50,132 nt of DNA, from the IMG/VR virus record IMGVR_UViG_3300044838_000066, positions 1 to 50,132 of that record; one strand, given 5' to 3'. Under the pieces are notes generated by a model, which was given only the letters and a program-made list of their open reading frames with translations, ran no database searches and was not told the DNA's origin. Positions 1 to 50,132 of the stretch are shown here, in pieces. Origin of the DNA: a virus (Duplodnaviria > Caudoviricetes). Numbering within the stretch: the stretch's first letter is position 1; each line of letters begins with the position of its first letter. The position numbers and the translations under genes are program-made.

Positions 1-514
<514 letters not shown>

Positions 515-518
515 ACCG

Positions 519-1097
519 TTACTCAGGCTTATGGGCCGGGGCGTTCGTGAGGTCCACGGTGGCCGATGGACTTGTGGGTATTATTTCAATCGCTTCAGTT
601 AGGAGAATCCTCGGCACGCTCACCGAGAGTTTGGATGACGCGATATCTAGGCCGTCAATAGCGATCTTGGATAAGGTGAAAGCCTTATTCCAATACCAAA
701 TGCGGCGCGCATCTTCCAATACGACTTCTGTTCCGTTTCGCGCCTTAAGCGTGCCGAAGTGGACGCCTGCCGAATACGTACGCACGATCACGGCCTTTCC
801 GATCATCTCGGAGCCTAGAGACTGCGTGCCGCATTGGGACACTGAGGATGCAGGCGAGCCGGTCAATATGCCGAGCCGTTCCGATGCCCGCGAGTAGAAG
901 AGTGCGGCAAGCTCGCGGGCTTGGCCGAGCGTGAGATCATCGAGATCCATGGTGGTCTTCTTTCGTTGGTCAGAGATTTGCACGTCGGCGGCGCATTGCT
1001 TCTCGTATTTGTCTATGAGCGCGAGCACGTCGTCGCGATTGACGAGGCGGCTGAGACTCCCGCCTAAAACTGATATTTCATCACGCAGCGCGCTCAC
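519..1097 (-). CDS. Conserved phage protein, DUF6948-like C-terminal domain
   Basis: Motif IGKAVIVRTYSAGVHFGTL...LEDARRIWYW, recalled as a family often adjacent to Gly-X repeat ORFs in phages. Start overlaps the upstream stop. Confidence 0.75.
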   Translation of the reverse strand: MSALRDEISVLGGSLSRLVNRDDVLALIDKYEKQCAADVQISDQRKKTTMDLDDLTLGQARELAALFYSRASERLGILTGSPASSVSQCGTQSLGSEMIGKAVIVRTYSAGVHFGTLKARNGTEVVLEDARRIWYWNKAFTLSKIAIDGLDIASSKLSVSVPRILLTEAIEIIPTSPSATVDLTNAPAHKPE

Positions 1098-1291
1098 CGA
1101 TGCACGTCATTGCTTTTGCACCATACTTCGTGGTGCGTGCGAACCATGCGCTGCTCGTAATCAGGGGATGATATGGTTGCAATCGCGCCGCAGTTGCAGG
1201 TTGATCTGGTGAGGATTCTTGCGCGCTGCCTTGCGTCGTCGTCTTCGAGTTTTTGGACTTCGCTTTGTAGATTTTCAAACCACGTACTCAT
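1094..1291 (-). CDS. Small hypothetical protein with CxCG...HxxxC motif
   Basis: Start reassigned to MSTWFE (1291) by ATGA overlap with the upstream gene; its stop overlaps the next start. Confidence 0.6.
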   Translation of the reverse strand: MSTWFENLQSEVQKLEDDDARQRARILTRSTCNCGAIATISSPDYEQRMVRTHHEVWCKSNDVHR

Positions 1292-1443
1292 TCGCATTCC
1301 CCGTTGCATGTGATCGTTTGACAAAAGGGGCATGCGTTTTCACATACGCCCGTATCATGAAATCCGTCCCCTAATCCCTCGAAGCATATTTTGCAGTCTC
1401 CTACGTATTTTGGGGCGGCGGTTGTTTCGATTAGTGCGTTCAT
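1288..1443 (-). CDS. 51-aa Cys-rich protein (not in ORF track)
   Basis: Hand translation MNALIETTAAPKYVGDCKICFEGLGDGFHDTGVCENACPFCQTITCNGECE; ATGA overlaps at both ends. Confidence 0.65.
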   Translation of the reverse strand: MNALIETTAAPKYVGDCKICFEGLGDGFHDTGVCENACPFCQTITCNGECE

Positions 1444-1598
1444 TTGTAGCTCATCCCATAAAGAAGCCGGCGCGCTATGCCGGGAGGCAGATAAGGGGCC
1501 TGGGCGATGATCGCGTCTTCGCGTTGCTCCTGGGCCGTGCGCGGGGCTTGGAGTGCGCGCTTGGCCTGCATAGCGAGGGCGAAGGTCTGGGCATTCAT
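1440..1598 (-). CDS. 52-aa hypothetical protein, first gene of leftward early operon (not in ORF track)
   Basis: MNAQTFALAMQAKRAL...MSYK; AAGAAGG upstream; stop overlaps the next ATG. Confidence 0.6.
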   Translation of the reverse strand: MNAQTFALAMQAKRALQAPRTAQEQREDAIIAQAPYLPPGIARRLLYGMSYK

Positions 1599-1668
1599 AG
1601 CCTTCTTAGTATATCATAGGTCGATAACAAAAGTACAGATTATGTTTGATGTATGGTATCATAGTGGC
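1599..1668. promoter_or_regulatory. Divergent promoter region (genetic switch-like)
   Basis: Minus-strand TGaTATACT extended -10 at ~1609-1617; plus-strand TGgTATCAT at 1654-1662, 6 nt before ATG 1669; AT-rich. Confidence 0.65.
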
Positions 1669-1923
1669 ATGGATACGCGCTTCGCGGCTCTCATCTCGCG
1701 CCTTTCGACCGGAAAGCTTGCCTTGGACGTTGGTGTAACACCAACCACGGTTTCAAAGTGGAAGGGCTCCCTTTGGTTGCCCCGTCCTCAGCATTACGAG
1801 AAGCTCGCCCAGGCGTGCAAGATGACCGTGGACGAGCTTGCCGCGGTTGTCTATGCGGATCATATCCGACGACCCCGCGCGCGTCGCGCCGCCAATCTCA
1901 CCTCACCCTCTAAGGAGTCCTAA
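1669..1923 (+). CDS. Cro/CI-type (XRE) HTH regulator
   Basis: LALDVGVTPTTVSKWKG...P...LAQACKMTVDEL is an HTH_3-like pattern. Start reassigned to ATG 1669. Confidence 0.8.
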   Translation: MDTRFAALISRLSTGKLALDVGVTPTTVSKWKGSLWLPRPQHYEKLAQACKMTVDELAAVVYADHIRRPRARRAANLTSPSKES

Positions 1924-3113
1924 TGAATAACACGTCCCTAGCGACCGTCAACACGGAAGCCCTGCCGTCTATTCCCAAGCCCGCAAGCTCCTCGCAATTC
2001 GTCTTTCAGCCGCAGAGTTACGCGGAATGGATGGAGCTTTGCAAGATGCTTTCGCAGTCGGATATTATCCCGAAGTCGCTTCAGGGCAAGCCCGGCAACG
2101 TCTATATCATCCTCCAAATGGGCACGCGCCTCGGTATCGACCCCGGATTCATGTTGCAAAACGTGTACGTCGTGAACGGGCGCCCGGCGATGTTCGGCGA
2201 TTTGCCGCTTTCAATCGTGCGCGCGAGCGGCCGGCTTGAGTGGATTAAAGAGGGATACCGCGGCGAGGAGAAGTCGGCGAAGGACATCGGCGAGGACTTT
2301 ACCGCGGTATGCGAAGTGAAGCGGTACGGGCAAGAACCGATCACGCAAACATTCTCCGTTGCCGATGCGCGCGAGGCGAACCTATGGGGCAACGCCGGGC
2401 CGTGGAAACAGTACTGGAAGCGCATGCTGAAGTTCCGTGCTCGCGGATTCGCACTACGGGATGTATTCGGAGATGTGCTTCAGGGCCTGGCGTGCGGCGA
2501 AGAGGAGCGGGATGCGGAACTAAAGACCGTAACAGAAACGCAGCCGAGCGTCGGCGGATCGCGCACGGAATCGCTGCTCGCGAAGATGCAAAGCGCGCAG
2601 CTCCCCGCAGGGAAGGTTGCCGCGCCGATCACGTTCGATCAGCGAGAGGCGGGCGAGGTTCTCGCTGAGACAATCAAAACGGCGGAAGCGATCGGCCTTG
2701 AGCCGTTGAGCTTGGACGTTAAGATCAAAGACGATCAGCCCGATCCCGAGGTCACGGTAAGCATGGTAACGACCCAGGCGAAGCGCAAGGGCCTCAACGA
2801 GGACGCCTTTCGCATACTCGTCCAAAACTCGACGGGAAGCACGAAGCTTACCAAAGCGAACATTGGAAAGGTTATCGATGCGATTAACGCGCTGCCGCTG
2901 CCGATGATCTCGGATGATGACCTCGAAAAATTTGGTCATAACGTGCCGCCGCCGGATCTGCGGATGCTCGCGGTCGCGGCGAACAAGTGCGGCATGGACC
3001 TGCGCGATGTCATGTCACTTATCGGCGAGCTTGCGTTATCGACCCCGTTGACGGCGGAATCGTACAAGATCGTGCTCGGCGAGATTGATGCTCGCGTGGC
3101 GGCGGCGGTGTAA
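1923..3113 (+). CDS. RecT-like single-strand annealing recombinase
   Basis: QNVYVVNGRPAMFGD, A...LWG..GPWKQY.KRML.FRARGFALRDVFGDVL.G motifs; SD AAGGAG; YqaJ gene nearby. Confidence 0.85.
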   Translation: MNNTSLATVNTEALPSIPKPASSSQFVFQPQSYAEWMELCKMLSQSDIIPKSLQGKPGNVYIILQMGTRLGIDPGFMLQNVYVVNGRPAMFGDLPLSIVRASGRLEWIKEGYRGEEKSAKDIGEDFTAVCEVKRYGQEPITQTFSVADAREANLWGNAGPWKQYWKRMLKFRARGFALRDVFGDVLQGLACGEEERDAELKTVTETQPSVGGSRTESLLAKMQSAQLPAGKVAAPITFDQREAGEVLAETIKTAEAIGLEPLSLDVKIKDDQPDPEVTVSMVTTQAKRKGLNEDAFRILVQNSTGSTKLTKANIGKVIDAINALPLPMISDDDLEKFGHNVPPPDLRMLAVAANKCGMDLRDVMSLIGELALSTPLTAESYKIVLGEIDARVAAAV

Positions 3114-3301
3114 TGGGCGACTTTTTGGCGATCAACGGGCATGGCGTCGGACTAGCGGCGATGAATGTGGAGGACAATCGCCGCTATGGATCAGGGCGAG
3201 CGCAACCCGCCTACGGCGATGAAGCAATCTTCTGGTATCTCGCATTTTTGACGCTCGAAGACGCGCGCGAATGGTACGCCATAAGCGCAATGGAGTTTTG
3301 A
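3113..3301 (+). CDS. Hypothetical protein
   Basis: TAATG overlap with the RecT-like gene. Confidence 0.5.
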   Translation: MGDFLAINGHGVGLAAMNVEDNRRYGSGRAQPAYGDEAIFWYLAFLTLEDAREWYAISAMEF

Positions 3302-3429
3302 TGAGCGCACTCAACTGCAAGCACTGCGGCATGGGATGGCGGGAAGCGGTATTCCAGTCATGCGCCAAGGCTCCCAATCACGAGTTCGCATCCAAGGAAA
3401 AAAGAGGCAACGCGCCATGATTATGACCT

Positions 3430-3744
3430 ATGGCGAGCGAGTGGACGATAGGCACGGCTATGCAGCATTTACTTGCGCTCCGCGAATCGGATTTGCGGGC
3501 GGTCGATACGCTATTCATTGCGAGCCGCGAAGCGATCACGAAAGCAGACGCAGCCAATGAGAAACGATTCGACAACACGAACGAATGGCGCGCGAGCTTT
3601 GCCGACCTGCAAACGAAATTCATTACGCGCGTTGAGGTGGACGCGCTTATGTCAAAACGACAAAGCGGAGACTTCTCCCTTATCGCAGCGATTAGTTCCG
3701 TTGCCGCGATTATCGGCGCACTCCTTGGACACTTTTGGAGATGA
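3430..3744 (+). CDS. Hypothetical protein, coiled-coil with C-terminal transmembrane helix
   Basis: C-terminal hydrophobic FSLIAAISSVAAIIGALLG; fits the operon spacing. Confidence 0.7.
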   Translation: MASEWTIGTAMQHLLALRESDLRAVDTLFIASREAITKADAANEKRFDNTNEWRASFADLQTKFITRVEVDALMSKRQSGDFSLIAAISSVAAIIGALLGHFWR

Positions 3745-3750
3745 TGTGAT

Positions 3751-4698
3751 GTGGTGAATACTGAAGAACGCGCTGCGTTTCTGGAAAGAAGAAAGAAGGG
3801 AATTGGCGGAAGCGATGCTGCTGCCGTAATCGGTTTTAGTCCCTACCGTACAGCGCTGGACGTGTACCTCGAAAAGCGCGGGGAGATTGAACCGGATGAC
3901 CTCTCTGATAACCTCGCGGTGCAATGCGGCATAGAACTTGAGGATTTCGTCGCGCGTAAATATGCGACGGAGACGGGCAACGCGGTCGAGCGCGTACCTG
4001 AGACGCTCGTTCATCCGGTGCATGGATTCATGCTCGCGAATCTCGATGGGCGCGTTATAGGGAAACCGCGCGGCGTGGAATGTAAAACCGCGTCGCCCAT
4101 TCAGGCGAAAAACTCTGACCTTTGGGGCCGCGCGGGGACTGACGAAATTCCGCAACAGTATCTGTGTCAGGTACAGCATTATCTTGGCGTTACGAATCTT
4201 GAGGCGTTCGACGTTCCTGTTCTTTTCTTAGGCGCAGAATTCCGCATTTATACCGTGCATCGAAATCAGGCATTTATCGACGCGCTTATCGACGCGGAGG
4301 CCGCATTTTGGAACGGCGTAGTAAACGGCATCCCGCCGAACGCGCAAACGATTGCCGACACACGGCGCAAGTTTCCTAGTCATGTCGCAAAGACGAAAGT
4401 TGAAGCGGATGAGTACACGCGCGAACTCGTCGAAGAGTACTTGTCCCTTGACGAGCAAATCAAGGCGTTGCGCGAAGTAGAGGAGCGTAAGGAGAACATT
4501 GCGGCCAAGATCGGCGACTTCATGGGAACCAATGAGGTGTTGACTATCGGCGGCGTGGATCGTCTTTCGTTCAAGGGACAAAGCACCGGGAAGCGTTTGC
4601 CGTCGTCCTTCAAGAACGCGGAGCCGGATATCTTCGCCAAGTACGCGGTCGAAGGACAGACGCGCATTATGCGGATATTGAAAGAGAAGAAGTCGTGA
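3751..4698 (+). CDS. YqaJ-like viral recombinase / lambda-type exonuclease
   Basis: RRKGIGGSDAAAVIG.SPY, ANLDG, ECKT and Y..QVQHYL motifs. Confidence 0.92.
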   Translation: MVNTEERAAFLERRKKGIGGSDAAAVIGFSPYRTALDVYLEKRGEIEPDDLSDNLAVQCGIELEDFVARKYATETGNAVERVPETLVHPVHGFMLANLDGRVIGKPRGVECKTASPIQAKNSDLWGRAGTDEIPQQYLCQVQHYLGVTNLEAFDVPVLFLGAEFRIYTVHRNQAFIDALIDAEAAFWNGVVNGIPPNAQTIADTRRKFPSHVAKTKVEADEYTRELVEEYLSLDEQIKALREVEERKENIAAKIGDFMGTNEVLTIGGVDRLSFKGQSTGKRLPSSFKNAEPDIFAKYAVEGQTRIMRILKEKKS

Positions 4699-5018
4699 GC
4701 GAGGTTGCGATGATTATCGACGCCTTCGCCGTCTTCATGGTTCTTGCATGGCTACGCGAGCACGGGCGCGCTATCCGGCTGGAGAACCTGTGCCGCAAGT
4801 GTATTGAGGACATGCGCGTGTGGGAATCCAAAGAGAAGGCGCGCGTGGAACCCGTTGCGCCTGTGAAGGTTCAGGCATCGCCGAGATGTACGATGTGCGG
4901 TCATTGTATGTCCATGGGATCGAAATGCTTTTCGATGTCTCGGAAAACTGCGCCTAATACGAAAATGGCGATTGTATGCAACGCATGCAATTCCAAATTC
5001 CACGCTATGATGAAATGA
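4695..5018 (+). CDS. Hypothetical protein with N-terminal TM helix and CxxC pairs
   Basis: GTGA overlap; CTMC and CNAC. Confidence 0.6.
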   Translation: MSEVAMIIDAFAVFMVLAWLREHGRAIRLENLCRKCIEDMRVWESKEKARVEPVAPVKVQASPRCTMCGHCMSMGSKCFSMSRKTAPNTKMAIVCNACNSKFHAMMK

Positions 5019-5021
5019 GCG

Positions 5022-5648
5022 TTACCACGGCAGCGTAGTGCCGTTCAGGACGACCGGCGAGAATTGTGCGTGCGCAGTCTCGCAGTACAGTCCCACGCCG
5101 CCCGTGAGATAGGGCGCCTGCGTGTCCGTGAACGTAACGAGTTGCTTGCCGTTTGCGGTGACGGTCATGGTCGGCCCGATTTGTTTTACTTGTACGGATA
5201 TGGGCGTGCCGATGGGAAATCCCGGCGATGAGCCGTCCGAGAGAAAGCGTTGCGCGCCTGGGTACGTGGGATCTTGCTTACTGAGGCTCCATCCGCCCGG
5301 CTCCAACGTGATGGCGTAAAAGTGATTATTGTCCGTGTAACGCCAGAGGAACCACGCGACTTCCCACGGATCGGGCGTGCGCGCGGTACGCAACTGCGCG
5401 AGCGTCGTGAGCATCGTCGATGCGGCGATGTCCCCGAATGATGCAGTTGAGGTCGCCAAGCACGATCCCGCCTCCGTGTTGACGTACGCAGATCCGGGCT
5501 GCATCTGAAGGTCCGATCCGACAACTTGCGTGAGGCCGGACATGCCCCATTGCTGTTTCCATGCGCCGTACGTTTGGCCGTCTTGCCATGCACCCGTCGG
5601 CGGGGGCGTCTTCTTGCGGCGATTCGATCCGAAGGATACGTTACTCAT
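5022..5648 (-). CDS. Beta-sandwich, ConA/DUF1080-like lectin-fold protein
   Basis: Start reassigned to MSNVSFG (AAGAGG upstream). C-terminal VTANGKQLVTFTD...GGVGLYCE resembles DUF1080-type folds. Confidence 0.55.
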   Translation of the reverse strand: MSNVSFGSNRRKKTPPPTGAWQDGQTYGAWKQQWGMSGLTQVVGSDLQMQPGSAYVNTEAGSCLATSTASFGDIAASTMLTTLAQLRTARTPDPWEVAWFLWRYTDNNHFYAITLEPGGWSLSKQDPTYPGAQRFLSDGSSPGFPIGTPISVQVKQIGPTMTVTANGKQLVTFTDTQAPYLTGGVGLYCETAHAQFSPVVLNGTTLPW

Positions 5649-5871
5649 ACGTGCCTCTTTTCTTATCCATTCCTTCCGAGCCTTTCGGCTTCGGCGGATC
5701 GGGCGCGTAATACAGATCACCGTTTTTCTCCGTGCGCTCGATAATTATACACGCGAGATAGTTCCCGCGCGAGGTTCCCACGTCGGCCGCGGCCTTGTCT
5801 ATCGCGGCGACAATCGACTTCGGTAGCCGGATCGCGATAGTCTCTGTATCTCCGCGTACGCCGGTTCTCAT
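5641..5871 (-). CDS. Ribbon-helix-helix (CopG/Arc-like) regulator
   Basis: TIAIRLPKSIVAAIDKAAADVGTSRGNYLACII; palindrome GTTACGTAAC (5876-5885) just upstream of the start. Confidence 0.8.
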   Translation of the reverse strand: MRTGVRGDTETIAIRLPKSIVAAIDKAAADVGTSRGNYLACIIIERTEKNGDLYYAPDPPKPKGSEGMDKKRGTYE

Positions 5872-5979
5872 AACGTTACGTAACTATCGCGCGGCGTAGT
5901 TGCTATCGGCATGGCGCATCGTATTTGCAACGTGCCCGCGAACATCCTTGCGGGGAGTTTTTACGACGACGGGGGAAAC

Positions 5980-6009
5980 AAAAAAGCGACGCTCCCACGT
6001 CGCTTTTTT
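5980..6009. terminator. Bidirectional intrinsic terminator
   Basis: AAAAAAGCGACG-ctccca-CGTCGCTTTTTT. Confidence 0.85.
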
Positions 6010-6037
6010 ACATACAGCCTTGCCAAAGGACCTGCAC

Positions 6038-6172
6038 ATGATCGCCCCCCAAATCACGAAAGGCTCTCGCGTGAAAGATACCACGCCGCCAAAACACACC
6101 CCTACTTCCTCGGTTGTTGACCTTTCTTCGGCGGTTGAACGTATTGCCCGCCAAGGCGACGTTTTTGCATGA
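6038..6172 (+). CDS. 44-aa leader ORF translationally coupled to the initiator
   Basis: AAAGGA SD before ATG 6038; TGA overlaps the ATG of 6169 (ATGA). Confidence 0.5.
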   Translation: MIAPQITKGSRVKDTTPPKHTPTSSVVDLSSAVERIARQGDVFA

Positions 6173-6663
6173 AATTCAAGGGCGACATACGCGAGCTTCT
6201 CATCGGCTCATGGAAGACGATTGAACGCGCAGGGGGCAAGCCGACGATCAATGCCGTGATTCGCGCTGCCCGCGAATGCTACGGAGCTACTTTCCGCACA
6301 ATGGAAGGATTCTCCATCCTAAAACCATTTGCTGAAAAAGCGCAGTCAGGAACAACTTTTCCCGCACGCGGGAACAACATTGACGCTAATACTAAGCAAT
6401 ACGGAACAACTCGGGAACAGAACGGGAACAAAACAGGAACAACTTTTCCCGCACGCGGGAACAACTCGGGAACAACCACGGAACAACATGGGAACAGCAA
6501 CGTGCGCGCGTTACGTCCTAGTCCTATTCCTTATCCTAAATATCCTAACGCGCGTACGCGCGAAAGCAAACAAGCCCAAGGTAGGACGCCAGAGGAAGAA
6601 GAAGCCGTAAGGCGTGCGATTGAACGAGCAGCGGAACAGACACGACGCAGCGAGGAGCTGTGA
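6169..6663 (+). CDS. Putative replication initiator containing iterons
   Basis: Lies directly upstream of the DnaC-like loader and carries internal phased repeats (lambda O-like arrangement). Confidence 0.7.
   Translation: MKFKGDIRELLIGSWKTIERAGGKPTINAVIRAARECYGATFRTMEGFSILKPFAEKAQSGTTFPARGNNIDANTKQYGTTREQNGNKTGTTFPARGNNSGTTTEQHGNSNVRALRPSPIPYPKYPNARTRESKQAQGRTPEEEEAVRRAIERAAEQTRRSEEL
6347..6549. repeat. Putative replication origin 1 (iterons)
   Basis: Ten GGAACA copies (6349, 6371, 6403, 6414, 6425, 6436, 6458, 6469, 6480, 6491), mostly in 11-bp register; 32-bp exact repeat 6347-6378 = 6434-6465; CCTA-rich tract follows. Confidence 0.8.
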
Positions 6664-6664
6664 G

Positions 6665-7429
6665 ATGAAGCCGATTGATACGTCACTTCGCCTCTTTCAC
6701 GACGAGCTAATGCGGATGCGCGATAACCCGGAAGTGCAAAGGCGCGTACGAGAAGTCGAAGAAGCGAACGCCCGACGAGACGCGGCTACGGCGCAAATGA
6801 AAATCGACCGCGTGAAAGCCCTGAGCATCATCGGCGAGCGATTCGAGGGACGCACGTTCGATAATTTTAAATCCTTGACCGGGAACGCATTAGCGCTCTT
6901 CGCTGCCAGGCAAGTCGCCGCGAATCCCAAGAAGGGCATCGTCCTTTACGGTCCCCCCGGCAACGGCAAGACGCATATCGTGGGCGCTATCGCTAATGAC
7001 TGCATCGCGCGCGGTATCCCGGCGATATGTAACACGGTCGGTAGGATTCTCTCCAAGGTGCGCGCCACGTATAACGACGGCGGAACGGAAACAGAATCGT
7101 CGTTCCTGGACAAGTGCGCGAATGTAAAAATGCTTATCCTCGACGACCTTGGGAAAGAGACGCTTACGCCGTGGAGTATGCGGTTTTTATGGGAGCTTAT
7201 CAATGCCAGGTATGAGCGCGAACTACCGATCATCGCCACTAGCAACGTCTCGCTCGAAAAGCTTACGCAACACTATCTCGCACCGATCCCCGGCATTGAC
7301 GCGCATATCCCGCTTTCCATGATCGACCGCTTGGAGGAAATGTGGGGGGAGTGGATTCCGGTACGCGGGGAATCCCGCCGCAAGCGAACCAAGAAAGTGG
7401 AAGAGATTCCTTGGCCGACGAGCCGTTAG
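6665..7429 (+). CDS. DnaC/IstB-like AAA+ helicase loader
   Basis: TFDNF, Walker A GPPGNGKT, Walker B LILDDLG, LINARY...TSN. Start reassigned to 6665. Confidence 0.92.
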   Translation: MKPIDTSLRLFHDELMRMRDNPEVQRRVREVEEANARRDAATAQMKIDRVKALSIIGERFEGRTFDNFKSLTGNALALFAARQVAANPKKGIVLYGPPGNGKTHIVGAIANDCIARGIPAICNTVGRILSKVRATYNDGGTETESSFLDKCANVKMLILDDLGKETLTPWSMRFLWELINARYERELPIIATSNVSLEKLTQHYLAPIPGIDAHIPLSMIDRLEEMWGEWIPVRGESRRKRTKKVEEIPWPTSR

Positions 7430-7431
7430 GC

Positions 7432-7791
7432 ATGTATCAGCAGATTTGGCCCCATGATACGGCATCGCTGACCCCATTAGACATGGTGTGGATTATGGCT
7501 CATGGCGATGCATCGATGTCCGAAGATGATCGCAAATGGATTGAATCCAATCGCCAATGGAAGCGTGGAGAATCGGCTCGCTACAATGCAGTCAAGGCGA
7601 TCATTGCCCTGTATCTTTCACGAAATCAAGTTCCGACGTTTCCCGACGTTTGGGCGATGATCGACAAGCTATTTCAAGAGCCGGATGAGGAGTATCGTCT
7701 CGATATGCGCGCCTGCATGGAGGCCGACTTCGACTTTCTCATGATGGAGTGGGCCGAAGATATGGTCGCAGACACCGAAGAGGTTGCCTAG
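7432..7791 (+). CDS. Hypothetical protein
   Basis: ATG 2 nt after the loader stop; acidic C-terminus. Confidence 0.6.
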   Translation: MYQQIWPHDTASLTPLDMVWIMAHGDASMSEDDRKWIESNRQWKRGESARYNAVKAIIALYLSRNQVPTFPDVWAMIDKLFQEPDEEYRLDMRACMEADFDFLMMEWAEDMVADTEEVA

Positions 7792-7888
7792 AACCCGCCC
7801 AGGATGCGCGCAACGGGCGGGGGCCTTAGTCTAAGTAAGGGCGACGGCCCGGCGCGCTCCCAGGGGCGTTTAAGGGGCCTTGCCGCGC

Positions 7889-7984
7889 TTACAGGTCTTC
7901 GAGGTTCATTGCCATGATGGCAATGAACGCAATGATGACCACGACGCCGAGCGAGCCGACGATGGCAAGCAGAAACTCAAGCAC
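7889..7984 (-). CDS. Possible 31-aa single-TM peptide (not in ORF track)
   Basis: MLEFLLAIVGSLGVVVIIAFIAIMAMNLEDL; GTG start with a weak SD. Confidence 0.35.
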   Translation of the reverse strand: MLEFLLAIVGSLGVVVIIAFIAIMAMNLEDL

Positions 7985-8032
7985 GTCCCTAGGATATCAC
8001 CAACGTCGCGGCGACCGGAGTCGTTGACTGTC

Positions 8033-8085
8033 CACCGAGGCGGCACCGAGGTATTCGTGCCCAAACACCGAGGCGGCACCGAGGT
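8033..8085. repeat. Direct repeat CACCGAGGCGGCACCGAGGT x2 (four CACCGAGG units)
   Basis: Copies at 8033-8052 and 8066-8085. Confidence 0.9.
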
Positions 8086-8167
8086 TAAGCGTTCTTCGGT
8101 CAACGCTTGCGTCGATCGAATGAGGCAAGAGGAGGAAGGCTAAGGCTGGAGAGCAAACGTCGGCAGC

Positions 8168-8578
8168 GTGGAATCCAACACCCTCATACCGCTCCCAAGC
8201 GACCGAGACTTCCTCGAAGCCGATTGGATACGACCTGGAGGCGAAGGCAAATGCGACTTTCCCGGATGCGGCAAGGTCCTCACGCGCCGCGGTATGGGCC
8301 GGCACAAGGCGATCCATGCCCGCAAGGCTCCGCCGAACCCGAACGATGCGATCGTGGAGAAGCTGCGCGAGCGGGTGAAGTCGGAGGTCGCCGATAGCCT
8401 CCTTGCGGCGGAGAAGTGCGCGATGGCGATTGATGAGGCATTCGAGGGATTGAGTAGCACAACGGACTATGATGATGTTACTGCAACTGCGTTGCGATCC
8501 GCGCAAATGCTTTCTCGTAACACGATTCGAGCATTCAACGCCGCACATGACGACCTCGTTATATTAGGAGTTATCTAG
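8168..8578 (+). CDS. C2H2 zinc-finger protein
   Basis: CDFPGCGKVLTRRGMGRHKAIH (C-x4-C-x11-H-x3-H). Confidence 0.7.
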   Translation: MESNTLIPLPSDRDFLEADWIRPGGEGKCDFPGCGKVLTRRGMGRHKAIHARKAPPNPNDAIVEKLRERVKSEVADSLLAAEKCAMAIDEAFEGLSSTTDYDDVTATALRSAQMLSRNTIRAFNAAHDDLVILGVI

Positions 8579-8579
8579 C

Positions 8580-8789
8580 ATGTCCGATGTGATCGTAGAA
8601 ACGCTCGATTGGGATAGTAAGCCAACGCCGATTGACCACTCTCGTTGCCGCGTGCTCATTCATGGTACGGCACGTCAATGTAAGAATCCGAGGACGCGAG
8701 ATGTCCAAGGAAAAGGAATGTGTGAAATTCATTTTAAATCGTTGCAGCGCGGAAAACGCTATGCCTTTCAAAAGGATACAGTGAAATAA
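8580..8789 (+). CDS. Small CCCH-type zinc-binding protein
   Basis: C...C...CxxH pattern; tightly packed with neighbours. Confidence 0.6.
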   Translation: MSDVIVETLDWDSKPTPIDHSRCRVLIHGTARQCKNPRTRDVQGKGMCEIHFKSLQRGKRYAFQKDTVK

Positions 8790-8793
8790 CCTC

Positions 8794-8952
8794 ATGTCTA
8801 TATCCAAGGCTTGCACCGTCATAACCAAACGCGACAAACCCTGCGAGCTACCCGCGATTCGGGAAGTGAACGACAAGCGCGTTTGCAGGTCGCACGCGGC
8901 CCATATCAAGGCTGGTAAGACGTCGCGATTCGTTGAGGAGAAACGCACGTGA
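8794..8952 (+). CDS. 52-aa CCCH-type protein, paralog-like to previous gene (not in ORF track)
   Basis: MSISKACTVITKRDKPCELPAIREVNDKRVCRSHAAHIKAGK... Confidence 0.6.
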   Translation: MSISKACTVITKRDKPCELPAIREVNDKRVCRSHAAHIKAGKTSRFVEEKRT

Positions 8953-9037
8953 GCGGCGAGCTGAATATGCAAGCGACGGAACTACGAAATAAAGCGATCG
9001 CGCTTCTTGCCGTCGCCGCGCAACTGGAGGCGCTTAT

Positions 9038-9775
9038 ATGATCGCATACCACGGAAAACAAGAAACCAAAGACGCTGTACTCTTGCAACTGCAAGGGCAT
9101 TACGACGCGGATCAAATTATCAAGGGAACGTATTGGGAGCGCGGTAAGGGCTGCGCCGTCGGATGCACAATTCACTCATGCGAGCATGTGCAGTACGAGT
9201 CGCTTTTCGGCATTCCGCAATCCTTAGCGCGCTTGGAAGACCGCATCTTTGAGGGCCTTCCGAACGAGAAGGCCAAGGAATGGCCGCTGCGTTTCATGCG
9301 CGCGATCAAGCCCGGTTCGGACCTCTCGCTCGTGCAGTGGCAATTCCTCCGCTGGCTTATGACCGACGCCGAGGTGAATCCCGGTATCAATCACCCGCTC
9401 GTCAAAGATGTCGTGTCCAGCGTCGCAACTCTCCTCGCCGCATGGATCAAGGGTGATCCGATTGATGCGAGGTCGGCGAGGTCGACGGAGTCGGCGGAGT
9501 CGGCGGCGAGGTCGGCGAGGTCGGCGGCGGAGTCGGCGGCGTGGTCGGCGTGGTCGGCGGCGGCGGAGTCGGCGGCGAGGTCGGCGGAGTCGGCGGCGGA
9601 GTCGGCGGCGTGGTCGGCGAGGTCGGCGGCGGAGTCGGCGGAGTCGGCGGCGAGGTCGGCGAGGTCGGCGGCGGAGTCGGCGGCGGAGTCGGCGGCGTGG
9701 TCGGCGAGGTCGGCGGCGGAGTCGGCGTACGAACGCATGGCCGACAAGCTTGTGGCGTTACTGGAGGCGGCGTGA
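9038..9775 (+). CDS. Phage protein with SAAESAARSAAWS repeat tract
   Basis: GGAGG SD; globular N-terminus (GCAVGCTIHS), repeat tract, short conserved-looking tail (YERMADKLVALLEAA). Confidence 0.85.
   Translation: MIAYHGKQETKDAVLLQLQGHYDADQIIKGTYWERGKGCAVGCTIHSCEHVQYESLFGIPQSLARLEDRIFEGLPNEKAKEWPLRFMRAIKPGSDLSLVQWQFLRWLMTDAEVNPGINHPLVKDVVSSVATLLAAWIKGDPIDARSARSTESAESAARSARSAAESAAWSAWSAAAESAARSAESAAESAAWSARSAAESAESAARSARSAAESAAESAAWSARSAAESAYERMADKLVALLEAA
9468..9727. repeat. 9/12-bp coding tandem repeat (TCGGCG[GCG]-GAG/AGG/TGG)
   Basis: Seen directly. Confidence 0.95.
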
Positions 9776-10056
9776 GAATCCGCATCATAGTCGGAAAGAA
9801 AGACCTTCACGGCGTACCGGCCGCCCTGCGACAGGTACGCGAAGCCGCAGGCGTGATCGAGAGGAAAATGCGCTACTGCTCCATGCGGCTCGAAGCAATG
9901 ACCGGCAACGAGAAAGGGATGATTACGGTGTATCACCGTTGCCGTCTGCAATCGGGGCACCAAGAACCACATGAATATACTCCTAACGAGGTTACCGCAA
10001 ATGTCGTTCGCGTTGCCCCTGCGATCACGGCGGCGATTCGGGAGACGCGCAAGTGA
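9772..10056 (+). CDS. Hypothetical protein
   Basis: GTGA overlap with GGAGG SD; start reassigned to 9772. Confidence 0.6.
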   Translation: MRIRIIVGKKDLHGVPAALRQVREAAGVIERKMRYCSMRLEAMTGNEKGMITVYHRCRLQSGHQEPHEYTPNEVTANVVRVAPAITAAIRETRK

Positions 10057-10340
10057 GCGGCGAGGCGTATTACCATCGCGAGCAGCAATTCCGTGAGCTT
10101 GGCGACACACATAACGGCCTGCCGGCAATCTTTAAGGCACTCGCTGCGATTATCCATTGCCTGAATTGGGGAGACTCCGGCGATTCGTGCGTGCAGTGTT
10201 CGGAATTGGAAGCATTGGCGGGCCTTCGCGCGCTCGCGGAAGATGATGCGATTCTGCCTGAAAACGTGAAGCTGGCGATTCGTTTATGCGGCCTGTGCGC
10301 CCGCTGCGCGGAGCGTAAAGACAAGGAGGCGCGCAAATGA
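10053..10340 (+). CDS. Hypothetical protein with CxxC motifs
   Basis: GTGA overlap. Confidence 0.6.
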   Translation: MSGEAYYHREQQFRELGDTHNGLPAIFKALAAIIHCLNWGDSGDSCVQCSELEALAGLRALAEDDAILPENVKLAIRLCGLCARCAERKDKEARK

Positions 10341-10406
10341 GCAAAGCCGACGAGTTCGACGAGCAAGTGTCCCTTGGCGCGCTCGCTGATCCGGGCCTAT
10401 CTTATT

Positions 10407-10976
10407 ATGACTAAGAAACCAAAGATCGAAACCTGCATCCTGTGCAAGCGCGTGGGCGATCATGCGAAACACTGCCAGAATCGGCAATGCGTATCATGCG
10501 GACTTATTGGCGGCAAACACAACGACGACTGCTTCATAATTCGCGACGCGATCAAGCCCGCGCGCCTCGAAGTAAACGGCGAAGCGGCGCGCATCATTCG
10601 CTCACGTGATATCGCGAACGCGCCTACGTTCGGACCCGTGAAAATCAAGGTCGAATGGGTCCAACGCCTGCAAGAGCAGTTCGATGTGGGCAAGATCACG
10701 ATTCCCGGCGTCACATCCGACGATCATTGCCGCGTGAAAGAATCGCGCCCGTACAAGGGCGGGGCCGTCGAAGTCAATTGTCCGCATCGCGCCGTGCTGC
10801 GCGAAACGGAGAAGACAACGTGCAACGCCTGCAATAGTCATAAGACGAGCACGATCATCTATCTATGCTTACTGCACGCGATCACGCATCATGGGAACGG
10901 CGCACCGATTGCCGACATGGGGCCGCTCTTCGTCGATCCCGAAGCCGTCGCGGAATCTGCCGAGGAGAAGCAATGA
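10407..10976 (+). CDS. Cys/His-rich hypothetical protein
   Basis: Tandem CxxC-x4/5-H-x3-C knuckle-like motifs near the N-terminus; start uncertain. Confidence 0.6.
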   Translation: MTKKPKIETCILCKRVGDHAKHCQNRQCVSCGLIGGKHNDDCFIIRDAIKPARLEVNGEAARIIRSRDIANAPTFGPVKIKVEWVQRLQEQFDVGKITIPGVTSDDHCRVKESRPYKGGAVEVNCPHRAVLRETEKTTCNACNSHKTSTIIYLCLLHAITHHGNGAPIADMGPLFVDPEAVAESAEEKQ

Positions 10977-11278
10977 ACGATACGGAGATAGCGTCTAAGG
11001 ATATCGTGACGGATGACGATGTTACGATTATCGTTCCGCCGAACATACACATTGGGATTCTTGCCTCCGCTCAGCCGGAGAAACCCTCATTCGTGGTTAT
11101 CGGCTTCACGAAAAGCAAAGCATTCATGTTCGGAGATACGACAGATAAAACGCGAGAAATGGCAATACGAATTCTCCAATGTGCAGATGAATCCGATCGC
11201 GAAAACGGTATTTTCTCCCCAAAGAAAACCGAGAACACGATACGGAAATATCTCGCAGAGATGAAGGCGCAGTCGTGA
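10973..11278 (+). CDS. Hypothetical protein
   Basis: GAGGAG SD; ATGA overlap. Confidence 0.65.
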   Translation: MNDTEIASKDIVTDDDVTIIVPPNIHIGILASAQPEKPSFVVIGFTKSKAFMFGDTTDKTREMAIRILQCADESDRENGIFSPKKTENTIRKYLAEMKAQS

Positions 11279-11613
11279 ACGACGATAAACCGAAGAAGGA
11301 ACCGCCGATAACCGCTGCGGAAGCGGGGAAACTTGGCGGCGCGAAAGTCTCGAAACTCTACGGGCACGAGTTCTTCGTCGCTATCGGAAAAAAAGGCGGC
11401 GAAGCAACGAAGGCTACGTATGGTCGTGAATTTTACGAGGCAATCGGCAATAAAGGCGGCAAGAAAGGCGGCGATGCGACGCGCGATAAGTACGGCCCCA
11501 CATTTTACGAAGCGATCGGAAGCAAAGGGGGCGCGAAAGTAAAAGCCATGATGGAAGCCGGGAAAAAAGCGTTAGCGGCTGAAGCGAAGGAAGCGAAGGA
11601 AGAGAAGCCGTGA
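11275..11613 (+). CDS. KGG-repeat general-stress-type protein (GsiB/YciG-like repeats)
   Basis: Repeats of YG.EF(F/Y).AIG.KGG. Confidence 0.85.
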   Translation: MNDDKPKKEPPITAAEAGKLGGAKVSKLYGHEFFVAIGKKGGEATKATYGREFYEAIGNKGGKKGGDATRDKYGPTFYEAIGSKGGAKVKAMMEAGKKALAAEAKEAKEEKP

Positions 11614-11849
11614 GTTCCTCGCCGCGCGTGCTCTCGGAAATCATCGAACGCTTGTCGGACGAGATCGACCATGCGCGCGAAAAGCATCCGAGAGGTGATC
11701 GGTTCGTGGCATTGACTTGTGAGTTCCTAGAACTTACGCGCGCGATTCAATCCGGAGAATCCAAGCAAAACATCCGCGAGGAAGCCCTTCAAGTCGCCTG
11801 CACCGCGATTCGGTTCATCGAAGAAAGCCTCGATGGTCATAACCATTGA
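11610..11849 (+). CDS. MazG-like NTP-pyrophosphatase-fold protein
   Basis: L.cEf.EL...REEALQVACTA pattern. Confidence 0.5.
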   Translation: MSSSPRVLSEIIERLSDEIDHAREKHPRGDRFVALTCEFLELTRAIQSGESKQNIREEALQVACTAIRFIEESLDGHNH

Positions 11850-12345
11850 AGTCCCCGGCGCTCCCGTATCCAAGAACGAGGGGATGCGGATCGACCCGCG
11901 CCGTCCCGGTATGCCGATGTTCCGGCCGCAGGAAGCGACGGAATGGATGCGACGCATTCGCCATGAGGCGCAGCGCGTCGCCCGTGCCGCAAAATGGCCG
12001 GAACCGTTCTCAATAGCCGAGGTAGCGATAGACTTTTTCAAGTACAATAGCAGGCACGATTCAGGCGCCGGGAACGAGTACGTTTTCGATGCCTTGCAAG
12101 TTCCCACGGTACGCGATATGGCGCGATTCCGGTCAGCCTGGGGGCTGTACTACCGCGATAAGGACGCCTGGTGCCGCAAGTCCCCCCTGCCCGTCCAGGA
12201 CGGCGGATCGCGAAGATGCGTCTTCGTCGCCGAACTTCTCCGCCTGCGCGAGAAAGAGGAGGCCGATCGACTGCGCGGCCTTTGGCTCGCATCAATCCGA
12301 CGCGCGCATGAAAAATCACATACACCGCCCACGAAAGGCTCCTAA
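11833..12345 (+). CDS. RusA-like Holliday junction resolvase (divergent)
   Basis: IEVPGAPVSKN start and RHD......VFDALQ; canonical DxDN not fully conserved. Confidence 0.5.
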   Translation: MVITIEVPGAPVSKNEGMRIDPRRPGMPMFRPQEATEWMRRIRHEAQRVARAAKWPEPFSIAEVAIDFFKYNSRHDSGAGNEYVFDALQVPTVRDMARFRSAWGLYYRDKDAWCRKSPLPVQDGGSRRCVFVAELLRLREKEEADRLRGLWLASIRRAHEKSHTPPTKGS

Positions 12346-12626
12346 TGCCCCCTCGCAAGAAAACCGCCGTCAAGAAACGGAAGACGACGGCCAAGAAAGT
12401 CACCAAGCGCGCCAAGCAGAGGGAAACACCCCTTCAGAAGCTTGCCTTCCGCATCTCAATACTCGAAGAGGGATTCGACGCACTCGAAGAAGACCTCCGC
12501 GAATTGCGCGGTGCATGCACCAAAGCTAACGCCGAAAACGAAGTGATCGTAGAGCGTGATGTGATCGACGTTGCGCCGGAGCATGAGAATGCGATTGACG
12601 AACACAGTCCTGCGCATAATGAATGA
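12345..12626 (+). CDS. Hypothetical protein with basic histone-like N-terminus and coiled coil
   Basis: MPPRKKTAVKKRKTTAKK; TAATG overlap. Confidence 0.65.
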   Translation: MPPRKKTAVKKRKTTAKKVTKRAKQRETPLQKLAFRISILEEGFDALEEDLRELRGACTKANAENEVIVERDVIDVAPEHENAIDEHSPAHNE

Positions 12627-12906
12627 GAAAGAACCCATAAAGCAGAGTCTCTACGTCTCGTGCAAAACCTGCAGTGAAGTCGCATCATGGGTCCCGCACA
12701 AGGAAGGCGGGGAGTGGGAGTGCCAAGCATGCCGCACTGGTACTCGTCAATTCGGCCGCGCGGAGCGGGAGAAGTACCTGCGCGGCAAGATAAGCCCGGA
12801 GGAACGCCGCGAGCAAATCAGGCGCATGGGAGTCAGTATGATCGCGTTCGCGTTCGGCGCGTGGATAACGTGGGAAGTATTCCGATTCCTCTCCCATGTT
12901 CAATGA
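12619..12906 (+). CDS. Zinc-ribbon protein with C-terminal TM helix
   Basis: CKTC...CQAC; hydrophobic tail; start reassigned. Confidence 0.65.
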   Translation: MNEKEPIKQSLYVSCKTCSEVASWVPHKEGGEWECQACRTGTRQFGRAEREKYLRGKISPEERREQIRRMGVSMIAFAFGAWITWEVFRFLSHVQ

Positions 12907-12915
12907 TAGAACGGA

Positions 12916-12957
12916 CAAAAAGCGAACGCCCCGCCTTTTTTTTCAGCGGGGCGTTCG
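12916..12957 (-). terminator. Intrinsic terminator between convergent operons
   Basis: CGAACGCCCCGC/GCGGGGCGTTCG stem followed by a T-run on the minus strand. Confidence 0.75.
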
Positions 12958-12990
12958 TCGTACGTAAACTGATGTGATTCCGATGAGAAA

Positions 12991-13179
12991 TTACGCCTTT
13001 TTTGGAGTCTGTCCCTTCAGCGCGATCGACACCGCTTCGCGGGCGGTCTCGAACGTCTTCTTGCCTTCGGCAATGTCCGACGTAACGCCCGAAGATCCGA
13101 GCGCCTTCGCGGCGATTACAAGCGCCGTCGTCGCGGCGATAAATTCTGCGAGAACGGGATCGGATTTAGGATTGGACAC
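12991..13179 (-). CDS. Small hypothetical protein
   Basis: GAGGAG SD before GTG. Confidence 0.65.
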   Translation of the reverse strand: MSNPKSDPVLAEFIAATTALVIAAKALGSSGVTSDIAEGKKTFETAREAVSIALKGQTPKKA

Positions 13180-13245
13180 ATGAACTCCTCAGAGGGGTGT
13201 TAGGTGCCGCGAATTTCCGCATATACGGTCGCGCTTTCCTGTTCG

Positions 13246-13295
13246 AAAAACACAACGGCGACGCTCTGGAAAAAGCGACGCCGTTGTGCTTCTTC
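13246..13295. terminator. Intrinsic terminator hairpin
   Basis: CACAACGGCG...CGCCGTTGTG stem with flanking A/T tracts, after gene 13299. Confidence 0.7.
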
Positions 13296-13298
13296 AAT

Positions 13299-13679
13299 TC
13301 AGGGAGTCCGTTCAAGAACATGCGTTGAGCTTACGATAACCCCTTTTAGCCAGCTATGAGCTAGGCCGAGCGCCGTACTGACAAGCGAATCGACCGCCGT
13401 ATTGAGCGGCCCCTCCGCCTTTGCCGCCGCCGCATGGATAAACGGCGTTACAATACCGCGGAAGATAGGCGGAATCGTATCGACAATGATCGGAATCGCT
13501 GCCGCTTCAGCGGCGCTGAGAAGTGTTTTCTCCTCGCCTGCGGCAATGGCGAGCAGCTTTTCAACTGCCGTATGCGCGTCTGTGAGAAGCACAAGCGCGC
13601 TTTTCTTGGCCGCAGCGACGATCTTTTGCGTCTCGCTGAGAACGATCGGTTCGGGAACGCTAGATGGATCTGTCGGCAT
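13299..13679 (-). CDS. Ala-rich hypothetical protein in the lysis block (holin/spanin candidate)
   Basis: Co-oriented with the endolysin; hydrophobic segments; start reassigned to MPTDP. Confidence 0.55.
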   Translation of the reverse strand: MPTDPSSVPEPIVLSETQKIVAAAKKSALVLLTDAHTAVEKLLAIAAGEEKTLLSAAEAAAIPIIVDTIPPIFRGIVTPFIHAAAAKAEGPLNTAVDSLVSTALGLAHSWLKGVIVSSTHVLERTP

Positions 13680-14004
13680 GCATATCTCTCTCTTGGGAAG
13701 GTGCAATATACGTCGTTACCGGCGGTATATCGGTTATCTTCGTGACGGTGACTTGATACAAATCTTCTCCGCACGGGACTTTAAATTGTCCCGGCTGACC
13801 GCTGGAAATCGAAGCCGCGATTAGTCCGGCCGCTGTAAACGAGAACCCCGGCACTGCGGGCTTACATGTTATCGAAACGACGGCGATATTGAAATGCTTG
13901 CCGTTAATCGTTTGCACGAATGAATGTGAACGATGCACGTAGAGTTGCGCGAACGATTGGGCATAGGCTGAGAGGTTTTTTATCATGATGCGTATTGACT
14001 CCAT
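13660..14004 (-). CDS. Hypothetical protein in the lysis block
   Basis: Overlaps the endolysin end; start uncertain. Confidence 0.5.
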   Translation of the reverse strand: MESIRIMIKNLSAYAQSFAQLYVHRSHSFVQTINGKHFNIAVVSITCKPAVPGFSFTAAGLIAASISSGQPGQFKVPCGEDLYQVTVTKITDIPPVTTYIAPSQERDMHADRSI

Positions 14005-14543
14005 GCAACATCGACGCTCATTGAGACCGCCGAAAAGTTAATCCAATCGGTAAAGACGGAGAATCCGTAATTTTGCCCGGTTGTCCATGCATCCGGGCTC
14101 AGGTGCTGGGCAAGTTCCAAGCCGACGCCTTGGATTCCGAGATTGTACGCAGCGAACGCGGCGATGTGATCGTTCGGATACTTCCGAAGCGCAGGGTCGA
14201 GAAACTCATGCGCCGCGACACGCAGGTTCGTGAGCGGGTCCATGAGGTTGCCGTATCCGGGATAGAACGGAAACACTCCAGACCATTGAACGCCCCAGGT
14301 AATTTGACAGATTCCAGCCCCCGTGCCCGCTCCCGGTATCATCCCCCTCTGTAAAAGATTCTCGCCTCCCGATTCCCGATCCACAATCGCGGCCAGCATG
14401 CACGGCTCCGTAAGCGCGCATCCGGCGACGGCTGCGGTATAGAGCGGCGCGTACTTCATGAGCGCCTTGCGCCAGGGAACCATAAAAGCGGGCTTCTTCG
14501 TAGCCGAGAGCGCGGCGACTTGCTGCACGGTGATGAGTCCCAT
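13983..14543 (-). CDS. Endolysin, lytic transglycosylase (SLT/lysozyme-like)
   Basis: AAIVDRES (catalytic Glu), GICQI, AAYNLG. Start reassigned to MGLIT to avoid overlap with TerS. Confidence 0.85.
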   Translation of the reverse strand: MGLITVQQVAALSATKKPAFMVPWRKALMKYAPLYTAAVAGCALTEPCMLAAIVDRESGGENLLQRGMIPGAGTGAGICQITWGVQWSGVFPFYPGYGNLMDPLTNLRVAAHEFLDPALRKYPNDHIAAFAAYNLGIQGVGLELAQHLSPDAWTTGQNYGFSVFTDWINFSAVSMSVDVAWSQYAS

Positions 14544-14581
14544 GGTTAGGGCATTCAGGGGCTCATAGGGAAACTCTTGTA

Positions 14582-15037
14582 ATGGAGGAGCCCAAACTAG
14601 CCCAAAAAGAACGAACCGCAAAGCAGCTTGAAAGGCAAGAAAAATGCTTTAATCTTTCTATTGAGCAGAGCAAATCAACCCGCGAAATTGCTCTCGCAAT
14701 GAAAATGTCAAAAACAACAGTTTCCGATGATATTCGTGCGGAACTTTTGCGTCGTCATACGGAGAATGCGAGTCGTCGCGAATATGAAACGACTCGTGCG
14801 GTTGCATTTTATGAACGAATGATTGCTCTTGCATTAACATTTGAACCAGATGGAGAGAATGAAGAGATTGATAAGGAAGACCGCATCAAGCGTATTCCTG
14901 ATAAGTCAATAAATACTGCGATCAAGGCGCGCGAACGAATTGATAAACTTTTTGGACTAGAAGGACCAGATAATGCGCAACAGCTTATGAAAATCATCGT
15001 CGAGAATGCTATACGTGAGCGCGAATGCCAACAATAA
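14582..15037 (+). CDS. Terminase small subunit
   Basis: N-terminal HTH (STREIALAMKMSKTTVSDDI), ERIDKLFGLE; directly upstream of TerL. Confidence 0.8.
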   Translation: MEEPKLAQKERTAKQLERQEKCFNLSIEQSKSTREIALAMKMSKTTVSDDIRAELLRRHTENASRREYETTRAVAFYERMIALALTFEPDGENEEIDKEDRIKRIPDKSINTAIKARERIDKLFGLEGPDNAQQLMKIIVENAIRERECQQ

Positions 15038-16290
15038 CGTTGCCTCGTCTGCATGATGGTCAGAAGGCCGTCGTCGCGGGAGAAGGGCGATTCAGAGCTG
15101 TGCGGTGCGGTCGCCGCTTCGGGAAAACGCTCATGGCATCCGCGTTGATATGCGACGGCGCAGCATCGGGAGAATCATGGGGGCTCTTTGCGCCTGATTA
15201 CAAGATTCTTTCGGAAACGTATCGTGAGATACACGAAATACTTAATCCGATTATTATTTCATCCTCAAAAATAGACGGCGTGATTCGCGTTCTCGGAGGT
15301 GGGCGCGTTGACTTCTGGACGCTCAATAATCCGCGCGCGGGTCGTTCGCGCAAGTACCACGGCGTCATGATCGACGAAGCTGCGTTCGCGGATAAAGACA
15401 TGGAATCGTTATGGACGAAATCTATCAAGCCGACGTTACTCGATTACGGCGGAATTGCATGGGCGCTCTCCACGCCCGCAGGCAAGGACGAAGACAACTG
15501 GTTTTATCAGATTTGCAACGATAAGAGCCTTGGTTTCGTCGAGTTTCACGCGCCGACCGAAAACAATCCATACCTCCCGCGAGAAGAAGTCGCCAAGCTC
15601 AAGGATGAAAACTCACCGGAAGTTTACCGGCAAGAATACCTCGCGGAGTTCGTCGATTGGTCAGGCGTCGCGTTCTTCTCCATCGACGCGCTTCTCGTGG
15701 ACGGGAAGCCTGTTCCGATGCCTGCTAATTGCTATGTCGTCTTTGCCGTGATTGATACGGCAGTTAAATCAGGGGAAGAACACGATAGTACCGGCGTTGT
15801 GTACGTTGCATATAATCCGCTCATAAAACCATGTACGGTCATCCTGGATTATGACATTCTACAAATTGAAGGCGCGCTTCAAGAAGTATGGCTATCGACC
15901 GTCTATGATCGGTGCGAGCAACTTGCGCGCCAATGCGGTGCGATTAAGGGATCATACGGCGCATGGATTGAGGACAAGGCGACGGGAAGCGTCCTCATCC
16001 AGCAGGCCAAGGCGAAGGGTAGGCCAGCGTTTGCGGTCGACTCCAAGCTAACCGCGATGGGCAAGGACGAGCGCGCTATCGCGGCAAGCCCGTACGTGTA
16101 CGCGGGCGACATAAAGATCGCGGATGAGGCGTTCAATAAAGTCAAAGTGCATAAGCGCATTTCCGCGAACCATCTCATCAAGCAAGTAACGGGCTTTCGC
16201 ATCGGCGACAAGGGGACGGGGAAACTCGACCTTTTGGACTGCTTCACTTATTCCATTATCATCACGCGCAATAAGCTCTGGCGGAAGTAG
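15025..16290 (+). CDS. Terminase large subunit
   Basis: Walker A GRRFGKT, Walker B VMIDEAAF, STP motif, YRQEYLAEF, nuclease Asp residues (IDTA, DLLD). Confidence 0.95.
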   Translation: MPTITLPRLHDGQKAVVAGEGRFRAVRCGRRFGKTLMASALICDGAASGESWGLFAPDYKILSETYREIHEILNPIIISSSKIDGVIRVLGGGRVDFWTLNNPRAGRSRKYHGVMIDEAAFADKDMESLWTKSIKPTLLDYGGIAWALSTPAGKDEDNWFYQICNDKSLGFVEFHAPTENNPYLPREEVAKLKDENSPEVYRQEYLAEFVDWSGVAFFSIDALLVDGKPVPMPANCYVVFAVIDTAVKSGEEHDSTGVVYVAYNPLIKPCTVILDYDILQIEGALQEVWLSTVYDRCEQLARQCGAIKGSYGAWIEDKATGSVLIQQAKAKGRPAFAVDSKLTAMGKDERAIAASPYVYAGDIKIADEAFNKVKVHKRISANHLIKQVTGFRIGDKGTGKLDLLDCFTYSIIITRNKLWRK

Positions 16291-16331
16291 GTGGAGGGAG
16301 GATCGAAAATTCAGGGTACATACTATAGGGA

Positions 16332-16916
16332 ATGTTCAAAAAACTTGTCGTAGAGAAACTCTACGCGCTAGAAACTCAACTCACTCGCATTGAAGGGATA
16401 TTACATACCATGGCTACAGCCCAGATCAATAACCAAGCCGCACTCGACGCGGCAATCGCCGCAGTCGATGCCGCCGTAACGCAACTCGGCGCAGACCAAA
16501 CGACCGCGATCGCTGCACTCCTCGCGAAAATCGCCCAGCTTCCCGCCGGGACAGCCGACTTCACGCCGGAAGTGACCGCGCTCCAGAATATCGCGACGAA
16601 ACTCACCTCCCTGGACGCCGCCGCCGTTGCGACGAACCCGCCTGGGACCGGGACATCCGCGATCGTCGCCAATCCCGCATCCCTCACGATCACCGGAGGC
16701 GCGAACGCGACCGGCACGTTTTCCGTCTCCGAAGCGGCCAACACCGCGGCGACGTTCACGGCAGTAAGCTCGGCTCCCGCCACCGTCACGGTCGCCCCGG
16801 CCAATACGGCAGGCTCGTTTACCGTTACCACGGTTGCCCCCGGTACGGCGTCGATCACCGTCTCGGACAACGCGACGCCCGCGAACACGGTCACAGTCCA
16901 AGTCACCGCCTCCTAA
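16332..16916 (+). CDS. Coiled-coil plus Ig-like domain protein
   Basis: Ala-rich amphipathic helices, then ANPASLTI...VAPGTASITVSD Ig-like strand pattern; has its own terminator. Confidence 0.75.
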   Translation: MFKKLVVEKLYALETQLTRIEGILHTMATAQINNQAALDAAIAAVDAAVTQLGADQTTAIAALLAKIAQLPAGTADFTPEVTALQNIATKLTSLDAAAVATNPPGTGTSAIVANPASLTITGGANATGTFSVSEAANTAATFTAVSSAPATVTVAPANTAGSFTVTTVAPGTASITVSDNATPANTVTVQVTAS

Positions 16917-16945
16917 ACCGTTCCCTACAGGCGAGCGAGGATAGC

Positions 16946-16980
16946 AGAGGGGCGTCGGGCAACCGGCGCTCTTTTGTTTT
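16946..16980 (+). terminator. Intrinsic terminator
   Basis: AGAGGGGCGTCGG-GCAA-CCGGCGCTCTTTT followed by T-rich tail. Confidence 0.8.
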
Positions 16981-16985
16981 GGGGC

Positions 16986-17020
16986 TTGCTTCTCGCCTGT
17001 CCCTATGATATACTAGGGAC
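16986..17020 (+). promoter_or_regulatory. Sigma70-type promoter with overlapping palindromic operator
   Basis: TTGCTT-N17-TATACT with TGn extension; GTCCCTA...TAGGGAC inverted repeat spans the -10. Confidence 0.8.
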
Positions 17021-17052
17021 ACAAAGCAGAGACATCAATAAGGAGCCTTAAA

Positions 17053-17196
17053 ATGTTCAACCCGGAAACCGATACCAGCTACATCCTCTGCCTCAACTGC
17101 GGAGCAGGCGAGACGAGCGCAGACGAACTGAAAGCGCCGTGTCCCGAAGATGCCAACGGCGAACACACAGTAATCGAAGAGGCGGTGTACGCATGA
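17053..17196 (+). CDS. 47-aa Cys/His protein (not in ORF track)
   Basis: TAAGGAG SD; MFNPETDTSYILCLNCG...CP...H; ATGA overlap with the next gene. Confidence 0.7.
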   Translation: MFNPETDTSYILCLNCGAGETSADELKAPCPEDANGEHTVIEEAVYA

Positions 17197-17420
17197 ACGC
17201 CTCCCCTTCCCCGGCCCAATCCCAATATGACAACCTGATCGAAGCCCTCGGCCGCGACGGGCAAGAGTGGACGATTCGCCGCCTTGAAAACTACCGGCAC
17301 GAGTTCAAGAAACGCTTCCTCACCCTCGACGAGATACACGACGCATTCGGCAACCCGGAAGACAATGAGAAGAAAGCCGATGCTCTCATCGACGCGCTAT
17401 CTGCGGCGAACTTCCAATGA
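17193..17420 (+). CDS. Hypothetical protein
   Basis: ATGA overlaps at both ends; start reassigned. Confidence 0.65.
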   Translation: MNASPSPAQSQYDNLIEALGRDGQEWTIRRLENYRHEFKKRFLTLDEIHDAFGNPEDNEKKADALIDALSAANFQ

Positions 17421-17611
17421 TAAAGATTCACTTTCCGCAGGATTTCAGGCCGAAAAGCTCCACCTCACGCGCTCCCCTCTGCCGATCTTATGGCGATTGG
17501 CACCGCAAGCGGTACGTAGTGACGCAGGACCCATCGAAAGTTACCTGCGCCAAGTGCCTCACGCATAACCTTGAACACCTCCAAGCCATATACCGCGCAG
17601 ACGCCTCATGA
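17417..17611 (+). CDS. Small zinc-binding hypothetical protein
   Basis: PLC...VTCAKC; ATGA overlap. Confidence 0.65.
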   Translation: MIKIHFPQDFRPKSSTSRAPLCRSYGDWHRKRYVVTQDPSKVTCAKCLTHNLEHLQAIYRADAS

Positions 17612-17766
17612 CGAAGCGAATATGCGCCTGCGGGTGCGGCGAGCCGATACCGGAGGCCGTACTCGCGAGAGCGCGGATGCTCGGGAATGATCATATCGTC
17701 CGGTACGCCTCTCCCACGCACCGGGAACGCGCAAGGAAGCGACGGATGCGAGCGAAGAAGGCCTGA
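17608..17766 (+). CDS. 52-aa basic protein with CACGCG motif (not in ORF track)
   Basis: MTKRICACGCGEPIP...RERARKRRMRAKKA; ATGA overlap. Confidence 0.6.
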   Translation: MTKRICACGCGEPIPEAVLARARMLGNDHIVRYASPTHRERARKRRMRAKKA

Positions 17767-17950
17767 CTTCAGGGAGGCGTAACCGCCCGCGCGGAAGGTG
17801 CGCGTATGAGATTGCTTGACGATCCCGAGCAAAAGGAAAACGGAACCGTACTCCTCGGCTTGCGCCAGGTGCTTGCGGATAACTCCGACCGCTACGTTGG
17901 GATTGAGTTCTCTCGCGAGGAAGCGAAGGAATACGGCGGCATTCTCATAG

Positions 17951-19453
17951 ATGCTGCGTCTCATGTATAACTCCAGCCCAGAGCAGAGCGATACGTCGTC
18001 AACCGTCTCCGTGGGCGGGCAACTTGGCTCCGTGCTTACGAACCTGCTCATGTGCGGAGACATCGTTCCTGGGAGTCCTCCTAGTTACGGCTTGTGCAAA
18101 TCCATACATGCGTATCACACAATGGGGCCGGTCCTCGCTGACGCACCTATAACGCGCGCACAGAGCAAGAAGCGCGAGATAAGCGTTCCCGTCATTCTCG
18201 GCGAGCAACGTATTATCGAGCAATTCGAGAAAACATATCGGGAATTAGGGCGCGTCGGCGCTACGATCATCATTCACAACCTCGTGAAAACGAGCCGCAT
18301 CTATGGTATCGCATCGCTAGCCGTGGGCGAACGCGGCAAGCCTACGAACACGCCACTCGACCTCGCGAAAATATCCGAAGCAGACTTATTCTTTAATGTG
18401 CTTGACCCGCTGAATACAGCAGGCAGTTTAGTCCTCGAACAGGACCCTAACTCGGCAGACTTCCTCAAGCCGTCCGATACCGTGCATGTGCAAGGGCAAG
18501 CATGGCATCATTCGCGTCTATTCGTCAAAATGAACGAGCAGCCGATTTACATTGAGTGGTCTTCTTCAGGTTTCGGCTTCGTGGGACGCTCAATCTATCA
18601 GCGCGCGTTATTCCCGCTGAAATCATTCGTGCGAACGCAAATCGCAAACGAAATGGTCGCACGCAAAGCTGGGCTTCTCGTCGCAAAGATGGAATCGCCT
18701 GGCAGTATCATAGATAATAAGATATTGAATTTTTTCGGTATCAAACGCGCGGCACTCAAAGAAGGCATGACGAATGAAATCGCGTCTATCGGCATAACCG
18801 AGAGCATCGAAACGCTCAACATGCAGAACATTGATAAGGCGCTCAATACCGCGCGAGCCAATATCATCAAAGATATTGCAACGTCTGCCGGAATGCCCGC
18901 ATCAATCATCGCGCAAGAAACCATGACCGAAGGCTTTGGAGAAGGCGTTGAGGACGCGAAGAAAGAGGTCGCATATCTCAACTACATCCGCGAGGACATG
19001 CAGCCCGCGTACGACTTCGTGGACAAGATCGTCATGCGCCAAGCATGGACGAAGGAGTTTTACAATTCGCTCAAGCCGGATTACCCGGAACTAAAGCCGT
19101 ACGAGACATGGCTGTACGAGTGCATTAACTCATTCACCGCGACGTGGCCGAACCTCATGGAAGAGGCGGATAGCGAGAAAAGCAAAACCGAAAAGGTGAA
19201 AATGGAAACGGTGATCGCCGTCGCCGAAGCCGTCGCAACGCAATGCGATCCAAAAAACAAAGCGAAAACAATCGCATGGATAGCCGATAATGTGAACGCC
19301 TGCGAGCACTTATTCGCGGGGAGGCTCGACATCGACGAAGATGACCTCGCGGAATGGGCGGAAGAGAACGAAGCGGCGCAGCAAGAGGCGGCAACCGCAA
19401 CCGCAGCCGATAAGCCGTCAGGGCGACCGAGGCCGTTCGCGGCGGCATCCTAG
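17951..19453 (+). CDS. Portal protein (DUF1073-like)
   Basis: ~500 aa, located after TerL and before head morphogenesis; SRIYG, HHSRL and GFGEG motifs. Confidence 0.85.
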   Translation: MLRLMYNSSPEQSDTSSTVSVGGQLGSVLTNLLMCGDIVPGSPPSYGLCKSIHAYHTMGPVLADAPITRAQSKKREISVPVILGEQRIIEQFEKTYRELGRVGATIIIHNLVKTSRIYGIASLAVGERGKPTNTPLDLAKISEADLFFNVLDPLNTAGSLVLEQDPNSADFLKPSDTVHVQGQAWHHSRLFVKMNEQPIYIEWSSSGFGFVGRSIYQRALFPLKSFVRTQIANEMVARKAGLLVAKMESPGSIIDNKILNFFGIKRAALKEGMTNEIASIGITESIETLNMQNIDKALNTARANIIKDIATSAGMPASIIAQETMTEGFGEGVEDAKKEVAYLNYIREDMQPAYDFVDKIVMRQAWTKEFYNSLKPDYPELKPYETWLYECINSFTATWPNLMEEADSEKSKTEKVKMETVIAVAEAVATQCDPKNKAKTIAWIADNVNACEHLFAGRLDIDEDDLAEWAEENEAAQQEAATATAADKPSGRPRPFAAAS

Positions 19454-19456
19454 CGC

Positions 19457-20269
19457 ATGACCAAAGCCTTCCGCACGCTTCTCCTTGAGGCGATCCGGGA
19501 ATTCTCGACGCGCGGGTACGTGAGCGAATCCGACCTCCAGCAGTGGACCGCACGCCTCCATGCCATGATCGAGAGCGAGCTGCCCACAGACGAGGAGAGC
19601 CGGGACATCCTCGCGGGGATACTTGGGAGCGTCTATGCGAAGGAGTACCGCAGCGGCATCGCTAGGCGCGTTCCGGGCGTCTCTAGGTACACGCTAGACC
19701 GCGTAGCGCCGCACCTGCGCGCGGAACTCGACAAGCGCATCTTCGCGAGCGCCGACCTTATCCGCATTCGTAAGAAAGAGACGGTGGAGAAGACGCTAGC
19801 CCGCTTCTCGGGGTGGGCATCGTCTGTGCCGCCGGCAGGGACGTTCGACTTCTCCCCGCGAGCGCTATCCAAGCAAATAACCAAGGACGTAGTATCGTTC
19901 AAGTTCGAACGGCGGCGCGTCGCGATAGACCAGGGGCATAAGCTAGTCAGTAATATCTCGCATGTGGTTGCAATGAACGAAGGGGCAATCGCGGCAACTT
20001 GGTATGATCGTGGCGAAGACGATCACGGATACGATGCGCGCCCAGAGCATCTCAAACGCAGCGGCAAACTCTTCATCGTCAAAGATAGCTGGGCGATAAA
20101 CGAGGGGCTCATTCGCAGAGGCGCGGCTCCTTATACGGATAGCGTAGAGCAGCCCGGAGTGCCCGTGTACTGCTCGTGCTTTTGGACATGGATCGTGCAT
20201 CTCCAAGACTTGCCTGAGACAATGCTCACTGCGAAAGGCAGAGCATCTATTCGGCCTATCGCGAGCTAG
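19457..20269 (+). CDS. Head morphogenesis / minor head protein (Mu gpF / SPP1 gp7-like)
   Basis: RRVAIDQ..K, RPEH, PG...YCSC motifs; follows the portal. Confidence 0.85.
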   Translation: MTKAFRTLLLEAIREFSTRGYVSESDLQQWTARLHAMIESELPTDEESRDILAGILGSVYAKEYRSGIARRVPGVSRYTLDRVAPHLRAELDKRIFASADLIRIRKKETVEKTLARFSGWASSVPPAGTFDFSPRALSKQITKDVVSFKFERRRVAIDQGHKLVSNISHVVAMNEGAIAATWYDRGEDDHGYDARPEHLKRSGKLFIVKDSWAINEGLIRRGAAPYTDSVEQPGVPVYCSCFWTWIVHLQDLPETMLTAKGRASIRPIAS

Positions 20270-20628
20270 TCTTCCGGCTCTCTAGGCTCCCAAACCTTAT
20301 CCGCTTGGGAGCAACCTTCGTCATGTTTTTTATCCATCCGGCAAAAGCACATCGCACAACGAGGGATAACTTTCACCTTCATTTGACAATGCACATAGGC
20401 ATAATCGCCATCCCAAGTAATGCGCGTCTCAGGAAAAATAATCTCGGCGGATATTCCTGCCGCGTTCATCTCTGCAATATCCTCGAAAACCTCAAGCATC
20501 GCGCGCTTATGTTCTCGGGAGTTTGGATCATGTGCATTTATCGTTGCATTGGGGTCTCTTTTGAGAGCATTCTTCATGGATTTAGTTCTAGGTTTCCGCT
20601 TGAGATAATCTTTCAGTAATTCAGTCAT
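20266..20628 (-). CDS. Hypothetical protein
   Basis: Last gene of a tightly packed minus-strand cassette. Confidence 0.6.
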   Translation of the reverse strand: MTELLKDYLKRKPRTKSMKNALKRDPNATINAHDPNSREHKRAMLEVFEDIAEMNAAGISAEIIFPETRITWDGDYAYVHCQMKVKVIPRCAMCFCRMDKKHDEGCSQADKVWEPREPED

Positions 20629-20845
20629 TCGGCGGCTCCCCGCGCTTCACGGCTTGCGTTTGCTCCCTGAATCCCGTCGTATGCCTGGTAATATCAATTT
20701 CTTGCGGCGGATTATCTAACCGCGCGCCGCCTGCGTTCTTGTTCGGTCCGTGCGCGCCTGGTGGCACATAATGGATCGCCCATTTAATAAGGAAAGTAGC
20801 AGTAATCGCTCCTGCGGCAAAGATCGCTCCAATAATGCAGATCAT
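20621..20845 (-). CDS. Small membrane protein
   Basis: N-terminal TM helix; GGAGGAG SD. Confidence 0.65.
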   Translation of the reverse strand: MICIIGAIFAAGAITATFLIKWAIHYVPPGAHGPNKNAGGARLDNPPQEIDITRHTTGFREQTQAVKRGEPPND

Positions 20846-21123
20846 TAGGACTCCTCCGGGCGAAGATGATTTTTTATCGCATCTTCTTTTGTCCCTGAAT
20901 TACCAGAAGCATAATTTGCCCATTGGCAATTTGTCGCCGCGAGCATGAATCCGTCGTTCATAGCCTTTTCTAAAGTGGGGTTTCCAGTTTCGCACATCAG
21001 CCCAAGAAAGTATTTCGTGAGACCGTGAACGATTTCGCCATTTACTGAGCGAAAGTTCGCCTCAGATTCTGACTTGATTTTCTCCGCGAGGTCATCGGGA
21101 ATGCGGATGTGAAGATCGATCAT
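20845..21123 (-). CDS. Arc-family RHH DNA-binding protein
   Basis: LHIRIPDDLAEKIKSESEANFRSVNGEIVHGL. Confidence 0.85.
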   Translation of the reverse strand: MIDLHIRIPDDLAEKIKSESEANFRSVNGEIVHGLTKYFLGLMCETGNPTLEKAMNDGFMLAATNCQWANYASGNSGTKEDAIKNHLRPEES

Positions 21124-21274
21124 GGCGGACCCATGTCTACGAGGATGAGTTGTTCTTCGTGAATGAGTAGCGGCTCCGGAGGGTTACTTCCCCACATAGG
21201 CTCAACGTTTGTTTCAAAATCGTCACCATGCTTTTTAGCGAATGCCTCAAGCGCGTCGATCAATTCGCGGATTT

Positions 21275-21472
21275 TCATGCAGTATGCCTCAAATGATCTT
21301 CAGCTATTTTCCTCATGGCCTTCTTATCAAGTTTTTCGAGGAGAAAATAAACCCAGCCACATACGCACGAGACTTTGCTTCCAATACCAGGGCGAAAGCG
21401 CATTGATACTGCATGCGGAAACGTCGCGTCCTTTTCGACATAGATGAATGGTTCGCTCATATCGGAAGCCAT
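21275..21472 (-). CDS. Small hypothetical protein (H...CxCG...H)
   Basis: Start reassigned to MASDM to avoid overlap with the protease gene. Confidence 0.5.
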   Translation of the reverse strand: MASDMSEPFIYVEKDATFPHAVSMRFRPGIGSKVSCVCGWVYFLLEKLDKKAMRKIAEDHLRHTA

Positions 21473-21502
21473 TATCCCATTTATACCCCATAGAGGGAAG
21501 CC

Positions 21503-22972
21503 GTGCAATACCGGGCCGTTCTCGCGAGGCCGCGAATGGGCAAGCACATGCCCGAAGCCCTTTCGGACCACGAAACCGCAGAAGCGATCCGCGACGGTGC
21601 GCCGAGCCCGCAAAAGTACGGCGATTTTTGGCTGTTCGACCTGCGTGTAACCGGAACAGGCGCTGCCTACCGGGACGCGATTGACGAGTATGCCTTCCGC
21701 GATCCCGAGAAGTGGCTAACCCCTGCTTTCATCGAACGCGCAGCCTCGGTTCCCGTCATCTTCGGGCATCCCGAAAAATCCGGGCTCAACAGCGATGAGT
21801 ACCGCGAGCGCTCAATAGGCAATATGGTTCTCGCATATCGCAAGGGCGATGAGGTATGGGGCGTCGCGAAGATTTTCGATGAAGACGCGGCTCACTTGAT
21901 GCAAACGACCCATGCGAGTACTTCGCCGGGAGTGACAACCTCAAAGGGCTCTACCACCTCTACGTCGCAGGACGGTACGAAAGTCCTAAACGAAAACCTT
22001 CCTTTGATACTCGATCACCTCGCGGTATGCGAGCAAGGCGTTTGGGATCTCGGCCAAGAGCCACGCGGTATTAGGCTGGACGCAATCACGAAGGAGCAAG
22101 AAAGCAGCATGACACCCGAAGAGGAAGCCAAGCTCAAGCAAGAGCGTGATGACGCCGTTCGCCGTGCCGACGCCGCCGAGGCCAAGGAAAAAGAGCGCGA
22201 AGATAAAGCGCGCAAGGACGCCGAGGAAGAGGAAAAAGCGAAGGCCGATAAGGCCCGCAAAGATGCCGAGGCGGAAACCGAGCGCCAGGCAGTAGAGAAG
22301 GCCGAGAAAGAGAAGGCCGATGCCAAGCGCGCGGATCGCGCCAAGCGGCACGATTCCGAAAAGCACGACGGAGCGCACAATGACTGCGCCCGGTGCGACG
22401 CCTTTGAGAAAGGCGAAGTAGAAGATAAGAAAAAGGACGCTGCCGCCGCGGTTGAGACCGTGAACGCGGAAGTTGACAAGATTGCCGATGCGCAAAAGCG
22501 ACACGACGCCGATCTCAAGGCACTCCAAGCGGAAATCGCCGCGCTCAAGAAGCAGCCGACTATGGACGACGCGAACGCGATTGCAACGGCGTACCATCGC
22601 TACGATTCGATATACCAGATGCTCGGCGAGCGGGTGCCCCAGCATATGCCCGGCGAGTCGCCGATTGCATATCGCCGCCGATTGGCGGACGGCCTGCGCA
22701 AGCATACGAAGACCTGGAAAGAGCACGTCCTTCACGACGCCGTAACCGGCCCGGCATTCGACATGCTCGAGCAGTCGATTATCGACGAGGCGCTCGCCGA
22801 GGCCAAGAACCCGACGCGCACCGATGCGAACGCAGGTCGGCTCATCGAGCGAACGACCGTGCAGAACGGCAAGACGCGCACCGAGTTTTACGGCGATTCG
22901 TCCGTAGCGTTCGCGCCGTTCGAGGCTCCGGTCATGTCGTTCAAATTCAAGAAGCCTTCGAAGGCAGCGTAA
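21503..22972 (+). CDS. Prohead protease/scaffold (DUF2213-like)
   Basis: PVIFGHP, STSPG, DHLAVCEQGVWD; charged coiled-coil scaffold region; precedes the capsid genes. Confidence 0.8.
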   Translation: MQYRAVLARPRMGKHMPEALSDHETAEAIRDGAPSPQKYGDFWLFDLRVTGTGAAYRDAIDEYAFRDPEKWLTPAFIERAASVPVIFGHPEKSGLNSDEYRERSIGNMVLAYRKGDEVWGVAKIFDEDAAHLMQTTHASTSPGVTTSKGSTTSTSQDGTKVLNENLPLILDHLAVCEQGVWDLGQEPRGIRLDAITKEQESSMTPEEEAKLKQERDDAVRRADAAEAKEKEREDKARKDAEEEEKAKADKARKDAEAETERQAVEKAEKEKADAKRADRAKRHDSEKHDGAHNDCARCDAFEKGEVEDKKKDAAAAVETVNAEVDKIADAQKRHDADLKALQAEIAALKKQPTMDDANAIATAYHRYDSIYQMLGERVPQHMPGESPIAYRRRLADGLRKHTKTWKEHVLHDAVTGPAFDMLEQSIIDEALAEAKNPTRTDANAGRLIERTTVQNGKTRTEFYGDSSVAFAPFEAPVMSFKFKKPSKAA

Positions 22973-22975
22973 AAT

Positions 22976-23581
22976 ATGAGCAGCATTTCCTTTAATCCGA
23001 CAATTACAACGAACATAGCCGGCGGCTTCGTCCTCTCTACTGAGGGCTACGTCCAGGGCGTCTTCTTAGACGATCCCTCGATGCGCACGCAACTTGAGGG
23101 CGGGCAGGTCGGCAGCGGCGTTTCTCAGCCTCTCTGGGGCGGCCTAGCCGTCGCGCTCAACGTGCAGGCGGTCGGCGTCAACGCGCAAGGCTCGACTGTG
23201 ATTCCCGCGACAAGCGCGGGCACGATCGACGGTTGGACGCTTTTCAATCAGGGCATGGCGGGCATCATTACGCCGTCGTCTCAGGTTCCGCTCTACGCGG
23301 CGGGCGCGTCGATCAACTTCGCGCGGAACGGCTCGCTTTTGCGGGTTGCCGTCGCGGTCGAAAATACCACGATTCTCAACGCCCTCGCGAATGCCGCGGC
23401 GAACGTCGCGCTGTACTGGGACCCGACGAACCTGTGTATCACGAACAGCGCGGGCGGGAACTACGCGCTCCCGGCGGCTACGCAGTTGCTCGCCTTGAGC
23501 GCGACGAGTAAGACGGTAACGTACAGCGGCGGCAACGCAACCTGGAATGCGACCGGCCCGGCCGCGATCATTCGGATCTAA
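22976..23581 (+). CDS. Capsid decoration/cement protein
   Basis: ~200 aa, between protease and major capsid; beta-rich. Confidence 0.7.
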   Translation: MSSISFNPTITTNIAGGFVLSTEGYVQGVFLDDPSMRTQLEGGQVGSGVSQPLWGGLAVALNVQAVGVNAQGSTVIPATSAGTIDGWTLFNQGMAGIITPSSQVPLYAAGASINFARNGSLLRVAVAVENTTILNALANAAANVALYWDPTNLCITNSAGGNYALPAATQLLALSATSKTVTYSGGNATWNATGPAAIIRI

Positions 23582-23595
23582 GGAGCGCATAACAC

Positions 23596-24612
23596 ATGCC
23601 ATTGATCGCACCGTCTCGCGTCCTGGTTCATCCGAATCGCATCGAGCCGAACCTGATTATCACGATCGCGCAACCTTCCGGCTTCATGCAGGGCCTGGGC
23701 GGCAAGAAGCTGCGCCAGCTTCTGAGCGATAACGATAAGGTCGTCTACCAAAACCATGTGGATGTGCGTACTGCGGTAGCCGCGCAGCAGGCCGCGGCGA
23801 ACGTGCTGCCGTCCGCGACGATCACGCTGGATTACATTCAGACGCTCACCTACCTGATTCGCACGCGACAGGACTACAACGAGTTGGACGTTGCCGATGC
23901 GGGCGAATATAACGTCGCGCTTCCGGCGGCGTATCGGCTCGCGTCGCGGCAGGGTATCAACCAGTTCATTCGCGCGGCGTTCATCTACGGCGTGAATGCG
24001 AGCAACTCCGAAGGCATCATCAATACGCCGAACGCGACGGCGGTAACGCTACCTCCTGACTCCTTCGGCGATACGACGCTTCGAACGTACGACGCGGGGC
24101 AGTTAGCAATTTGGTTCAACGCGCAGATTCAGTATGCGCTTCAGTCCATGTTCCGCCTGGGTATGCCGGGCCGCGTGGTTCTCCTGGGGCCGCAACGCAT
24201 TATCGGCACGCTGCAATGGCAAGATATCGTGCAGGTTACGTCCTACCAGCGTCCCGGCGCGGGTACGGCGACGACCGGGCAAGTCGTCTCCAAGATCGGC
24301 GACGAGAACGATGTCACGATTGATTGGGCGTACGACGACACCTTGATAGGCAAGGGAGCAGGCGGTACGGACGCCGTGCTCTTGCTCGTTCCCGAAGCGG
24401 TTGTGCCGACAATCCCAGGCATCAATACGAACGAATTTGCGAAGCTTTCGCCGACGACCGACGCGATGATTTTGCAATATACGAACGTCGCCGCACCGAT
24501 CGAAATCACAACGCCGATTCCCGAAGGGCTTGACGTGGTGAGCATGCAGCGGATTACCTCGGGATGGTCACCCCGTCCAAACGCCGTGAACGTGCTTTCG
24601 CTGCCATATTAG
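23596..24612 (+). CDS. Major capsid protein
   Basis: 338 aa; strong SD (TAAGGAG); position; followed by a terminator. Confidence 0.8.
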   Translation: MPLIAPSRVLVHPNRIEPNLIITIAQPSGFMQGLGGKKLRQLLSDNDKVVYQNHVDVRTAVAAQQAAANVLPSATITLDYIQTLTYLIRTRQDYNELDVADAGEYNVALPAAYRLASRQGINQFIRAAFIYGVNASNSEGIINTPNATAVTLPPDSFGDTTLRTYDAGQLAIWFNAQIQYALQSMFRLGMPGRVVLLGPQRIIGTLQWQDIVQVTSYQRPGAGTATTGQVVSKIGDENDVTIDWAYDDTLIGKGAGGTDAVLLLVPEAVVPTIPGINTNEFAKLSPTTDAMILQYTNVAAPIEITTPIPEGLDVVSMQRITSGWSPRPNAVNVLSLPY

Positions 24613-24642
24613 CAAACTGGAAATGGGTTTCAGATAGCAACG

Positions 24643-24665
24643 AAGGCCGGATTCCCGGCCTTTTT
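24643..24665 (+). terminator. Intrinsic terminator after the major capsid gene
   Basis: AAGGCCGG-attc-CCGGCCTTTTT. Confidence 0.8.
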
Positions 24666-24682
24666 CCTTGAAAAGGAGCCGT

Positions 24683-25201
24683 ATGCAACTCCTCGTCGGC
24701 AACCCCACGCTCCAGACCGTGCATTTCCATTACCGCGTGCCGGAAGTGGAACGTGCGCTCATTGCCGAGATTCCGCCGGGAAGCCAGGCGCATCTCATGC
24801 CGATGGACTTGAGCGAAGCGCAAATCAAGGCGATCATTCCGCAACTTGAGCGCTACGGCGGCGTGCCCGAATCCGACATCGTAAACATGAAGACGGCGCA
24901 CAGCCTCGTCTTCTCCGTGCGCAAGCCGATAACGGAAAACCAGCTCAACACGGCGCGCGAGAAAGACGAGCAAATCCGCCAGAAAATCTCCGATCAGGAG
25001 ACCGAGAACGCGGGCGTTGCAACGATCCCCTCTGTTCTCCCGCCCGGCATCCAAGAGACGATGCGCAAGCAGCAACAGACTTCATCGCTCCATGTGGAGC
25101 AGATTGAGCATCTCGACGGCGAGCGCGCGGTCAAAGGCGGCGTGAATACGACCGTCACTGTCTCGAAAAAGGCCGGAGCCCGCGAGCGTAAGGAAGGCTA
25201 A
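24683..25201 (+). CDS. Virion-associated hypothetical protein
   Basis: AAGGAG SD; start reassigned to MQLLVG. Confidence 0.75.
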   Translation: MQLLVGNPTLQTVHFHYRVPEVERALIAEIPPGSQAHLMPMDLSEAQIKAIIPQLERYGGVPESDIVNMKTAHSLVFSVRKPITENQLNTAREKDEQIRQKISDQETENAGVATIPSVLPPGIQETMRKQQQTSSLHVEQIEHLDGERAVKGGVNTTVTVSKKAGARERKEG

Positions 25202-25804
25202 GTGAGCGTCACCGGCACCGGCGCGTCATCTCAGGCCGAGCAGACCGCGAACGGGATCGGTGCGGAGACACCCACGAACGGCTTCCTCTGGCCGAATCGA
25301 CCGAACATTATTGACTTCTGGTTTTGGTTGCAAACCAACGTCTCCATCCCGGAGGCCGCGCTTCCCGTAACGTCGCCCTATCCGCAGTACGCGCTATGGC
25401 AGGCGCTGGAACTTGTGCTGTGCGATCGCGGCGTATCGTCCTGGGCGACGAACCCGAACGGGGATAATTGCATCGCGCCAATGCCTCGGAACCTCTGGGG
25501 CGGCATTAGCTACACGCTGGCCGTCTATAATTGTGCGACACACCTTTTGCTCGGAATTGCACCGGATCAGCCGGGACAGAACTTCTTTACCGCAGCGCGC
25601 GCGAACAGCGGGTATTCACTCGTTAACCCGTCAACGGGGCTCATCGTAGCAGCATCCGATGTCACTACAAGCTCGACACTCACGCCCCCTAAATGGGCAT
25701 CTGGACTTACGGTTTCTCAGCTTGGATTCATGAAGACGCCTTACGGGCGCGAATATCTCGCTTACAATCAGGCTTATGGGCCGACAATCGTAGGACTCAC
25801 ATGA
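25202..25804 (+). CDS. Head-tail adaptor (DUF4054-like)
   Basis: YTLAVYNCATHLL, KTPYGREYL motifs; position. Confidence 0.7.
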   Translation: MSVTGTGASSQAEQTANGIGAETPTNGFLWPNRPNIIDFWFWLQTNVSIPEAALPVTSPYPQYALWQALELVLCDRGVSSWATNPNGDNCIAPMPRNLWGGISYTLAVYNCATHLLLGIAPDQPGQNFFTAARANSGYSLVNPSTGLIVAASDVTTSSTLTPPKWASGLTVSQLGFMKTPYGREYLAYNQAYGPTIVGLT

Positions 25805-26001
25805 ATCCTTGGATATGCCCACGCTGCTCACAAGTAAACGGGCCTATGGCGATGGTGTGCATGAATTCACGATGCGGCAAGCTTACCATTACCGGAACAG
25901 GCACAACAGTTTTTCCCACGCCATCAACTTGCAGGTTCTGTAAAAAGCCGTTACCCTGCGGAGAAACGCATGTAACATGCGGCGTAATGGGAGTAACCTA
26001 A
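25801..26001 (+). CDS. Small Cys-rich protein
   Basis: MNPWICPRC; ATGA overlap. Confidence 0.6.
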   Translation: MNPWICPRCSQVNGPMAMVCMNSRCGKLTITGTGTTVFPTPSTCRFCKKPLPCGETHVTCGVMGVT

Positions 26002-26002
26002 C

Positions 26003-26125
26003 ATGGAATCCGCATTCACCCTGCACGGATTCTTTGACGACGTGCTCATCGGCTTCGCGTTCGCCGTTGGATTCGGCATTGCAAATGCGATCTTTCGCCT
26101 CATCGGCGGCGGGCGCGTGCCGTAA
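26003..26125 (+). CDS. 40-aa membrane peptide (not in ORF track)
   Basis: MESAFTLHGFFDDVLIGFAFAVGFGIANAIFRLIGGGRVP; GGAG SD. Confidence 0.55.
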   Translation: MESAFTLHGFFDDVLIGFAFAVGFGIANAIFRLIGGGRVP

Positions 26126-26415
26126 TGTATTGTCAGTATTGCTCTACTGAGATGCGCGAGGTGGATCAATGGGTACAAAACGATAGCGGCGATGGAGAGT
26201 ATTGCACGCGATGGTATGTTTGCGTCAATGAGCATTGTTCTGGAAGAACGAGGCGCTAAGTGCCGTCAATCGACGAACCCCAAATCGTCTCCGTCTGGTG
26301 GACGTGCCTAGCTTCTCGCACGGATGAATGCGGAGACTTCCTTGCGCTCGCAAGCGAAGATACGCCTTCATGTCCTGACTGCGGAGAGATAGCATGTGAA
26401 AGGATTTTTTACTAA

Positions 26416-26952
26416 ATGCCTACGCTTCATCTCGGCGTTTTGGACGTGGCTTATTCAGACGCGAACGGCGGCGATCCGAATACGACCACTGGCGAAGTCG
26501 CGGAGAAGCTTGAGAAAAAGTATCACGTCATGGAGATTTTCTATGATTCGCGCAAGCATTCGATAGCGGACTATCTCGCGGAAGACATGGCCGCGTCGCT
26601 TAATAATCTCATTAAGCGCGGCAAGGCCATTAAGGGAAGCGGCACAGTGACAACGCTCAGACTCAAACAGTGGTATGAAAAAAAAGGCGAGCAGCGCGTC
26701 CTCACGAGCGAGCAATCATCACTCACATACGGCGCAGATCAAAAAATAGAGCGCGACTTCCGCAAGTTCATATTTTCCAATGAAATGCAGAAGTTGAGCC
26801 TTGCGCTTACAGGTGCGCCGACGTCGCAAGCAGCGGCAAGCGGAGTTAATCATCGGTTCAAGCGGCCCTACGCGCGCAAGAATAAGGCTCGTCCGGCGTT
26901 TGTGGATACGGGAACCTACGTCGCGGCATTTCGCGCATGGACTCAGCGGTAA
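26416..26952 (+). CDS. Neck / tail completion protein
   Basis: C-terminal RPAFVDTGTY motif; position. Confidence 0.7.
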   Translation: MPTLHLGVLDVAYSDANGGDPNTTTGEVAEKLEKKYHVMEIFYDSRKHSIADYLAEDMAASLNNLIKRGKAIKGSGTVTTLRLKQWYEKKGEQRVLTSEQSSLTYGADQKIERDFRKFIFSNEMQKLSLALTGAPTSQAAASGVNHRFKRPYARKNKARPAFVDTGTYVAAFRAWTQR

Positions 26953-26955
26953 GAA

Positions 26956-28020
26956 GTGCCAAGCGCGCAAGAGGCTTCCGGCCAACAATCGGCGATCCAA
27001 TCGGCATTAGACGCGGGCCTGAATTCCATTGCTCAACGGCAACAAGTTCAGTTCCAAAAATATTCCCGCCTCGCGCTCGCGTCGGATGGAAGCGTCTTTT
27101 GGGTTGCGCAACAAGCCGTCGTTATGACCGCGATAGGATCGCTTCATTACGCGACGGACAGAGAGCAATCGGAAACCAGCACCCTCGGATTATCGGATGT
27201 GATCTTCAGCTCGGAATCTGAGATAACGCAGTTCTCGGCGATTGCTCCTGATTTTATGTGGATTGGGCGATGGGATATTCCGAACGCGCCGCCGTTGCGC
27301 GTCGCATTTTCGCACCTGGGCAACCTCTTTCGAGAGGCTGACATTTATCATTACACCGGCACGGCGATCACGGCGATCATGCTGCCGAACATCATCGACA
27401 ATCCCGCCGACATCCCCGCGGGGCCTATCGTGTCGAATAGCCTGCCGATATGGTTAGCACAGACCAATCTGACTGGACAGGCGGTGCCGATTTTCCCCAG
27501 TTTTTTGATTCCCGAAAATCTGCCTCCACCATATATCGCAGTGCATATCGAGCCGAGCATGACGGAATCATTGTCGGCTGCTCCCCTGATTGGCCCTTGG
27601 CCGGGAACGATCGAACCGAACAGCGGAGCATCGCCGCTGCACGAAATGCCCGCATCGCAGCTTTACCGCGACGAGGTAACGCTTACGCTCTACGGCTTCT
27701 CAAATCAGGCTGCTTGGCAATGGTGGGTCGCGCTCATCGAAGCATCCGCCAGCGGAACCGCGCCGTTCGGATTCGCAAACTCCCCAGCGATTCAGGATGA
27801 AAAGCATCTTTCCAGAGAATTGGCGGCAATCGCGCAAAAGAAAATCTTGCACATCAGCGCCAACTACCTCCAAGGCGCCGCCAACGCGGTAGCCCGCAGG
27901 CTCATCCTGGAAGCGATGCTCTCGGAGATTACCGTCATCGGGGGCGTGACGCCGACCGGGACAGGGGCAAGCATCCAGCCCCCGCCAATGGTATCGTCCA
28001 TGGGGAACGTGTTTGACTAG
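26956..28020 (+). CDS. Neck protein (head closure / tail terminator-like)
   Basis: Position; long clean ORF. C-terminus ends in one copy of the Q-repeat seen in 30447 and 31951. Confidence 0.7.
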   Translation: MPSAQEASGQQSAIQSALDAGLNSIAQRQQVQFQKYSRLALASDGSVFWVAQQAVVMTAIGSLHYATDREQSETSTLGLSDVIFSSESEITQFSAIAPDFMWIGRWDIPNAPPLRVAFSHLGNLFREADIYHYTGTAITAIMLPNIIDNPADIPAGPIVSNSLPIWLAQTNLTGQAVPIFPSFLIPENLPPPYIAVHIEPSMTESLSAAPLIGPWPGTIEPNSGASPLHEMPASQLYRDEVTLTLYGFSNQAAWQWWVALIEASASGTAPFGFANSPAIQDEKHLSRELAAIAQKKILHISANYLQGAANAVARRLILEAMLSEITVIGGVTPTGTGASIQPPPMVSSMGNVFD

Positions 28021-28309
28021 CGGCGACCGAGGGCCGGTGATCGAGATGAACGCGGGCGGATACAGCCTGATCGGATCGACTTGCACTCTGCTCGCAGCGC
28101 CGGGCAAACTCAACGTACAAGGCCCCGCGCTCTCGCTTGCGCCGATCGTGATCGCTAGCGACGGACTCACGGCATCGTACAGACAAACGGGCAGCGACTT
28201 CACGCAAGGGGGCCTTTGGGAATTCATGCTGAGAATCAAAACCGCAGACGGGCAAACGCTTCATTCCCAGAAGCGTAAGTTATACGTTTTCCCGAGATTA
28301 GGGGCATAA
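28013..28309 (+). CDS. Small beta-sandwich (BppU-N-like) domain, paralogous to the C-terminus of 30447
   Basis: Shared NAGG/DAGG, TL(L/I)AAPG, GLTA.YR, GG.W and FPR motifs. Confidence 0.75.
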   Translation: MTSGDRGPVIEMNAGGYSLIGSTCTLLAAPGKLNVQGPALSLAPIVIASDGLTASYRQTGSDFTQGGLWEFMLRIKTADGQTLHSQKRKLYVFPRLGA

Positions 28310-28310
28310 C

Positions 28311-29483
28311 ATGGCCGTAACTGAAGCAGGCGCACCAGTTCTCGCAACGACCGCAGCGACGGCGCAGATTGTCGATGCCGCGTTGTTCACCATAGCGACG
28401 ACAAGCTCGACGGCAGTGACGGCTGGAAGTTCGCAGACGATCACCGTTGCTTCTGGCACTGCATTGTCAAATCCGATGTGGCTTACGATTGATGCAGGAG
28501 CCGCAACTGAAACGGTTCTCGCTGCTATTTCAGGGACGAGCGTTACGGCGTTTTTCACGAATGCTCATAGCGGCACGTACAACGTTGTAGCAAACCTGAA
28601 TCGGCAGATTGAGTCAATTGGCTCGCCTTCTGTGCGAACGCAAATCGCGGAAGTCGATGCGAATAATCGGCTTAATACGATCACGCCGGATATTGTCGTC
28701 ACGGGGCAAACCCTGTCTTCTTCAGCGACGACAAATAGCAATGTTATTTCAAATGTTATAGGGTTAAGAACTTTAGTGTTGGATATTCTTACTATATTCG
28801 GTTCTTTGATTATTGAAGGGTCTATTGATAATGTAAACTGGTTTTCTTTACCATTTTTTCAATTAGGATCTGGATCGTGGAATGCAGCGGGTTCAATAAA
28901 TTCAACAGGAGTTTATTTTTGGCCAATTTCTGGATTCCCTATTTTTAGAATAAGGTGCTCAGTAACTGGAGCTTCGCCTTCGACATACACATACAATTTA
29001 AGTTCTACAAATATAGCTTCCGTTTATGGACCTCAAACAGGTTCGGTAATTTTGGGAATTGGAACTGCCGGTATTCCTTCAACTATTACTGATGGCACAG
29101 GGCCTCTCAGTGTCCTTCCAACTTTAAATTATGTCAAAGCATGGAACGGAACAAATTGGGATCGCATTCGCAAAGATTCATACGCAAACGGCCCGCAATG
29201 GATGACAAGCGGCGGCGGAACGCTTGCGGCGGTTGCCGCAGCGGCGGGTACGACTGCGATTAAGGCGAGCGCAGGGCGTTTATGCAGAGTGCTTGTGACG
29301 ACCCTTGGAACAGCGCAGTTGACATTTTTTAATAACGCTTCCGCCGCAAGCGGTACGATCATCGGAATCGTACCAGCAAGCGTTCTCGCGGGCACTCTCA
29401 TAAACGTAGATATGCCTGCTTCATTAGGCATAACGGGAGATTTTCTTACAAATTCACCAGCCGTTACCGTCGCATTTTGGTAG
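28311..29483 (+). CDS. Virion structural/fibre-type protein
   Basis: Thr/Ala/Ser-rich, beta-rich; WNGTNWDR linker; C-terminal IKASAGRL domain. Confidence 0.7.
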   Translation: MAVTEAGAPVLATTAATAQIVDAALFTIATTSSTAVTAGSSQTITVASGTALSNPMWLTIDAGAATETVLAAISGTSVTAFFTNAHSGTYNVVANLNRQIESIGSPSVRTQIAEVDANNRLNTITPDIVVTGQTLSSSATTNSNVISNVIGLRTLVLDILTIFGSLIIEGSIDNVNWFSLPFFQLGSGSWNAAGSINSTGVYFWPISGFPIFRIRCSVTGASPSTYTYNLSSTNIASVYGPQTGSVILGIGTAGIPSTITDGTGPLSVLPTLNYVKAWNGTNWDRIRKDSYANGPQWMTSGGGTLAAVAAAAGTTAIKASAGRLCRVLVTTLGTAQLTFFNNASAASGTIIGIVPASVLAGTLINVDMPASLGITGDFLTNSPAVTVAFW

Positions 29484-29492
29484 GAGGTTTTT

Positions 29493-30437
29493 ATGTCATA
29501 TATTCCTGCGGCGCTTAATGCGGTATACGATATTGATTGGACGACGCTCGGCGCAGGCAAGGTTCTCACAAATACTGCGAGCAACGGGAAGCCGTATTCG
29601 TTCCAAGCTGCTCCGGTAACAAACGTCACCGGGACAGGAAACATATCATCGACCGGCGGTATAACACCAAATATAGGTCTTACCGGCGTGGTAGGGGTTT
29701 CAAACGGGGGAACGGGTTTCTCGTCATACACACCCGGCTCTTTATTGTGCCCGTCGGGGCCAACAACAATGTCAACAATAAACCCTGTTGCAATAGGCTC
29801 CGTCTTAGTATCCAATGGTACCTCAGCCACTCCTCAATGGACAACCGCTCCTGGATTTCAGGGTGCAAATATAACATCCGGCACGATCCCAAACTCTGCG
29901 CTTATAACGACGCCCGTAACATCCGTCACCGCAAGCGGAAATCTCTCGTCTTCCGGTGGCACGACTCCTGCAATCACTTGCACTGCGTCGCCTACGTTTA
30001 CCACCATTACCGCAAGCACGGGCCTTAGTCTCACGGCAAATCCCGGCGGCGGAACGGCGGCAACCCTCAACGACTATGAAGTCGGAACGTGGACACCGAC
30101 AGATCAAAGCGGCGCGTCATTGACGTTTTCGACCGCTATCGGATCGTATATAAAAATCGGGCGACTGGTATGGATTACGGCAAATATCGTCTATCCAACG
30201 ACAGTAAGCGCGAGCGTGGCTCAAGTGTCGTTGCCGTTCACGCCTATTAGTTCGAGTTCAATCGTCGGTCTTTCCCTTGCGTACTCATCCGTGTCTGTGG
30301 CGATTTTACCGAACGTGGCTACGACGACTTTCGTACGGTTCAATGGAGGATTGAACGGATCAACGTTGGGGGTCACGAATTCCGTCATGTCTGCACAACA
30401 GACGCAATTCACGGGAACGTACCAATCGGCTGCATAG
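29493..30437 (+). CDS. Fibre protein
   Basis: V.NGGTG repeat motif; LNDYEVGTWTP...YIKIGRLV C-terminal fibre domain; AGGAGG SD. Confidence 0.8.
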   Translation: MSYIPAALNAVYDIDWTTLGAGKVLTNTASNGKPYSFQAAPVTNVTGTGNISSTGGITPNIGLTGVVGVSNGGTGFSSYTPGSLLCPSGPTTMSTINPVAIGSVLVSNGTSATPQWTTAPGFQGANITSGTIPNSALITTPVTSVTASGNLSSSGGTTPAITCTASPTFTTITASTGLSLTANPGGGTAATLNDYEVGTWTPTDQSGASLTFSTAIGSYIKIGRLVWITANIVYPTTVSASVAQVSLPFTPISSSSIVGLSLAYSSVSVAILPNVATTTFVRFNGGLNGSTLGVTNSVMSAQQTQFTGTYQSAA

Positions 30438-30446
30438 GAACGTACA

Positions 30447-31499
30447 ATGTCGCTGCTTCTGCTTTTTAATTCTGGCATTGCCGCTATCAGCGGAACAGCC
30501 GCGACGCGCCAAGATGACCAGCGCGTGGCGGCTTCCGGGAGCGAGATATTTTCCGCTAGTGCGGCAACGCGCCAGGATGACCAAAGGGTATCGAGTGCTG
30601 GTGCGATTGGAGAGATAGGAACCGGCGCAACCTCTCAAGATCACCAAAGAATAGCAGCGAGCGGCGTCGAGACGTTCATAGGCAGCGCATCGACAATCCA
30701 AGATCATCAGCGCGTATCGACATCGGGAAGCGAAGTCTTTGTCGGCACTGGCGCGATGCGACAGGACGAACAGCGCGTATCCGGCATTGGTCACGAAGCG
30801 TTCACCGGCAGCGGCGCGAGCATACAAGCGGAGCAAGTCGTTTCGGCTCCTGGCGAGGTCGGAGAACAGGGTACGGCAGCGACGACGCAGGCGCCCCAGG
30901 TTATCTCCGCGAGCGCGCTACAGTCGTTCATCGCGGCGGGCGCAAGCGCCCAGGATGCGCAAACTGTCGCGGCGATCGGGATCGAGGCATTCGATGGGCT
31001 AGGCGCAAGCGTGCAAGTCCCGCAGGCAATATCGGGCATCGGCGACCTCATAGAGAGCGGCACGGCGACGATCGCACAGGATGCGCAGATCGTGACCGCA
31101 TCGGGCGTCATCGGCGAGCATGGCACCGCGAACGCCGCCCAGGACGATCAGACGGTCTCCGCAACCGGCACCATGCAACCGCTTGGACTTGGCCGCGCGA
31201 TCAATATAGATGCGGGCGGCTTCGATATGATGGGTTGCACTGCGACGCTCATCGCCGCCCCCGGCCCCTTCGACGCGCAAGGCGAACCGATACGCTTGAC
31301 GCCCGTGGGTATCTTCAATAGCGGCCTTACTGCCGTCTATCGCGAGGTCGCCGACGAATTCGCGATCGGCGGAGAATGGTCGCTCCAACTTGAAGCTTTG
31401 ACCGCGACCGGCGATATGTACACCTCAGCGCCCGGCCAGGTCTTTTTTCCGAGAATTCTGGAAACTCAAGAAGAACTTGAAGGAGCACTAAGTGGCTAA
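30447..31499 (+). CDS. 22-aa Q(D/A)xQ-repeat virion protein with C-terminal BppU-N-like domain
   Basis: About 11 repeats of xGxxxxxQDDQRVSASG. Confidence 0.8.
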   Translation: MSLLLLFNSGIAAISGTAATRQDDQRVAASGSEIFSASAATRQDDQRVSSAGAIGEIGTGATSQDHQRIAASGVETFIGSASTIQDHQRVSTSGSEVFVGTGAMRQDEQRVSGIGHEAFTGSGASIQAEQVVSAPGEVGEQGTAATTQAPQVISASALQSFIAAGASAQDAQTVAAIGIEAFDGLGASVQVPQAISGIGDLIESGTATIAQDAQIVTASGVIGEHGTANAAQDDQTVSATGTMQPLGLGRAINIDAGGFDMMGCTATLIAAPGPFDAQGEPIRLTPVGIFNSGLTAVYREVADEFAIGGEWSLQLEALTATGDMYTSAPGQVFFPRILETQEELEGALSG

Positions 31500-31896
31500 T
31501 ATCATTAACTTGTCCGACCTGGCGGCAAACACCGAGGCGAACGCCTTTGCGCCGCTCTTGAACGCGGGCCTCATTGAGATTTTCACCGGCACGCAGCCTG
31601 CGAACGCGAACACGGCACTTAGCGGCAATACGTTGCTTGCTACCTTGACCTTCGCGAATCCGGCATTTGCGACGGCCGTCGCTAGTGTTATCACGGCGAA
31701 TGCGATCGCGAGCGGAACGGCAGTAGCGACGGGCACGGCGACATTCGCGCGCCTGTACAAGAGCGACGGAACGACGGTCGTAGGTGATATAGCGGTCGGT
31801 ACGAGCGGTGCGGGCCTCAATCTCAATACGACGAGCATTGTCACGGGCGGATTAGTGTCGGTCACAAGTTACACCCATACGGTTACGGAGACTTAG
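31492..31896 (+). CDS. Conserved small virion protein
   Basis: IFTGTQPANAN...LLATLTF...TGTATFARL pattern, recalled from phage fibre modules; AAGGAG SD. Confidence 0.75.
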   Translation: MANIINLSDLAANTEANAFAPLLNAGLIEIFTGTQPANANTALSGNTLLATLTFANPAFATAVASVITANAIASGTAVATGTATFARLYKSDGTTVVGDIAVGTSGAGLNLNTTSIVTGGLVSVTSYTHTVTET

Positions 31897-31950
31897 TAGG
31901 TAGTATAGCGAGCGGTATTTATTCTCCATAAGCGCTAGAGGCGGGGAGCT

Positions 31951-33228
31951 ATGAGCATTCAAGCCGAGCAAGCCGTCTCAGGCGTCGGCGTCGTTGAGGC
32001 GCGTGGTACGGGCGCGTCGACACAGGCGGAGCAAACGGTTCTGAGTGCTGGCGGTGAGCCTTACGGGGCGACGCGCCAGGACGATCAGCGCGTATCGGCA
32101 AGCGGCACTACAGGTCAGACGGGCACCGGCGACACGGCGCAGGCTCCGCAGACGGCCGGCAGCGTCGCCGCGGTCGGCGTTAGTGGTACTGCCGCGATCG
32201 CGCAGGACGATCAGCGTCTTTCCGCGTCCGGCGTAACGACATCGGCAGGCACGGTTCAGCGATCCCAGGCCGTCGCCGGCGTTGGCTTCGTAAGCTCATC
32301 CTCATCGGCGCAAGGCGCGCAGACGGTCGCCGCATCGGGCACCTTCGAAACTGTCGGCGGCGTCGGCGCGACGACGCAGGGCGAGCAAATCGTCGTTGCG
32401 CGCGGATTCGAGACGTTCACCGGCACGGGATCATCGACGCAGGACGAGCAGCGTATTGCATCTTCCGGGCAACTGCTCATCAGCGGCAGCGCGGCAACCT
32501 CGCAGGACGCGCAGCATGTCGCCGCTGCCGGAATTGAAGCGTTTCGCGGGGTAGGCGCAAGCGCCCAGGCGGAGCAGACGGTATCGGCAACAGGGGCCGG
32601 CTATCGGTTCAATACCGGCCCCGCAGCGCCGGTTCAGGCACCCCAGGCCGTTACCGCCGCCGGGGTCTTCGTCGCGCCAAGCGGACCCGCGACTCCCGCG
32701 CAGGCACCGCAAGTAGCCAGTGGCACCGGCTCATTCACGATCAGGGGCACCGCCTCGCCGCGCCAGGATAGGCAGCGGGTATCGGCAAGGGCCGTCCAAA
32801 CGCTCCCAGGCGTCTCATCAATCGCGCAAACGCCCCAAACTACACGCGCCCTCGGCAACGTCGCCGGGCCTCCGGTAACGGGCACGGGAGCATCGTCGCA
32901 GGATGCTCAGACCGCATCGGGCAGCGGCAATCTGCGGTATGCGGCAGTGGGCGATTCCACGCAAGCCCCGCAAACCGCGATCGGCTCAGGCGCACTCACC
33001 ATAGTTGCACGTGGAACATCGACGCAGGCCCCGCAGACGGCTTCCGGGATCGGCCAAACCTTCGCGGGCGTCGGCGCTAGCTCCCAAGCGACGCAGACAG
33101 CGAAGGGCACCGGCAACATGGGCGAAGTCGTCTGCGTTCGCCTGCCGATCATGGCGATTACCCGAATCACGCTGCCGATTACACCGCCGCACGAATGCCC
33201 ACGCAATGTGACGTTATCGCGTGGCTAG
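31951..33228 (+). CDS. 22-aa Q(D/A)xQ-repeat virion protein
   Basis: About 17 repeats (QDDQRV / QAPQTA). Confidence 0.8.
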   Translation: MSIQAEQAVSGVGVVEARGTGASTQAEQTVLSAGGEPYGATRQDDQRVSASGTTGQTGTGDTAQAPQTAGSVAAVGVSGTAAIAQDDQRLSASGVTTSAGTVQRSQAVAGVGFVSSSSSAQGAQTVAASGTFETVGGVGATTQGEQIVVARGFETFTGTGSSTQDEQRIASSGQLLISGSAATSQDAQHVAAAGIEAFRGVGASAQAEQTVSATGAGYRFNTGPAAPVQAPQAVTAAGVFVAPSGPATPAQAPQVASGTGSFTIRGTASPRQDRQRVSARAVQTLPGVSSIAQTPQTTRALGNVAGPPVTGTGASSQDAQTASGSGNLRYAAVGDSTQAPQTAIGSGALTIVARGTSTQAPQTASGIGQTFAGVGASSQATQTAKGTGNMGEVVCVRLPIMAITRITLPITPPHECPRNVTLSRG

Positions 33229-33263
33229 CTCGTCAAGGCGAGCGTAGGGAGTAGCAAGAACAC

Positions 33264-33293
33264 AAAAAGCGGCGCGTTGAACGCCGCTTTTTT
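33264..33293. terminator. Bidirectional intrinsic terminator
   Basis: AAAAAGCGGCG-cgttgaa-CGCCGCTTTTT. Confidence 0.85.
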
Positions 33294-33317
33294 ACTCGTC
33301 TCCGGCACGGAGAACAC

Positions 33318-33983
33318 ATGAAACCTACCACGGCAACGAGTGCCGGTCCTACAACTTCTTCCCGGTTCGCGCATCTCGGCGACGACATGTACGGGATGCT
33401 CCCCGTCGCATGGGCTCCAAAGATGCGCGGACTGAAGGTTATCGTCTTCTGGATTCTTTGCGCACATGCCAATGAGGACGGCATATGCTTTCCGAGCCGG
33501 AAAACGATAGCGCGATTAGCGGGAATCCATGTAAGTCACGTTACGCCGGCTCTTCGAGAACTTGAGGCGATGGGGGCGATTGAGACTGCGCCCGCCGTAG
33601 GGCACTCCTCGCATTATCGCATCATGCCTCCCCCTCCATATAAGGTATCATCTAATTCAGATAAGACCCCTCCATGTGAGGTGTTATCCGAATTAGATAA
33701 CACAGTCTTACCTGATTTAGATAAGGGGGTGTTATCCGAATCAGGTAAGGGGGGCTTATCTGAATCAGATAACCATAACAGACCAGGTAACATACCTATG
33801 GACATATTTTTTAACAAACCAGCCGACGCGCCCAAAAAAAACGGAGAGAATCCTGTGGAAAAACGAAATGACGACCGCTTACGCGCGATTCCCAAACCGC
33901 CGAAGCCGACGCAGCCCCTCAATGCCGAAGCCGTCGCCCGCGCGAACGCGATACGCACCGGACAGATGAAAGGCACCGCCTAA
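33318..33983 (+). CDS. Second replication initiator-like protein (winged HTH, HTH_36-like)
   Basis: LCAHANEDGICFPSRKTIARLAGI...ALRELEAMGAI; internal iteron-like repeats; GGAG SD. Confidence 0.8.
   Translation: MKPTTATSAGPTTSSRFAHLGDDMYGMLPVAWAPKMRGLKVIVFWILCAHANEDGICFPSRKTIARLAGIHVSHVTPALRELEAMGAIETAPAVGHSSHYRIMPPPPYKVSSNSDKTPPCEVLSELDNTVLPDLDKGVLSESGKGGLSESDNHNRPGNIPMDIFFNKPADAPKKNGENPVEKRNDDRLRAIPKPPKPTQPLNAEAVARANAIRTGQMKGTA
33648..33772. repeat. Putative origin 2: five 17-bp imperfect palindromes
   Basis: TTATC(C/T)GAAT(T/C)AGATAA-like units at 33648, 33684, 33708, 33732, 33756; the last four have an exact 24-bp period. Confidence 0.85.
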
Positions 33984-33985
33984 CA

Positions 33986-34018
33986 AAAACCCCCGCGACT
34001 TGGCAGCACGGGGGTTTT
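33986..34018. terminator. Bidirectional intrinsic terminator
   Basis: AAAACCCCCG...CGGGGGTTTT stem immediately after the 33318 stop. Confidence 0.8.
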
Positions 34019-34177
34019 CGCTTCTCGCTTTACCTGCAACCAGCTTTGATAATTGCAGATATGAGAGTACTTGCTCTCTCCCGATCCATTCCGCCCGCGC
34101 GGGCGCTTTCCTCAAGGGTAGCGCGTTCACGGGCGACGAAGGGCGCGTACGAAGTAGTTCCGTGCCGGAGGTGTACC

Positions 34178-34756
34178 ATCGCATCCCAAAACCCGTATGC
34201 GCCCAATCTATCGCTCGGACAGTATGCCAACGCCGGGAACGGAATTAGCGGGCAGCTTTTTCAAGGCGGCAATCAGGCGGTCGTAGCGACGGCTCTGAGC
34301 GCGGGCGTGCCGACGACGTACACCGGCGGACTTGTCCTTGCGAATCCGATCGCGAGCACCGTGAACCTGCGAATCCAAAAGGCGAAGGCATCGTTCATCG
34401 TCGCGCAGACGAACGCCGCGGTGATCGGCCTGGGTATCGGATTCTCCGCGACGGCGCTCGCAGGTACGCTTACCGCAGTCGCATCGCTCCCCGGAAATAA
34501 CGGCGCAACGCCCGCAGTCGCGCAGGGCCTGCTCTATTCATCCGCGAGCATTACGCTCCCCGCAGCGCCCTATCTCGCGCGCATTCTCGGCACCGTCAAT
34601 ACCGGCGCGCTCACGACGGGCGTAGCGAATCTTGGATTGGAAGCCGATCTTCAGGGCAGCATCATTCTTCCGCCGGGCGGATACGCTGTGTTTCTTAGCT
34701 CGGCGGCGGGCACGGCGTCATCGTTCTTCGGATCGTTTGTTTGGGTTGAGGCGTAA
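34178..34756 (+). CDS. Virion structural protein upstream of the sheath; probable ATC start
   Basis: GGAGGTG at 34167-34173 precedes in-frame ATC. Upstream in-frame residues look non-coding. Confidence 0.65.
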   Translation: MASQNPYAPNLSLGQYANAGNGISGQLFQGGNQAVVATALSAGVPTTYTGGLVLANPIASTVNLRIQKAKASFIVAQTNAAVIGLGIGFSATALAGTLTAVASLPGNNGATPAVAQGLLYSSASITLPAAPYLARILGTVNTGALTTGVANLGLEADLQGSIILPPGGYAVFLSSAAGTASSFFGSFVWVEA

Positions 34757-34762
34757 GAAGTA

Positions 34763-35863
34763 GTGCCTACCATTACGAGTCAAATCGTAACTGTAAACGC
34801 GATTGTAACCGAAGCGCCGACACCCTCGCAGCTTCAGCAGAGCGGCGCATTGGTATCGGTCGGCGGTACGACGCAAACGACGGGCACGTACACGTACTAC
34901 GGCACCCTCGCGGGCGTAATCGCGGCCCTGTCCTCCAGCGGCAACTTCGATGAGATTCAGGACATGGCGACAACGTTTTTCGCGCAGGGGAACGCCGTCG
35001 GCTTGTACGTCCTCGAACTCGGCGTCGAAGGCTCATCGGCGGCGGGGATAACCGCGCTCGGCTCGTGGATAACATCGAACCCAGGCATCTTTTACGCCTA
35101 CCTCACGCCCGCGGCATGGGACGCATCCGGCGCAGCGCTCAACACGCTTGCAGCGAACCACTCAAGCCCAACAGGGAAAACGTACTTCTTCGTCACGACG
35201 ACAAGCGCAACGATAAGCGCGTACGCGATAACGACGAAGGCCATATTCGCCACGGTTCCAAGCCCAACGGCAGCGGGAACCGAATTCCAAGCAGCCGCGT
35301 TTTTCTACCAATGGTTGTCGAATGCGCCGAGCGCAACGTCCCCGGCTCCGCCGATGGGATTCCGTTTTCTTTACGGCGTGACGCCCTGGGTACAAAACGG
35401 GAATCAAACGACGATCAATTCGATTCTCACTGCGTACGGGAACATCGTCGGGACAGGCGCCGAAGGCGGCATATCGACGGCGACGACCTTTCGCGGAACG
35501 ACAATGGACGGCGAGCAGGCCATGGGATGGTGGGCGATCGATTGGGTGCAAATCCAAGCGAAGCAGCAGCTCGCAGCCGCGATCATCGACGGAAGCAATG
35601 AAAACCCGCCGCTGTACTACAACCAAAACGGCATAAACCGTTTGCTCGCGATCCTAACAGACATCGGCAGCACGGGCATATCGTACGGGCTCTTGCAGGC
35701 CGCGACGTTCGCAGCCGTGCCGTTCGCGACGTACATCGCGCAGAATCCGGGGAACTACCCTGCCGGAATCTACAACGGCTTCAGCGCGACGGTAACGCCG
35801 CAGTACGGATTCGAGCAGATCGTCTTCAATGTTGACGCCCTATCGTTTGGGAGTGGCGCGTAA
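34763..35863 (+). CDS. Tail sheath protein (short form)
   Basis: WWAIDWVQI and PLYYNQNGINRL motifs; precedes a 147-aa tube-sized gene. Confidence 0.75.
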   Translation: MPTITSQIVTVNAIVTEAPTPSQLQQSGALVSVGGTTQTTGTYTYYGTLAGVIAALSSSGNFDEIQDMATTFFAQGNAVGLYVLELGVEGSSAAGITALGSWITSNPGIFYAYLTPAAWDASGAALNTLAANHSSPTGKTYFFVTTTSATISAYAITTKAIFATVPSPTAAGTEFQAAAFFYQWLSNAPSATSPAPPMGFRFLYGVTPWVQNGNQTTINSILTAYGNIVGTGAEGGISTATTFRGTTMDGEQAMGWWAIDWVQIQAKQQLAAAIIDGSNENPPLYYNQNGINRLLAILTDIGSTGISYGLLQAATFAAVPFATYIAQNPGNYPAGIYNGFSATVTPQYGFEQIVFNVDALSFGSGA

Positions 35864-36306
35864 TGTTTAATCCACAGATCAGACAGGGCGTACTCAATCG
35901 CGTAATCGTCTCCGTAGTTGTGACGAACTTTCCGCAACTGAGCCTTACCGCTCCGTTCATGGCGAAGTCGATGGCGCAACTCGACTTCGACGAAGACGCC
36001 GTGGATCAGATCGGCACCGCGACGGGCATCGTGAATTCTCCGCATCCCTACGTCATGGCGACCCTCACCGCAAATTTGCTTCGCAGTCAACCAATCGCCG
36101 CCGCGTACATCGCGCAATGGCAATTAAACGCGATTCTCGGCTCCGTAACGGTGTACCCGGATTCCGACGTATTCCCGCCGATTACGCTTGTGAATTGCTC
36201 GCTATTACGACCGACACCAGGGCCGTACGACGGCCAGGATCCAACGGTGAAGACAACGATCAAGGGCGTTTTCTATACCAATAGCATCATGTGGAGCGGC
36301 TTGTAG
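35863..36306 (+). CDS. Tail tube protein
   Basis: Size and position after the sheath; TAATG coupling. Confidence 0.75.
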   Translation: MFNPQIRQGVLNRVIVSVVVTNFPQLSLTAPFMAKSMAQLDFDEDAVDQIGTATGIVNSPHPYVMATLTANLLRSQPIAAAYIAQWQLNAILGSVTVYPDSDVFPPITLVNCSLLRPTPGPYDGQDPTVKTTIKGVFYTNSIMWSGL

Positions 36307-36309
36307 CGT

Positions 36310-36888
36310 TTGCAAATCAATAACGCGCTGAATCTCGTTCTCCCGATTCGGTATGACGACAAGGGAGAACCGAATATATACGCCTACCATTCCCCGATCT
36401 CGACTGAAGTCTTCACCGCGAACTACCGCATCCTCGTAGCGGCGAATGCGGCGATATGGCAGCGCGGATCGAATTACGCGGCGGCATGCGCGAGCACGGC
36501 GAACCTCGCGCTTCTTGACGCGGCAACGGCAGACGCGCAAGAACGCGGAATCGACAGCCAAGGCCCGGCGTTTCTCGCGCAGATAAAACGGCTCACATAC
36601 GTTCTTGCTCCCGGCGCGAACGGATACGAACAACTGCCGGTAGACATTGCCATTACGCGCGATATCATCGACGCCGCCGATTGGAACGAGGCTGAAAGTT
36701 CCATAGTATTTTTTTTCTTGGGATATGCCCTACTCCCAAGAGCAGCACGCAAGGTCCGCTGTACCCTAATCGCATCAGCCTTGAATGGATCGACAGCCTC
36801 TGCGCTGCCGCTAGAGTGGATTCAATCTTTGCCCGCTGCGATACCGGCGAGCGATACGCCGGAGATTCTGTCCTCGCAGCTGTCCTGA
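36310..36888 (+). CDS. Tail assembly chaperone (gpG-like)
   Basis: Between tube and tape measure; internal slippery T TTT TTC. Confidence 0.7.
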   Translation: MQINNALNLVLPIRYDDKGEPNIYAYHSPISTEVFTANYRILVAANAAIWQRGSNYAAACASTANLALLDAATADAQERGIDSQGPAFLAQIKRLTYVLAPGANGYEQLPVDIAITRDIIDAADWNEAESSIVFFFLGYALLPRAARKVRCTLIASALNGSTASALPLEWIQSLPAAIPASDTPEILSSQLS

Positions 36889-37025
36889 ATTGGGTCATCG
36901 GCGCAGGCTTCGCCGAGGTCTTCTCGCGGCATGGAATAGATCAATTCAATTCCGCGCACGCATACCGTAATCGCCACATCCTAGAGCTAACGCGCGGGCT
37001 CAAAGGGCTAGTTGGCGGTTCTTAA
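36711..37025 (+). CDS. -1 frame extension of the tail chaperone (gpGT-like)
   Basis: The -1 frame is open from the T8 run (36709-36716) to TAA at 37025. Confidence 0.6.
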   Translation, partial: FFLGICPTPKSSTQGPLYPNRISLEWIDSLCAAARVDSIFARCDTGERYAGDSVLAAVLNWVIGAGFAEVFSRHGIDQFNSAHAYRNRHILELTRGLKGLVGGS

Positions 37026-37285
37026 CTGGATATGCGCATTGAATGCCGCGAAACGTAATCGCAATACGAACCGCCCACAACCAATGCAACGCCTAAGATC
37101 AAGTAAAGCGTAGCGGGCGGGCTATCCACAAAGAATGCAATAACGGACAAAATAAACACTGGGAAAGCCGCCCATTTCAGCAGCGTTCCGAATGCGCCGA
37201 GAATGAACGAACCCGCAAGGGAAGATTGCTTAGGGGTATTATTATCCGGGATGCGGACGGCATGGATCGTTTGATCGCTGTTCAT
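37022..37285 (-). CDS. Membrane protein (2-3 TM), moron-like
   Basis: Hydrophobic helices; opposite strand to neighbours; TATACT box upstream at 37319-37324. Confidence 0.75.
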   Translation of the reverse strand: MNSDQTIHAVRIPDNNTPKQSSLAGSFILGAFGTLLKWAAFPVFILSVIAFFVDSPPATLYLILGVALVVGGSYCDYVSRHSMRISS

Positions 37286-37429
37286 TTAGGTCGCCTTATA
37301 GAGAGAGTTTGCTCTGGTAGTATATGCCAATAATCCTTAGAACCGCTGATAGGAAGCACACTCTTTACACGTCTTACGGTTGCATTGCCTTACAATGTTA
37401 CCGTTAACAGAAATTAACGGAAATTAACG

Positions 37430-37531
37430 CCGCGTTTTCGGAGGGAAAAGCCGAACCTCGCGCAAGCGAAAAGGCAGAGCCGAACGCACCGAGCGGGCGT
37501 CCTAACGGGCGTGCTATCCCTCCTGCGCGGT
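37430..37531 (+). ncRNA. Candidate structured RNA, domain A
   Basis: CCGCG..GGAGGGA / TCCCTCC..CGCGG closing helix; TCGC-GCAA-GCGA GNRA hairpin; CGTCC-TAAC-GGGCG hairpin. Confidence 0.5.
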
Positions 37532-37545
37532 ACAAAGAATTGCAA

Positions 37546-37610
37546 AGAAAAAACCCGACATGCCTTGCGGCGCATCGGGTTCCCTCACGACATTTGGGAA
37601 CGTCTGAGGG
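37546..37610 (-). ncRNA. Candidate ~65-nt antisense sRNA
   Basis: Minus-strand TGaTACAAT (37623-37615), then a CCCTCAGAC/GTCGTGAGGG hairpin, then terminator AACCCGA...TCGGGTTTTTT. Confidence 0.5.
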
Positions 37611-37661
37611 GTATATTGTATCATCGCCGGGACGGCTTCCTAGCAATACGAGCAGCTATGG

Positions 37662-38042
37662 GCGCACAAGGTCCCTCGGACATCCGCTGATGCGCAAGCC
37701 AATGCGCTTCCCCCGTCGCTCGACGTAGCGGACCGAATCGAGAAACCCCGACCGGCCTAACCGGCTCGGTAGTCGATCCCGGCCCAACGGGTGCGCCAAG
37801 CTCGAATCAAGCGAGGCGTAGCGCTGGTGCAGATGAACACGTCGTTCCTTGAACGCGCGACGAGCATTTGCCACCTGACCCCTGCAAGCAACGTACAGCC
37901 AACCGCCGTTGCGCCTGAGCAGGGAATGACGATTCCTTCCGAAGCGATGGCGACGGAGACAGAAGTCATAAGGGTTCCGTGAGAGCGGCACCTTTATGCC
38001 ACAACCTCGCTCATGCTCAAGAGATGAGGGCTCCTTGTGCGC
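37662..38042 (+). ncRNA. Candidate large structured RNA, domain B (~380 nt)
   Basis: Ends pair perfectly over 10 bp (GCGCACAAGG/CCTTGTGCGC) plus CCCTC/GAGGG; about 10 nested hairpins; no convincing ORF. Confidence 0.6.
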
Positions 38043-38061
38043 ACGTGCGAAACGGTAATCC

Positions 38062-39972
38062 ATGCCGAACACGCGGTCGATAATTCAGATTGACGTTGCC
38101 GACTCAGCCTTCGATGCGTTCCAGGAAAAATTCAAGTCCTACCTTGGCGAGCTAGACAAGCAGCAAGAGAAGTGGGAGAAGGCCGGCTCGGCGATGGGGC
38201 TCTCGGGCGAGGCGCTCGCGGGCGGCGCGCTCAACGCGAAGGACGCCCTCGCAGTAGCGGCGGCGCAAGCCGGGGTTATTTCCGAGGCGATAGCCAAGGC
38301 CGTGAAGGCACAGAACGACCTGGGCGGGGCGACCAAGCGTAGCGGCGATCACATGGGCAAGCTCCACACAGCGGCGAAGGGCGTGGGCGGGGCGATAAGC
38401 AGCATCGCGGGGTTCATCGTCAAGATCGCCGCCTTTGGAGGCTTGGGGGGCCTTCTCGGGGGCCTTGGGATTTCCGACCTCGCGGGGGCTACGCTCCAGC
38501 GTTCGCGATCGGCGGGACGGCTCAATATGAGTACCGGCGCGCTGGCGAGCTTCGGGGTACACCTCCAACAGTTTCTCGGCACGGGCGACCTCCAGAATGC
38601 CGTCATGGCACAAAACACCGTGGGTGGCCTCGGTGCGCTTTCCATGCTCGGGATTAACCCGCAGCGTGCTCAAGGGATGAATCCAGGGAACCTGGCTATT
38701 GAGGAACTCAGGGCCGCAACGAAGATATACCTTGGCGACAAGGCTCGCGGCATGCAGACACCTCTGAGCGATCCGTACCTCAAGAACGTATTCCAGGGGA
38801 TGCTCGGCGGCGATATTCAGAGCGTTCTCCTTGCCGCGCAGCCTGGCGGATTGTCAGAATTAGATAAAAGACAACGCGGATTCAATCAAGATATCGCTGG
38901 GAATCAAATAGGAAAAAAACAGCAAGATGCATGGAATAATCTCGCTATTACGCTTGGAGCGGCCGGTACGAAAATCCAAACACTGTTTATCGACAAGCTA
39001 TCCGGGCTTGCGGGGCCGATAGGAAAACTCACGGACGCATTCGTGGGGTTCATTGGGAAAATTCTCGGAAGCTCCGGCGCTACGTATGCAATTGACACAC
39101 TCTCGAAAAACTTGGATAAGTTCGGCACGTACTTAACCGATGGGCAATTCCAAAAAGACTTACAGACGACGCAGAAGAATTTTCACGATTTCAGTAACGA
39201 GCTTGCGGTTATCGTGAATCATCTCCGATGGTTACTGCCAAATGCGCCGCCGGCAACCGAATCCCAGAAGGACGTAAATACACATAAGTACTTGGAAAAC
39301 CAAAATCCGCTCGCATCTTTGGGCGTTGACTTAGGATTGAAGGCTTCGAACTTTTTCAGCGGCCCCCATGGCGTCATGGCAAAGAAAATCATGGGAATTG
39401 CAGCGAATATGATGGTCGATCCGATTACGGCTGCTGCAACCGCGTTTTTAGAATCAGGTTTCAATCCACGCGCGCAAGGCGACAAGAATAAGAAAGGGGG
39501 ATATGATTCTAGCGGACTCTTTCAACTCAATCGGTACGGAGAGGGTGCGGGCATGCTCCTTAGTCAACTGTTCGATCCGAAAACGAATACGCAGACTGCT
39601 CTCTCACGGTTTTCGTACATAAACAAAATAGGCGAGAAGGCGACGGAGAATCTCTTTTCAAAGGCAGTAAGAAGCGCGGCAACTCATGTTGATTCACACG
39701 GTAATCCCTTGGGGCCAAACGTATCGCACGCACAAATCTCAGCGCTTTTCAACACGGAGGGAATGCGATCTGCTGCATCTCAGCGCCCTTCAGACCCGTA
39801 TGATTATGCGATCCACATAAACCAAATACGCGCAGCAATGCTTAGGCAACTTTCGCATTCTCCTAAGCCCGCACAGAAGACCGTACCTCATACGCCTGTG
39901 CCGACTAAAATTCACATCGTAAACCAAACGCAAGCGCGCGTCGTCGTGCAAGCAAACGCGGCGGCGTACTAA
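38062..39972 (+). CDS. Tape measure protein with C-terminal lytic transglycosylase domain
   Basis: Ala/Gly-rich helical 636 aa; LESGFNPRAQGD...SSGLFQL SLT motif. Confidence 0.88.
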   Translation: MPNTRSIIQIDVADSAFDAFQEKFKSYLGELDKQQEKWEKAGSAMGLSGEALAGGALNAKDALAVAAAQAGVISEAIAKAVKAQNDLGGATKRSGDHMGKLHTAAKGVGGAISSIAGFIVKIAAFGGLGGLLGGLGISDLAGATLQRSRSAGRLNMSTGALASFGVHLQQFLGTGDLQNAVMAQNTVGGLGALSMLGINPQRAQGMNPGNLAIEELRAATKIYLGDKARGMQTPLSDPYLKNVFQGMLGGDIQSVLLAAQPGGLSELDKRQRGFNQDIAGNQIGKKQQDAWNNLAITLGAAGTKIQTLFIDKLSGLAGPIGKLTDAFVGFIGKILGSSGATYAIDTLSKNLDKFGTYLTDGQFQKDLQTTQKNFHDFSNELAVIVNHLRWLLPNAPPATESQKDVNTHKYLENQNPLASLGVDLGLKASNFFSGPHGVMAKKIMGIAANMMVDPITAAATAFLESGFNPRAQGDKNKKGGYDSSGLFQLNRYGEGAGMLLSQLFDPKTNTQTALSRFSYINKIGEKATENLFSKAVRSAATHVDSHGNPLGPNVSHAQISALFNTEGMRSAASQRPSDPYDYAIHINQIRAAMLRQLSHSPKPAQKTVPHTPVPTKIHIVNQTQARVVVQANAAAY

Positions 39973-40718
39973 TGAGTAACCTTCCGCCGACCGTGCAAAC
40001 CTCCACATCGCCCGCACAATCGTTCCGATCGCAGTATGACCTTGCATTTCAAGTGTCTCCCATTATATTGCAAAACGGCATCGTGACCGCGCAGGGACAC
40101 CTCGCGCCGATTACCGATTACACGGGCGGTTCTCCCGCTTCGCTGGACGACGCATTCGCGCGGTATCTTCCGATGCCGGGATCGACGTTGATTAGTCAGA
40201 CAGTTGCAACGTATCCCTTTGCAAATCAAAGCGTGGCGGCAAACGCGACGATTCAACAGCCGCTTACAATCTCGTTGCTTATGATCGCGCCCGTGAATCA
40301 AGAAAGCGGATACCAAGCGAAGTTGTCACTCTTCACCGCGCTCCAAAACACGCTGCATCAGCACAACGCTCTCGGCGGAACGTACATAGTCGCGACGCCT
40401 GCATTCGTGTACTCGTATGTGATTATGACTGCCATGACGGACGTGACGCCGCAAGTCTCAGCGGACGGCGGTAAGCAAGTCCAGATAATGTACCAGCTCG
40501 ACTGGATACAGCCGTTGGTCACAAGCGCGGCCCTCACCGTGCAGCAAGGCGCGCTTATGCAAACCATTACGAATGGAAATAAGATCACAGGTCAGCCGAG
40601 ATATTCCGGCAATCCGTCGTCGTCGCCCGCGAATCAAACCGGCGTCGTCGCATCGCTTGGCAATGTAACGGCAGCGGGTTCGTCCTTCGGCGTTCCGACA
40701 CCGAGCGCGGCGATATGA
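39972..40718 (+). CDS. Baseplate / tube-initiator (Dit-like) protein
   Basis: Position after the tape measure; TAATG coupling. Confidence 0.7.
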   Translation: MSNLPPTVQTSTSPAQSFRSQYDLAFQVSPIILQNGIVTAQGHLAPITDYTGGSPASLDDAFARYLPMPGSTLISQTVATYPFANQSVAANATIQQPLTISLLMIAPVNQESGYQAKLSLFTALQNTLHQHNALGGTYIVATPAFVYSYVIMTAMTDVTPQVSADGGKQVQIMYQLDWIQPLVTSAALTVQQGALMQTITNGNKITGQPRYSGNPSSSPANQTGVVASLGNVTAAGSSFGVPTPSAAI

Positions 40719-40999
40719 GTACGACGCTGCTTGCGTTTACGCCAAGCCCTGTCGCAGCGCCGCCGTTCTCCGCGATTGTGACGATCGACGGAGCGAGCTA
40801 TACGCTTGCGACGGCTTGGAATTTTTACGGTCAGAGATGGTACTTCAGTCTTAGCGATCAATTCGGCAATCTCACCATAAATTCTCCGCTCATCGGCTCA
40901 CCTCCGAATGCAAACATCTATCTTGCGCCGGGCATCTTCACGAAAACGACGTTGCTCTTTCGTGTATCGACAAACAATTTTGAGATTACGACGACGTGA
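40715..40999 (+). CDS. Small baseplate protein
   Basis: WN.YGQRWY motif; position. Confidence 0.7.
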   Translation: MSTTLLAFTPSPVAAPPFSAIVTIDGASYTLATAWNFYGQRWYFSLSDQFGNLTINSPLIGSPPNANIYLAPGIFTKTTLLFRVSTNNFEITTT

Positions 41000-41973
41000 G
41001 ATATTACTCGATCGCCCTGACTCCTCCGACGTTCGCAGGACAAGGACCGCAACTCCCAACGAAAACGTGGACATCGTATCCCGGAGGCAAGATCGACCCC
41101 GGCGCGCTGCAAGTGGAAATGGACATCCTCGGAAGTTTCCTCGGCATACCCGGCGGAGACGTTGGCGCATGCACCGTTACGATTCACGGCATTCCGCTTT
41201 CCGACTTGCGCCAAGCGCAGAATTACTTCGGATCGACCATTTCAGTAAGCGGCGGATTCAAGAAGGGCCTTCCGCTCGCATCTCCGTCGCAGTCGGGATT
41301 GCTTGTGAAAGGCACCGTATGGCAATCGTTTAGTAATTGGATCGGCGACGATATGTCCCTGACATTTGTCATCGTACCATCCTTTTATACGCAGGACATA
41401 AATCGGGGTGATTTTTCGTTTTCATGGTCTAAAGGACAGCCGCTTTCCGATGCGATACAAACAGCGCTGAAATCTGCATATCCGCCTCCTAGATTTAAAA
41501 TAAATATGGCGATCGGCAACTACTCAACGCCGCAATTTATCGGTCATAAAATAGAAACGCTAATCGAATTTTCACAGTTCATCAATTCGCATATAAAAGG
41601 GCTCATAAATATCTTCATGTGGGACGGCGTGAACGTCTTCGTTACGGACAATTCCGTACAGCCCAAGCCCAAGATCCTCAATTTTATCGACCTCATCGGG
41701 CAACCGAAATGGGTAAACTTCAAGATCATGCAATTTATGACGCCCATGCGCGCAGACATCCAGATCAATACCCTAGTAAATATGCCGCAAGGGCTCCCGG
41801 ACGCACCCGGTACGGTGACGACGACGGCTGTATCCGCACCCTCGCAAGCGAAGTATCAATCCGCGTTCCAAGGGAGTTTCACCGTGCAATCGGTACGGCA
41901 CGTCGGCAACTTCCGCGATCCCGACGGCGCATCATGGTCAAGCATCTTCGAGGCATTCCCGAATGCCGTCTAA
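40996..41973 (+). CDS. Baseplate hub protein
   Basis: DLIGQP and VRHVGNFR....W motifs; position. Confidence 0.75.
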   Translation: MRYYSIALTPPTFAGQGPQLPTKTWTSYPGGKIDPGALQVEMDILGSFLGIPGGDVGACTVTIHGIPLSDLRQAQNYFGSTISVSGGFKKGLPLASPSQSGLLVKGTVWQSFSNWIGDDMSLTFVIVPSFYTQDINRGDFSFSWSKGQPLSDAIQTALKSAYPPPRFKINMAIGNYSTPQFIGHKIETLIEFSQFINSHIKGLINIFMWDGVNVFVTDNSVQPKPKILNFIDLIGQPKWVNFKIMQFMTPMRADIQINTLVNMPQGLPDAPGTVTTTAVSAPSQAKYQSAFQGSFTVQSVRHVGNFRDPDGASWSSIFEAFPNAV

Positions 41974-42577
41974 CGATAACAATACGCTATGGTTTCAGCG
42001 ATCATTAAATAAAACGGCTGAAAATAAAGCCCGTGCGGTCATTGCGCGAACGGGACGCGCGCTTCCATGCGTCGTTACCGCTATATTCGGATCGATGGTT
42101 ACTGTTTCGTTCCAGGTTCAGAGTTCCAGTCCGTATTCTCTGCCGGAGTTAACGATTCCGAAGGCGGAAAGCCAATGGATGCGCGCACCGACGCAAATCG
42201 GAGACGCGGGGATAACGGTTCCCGCCGACACATCCATAGGCGGCATTAACGGTGCAGGCGCGGGCGTTGCACAAGTGAATATTGCATACGGAAATTTATC
42301 TGCATTGATTTTCGTGCCGGTCGCTTCGAGCGCGTTTCCCGCATCGCCTAATGCAAATCAAGCCTGGATAAATGGACCTGCGGGCGCGGTTCTCTCCGAT
42401 GAAGCGCAAACTGCATCCGTTACCGTGAGTGCGAATCTCGTAACGATTAAAGCGGGCTCTTCGACGTGGACGTTTGCGCCGGGCGCGTTCACAATGGCAT
42501 CGGGCGTCGTCGCGGAGACGCACGTACATGGCGGGGTCGCAGGCGGAAGCAGCGTAACAGGGACACCGGAGGCATAA
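41963..42577 (+). CDS. Baseplate central spike
   Basis: C-terminal THVHGGV..G...TG.P metal-binding HxH tip. Confidence 0.85.
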   Translation: MPSNDNNTLWFQRSLNKTAENKARAVIARTGRALPCVVTAIFGSMVTVSFQVQSSSPYSLPELTIPKAESQWMRAPTQIGDAGITVPADTSIGGINGAGAGVAQVNIAYGNLSALIFVPVASSAFPASPNANQAWINGPAGAVLSDEAQTASVTVSANLVTIKAGSSTWTFAPGAFTMASGVVAETHVHGGVAGGSSVTGTPEA

Positions 42578-42927
42578 TGCGCGTTTGGGGAAGAACCGGA
42601 CAAGTCAACGGCATCGGCGGGACATGGACGCTCGTGCAAACCGATGCGAACGGGTTCAACGGAAATGTATACCTGACAAACGTAGTTCAGGTCCTCAAAC
42701 TTTCGCTTGGAGAATCGCCTATTTTCGGTTCATACGGAATACCTGGCGCTCAGAGCGTGATTACCCAGGTGGTTCCTGACTTTTACGCGGCGGCAACGCA
42801 AACGCAATTTTCGCCGCAATTCGCGAGCTTGTCGATTACCCGCGTGCGAGGTTCATTTCCGCCTACCTACAACGTCGCGGCGACCTTCATCCCAGGAACG
42901 ATAGCCTCTTCGCCGGTAGCTACCTAG
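42577..42927 (+). CDS. Baseplate wedge / sheath-initiator-like protein
   Basis: TAATG overlap; LKLSLGESPIF...GIP; start reassigned. Confidence 0.7.
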   Translation: MRVWGRTGQVNGIGGTWTLVQTDANGFNGNVYLTNVVQVLKLSLGESPIFGSYGIPGAQSVITQVVPDFYAAATQTQFSPQFASLSITRVRGSFPPTYNVAATFIPGTIASSPVAT

Positions 42928-42928
42928 C

Positions 42929-44131
42929 GTGAGTGCTCTCCCGCCGCTCCTCTTCGCGGCTTCCGGCCCCGTAGCGACCCCTCCGGCGGATTTGAACGCG
43001 CATCTTATCGCGCTCGCCGAATCGATGTCTCCCGGCTTGACGATCTTGCCGGCGGGATTGATCGAGGACCTCGCTTCGACCGGCACCGGCGCGCTCGTAA
43101 CGATTGACCAGGCGCGCGTTGACGCCGTGAACTCTGTTTCCCCCCTATATGCGAACGCCTACCTCCTTGCCGCCGAAGGCGCGCAGTTCGGCATCCCGCA
43201 GAATCAGCCGTCGAACGCTTCGGTCTATGTCGTTTTTACCGGCAGCGCGGGCTACGTCATCCCGCCCGGCTTCACGGTATCGGACGGGACTTCGCAATAC
43301 AGCATTCAAGATGGCGGCGTGATCGCGAGCGGCGACACCTCCTCGCCGCTGTACGCCGTCGCGACGAATTCGAACGTCTTCGCGATCCCTGCGGGCACCG
43401 TAACGCAGATCGTGACCTCTGTCCCGAAACCGTACACGCTCACGGTAACGAACCCGCTTGCGGGCGTCCCGGCGCAGGCGGCGGAGACGGAAGAGAGCTA
43501 CCGCTCGCGGCTCCTCCAGGCGTCTCAGGTCGCACTCAGCGGCACGCAAACGTACCTGAAGGCGCTGCTTCATGCAGTGCCGGGCGTAGCGGCGCGATTG
43601 GTATCGGTCATACAGGCCGGTGGAACATTTGTCGTTGTTTGTAGCGGAGGCGATCCCTATGCAACTGCTTACGCGATTTATCAAGGCGTAAGCAACGTCG
43701 GACTACTGTCCGGCTCTACGGTAAGCTCCGGGCGCAATATCTCTGCCTCAATTTATGATGCCCCTGATACATACAACGTTGTTTTTGTTTCGCCGCCTCA
43801 AGCCGTTGTTGGAATATCCGCGACCTGGAATACAACGCTCGTCAACTTCACTTCATCGCTTGTGGTAGACCTTTTGATCGTCAAAGCTATGCAAGCATAC
43901 ATCAATGGGATTCAAGTCGGACAGCCGATCAATCTCCTCGTGATGACCGAAGCGATTCAGGTCGCTATCGCGCCGGTTCTCGCCGCCGTGAATTTGACGA
44001 CGCTTATATTTGCAGTCACAATAAACAGTATAACGGCAACGCCAACGGCTGGAACGTCAATAATTCCTGCGCCAGATGCGGAAACATATTTTTACATTTC
44101 CCCAAGCGGCGCAACAAGCGCACAAGGATAA
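42929..44131 (+). CDS. Baseplate J / gp47-like protein
   Basis: VFTG.AGYVIP.G..VSD and ETEESYRSRL motifs. Confidence 0.88.
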   Translation: MSALPPLLFAASGPVATPPADLNAHLIALAESMSPGLTILPAGLIEDLASTGTGALVTIDQARVDAVNSVSPLYANAYLLAAEGAQFGIPQNQPSNASVYVVFTGSAGYVIPPGFTVSDGTSQYSIQDGGVIASGDTSSPLYAVATNSNVFAIPAGTVTQIVTSVPKPYTLTVTNPLAGVPAQAAETEESYRSRLLQASQVALSGTQTYLKALLHAVPGVAARLVSVIQAGGTFVVVCSGGDPYATAYAIYQGVSNVGLLSGSTVSSGRNISASIYDAPDTYNVVFVSPPQAVVGISATWNTTLVNFTSSLVVDLLIVKAMQAYINGIQVGQPINLLVMTEAIQVAIAPVLAAVNLTTLIFAVTINSITATPTAGTSIIPAPDAETYFYISPSGATSAQG

Positions 44132-44134
44132 AAC

Positions 44135-45145
44135 ATGGCAAATTTACTCAAAGAATCATTCGCTATCGAGAACATTGCAGACTTTGCGGCAGGCAAATGG
44201 ACGAGCGGAACTCCGAACGCTGTAGGAACAGCGCAAGGTCGCTTAGGCGGATATGGGGTTCAGATATTAGGAGGGAATGATTTAAAATACAATATACCGG
44301 GAACGCCTGGCACCATTATCGTTGGCGGTGCTTATTATTTCAGAGGCGCTCAAGTACGGATGATGCTTTCTGATGTTTCTAATACCACGCAGATGTATCT
44401 TTATCATGATAGTAATACATCATTATTATCCGTGCGGAATTGGGCTGGAACTATCCTCGGTTCTTATACGGTGCTATTAAATGCTTGGAATTACATTGAA
44501 TTTAAGATTGTATTGTCAACATCGACGACAGGCAGCTTTACCACGCAGATCAATGGAGTGAACATTCCGGCTCTAACATTCACTGGTATAAAGACCTCAA
44601 ATACTACAACAGCCGCTGGTATATTACAATTTTCTGGAGATTCGGGAGGAGACAATTACAATTTCGCAGATGTGTATGTGAACGACACAACTGGATCGAC
44701 AAATAATTCGTTTATGGGAGATATCAAACAACTTACTGGGAGACCAATCGGTGCGGGATTAAATACGAATTGGGCGATTGGTGGGACATCGCCCGCAGCA
44801 ACGAATTGGCAAAGCGTCAATGATGCCCAGCCTAATTACGATGTGACGTACGTCGACGATCTTACGCCTGGCGATATTGATCTTTATCCAATGAGTGTGC
44901 CGTCCGGTTTAAATACATTTGAATCGCTTACGGTATATTCAATGGTACGAAAAGACGATGCTGGAACTCGTCAGGTCGCCGTATGTATTTCGAATGGGAC
45001 AACGGTTTTCGTTGGGCCTACATATACTATCGGCACGACGTATAGCTACATACAAGGAACGTGGGATTCTAATCCCTTTACGTCTGCGGCCTGGATCGTT
45101 GCGGATGCCTCAACGCTGCAAATTGGCATTAAGGTAATTTCGTAA
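44135..45145 (+). CDS. ConA/lectin-like beta-sandwich virion protein (possible receptor-binding)
   Basis: WNYIEFKI, F.DVYV.D motifs; visibly lower GC than neighbours. Confidence 0.65.
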   Translation: MANLLKESFAIENIADFAAGKWTSGTPNAVGTAQGRLGGYGVQILGGNDLKYNIPGTPGTIIVGGAYYFRGAQVRMMLSDVSNTTQMYLYHDSNTSLLSVRNWAGTILGSYTVLLNAWNYIEFKIVLSTSTTGSFTTQINGVNIPALTFTGIKTSNTTTAAGILQFSGDSGGDNYNFADVYVNDTTGSTNNSFMGDIKQLTGRPIGAGLNTNWAIGGTSPAATNWQSVNDAQPNYDVTYVDDLTPGDIDLYPMSVPSGLNTFESLTVYSMVRKDDAGTRQVAVCISNGTTVFVGPTYTIGTTYSYIQGTWDSNPFTSAAWIVADASTLQIGIKVIS

Positions 45146-45149
45146 GAGC

Positions 45150-46031
45150 ATGGCTAATCGCGCGACGCAGGTCTCCGCGTTTCTTGAATCGAGCGCGTCG
45201 CCGCACATTCGCGCGACGCAGGTCTCCGCGTTTCTTACCGCTCAAACTAGCGCGGGAGCGACGATTCAAGATGCGCAGCGCGTATCAGCTATCGGCGCCG
45301 AGTCGTTCAGCGCCAGTGCCGCGACGCGACAGGACGATCAGCATGTATCTGCGAGCGGAAAGGCTCTCGGGCCAAAGCCGACGCCTAACCCTGCTCCCGT
45401 GTGGCCTACGCCGCTTACCGAGATATTAAAAGCCTATCCGTATGTGCAATATCAAGACGATCCGAACATCGTCGCGTTCTTCAGCGCGTACAATATCATT
45501 GCGCAGTCCTATCTTGACTGGTTCAATGAAACGCCGCTCGCACTATACACGAACCCGAACGTGAACGGACAACTCCTCGATTGGATCGGCCAAGGAATAT
45601 ACGGCATACCGCGTCCCGTGTTCTCCACGCTTGCGAAGCATATCATCGTCGCGAATATCGACGGCATTCCGCTAGACACAATGGAGATCGACGGCAGCAG
45701 TTTCTTCGAGACGGGGACTGCTGTCACGGCGAACGATGATTTTTACAAGCGCGTGATTACATGGCTTACATACATCTGCGACGGGCGCATGACGAACGCG
45801 AACGTGATACGCAAGCGCGTCGCGCGCTTTCTCTACGGCGTCAACGGCACGGATATCACCGCAACGCAGGCGCAGGCCGTGAGCGTCGCGGTTGTCACGT
45901 CGCCGAGTCTATCGTATGCGATCACGGTACCGTCGTCGGCGAATCCGGCATCGACGTACTTCCAGGATGCATTTAATTCTGGTACGTTATCTTTTCCCTT
46001 CCAACTCTCCGCAACTGTGAGCATAGTTTGA
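45150..46031 (+). CDS. Baseplate wedge (gp48/DUF2612-like) with N-terminal repeat extension
   Basis: LLDWIG.GIYG..RP and DDFYKR motifs; N-terminal RATQVSAFL x2 and two QD repeats. Confidence 0.75.
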   Translation: MANRATQVSAFLESSASPHIRATQVSAFLTAQTSAGATIQDAQRVSAIGAESFSASAATRQDDQHVSASGKALGPKPTPNPAPVWPTPLTEILKAYPYVQYQDDPNIVAFFSAYNIIAQSYLDWFNETPLALYTNPNVNGQLLDWIGQGIYGIPRPVFSTLAKHIIVANIDGIPLDTMEIDGSSFFETGTAVTANDDFYKRVITWLTYICDGRMTNANVIRKRVARFLYGVNGTDITATQAQAVSVAVVTSPSLSYAITVPSSANPASTYFQDAFNSGTLSFPFQLSATVSIV

Positions 46032-46225
46032 TGAATATCAACGAGAAAATCAACAGCGCAAAGGCATACATGGATACGCTCACGCAGCAGGTCAGGAGCC
46101 TAGAGGCGGAGTCTGCTGGGATCGCGCAACGGCTGAAAGTGATTCTCTTTTCCCTTGCGCGCGTAGAAGGCGGCATCATCGCGCTCGAAGAGTTGAAGGC
46201 CGATCTGGATAAAGAGGTCATTTAA
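46028..46225 (+). CDS. Small coiled-coil protein
   Basis: Heptad pattern; coupled to neighbours. Confidence 0.6.
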   Translation: MMNINEKINSAKAYMDTLTQQVRSLEAESAGIAQRLKVILFSLARVEGGIIALEELKADLDKEVI

Positions 46226-47397
46226 TGTCATTGTACGCTTTTGCAAATAATGTTAAGACCACCTTAGCGGGAGCGATTAGCTCAACGGCGACGACGATCA
46301 CGCTCGCATCGTCCGCGAACTTTCCCACGATCCCCGCAGGGTACGTATGGGCCGTAACACTTAACGACCTCGCAACGCAAACGCTCTACGAAATCGTCTA
46401 TGTTACCGCGAACTCGGGAAGCAATTTGACATGCCTACGCGGGCAAGAAGGCACGAGTGCACGTGCTTGGAACGTCGGGGACATCGTTTTCGCTGCCGAC
46501 ACCGCGGGCATTCTTTCCTCATTCGTAAACCAAACGCAACTCGCAAATACCGTCCAACTGAATCCCGCTTCTCAGCAGAGCGGATCGATCAATATCTCCG
46601 GCTCCGCGTCCTTTGGCGCGAACGTCGCGGCGAATGGAAACCTATCTCTCGGCGGCGCGATCACGAATGCAACGACGGGAAACTTCAGCGGGCAAACAAC
46701 GGCACTCAGCTTCTTCGCATCGCAACCGTACACGAATCGCACGATAGCGGGCCTGCATATTGGATTCTTCGGCGGCGCATCGTACACGGGACTAGGTCCT
46801 TCGATCGGCCTATCGTCTCGCGGTATCACCGCCAGTATGCTTGCGATCGGATCCGTGGGAACCGGCGCGCTCGTCGCGATCGACACGAGCGGCAACGTCG
46901 CCGCATCGGGTAGTTTTTACGGGCAGAATGGAGCATTCAGCGGCGCGGTCTTCCAGGGTAGCGATCAAGTCGTAAGCACGCTTACATCTTCAACTTTGTC
47001 TCTGTCGAAAAGTGGCGGTAATTATGCAATTAACTATACGCCTCCGTCGCAGTTTCCCGTAGGCACGACGTTCATAAACGACGGCAACGGCGGCAACCCA
47101 TCGTTTTCAATTCCCAATTATGGACAGTGGTTCATCGAGGTCTTCTACGGCGTGCAAGAGACGAGCAACACGAACATGACCATCACGCTCGCGCTCATCG
47201 GCGGAACGATGACGGGCGGGTTCTTGACGAACGCAAACGGGCATACCGCCTTCAATGCCGAGAGCATCATCATGGTGTATGGCAAGGGGCGCACAACGGC
47301 AAACAATCAAACGGTGACGTTCGCCTTGACGGCGACCGGCGGTTCATTCGATCCCTCGAATCAGCCTTGGACGGTGCGTGCAACGCGCTATAACTAG
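46225..47397 (+). CDS. Tail fibre protein
   Basis: FANN..TTLAGAI, EIVYVT...LT..RGQEGT.ARAW N-terminal fibre-anchor motif. Confidence 0.85.
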   Translation: MSLYAFANNVKTTLAGAISSTATTITLASSANFPTIPAGYVWAVTLNDLATQTLYEIVYVTANSGSNLTCLRGQEGTSARAWNVGDIVFAADTAGILSSFVNQTQLANTVQLNPASQQSGSINISGSASFGANVAANGNLSLGGAITNATTGNFSGQTTALSFFASQPYTNRTIAGLHIGFFGGASYTGLGPSIGLSSRGITASMLAIGSVGTGALVAIDTSGNVAASGSFYGQNGAFSGAVFQGSDQVVSTLTSSTLSLSKSGGNYAINYTPPSQFPVGTTFINDGNGGNPSFSIPNYGQWFIEVFYGVQETSNTNMTITLALIGGTMTGGFLTNANGHTAFNAESIIMVYGKGRTTANNQTVTFALTATGGSFDPSNQPWTVRATRYN

Positions 47398-48254
47398 ATG
47401 AGCGTGAGGTGCCGTTCGAGGTCGAAAACGGCGGCTTCAAGGTTCGCCTTGGATTGATCGAAGTAGGACTTCTTGAGTTCTATGCCGACGAATTGGCGCT
47501 TTTCTTCGATTGCGACGACGCCTTCCGAACCGATTCCCATGAACGGGGAAAGCACGAGGTCGCCGGGATTCGACCATAGCCGGATACCGCGCCGGATGAC
47601 TTCTAACTGCAACGGGCAAATGTGACGTTCGTCTGCGTCTTCGCGTACGCTACGATGCTGCAATGTTTCGCTTGGGTTTATATCCATCCATATGGGAGAA
47701 GCCCACTGCTGCCACATTTCAACAGGGAATGATTCATTAGAATGCGTTACGGGTTCTAGGTTTTTTCCCGGCTTGCGCATCGTTACGAGATAATCCGGGA
47801 TACCTTGGCGACTCATGCACGAATCTTTCTTGAGTTGTTTATGCAATAAGCCGATTGCTTTCGTTCGTTGCATGGCGGTAACAGGGTCTTTCCATATCGT
47901 AACCGATGAATGAAAAATGAACCCAACATCTTGAAACGCACGAATCAAGAGTCCGCGAAAATCCGTTAAGCCGATTACGCCGTCGCGGAATTTACTCATC
48001 GGTAAATCCATGCAATGAAAACTCAGGTTTCTTCCCGGCTTCATAACGCGGAATAATGAGGGAACGAGGAATGAAAAATGCTCGTGAAACTCCTCATGCG
48101 TCGCGCAGTTTCCCATGTCATGCTCAACGGGAGAATATGTGTAGAGGCTGGCGAAAGGCGGAGAAAAAATTGAGTAGTGTATGGATTCGTCTGCAATATT
48201 GTTTATTTCAGTCACGCAGTCACCGTGATATATGCGAAAGTGATCTGCGCTCAT
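47394..48254 (-). CDS. DNA methyltransferase (N4-C/N6-A, beta class)
   Basis: SPPF catalytic motif precedes the PFMGIGS SAM-binding motif; start reassigned by ATGA overlap. Confidence 0.92.
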   Translation of the reverse strand: MSADHFRIYHGDCVTEINNIADESIHYSIFSPPFASLYTYSPVEHDMGNCATHEEFHEHFSFLVPSLFRVMKPGRNLSFHCMDLPMSKFRDGVIGLTDFRGLLIRAFQDVGFIFHSSVTIWKDPVTAMQRTKAIGLLHKQLKKDSCMSRQGIPDYLVTMRKPGKNLEPVTHSNESFPVEMWQQWASPIWMDINPSETLQHRSVREDADERHICPLQLEVIRRGIRLWSNPGDLVLSPFMGIGSEGVVAIEEKRQFVGIELKKSYFDQSKANLEAAVFDLERHLTLI

Positions 48255-49561
48255 ACGATCTCTTTCGTCGCGGATACCATTGCCGCAGCCATAGCTTCCG
48301 CGTCCTGTTGTTTTCGTTTCAGGTTCAAGATAATCTCTCCCTCGAATTCGGATGTTACGATATGCACGTTGACGGGATGCTGCTGACCGAATCTCCAACA
48401 TCGTCTTACGGATTGATAGTATGCCTCGAATGAATGGCTAATTCCGCAAAAGATTACATCATGGCAGCACTGTAAGTTCAAGCCGAATCCCATAATACTC
48501 GACTTGCTTATGATAACGCGAATACTTCCGTCAAGAAATCCCGTGATCGCATTCTCTTTATGTTCATCATCATCTGCGCCTGATACTTGCACCGCATCGG
48601 GAATCGCTTTTTCGAGTGCATCTCCTTCCGTGTTGAGCCCGCACCATACGAGAACTTGTCCTTCAATCGTTGCCGCAATCTCCGCGCACTTCGCAACGCG
48701 CGCATCAATCGTGCTTCGCCGCACATCGCGCTGATCGGATAGCGTCTTCGCAAATTCAGGGATGAGAACGCCGGAAGCGTGAATCTCTTCTTGCGATGCT
48801 GGGATGACATGATGATGATAGTGAAGCGGCGTGAGAATATACCCGTCGTCCTTGTAATCTCCGATGTCCGATGGCAATCGCGCAGTGATCGCCCAGGACG
48901 ATACCCATTTCCAGAAATCCTTTTGCGCGTGCCATTTTAATCTCCAGTCGCCTGTATGCGTCATGTCGTTTATGAAATACATGGAGAGCATTTCCGTCTG
49001 CGTCATAACGCCGAGAAACTGCGCGTGATTGCCTAGCTCGACGTAATCGTTCGGCGCAGGCGTTGCCGTAAGCGCTAATCGCCACGGGGTATGGGAGAAT
49101 GCTTCGATGATTGCGCATCGTGTTTTCGAGTCAAAGGACTTGAGGATGCTGCTCTCGTCGATAGCAACGCCCGCGAATTGCGTCGGATCGAATTTATGAA
49201 GCTTCTGATAGTTCGTTATGTTTATGCCGTTTACGACTTGGGAATCGTCGGCGGCGATGTTCACCGGAACACTGAGCTTCTTGGATTCCTTGACGAATTG
49301 GTGCGATACGGCAAGCGGCGCGAGAAGGAGAACGGGCTTATTTTCCAATCTGTGAACATGCCGAAGCCATTCAAGCGCGATGAATCCTTTCCCAAGGCCT
49401 GTATCGAAAAAGCAAGCGCATTGTCCGCGCTCTAACGCATTGAGAACGGTATCTTTCTGGAACTCGAACAGCATCGGGCTAATCGAATCGCGCGGAACGA
49501 TCTTGCCATGAGAGCGAGCGCGCCGTGTTTTCGACGCAAGAAACTCCGCATACGCCGTCAT
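48251..49561 (-). CDS. SNF2-like superfamily 2 helicase
   Basis: DTGLGK, DESS, TATP, GLNLQ and QSVRRCWRFGQ motifs. Confidence 0.92.
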   Translation of the reverse strand: MTAYAEFLASKTRRARSHGKIVPRDSISPMLFEFQKDTVLNALERGQCACFFDTGLGKGFIALEWLRHVHRLENKPVLLLAPLAVSHQFVKESKKLSVPVNIAADDSQVVNGINITNYQKLHKFDPTQFAGVAIDESSILKSFDSKTRCAIIEAFSHTPWRLALTATPAPNDYVELGNHAQFLGVMTQTEMLSMYFINDMTHTGDWRLKWHAQKDFWKWVSSWAITARLPSDIGDYKDDGYILTPLHYHHHVIPASQEEIHASGVLIPEFAKTLSDQRDVRRSTIDARVAKCAEIAATIEGQVLVWCGLNTEGDALEKAIPDAVQVSGADDDEHKENAITGFLDGSIRVIISKSSIMGFGLNLQCCHDVIFCGISHSFEAYYQSVRRCWRFGQQHPVNVHIVTSEFEGEIILNLKRKQQDAEAMAAAMVSATKEIV

Positions 49562-49803
49562 ACGCGCGGAAGCTTGGGATCGTACCCGATGAGCATGTTG
49601 CGCCGTGCGATGATCGCATTCACGATATTCTGCGCGAACGCTACGTTATGCTTATGCGTGGGATGTGATCCGACTAGATTCATGATTTCCGCGCCGATGA
49701 GAAATAGGTCCTTCGTCGTTTGCGCCGCTTCAATGCGGGCGAGGAGTGCCGAGTCTATATCGGTCATTTCACGGATTCCCAGTTGCCTCGCAGGCAACGG
49801 CAT
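49558..49803 (-). CDS. Hypothetical protein
   Basis: ATGA overlap with the helicase; start uncertain. Confidence 0.6.
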   Translation of the reverse strand: MPLPARQLGIREMTDIDSALLARIEAAQTTKDLFLIGAEIMNLVGSHPTHKHNVAFAQNIVNAIIARRNMLIGYDPKLPRV

Positions 49804-50012
49804 TGCCTATGCGCGCGTACCATATTTCCGCACGACGGGCATTTTTCGACTTTTAGTTCATCGGCGATAACCTGCGCATAGAACGCGGTTAGCTTGTCGA
49901 TCATTTCCGGCGGCAACGTCGCGAGATCGTGCTCCGCTTCGTTGAGGAGTTGGGGCGCAATGCCGACGTGACGCGCCGCTATGCGTTGTGATATGTTCGC
50001 CGCCACGCGAGC

Positions 50013-50132
<120 letters not shown>

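What the first reader, a model, noticed from the sequence alone, without database searches (positions are those of the whole stretch)
37662..38042. Candidate novel ~380-nt structured ncRNA directly upstream of the tape measure gene
Seen: this lies in the largest gene-free gap (37286-38061) of a very compact genome. Its ends pair: 37662-71 GCGCACAAGG with 38033-42, and 37673-77 with 38026-30. Nested helices include 37683-88/37727-32, 37692-96/37703-07, 37737-41/37773-77, 37748-55/37761-69, 37778-81/37788-91, 37792-97/37815-20, 37825-35/37865-73, 37880-85/37919-24, 37888-93/37907-12, 37926-30/37965-69 and CCGT-GAGA-GCGG (GNRA loop). G-U pairs work on the plus strand. I could not match it to tmRNA, RNase P, group I/II intron cores or hammerhead motifs. 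Inference: a phage-encoded multi-branched RNA (large phage RNAs such as GOLLD and ROOL are a precedent, no homology implied), or a cis-element controlling tape measure translation, since it ends 19 nt before an ATG with no clear SD.
Basis: partly seen in the sequence, partly recalled or inferred. Interest (0 to 1): 0.85.

Follow-up and report, generated by a model that had tools for sequence, protein, structure and literature searches.

The report
Phage non-coding RNA cassette with antisense RNA
The gap before the tail tape-measure gene of this soil phage holds a swappable, conserved non-coding cassette that most likely makes a long folded RNA and a short opposing RNA matching no known RNA family; its function is unknown.

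Summary
The stretch folds better than shuffles on the + strand (z -4.64). No Rfam family, tRNA or tmRNA matches.

The unit is drawn wrongly. The closing helix 37662-71/38033-42 keeps only 8 of 10 pairs in the one related phage. Relatives in three other metagenome runs stop resembling the window at 38024.

What is conserved is a roughly 590-nt cassette, 37439 to about 38024. It has domain A (37439-37530) and domain B (37612-38024) on the + strand. Between them lies a minus-strand sRNA gene of about 65 nt, with an extended -10, two hairpins and a U-run.

The cassette is non-coding. Domains A and B are 90% and 84% identical to the relative, against 39-64% at four-fold sites of flanking genes. It has 12 compensated pairs, against 0-1 in slid controls.

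A relative without the insertion and one with different cargo show it is an accessory insert, not a tape-measure-specific element.

Only two full sequences were available, and function is inferred.

The parts
37022..37285 (-). 87-aa minus-strand ORF. It is context: a variable insert gene to the left of the cassette.
   Evidence: ORF list. No Pfam or PHROG match. L002 and L006 carry different ORFs here, of 114 and 122 aa.
37286..37438 (.). Conserved, unstructured control segment with tandem AAATTAACGG repeats. It is the left border of the swappable cargo.
   Evidence: 89% identical to L002. 95.8% identical over 144 nt to L006, whose tape-measure protein is only 45% identical. Also held by an X2 contig that then continues with other cargo resembling L006's by its first 30 letters. 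Fold z is -0.8 on + and +0.35 on -. Repeats at 37411-37430.
37439..37530 (+). Domain A: a multi-hairpin domain of about 90 nt closed by GGAGGGA/TCCCTCC, with a GCAA-capped hairpin.
   Evidence: 90.2% identical to L002. Helices and covariation: U-A to C-G, C-G to U.G, G.U to G-C. z is -2.2/-2.3 on + against -2.0/-1.1 on -.
37546..37610 (-). Antisense sRNA of about 65 nt: a 5' hairpin (stem 37582-87/37605-10), a terminator hairpin (37554-37579, GNRA loop) and a U6 run (37548-37553).
   Evidence: Fold of 37540-37610 on the minus strand gives z -5.22. The L002 equivalent gives z -4.67. The linker gives z -6.9/-4.8 on minus against -2.5/-3.4 on +. Covarying pairs and the loops GCAA, GUAA and GUGA appear in three variants.
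37615..37623 (-). Extended -10 of the sRNA promoter (TGATACAAT on the minus strand).
   Evidence: Read from the sequence. At 37618 the contigs of X2, X13 and one of two X11 contigs read the base that turns the hexamer into TATAAT. The tool's promoter scan did not call it.
37612..38024 (+). Domain B: a multi-hairpin RNA domain of about 410 nt.
   Evidence: 83.8% identical to L002. z is -2.0/-3.05 on + against -0.55/-0.60 on -. There are compensated pairs in 6 of its helices. Contigs of 4 of 4 laid runs cover parts of it, and the likeness ends at 38024 in three of them.
37594..37598 (+). UUGGG in the loop of the + strand form of the linker hairpin. Candidate loop-loop partner of 37783-37787.
   Evidence: Two adjacent compensated changes against L002 (GG to AA with CC to UU). 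Only 2 such 5-bp helices exist in the alignment, against a mean of 0.5 in 30 column shuffles.
37783..37787 (+). CCCAA in the 6-nt loop of hairpin 37778-37791. Candidate partner of 37594-37598. It is the same five letters as the sRNA's hairpin loop.
37715..37773 (+). Variable insert region of domain B, including hairpin 37748-37769 with the conserved CCUAAC loop.
   Evidence: Replaced by 87 other letters in contigs of X2 and X11 (table 5). The hairpin is rebuilt with different stem letters in L002.
38025..38061 (+). Junction to the phage backbone.
38062..39972 (+). 636-aa tape-measure-like protein with an SLT lysozyme-like domain (context).
   Evidence: PF18896 and PF01464 at residues 448-522. 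phrog_7694. Position after sheath, tube and chaperone-like genes.

Best explanation
The gap holds a horizontally exchanged, purely non-coding cassette (about 37439-38024). It sits as an accessory insert (a 'moron', recalled term) between the tail-chaperone and tape-measure genes.

The cassette most likely encodes two RNAs:
(1) A + strand RNA of about 590 nt, built of domain A and the large multi-hairpin domain B. I infer it is transcribed from the conserved control segment just upstream and runs on into the tape-measure gene.
(2) A convergent minus-strand sRNA of about 65 nt, with its own extended -10 promoter inside the 5' edge of domain B and its own intrinsic terminator. It is fully complementary to the linker between the two domains.

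Proposed mechanism (inferred): the sRNA pairs with the linker hairpin of the long RNA through its loop. In doing so it competes with a loop-loop contact between that hairpin (UUGGG) and a domain B hairpin (CCCAA). This would control the fold, processing or stability of the long RNA.

Shown here: conservation, absence of coding, compensated helices, strand asymmetry, and the swappable, accessory nature of the cassette. Inferred: transcription itself, the loop-loop contact, and any function. My best guess is an RNA-based accessory function, such as immunity or counter-defence, rather than tail assembly.
For: Non-coding: every ORF of 12 aa or more on either strand gains a stop, changes frame or diverges in L002, except one 16-aa minus-strand ORF (37994-38044) that lies in conserved sequence. 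No protein in the 5.8-billion set resembles the 138-aa ORF.

Selection: domain A is 90.2% and domain B 83.8% identical to L002. Four-fold sites of five flanking genes are 38.8-64.1% identical.

Structure: in a curated + strand model, 98.4% of 255 cells are paired. 12 of 128 pairs changed on both sides, against 0-1 in six slid controls and 6.0 +/- 1.7 in shuffles (0 of 500 reach 12).

Strand: of 256 cells, 19 are G.U and 1 is A.C. Domain B gives z -2.0/-3.05 on + and -0.55/-0.60 on minus. The linker gives z -6.9/-4.8 on minus.

sRNA: two hairpins plus U6, z -5.22 and -4.67. The terminator loop is GNRA on the minus strand in three variants. There are compensated changes at 37564/37569 and at 37582/37610. 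A change at 37618 makes the -10 consensus in relatives.

Accessory and mobile: L004 lacks the insertion. L006 has the same control segment but other cargo, which ends in a + strand terminator-like hairpin. Contigs from soil, peat, watershed and freshwater runs hold the element and diverge from the phage at 38024.

No Rfam match.
Against: Only two full-length sequences exist. The structure was derived from those same two sequences, which inflates the pair counts, as the tool itself warns.

The G.U count is biased, because the helices were chosen mostly on the + strand fold. Domain B's z-scores (-2 to -3) are modest.

No promoter for the long RNA was found (0 sites). No + strand terminator follows domain B in the window.

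The sRNA promoter is weaker in the two phages: spacing of about 20 nt to the nearest -35-like hexamer, and a poor -10 in L002. The scan tool missed it.

The loop-loop contact rests on one sequence pair, with a chance expectation of 0.5 such helices per alignment.

High identity could partly reflect recent transfer rather than selection.

One 2x2 C/A internal loop (37673-74/37743-44) would be G.U pairs on the minus strand.
Confidence: 0.6

Rival explanations
1. The + strand element is a cis-acting leader of the tape-measure and tail genes. It might act as processive antitermination, processing or translation control, needed because the insertion broke the coupling between the chaperone and tape-measure genes. 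The sRNA would gate it.
For: The element lies directly upstream of a tape-measure start that has no SD. No + strand terminator separates them. In L004 the tape-measure start sits about 5 nt after the end of the overlapping frame (2664-2990) that runs on past the chaperone-like ORF, so coupling is the default state.
Against: L006 has the same insertion site and the same SD-less start but unrelated cargo, which ends in a terminator-like hairpin. Relatives in other runs are followed by sequence unlike the phage after 38024. The last 37 nt before the start are backbone or junction, not part of the conserved element.
Confidence: 0.15
2. Domain B is transcribed on the minus strand as one RNA of about 480 nt. 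It would start right of 38024 and end at the 37554-37579 terminator, so the 'sRNA' is only its 3' end.
For: The only clear terminator in the gap is on the minus strand, directly downstream of domain B in that direction. A promoter, structured RNA and terminator make a natural gene. A 9-bp helix with two G.U pairs forms on the minus strand at 37670-79/37738-47.
Against: The minus strand of domain B folds no better than shuffles (z -0.55 and -0.60). 19 G.U against 1 A.C favour the + strand. A conserved G.U in the 9-bp helix 37967-75/37990-98 would be C.A on the minus strand. A near-consensus promoter sits at 37615-23, giving the short RNA its own start. I saw no promoter-like site right of 38024 by eye.
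Confidence: 0.1
3. This is an RNA-primed replication or copy-control module of the ColE1 type. The long structured + strand RNA would be a pre-primer and the short antisense RNA its inhibitor, carried by a phage that may live as a plasmid.
For: The layout resembles RNA II/RNA I as I recall it: a non-coding sense RNA of about 550-600 nt, a short antisense RNA near its 5' part with a strong promoter, and loop-loop first contact. In run X11 the contigs have high and equal depth (58-59), with a shared part at 129. A first-reader note says no integrase is visible (untested).
Against: There is no Rfam hit to RNAI or any other family at E up to 10. There is no match in 72,556 plasmid records. The sRNA covers positions about 107-170 of the long RNA, not its 5' end. 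The position is inside the tail operon. The phage has its own loader and initiator region elsewhere. No origin features were tested.
Confidence: 0.07
4. There is no functional long RNA. The stretch is recently exchanged spacer DNA or a decayed gene, and only the sRNA and the control segment are functional.
For: High identity can come from recent recombination, and the phage genomes are mosaic here. No RNA data exist. The z-scores are modest.
Against: 12 compensated pairs against 0-1 in slid controls. Of 21 paired positions that changed, 4 lost pairing. The linker next to it has drifted to 63% identity while domains A and B stay at 84-90%. The element persists at 90% identity or more in runs from four habitats.
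Confidence: 0.08

Closest known systems
GOLLD and ROOL large ncRNAs of phages and prophages (Rfam families; details recalled)
   Same: Large (about 600 nt), many-hairpin, non-coding RNA carried by phages, with unknown biochemical function and patchy, mobile distribution.
   Different: No covariance-model match at E up to 10. There is no tRNA neighbourhood. This element carries an embedded antisense sRNA gene and sits in the tail operon.
Phage cis-antisense sRNAs: P22 sar, lambda OOP (recalled)
   Same: An RNA of about 65-77 nt made from its own promoter on the opposite strand inside a phage transcription unit, ending at an intrinsic terminator.
   Different: Those target protein-coding mRNAs (ant, cII). 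Here the target is a non-coding linker between two structured RNA domains. No sequence relation was tested, since the families are not available as models.
ColE1 RNA II / RNA I (recalled; RNAI is an Rfam family)
   Same: A long structured non-coding sense RNA plus a short antisense RNA, and a proposed loop-loop first contact.
   Different: No RNAI model hit. The sRNA has one target hairpin plus a terminator instead of three stem-loops. It is not at the 5' end of the sense RNA. There is no evidence of an origin.
Type I toxin-antitoxin loci such as hok/sok (recalled)
   Same: A highly folded sense RNA of about 400 nt whose ends pair in the window, plus an antisense RNA of about 65 nt with a strong promoter. 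Common on phages and plasmids.
   Different: There is no conserved small hydrophobic ORF, because all ORFs break in L002. The end-to-end pairing is not conserved.

Membership tests
Any Rfam 15 family (including GOLLD, ROOL, RNase P, tmRNA, group I/II introns, HEARO, RNAI, 6S) | Covariance-model score at or above the family's gathering threshold | tested here: not met
   0 matches in the whole window at gathering thresholds. In 36900-38200 at E up to 10 there were only 3 weak hits (sraL 18.6 bits against a cut-off of 39, mir-425, mgtE), none in a known relation to the element. L002 had no hit in the element at E up to 1.
tRNA / tmRNA | ARAGORN detection | tested here: not met
   0 genes in the window.
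Type I toxin-antitoxin (hok/sok-like) | Conserved small hydrophobic toxin ORF on the sense RNA | tested here: not met
   All 6 + strand ORFs of 12 aa or more gain a stop, change frame or (one 15-aa ORF, 37560-37607) diverge almost wholly in L002. None is markedly hydrophobic.
Type I toxin-antitoxin (hok/sok-like) | Short cis-antisense RNA with its own promoter and terminator | tested here: met
   (sequence features only; no expression data).
ColE1-type RNA II / RNA I replicon | RNA I homology, and antisense RNA covering the 5' end of the pre-primer | tested here: not met
   No RNAI hit. The sRNA maps to 37546-37610, about 107-170 nt into the cassette. No plasmid match.
ColE1-type RNA II / RNA I replicon | Origin activity (RNase H-processed primer) | not testable with these tools
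   Needs a replication assay.
Structured ncRNA (generic) | Compensatory base changes beyond controls, and no coding signal | tested here: met
   12 compensated pairs against 0-1 in slid controls, with 0 of 500 shuffles reaching 12. No conserved ORF. Caveat: n = 2 sequences, and the structure was derived from them.
Intrinsically terminated bacterial sRNA gene | -10 element, a hairpin or hairpins, and a GC-rich terminator hairpin followed by a U-run on the same strand | tested here: met
   TGATACAAT at 37623-37615. Hairpins with z -5.22. U6 at 37553-37548. Conserved with covariation in L002, X2 and X11. The tool's own terminator and promoter scan reported 0 sites because of its stem and spacing rules.

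The most novel reading that the evidence does not exclude
This is a new class of large (about 600 nt) structured RNA that carries its own antisense regulator. It would move as an RNA-only cassette between phages and other replicons of soil, peat and freshwater bacteria. It might act, for example, as an RNA-based immunity or counter-defence decoy, with the sRNA switching the long RNA's fold by competing for a loop-loop contact.
Probability: 0.3. Interest if true: 0.8.

Novelty: new variant of a known kind. Interest (0 to 1): 0.62.

Why it matters
Large structured bacterial and phage RNAs without a known function are few, and each has opened new biochemistry. This candidate is unusual in three ways:
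- It is a self-contained sense/antisense pair with no protein gene.
- It sits in a recombination hot spot of a tail operon, where relatives carry other cargo.
- It recurs at 90% identity or more in metagenomes from four habitats, in contexts other than this phage.

If real, it would be an RNA-only accessory insert. It would also be a tractable case of an antisense RNA that regulates the fold of a non-coding RNA rather than an mRNA.

Tried and rejected
Known families: Rfam at gathering thresholds and in relaxed mode and ARAGORN gave nothing usable.

BLAST of the gap against 50,697 phage records and of the cassette against 72,556 plasmid records gave no match.

Exact-pattern scans of IMG/VR viral contigs found only the contig of L002. 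The 37 and 38 extra loci were chance matches of 15-20 nt. One 19-nt scan of the GTDB genome contigs gave 4 hits, all chance. Exact words of 15-25 nt miss most relatives below about 95% identity, so these blanks say little about absence.

Protein-guided searches with the tape-measure alignment gave L004 (metagenome), L006 (viral) and nothing in genomes.

A search with the spurious 138-aa ORF gave no protein.

No paralogue of the gap and no convincing antisense target exists elsewhere in the window.

Sequencing runs: no RNA holder is listed, so nothing can be said about expression. The parts of the stretch without contig cover prove nothing.

I considered and dropped several ideas:
- A group II intron domain V in hairpin 37967-37998: no catalytic-triad letters, and the loop is not kept in L002.
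- An 11-nt tetraloop receptor in the CCUAAC loops: they are hairpin loops, not internal loops.
- A riboswitch reading of domain A: no Rfam hit.

The alifold long-range pairs 37524-33/37893-901 and 37902-20/38029-56 have no covariation, and the second uses non-conserved sequence, so I did not adopt them. Supplementary files of papers were not consulted. One literature search (listing and abstract starts only) returned nothing on such an element, so I make no claim about what is in print.

Full report
SETTING. The window is a 50,132-base IMG/VR virus record estimated 96% complete. It has RecT, YqaJ, an IstB/DnaC-like loader, terminase, portal, tail sheath (34763-35863), baseplate J, a DNA methylase and an SNF2 helicase. 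After the sheath come a tube-like gene and a chaperone-like gene (to 36888, with an overlapping frame to 37025). Next is a minus-strand 87-aa ORF (37022-37285), then the 776-nt gap 37286-38061, then a 636-aa tape-measure-like protein with an SLT domain.

THE OBSERVATION. The + strand of 37662-38042 folds at -160 kcal/mol, z -4.64, with 0 of 100 shuffles as good. The minus strand gives z -2.31. There is no Rfam family at gathering thresholds in the window, nothing credible at E up to 10 in 36900-38200, and no tRNA or tmRNA.

RELATIVES.
- Protein-guided searches found one close phage, L002. Its tape-measure protein is 72% identical.
- L006 is more distant, at 45%.
- L004 is at 37%.
- L002 has the whole gap, at 85.3% identity over 782 columns.
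- L004 has no insertion. Its chaperone-like ORF (2260-2880) ends about 115 nt before the tape-measure start (2995), and the overlapping frame 2664-2990 ends about 5 nt before it.
- L006 has a different minus-strand ORF and the same left segment (95.8% over 144 nt), but unrelated cargo of about 480 nt. That cargo folds well (z -3.39) and ends in a + strand terminator-like hairpin.

So 37286-37438 is a conserved control segment, with AAATTAACGG repeats and no fold signal. The cargo, about 37439-38040, is swappable and not needed by the tape-measure gene.

OTHER METAGENOMES. 16 DNA runs from 15 studies hold words of the gap. One holds all of them and may be the source. No listed holder is on record as RNA. 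I laid four runs, X2, X3, X11 and X13 (soil, peat, watershed, freshwater), at 80% likeness or more, and all four have contigs covering parts of 37501-38024. In X2, X3 and X11 the likeness ends at 38024 and runs on into sequence unlike the phage. One X11 contig shares only 37612 onward. Positions 37715-37773 are replaced by 87 other letters in X2 and X11. In L002 the outer helix also has 2 uncompensated mismatches.

NON-CODING AND CONSTRAINED. No ORF of 12 aa or more is kept intact in L002, apart from one 16-aa minus-strand ORF in conserved sequence. The others gain a stop, change frame or diverge. The 138-aa ORF has no relative among 5.8 billion proteins. Identity to L002 by segment is:
- control segment, 89.0%
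- domain A, 90.2%
- linker, 63.0%
- domain B, 83.8%

Four-fold sites of five flanking genes are 38.8-64.1% identical.

STRUCTURE AND STRAND. A curated + strand model has 128 pairs in 21 helices, on alignment A3. It pairs 98.4% of 255 cells. It has 12 pairs changed on both sides, against 0-1 in six slid controls and 6.0 +/- 1.7 in shuffles (0 of 500 reach 12).

That model has limits. It was derived from these two sequences. Two hairpins with indels (37582-37610, and the inner part of 37748-37769) were left out of the count because MAFFT misaligns them. Read by eye, both are rebuilt with different stem letters in L002.

Of the 12 compensated pairs, 2 lie in the terminator hairpin and 2 in the loop-loop contact. 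Of 256 cells, 232 are Watson-Crick, 19 are G.U and 1 is A.C. Shuffle z-scores (60 shuffles each; window/L002) are:
- domain B: + -2.0/-3.05, minus -0.55/-0.60
- domain A: + -2.2/-2.3, minus -2.0/-1.1
- linker: + -2.5/-3.4, minus -6.9/-4.8

I read this as domains A and B on the + strand and the linker on the minus strand.

THE ANTISENSE sRNA. The minus strand 37610-37540 folds into two hairpins followed by U6, with z -5.22. The L002 equivalent gives z -4.67. The terminator loop is GNRA on the minus strand in three variants: GCAA in the window, GUAA in L002, and GUGA in X2 from its changes at 37566/37567. Compensated changes occur at 37564/37569 in both L002 and X2, and at 37558/37575 in L002 only. 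The first hairpin's stem covaries in L002, and in X11 at 37582 with 37610.

The -10 is TGATACAAT. Contigs of X2, X13 and one of two in X11 read at 37618 the base that makes it TATAAT. Combining that with an X3 loose end suggests a -35-like TTGCAG 18 nt upstream in relatives. This is a composite inference from different runs.

LOOP-LOOP CONTACT. UUGGG in the + strand linker hairpin loop can pair with CCCAA in the 6-nt loop of hairpin 37778-37791. L002 has UUGAA and UUCAA at these places. Only two 5-bp helices with 2 or more compensated pairs exist in the alignment. Column shuffles give a mean of 0.5, and 1 of 30 reaches 2. The contact is suggestive only. The sRNA loop carries the same CCCAA, so it would compete for the contact.

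MECHANISM. I propose a long + strand non-coding RNA whose fold or fate is set by a cis-antisense sRNA, carried as an accessory cassette. Transcription, the contact and the function are all inferred.

LIMITS. There are no RNA data. The host is unknown; the nearest isolated phages by portal protein (39-47% identity among the 12 of 14 matching records listed) mostly infect Gammaproteobacteria.

Noticed in passing
window 37286-37438; L002 3216-3372; L006 2338-2481: A control segment of about 150 nt with 2-3 tandem AAATTAACGG repeats is 89-96% identical in three phages whose tape-measure proteins are only 45-72% identical. It is flanked on both sides by different cargo. It looks like a bidirectional promoter/operator that also marks a recombination hot spot.
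   Followed up: partly
L006 2482-2960: The alternative cargo in the same slot is unrelated in sequence but also folds well on the + strand (z -3.39, 0 of 100 shuffles). It ends in a GC hairpin followed by a T-run. It is possibly a second, different RNA insert. Its 79-aa ORF looks unconvincing.
   Followed up: partly
window 37022-37285 (-); L002 2871-3215 (-); L006 1969-2337 (-): The minus-strand ORF left of the control segment differs between phages. In the window it is 87 aa with hydrophobic stretches. In L002 and L006 it is 114 and 122 aa with signal-peptide-like N-termini, and these two resemble each other by eye. None has a Pfam or PHROG match in the window.
   Followed up: no
window 36816-37025 (+): A 69-aa frame overlaps the end of the chaperone-like gene 36310-36888. 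Its C-terminal part reads closely alike in L006. It is probably the frameshift extension of the tail chaperone. Its stop overlaps the stop of the convergent 87-aa ORF by 4 nt.
   Followed up: no
run X11 (window 37507-38024): Two variants of the element, at depths 59.4 and 58.3, share a 3' part assembled once at depth 129. One variant differs upstream of 37612. This means either two copies per genome or two equally abundant strains.
   Followed up: no
window 38062-39972: The tape-measure-like protein carries an SLT/lysozyme-like domain near its C-terminus (residues 448-522). Its start lacks an SD, but a short motif just upstream (CGAAACGGTA) is kept in the three phages that have the insertion.
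   Followed up: no
window 37497-37512 and 37748-37769: Two hairpins, one in domain A and one in domain B, present the same loop letters CCUAAC, conserved in L002. This could be a shared binding site.
   Followed up: no
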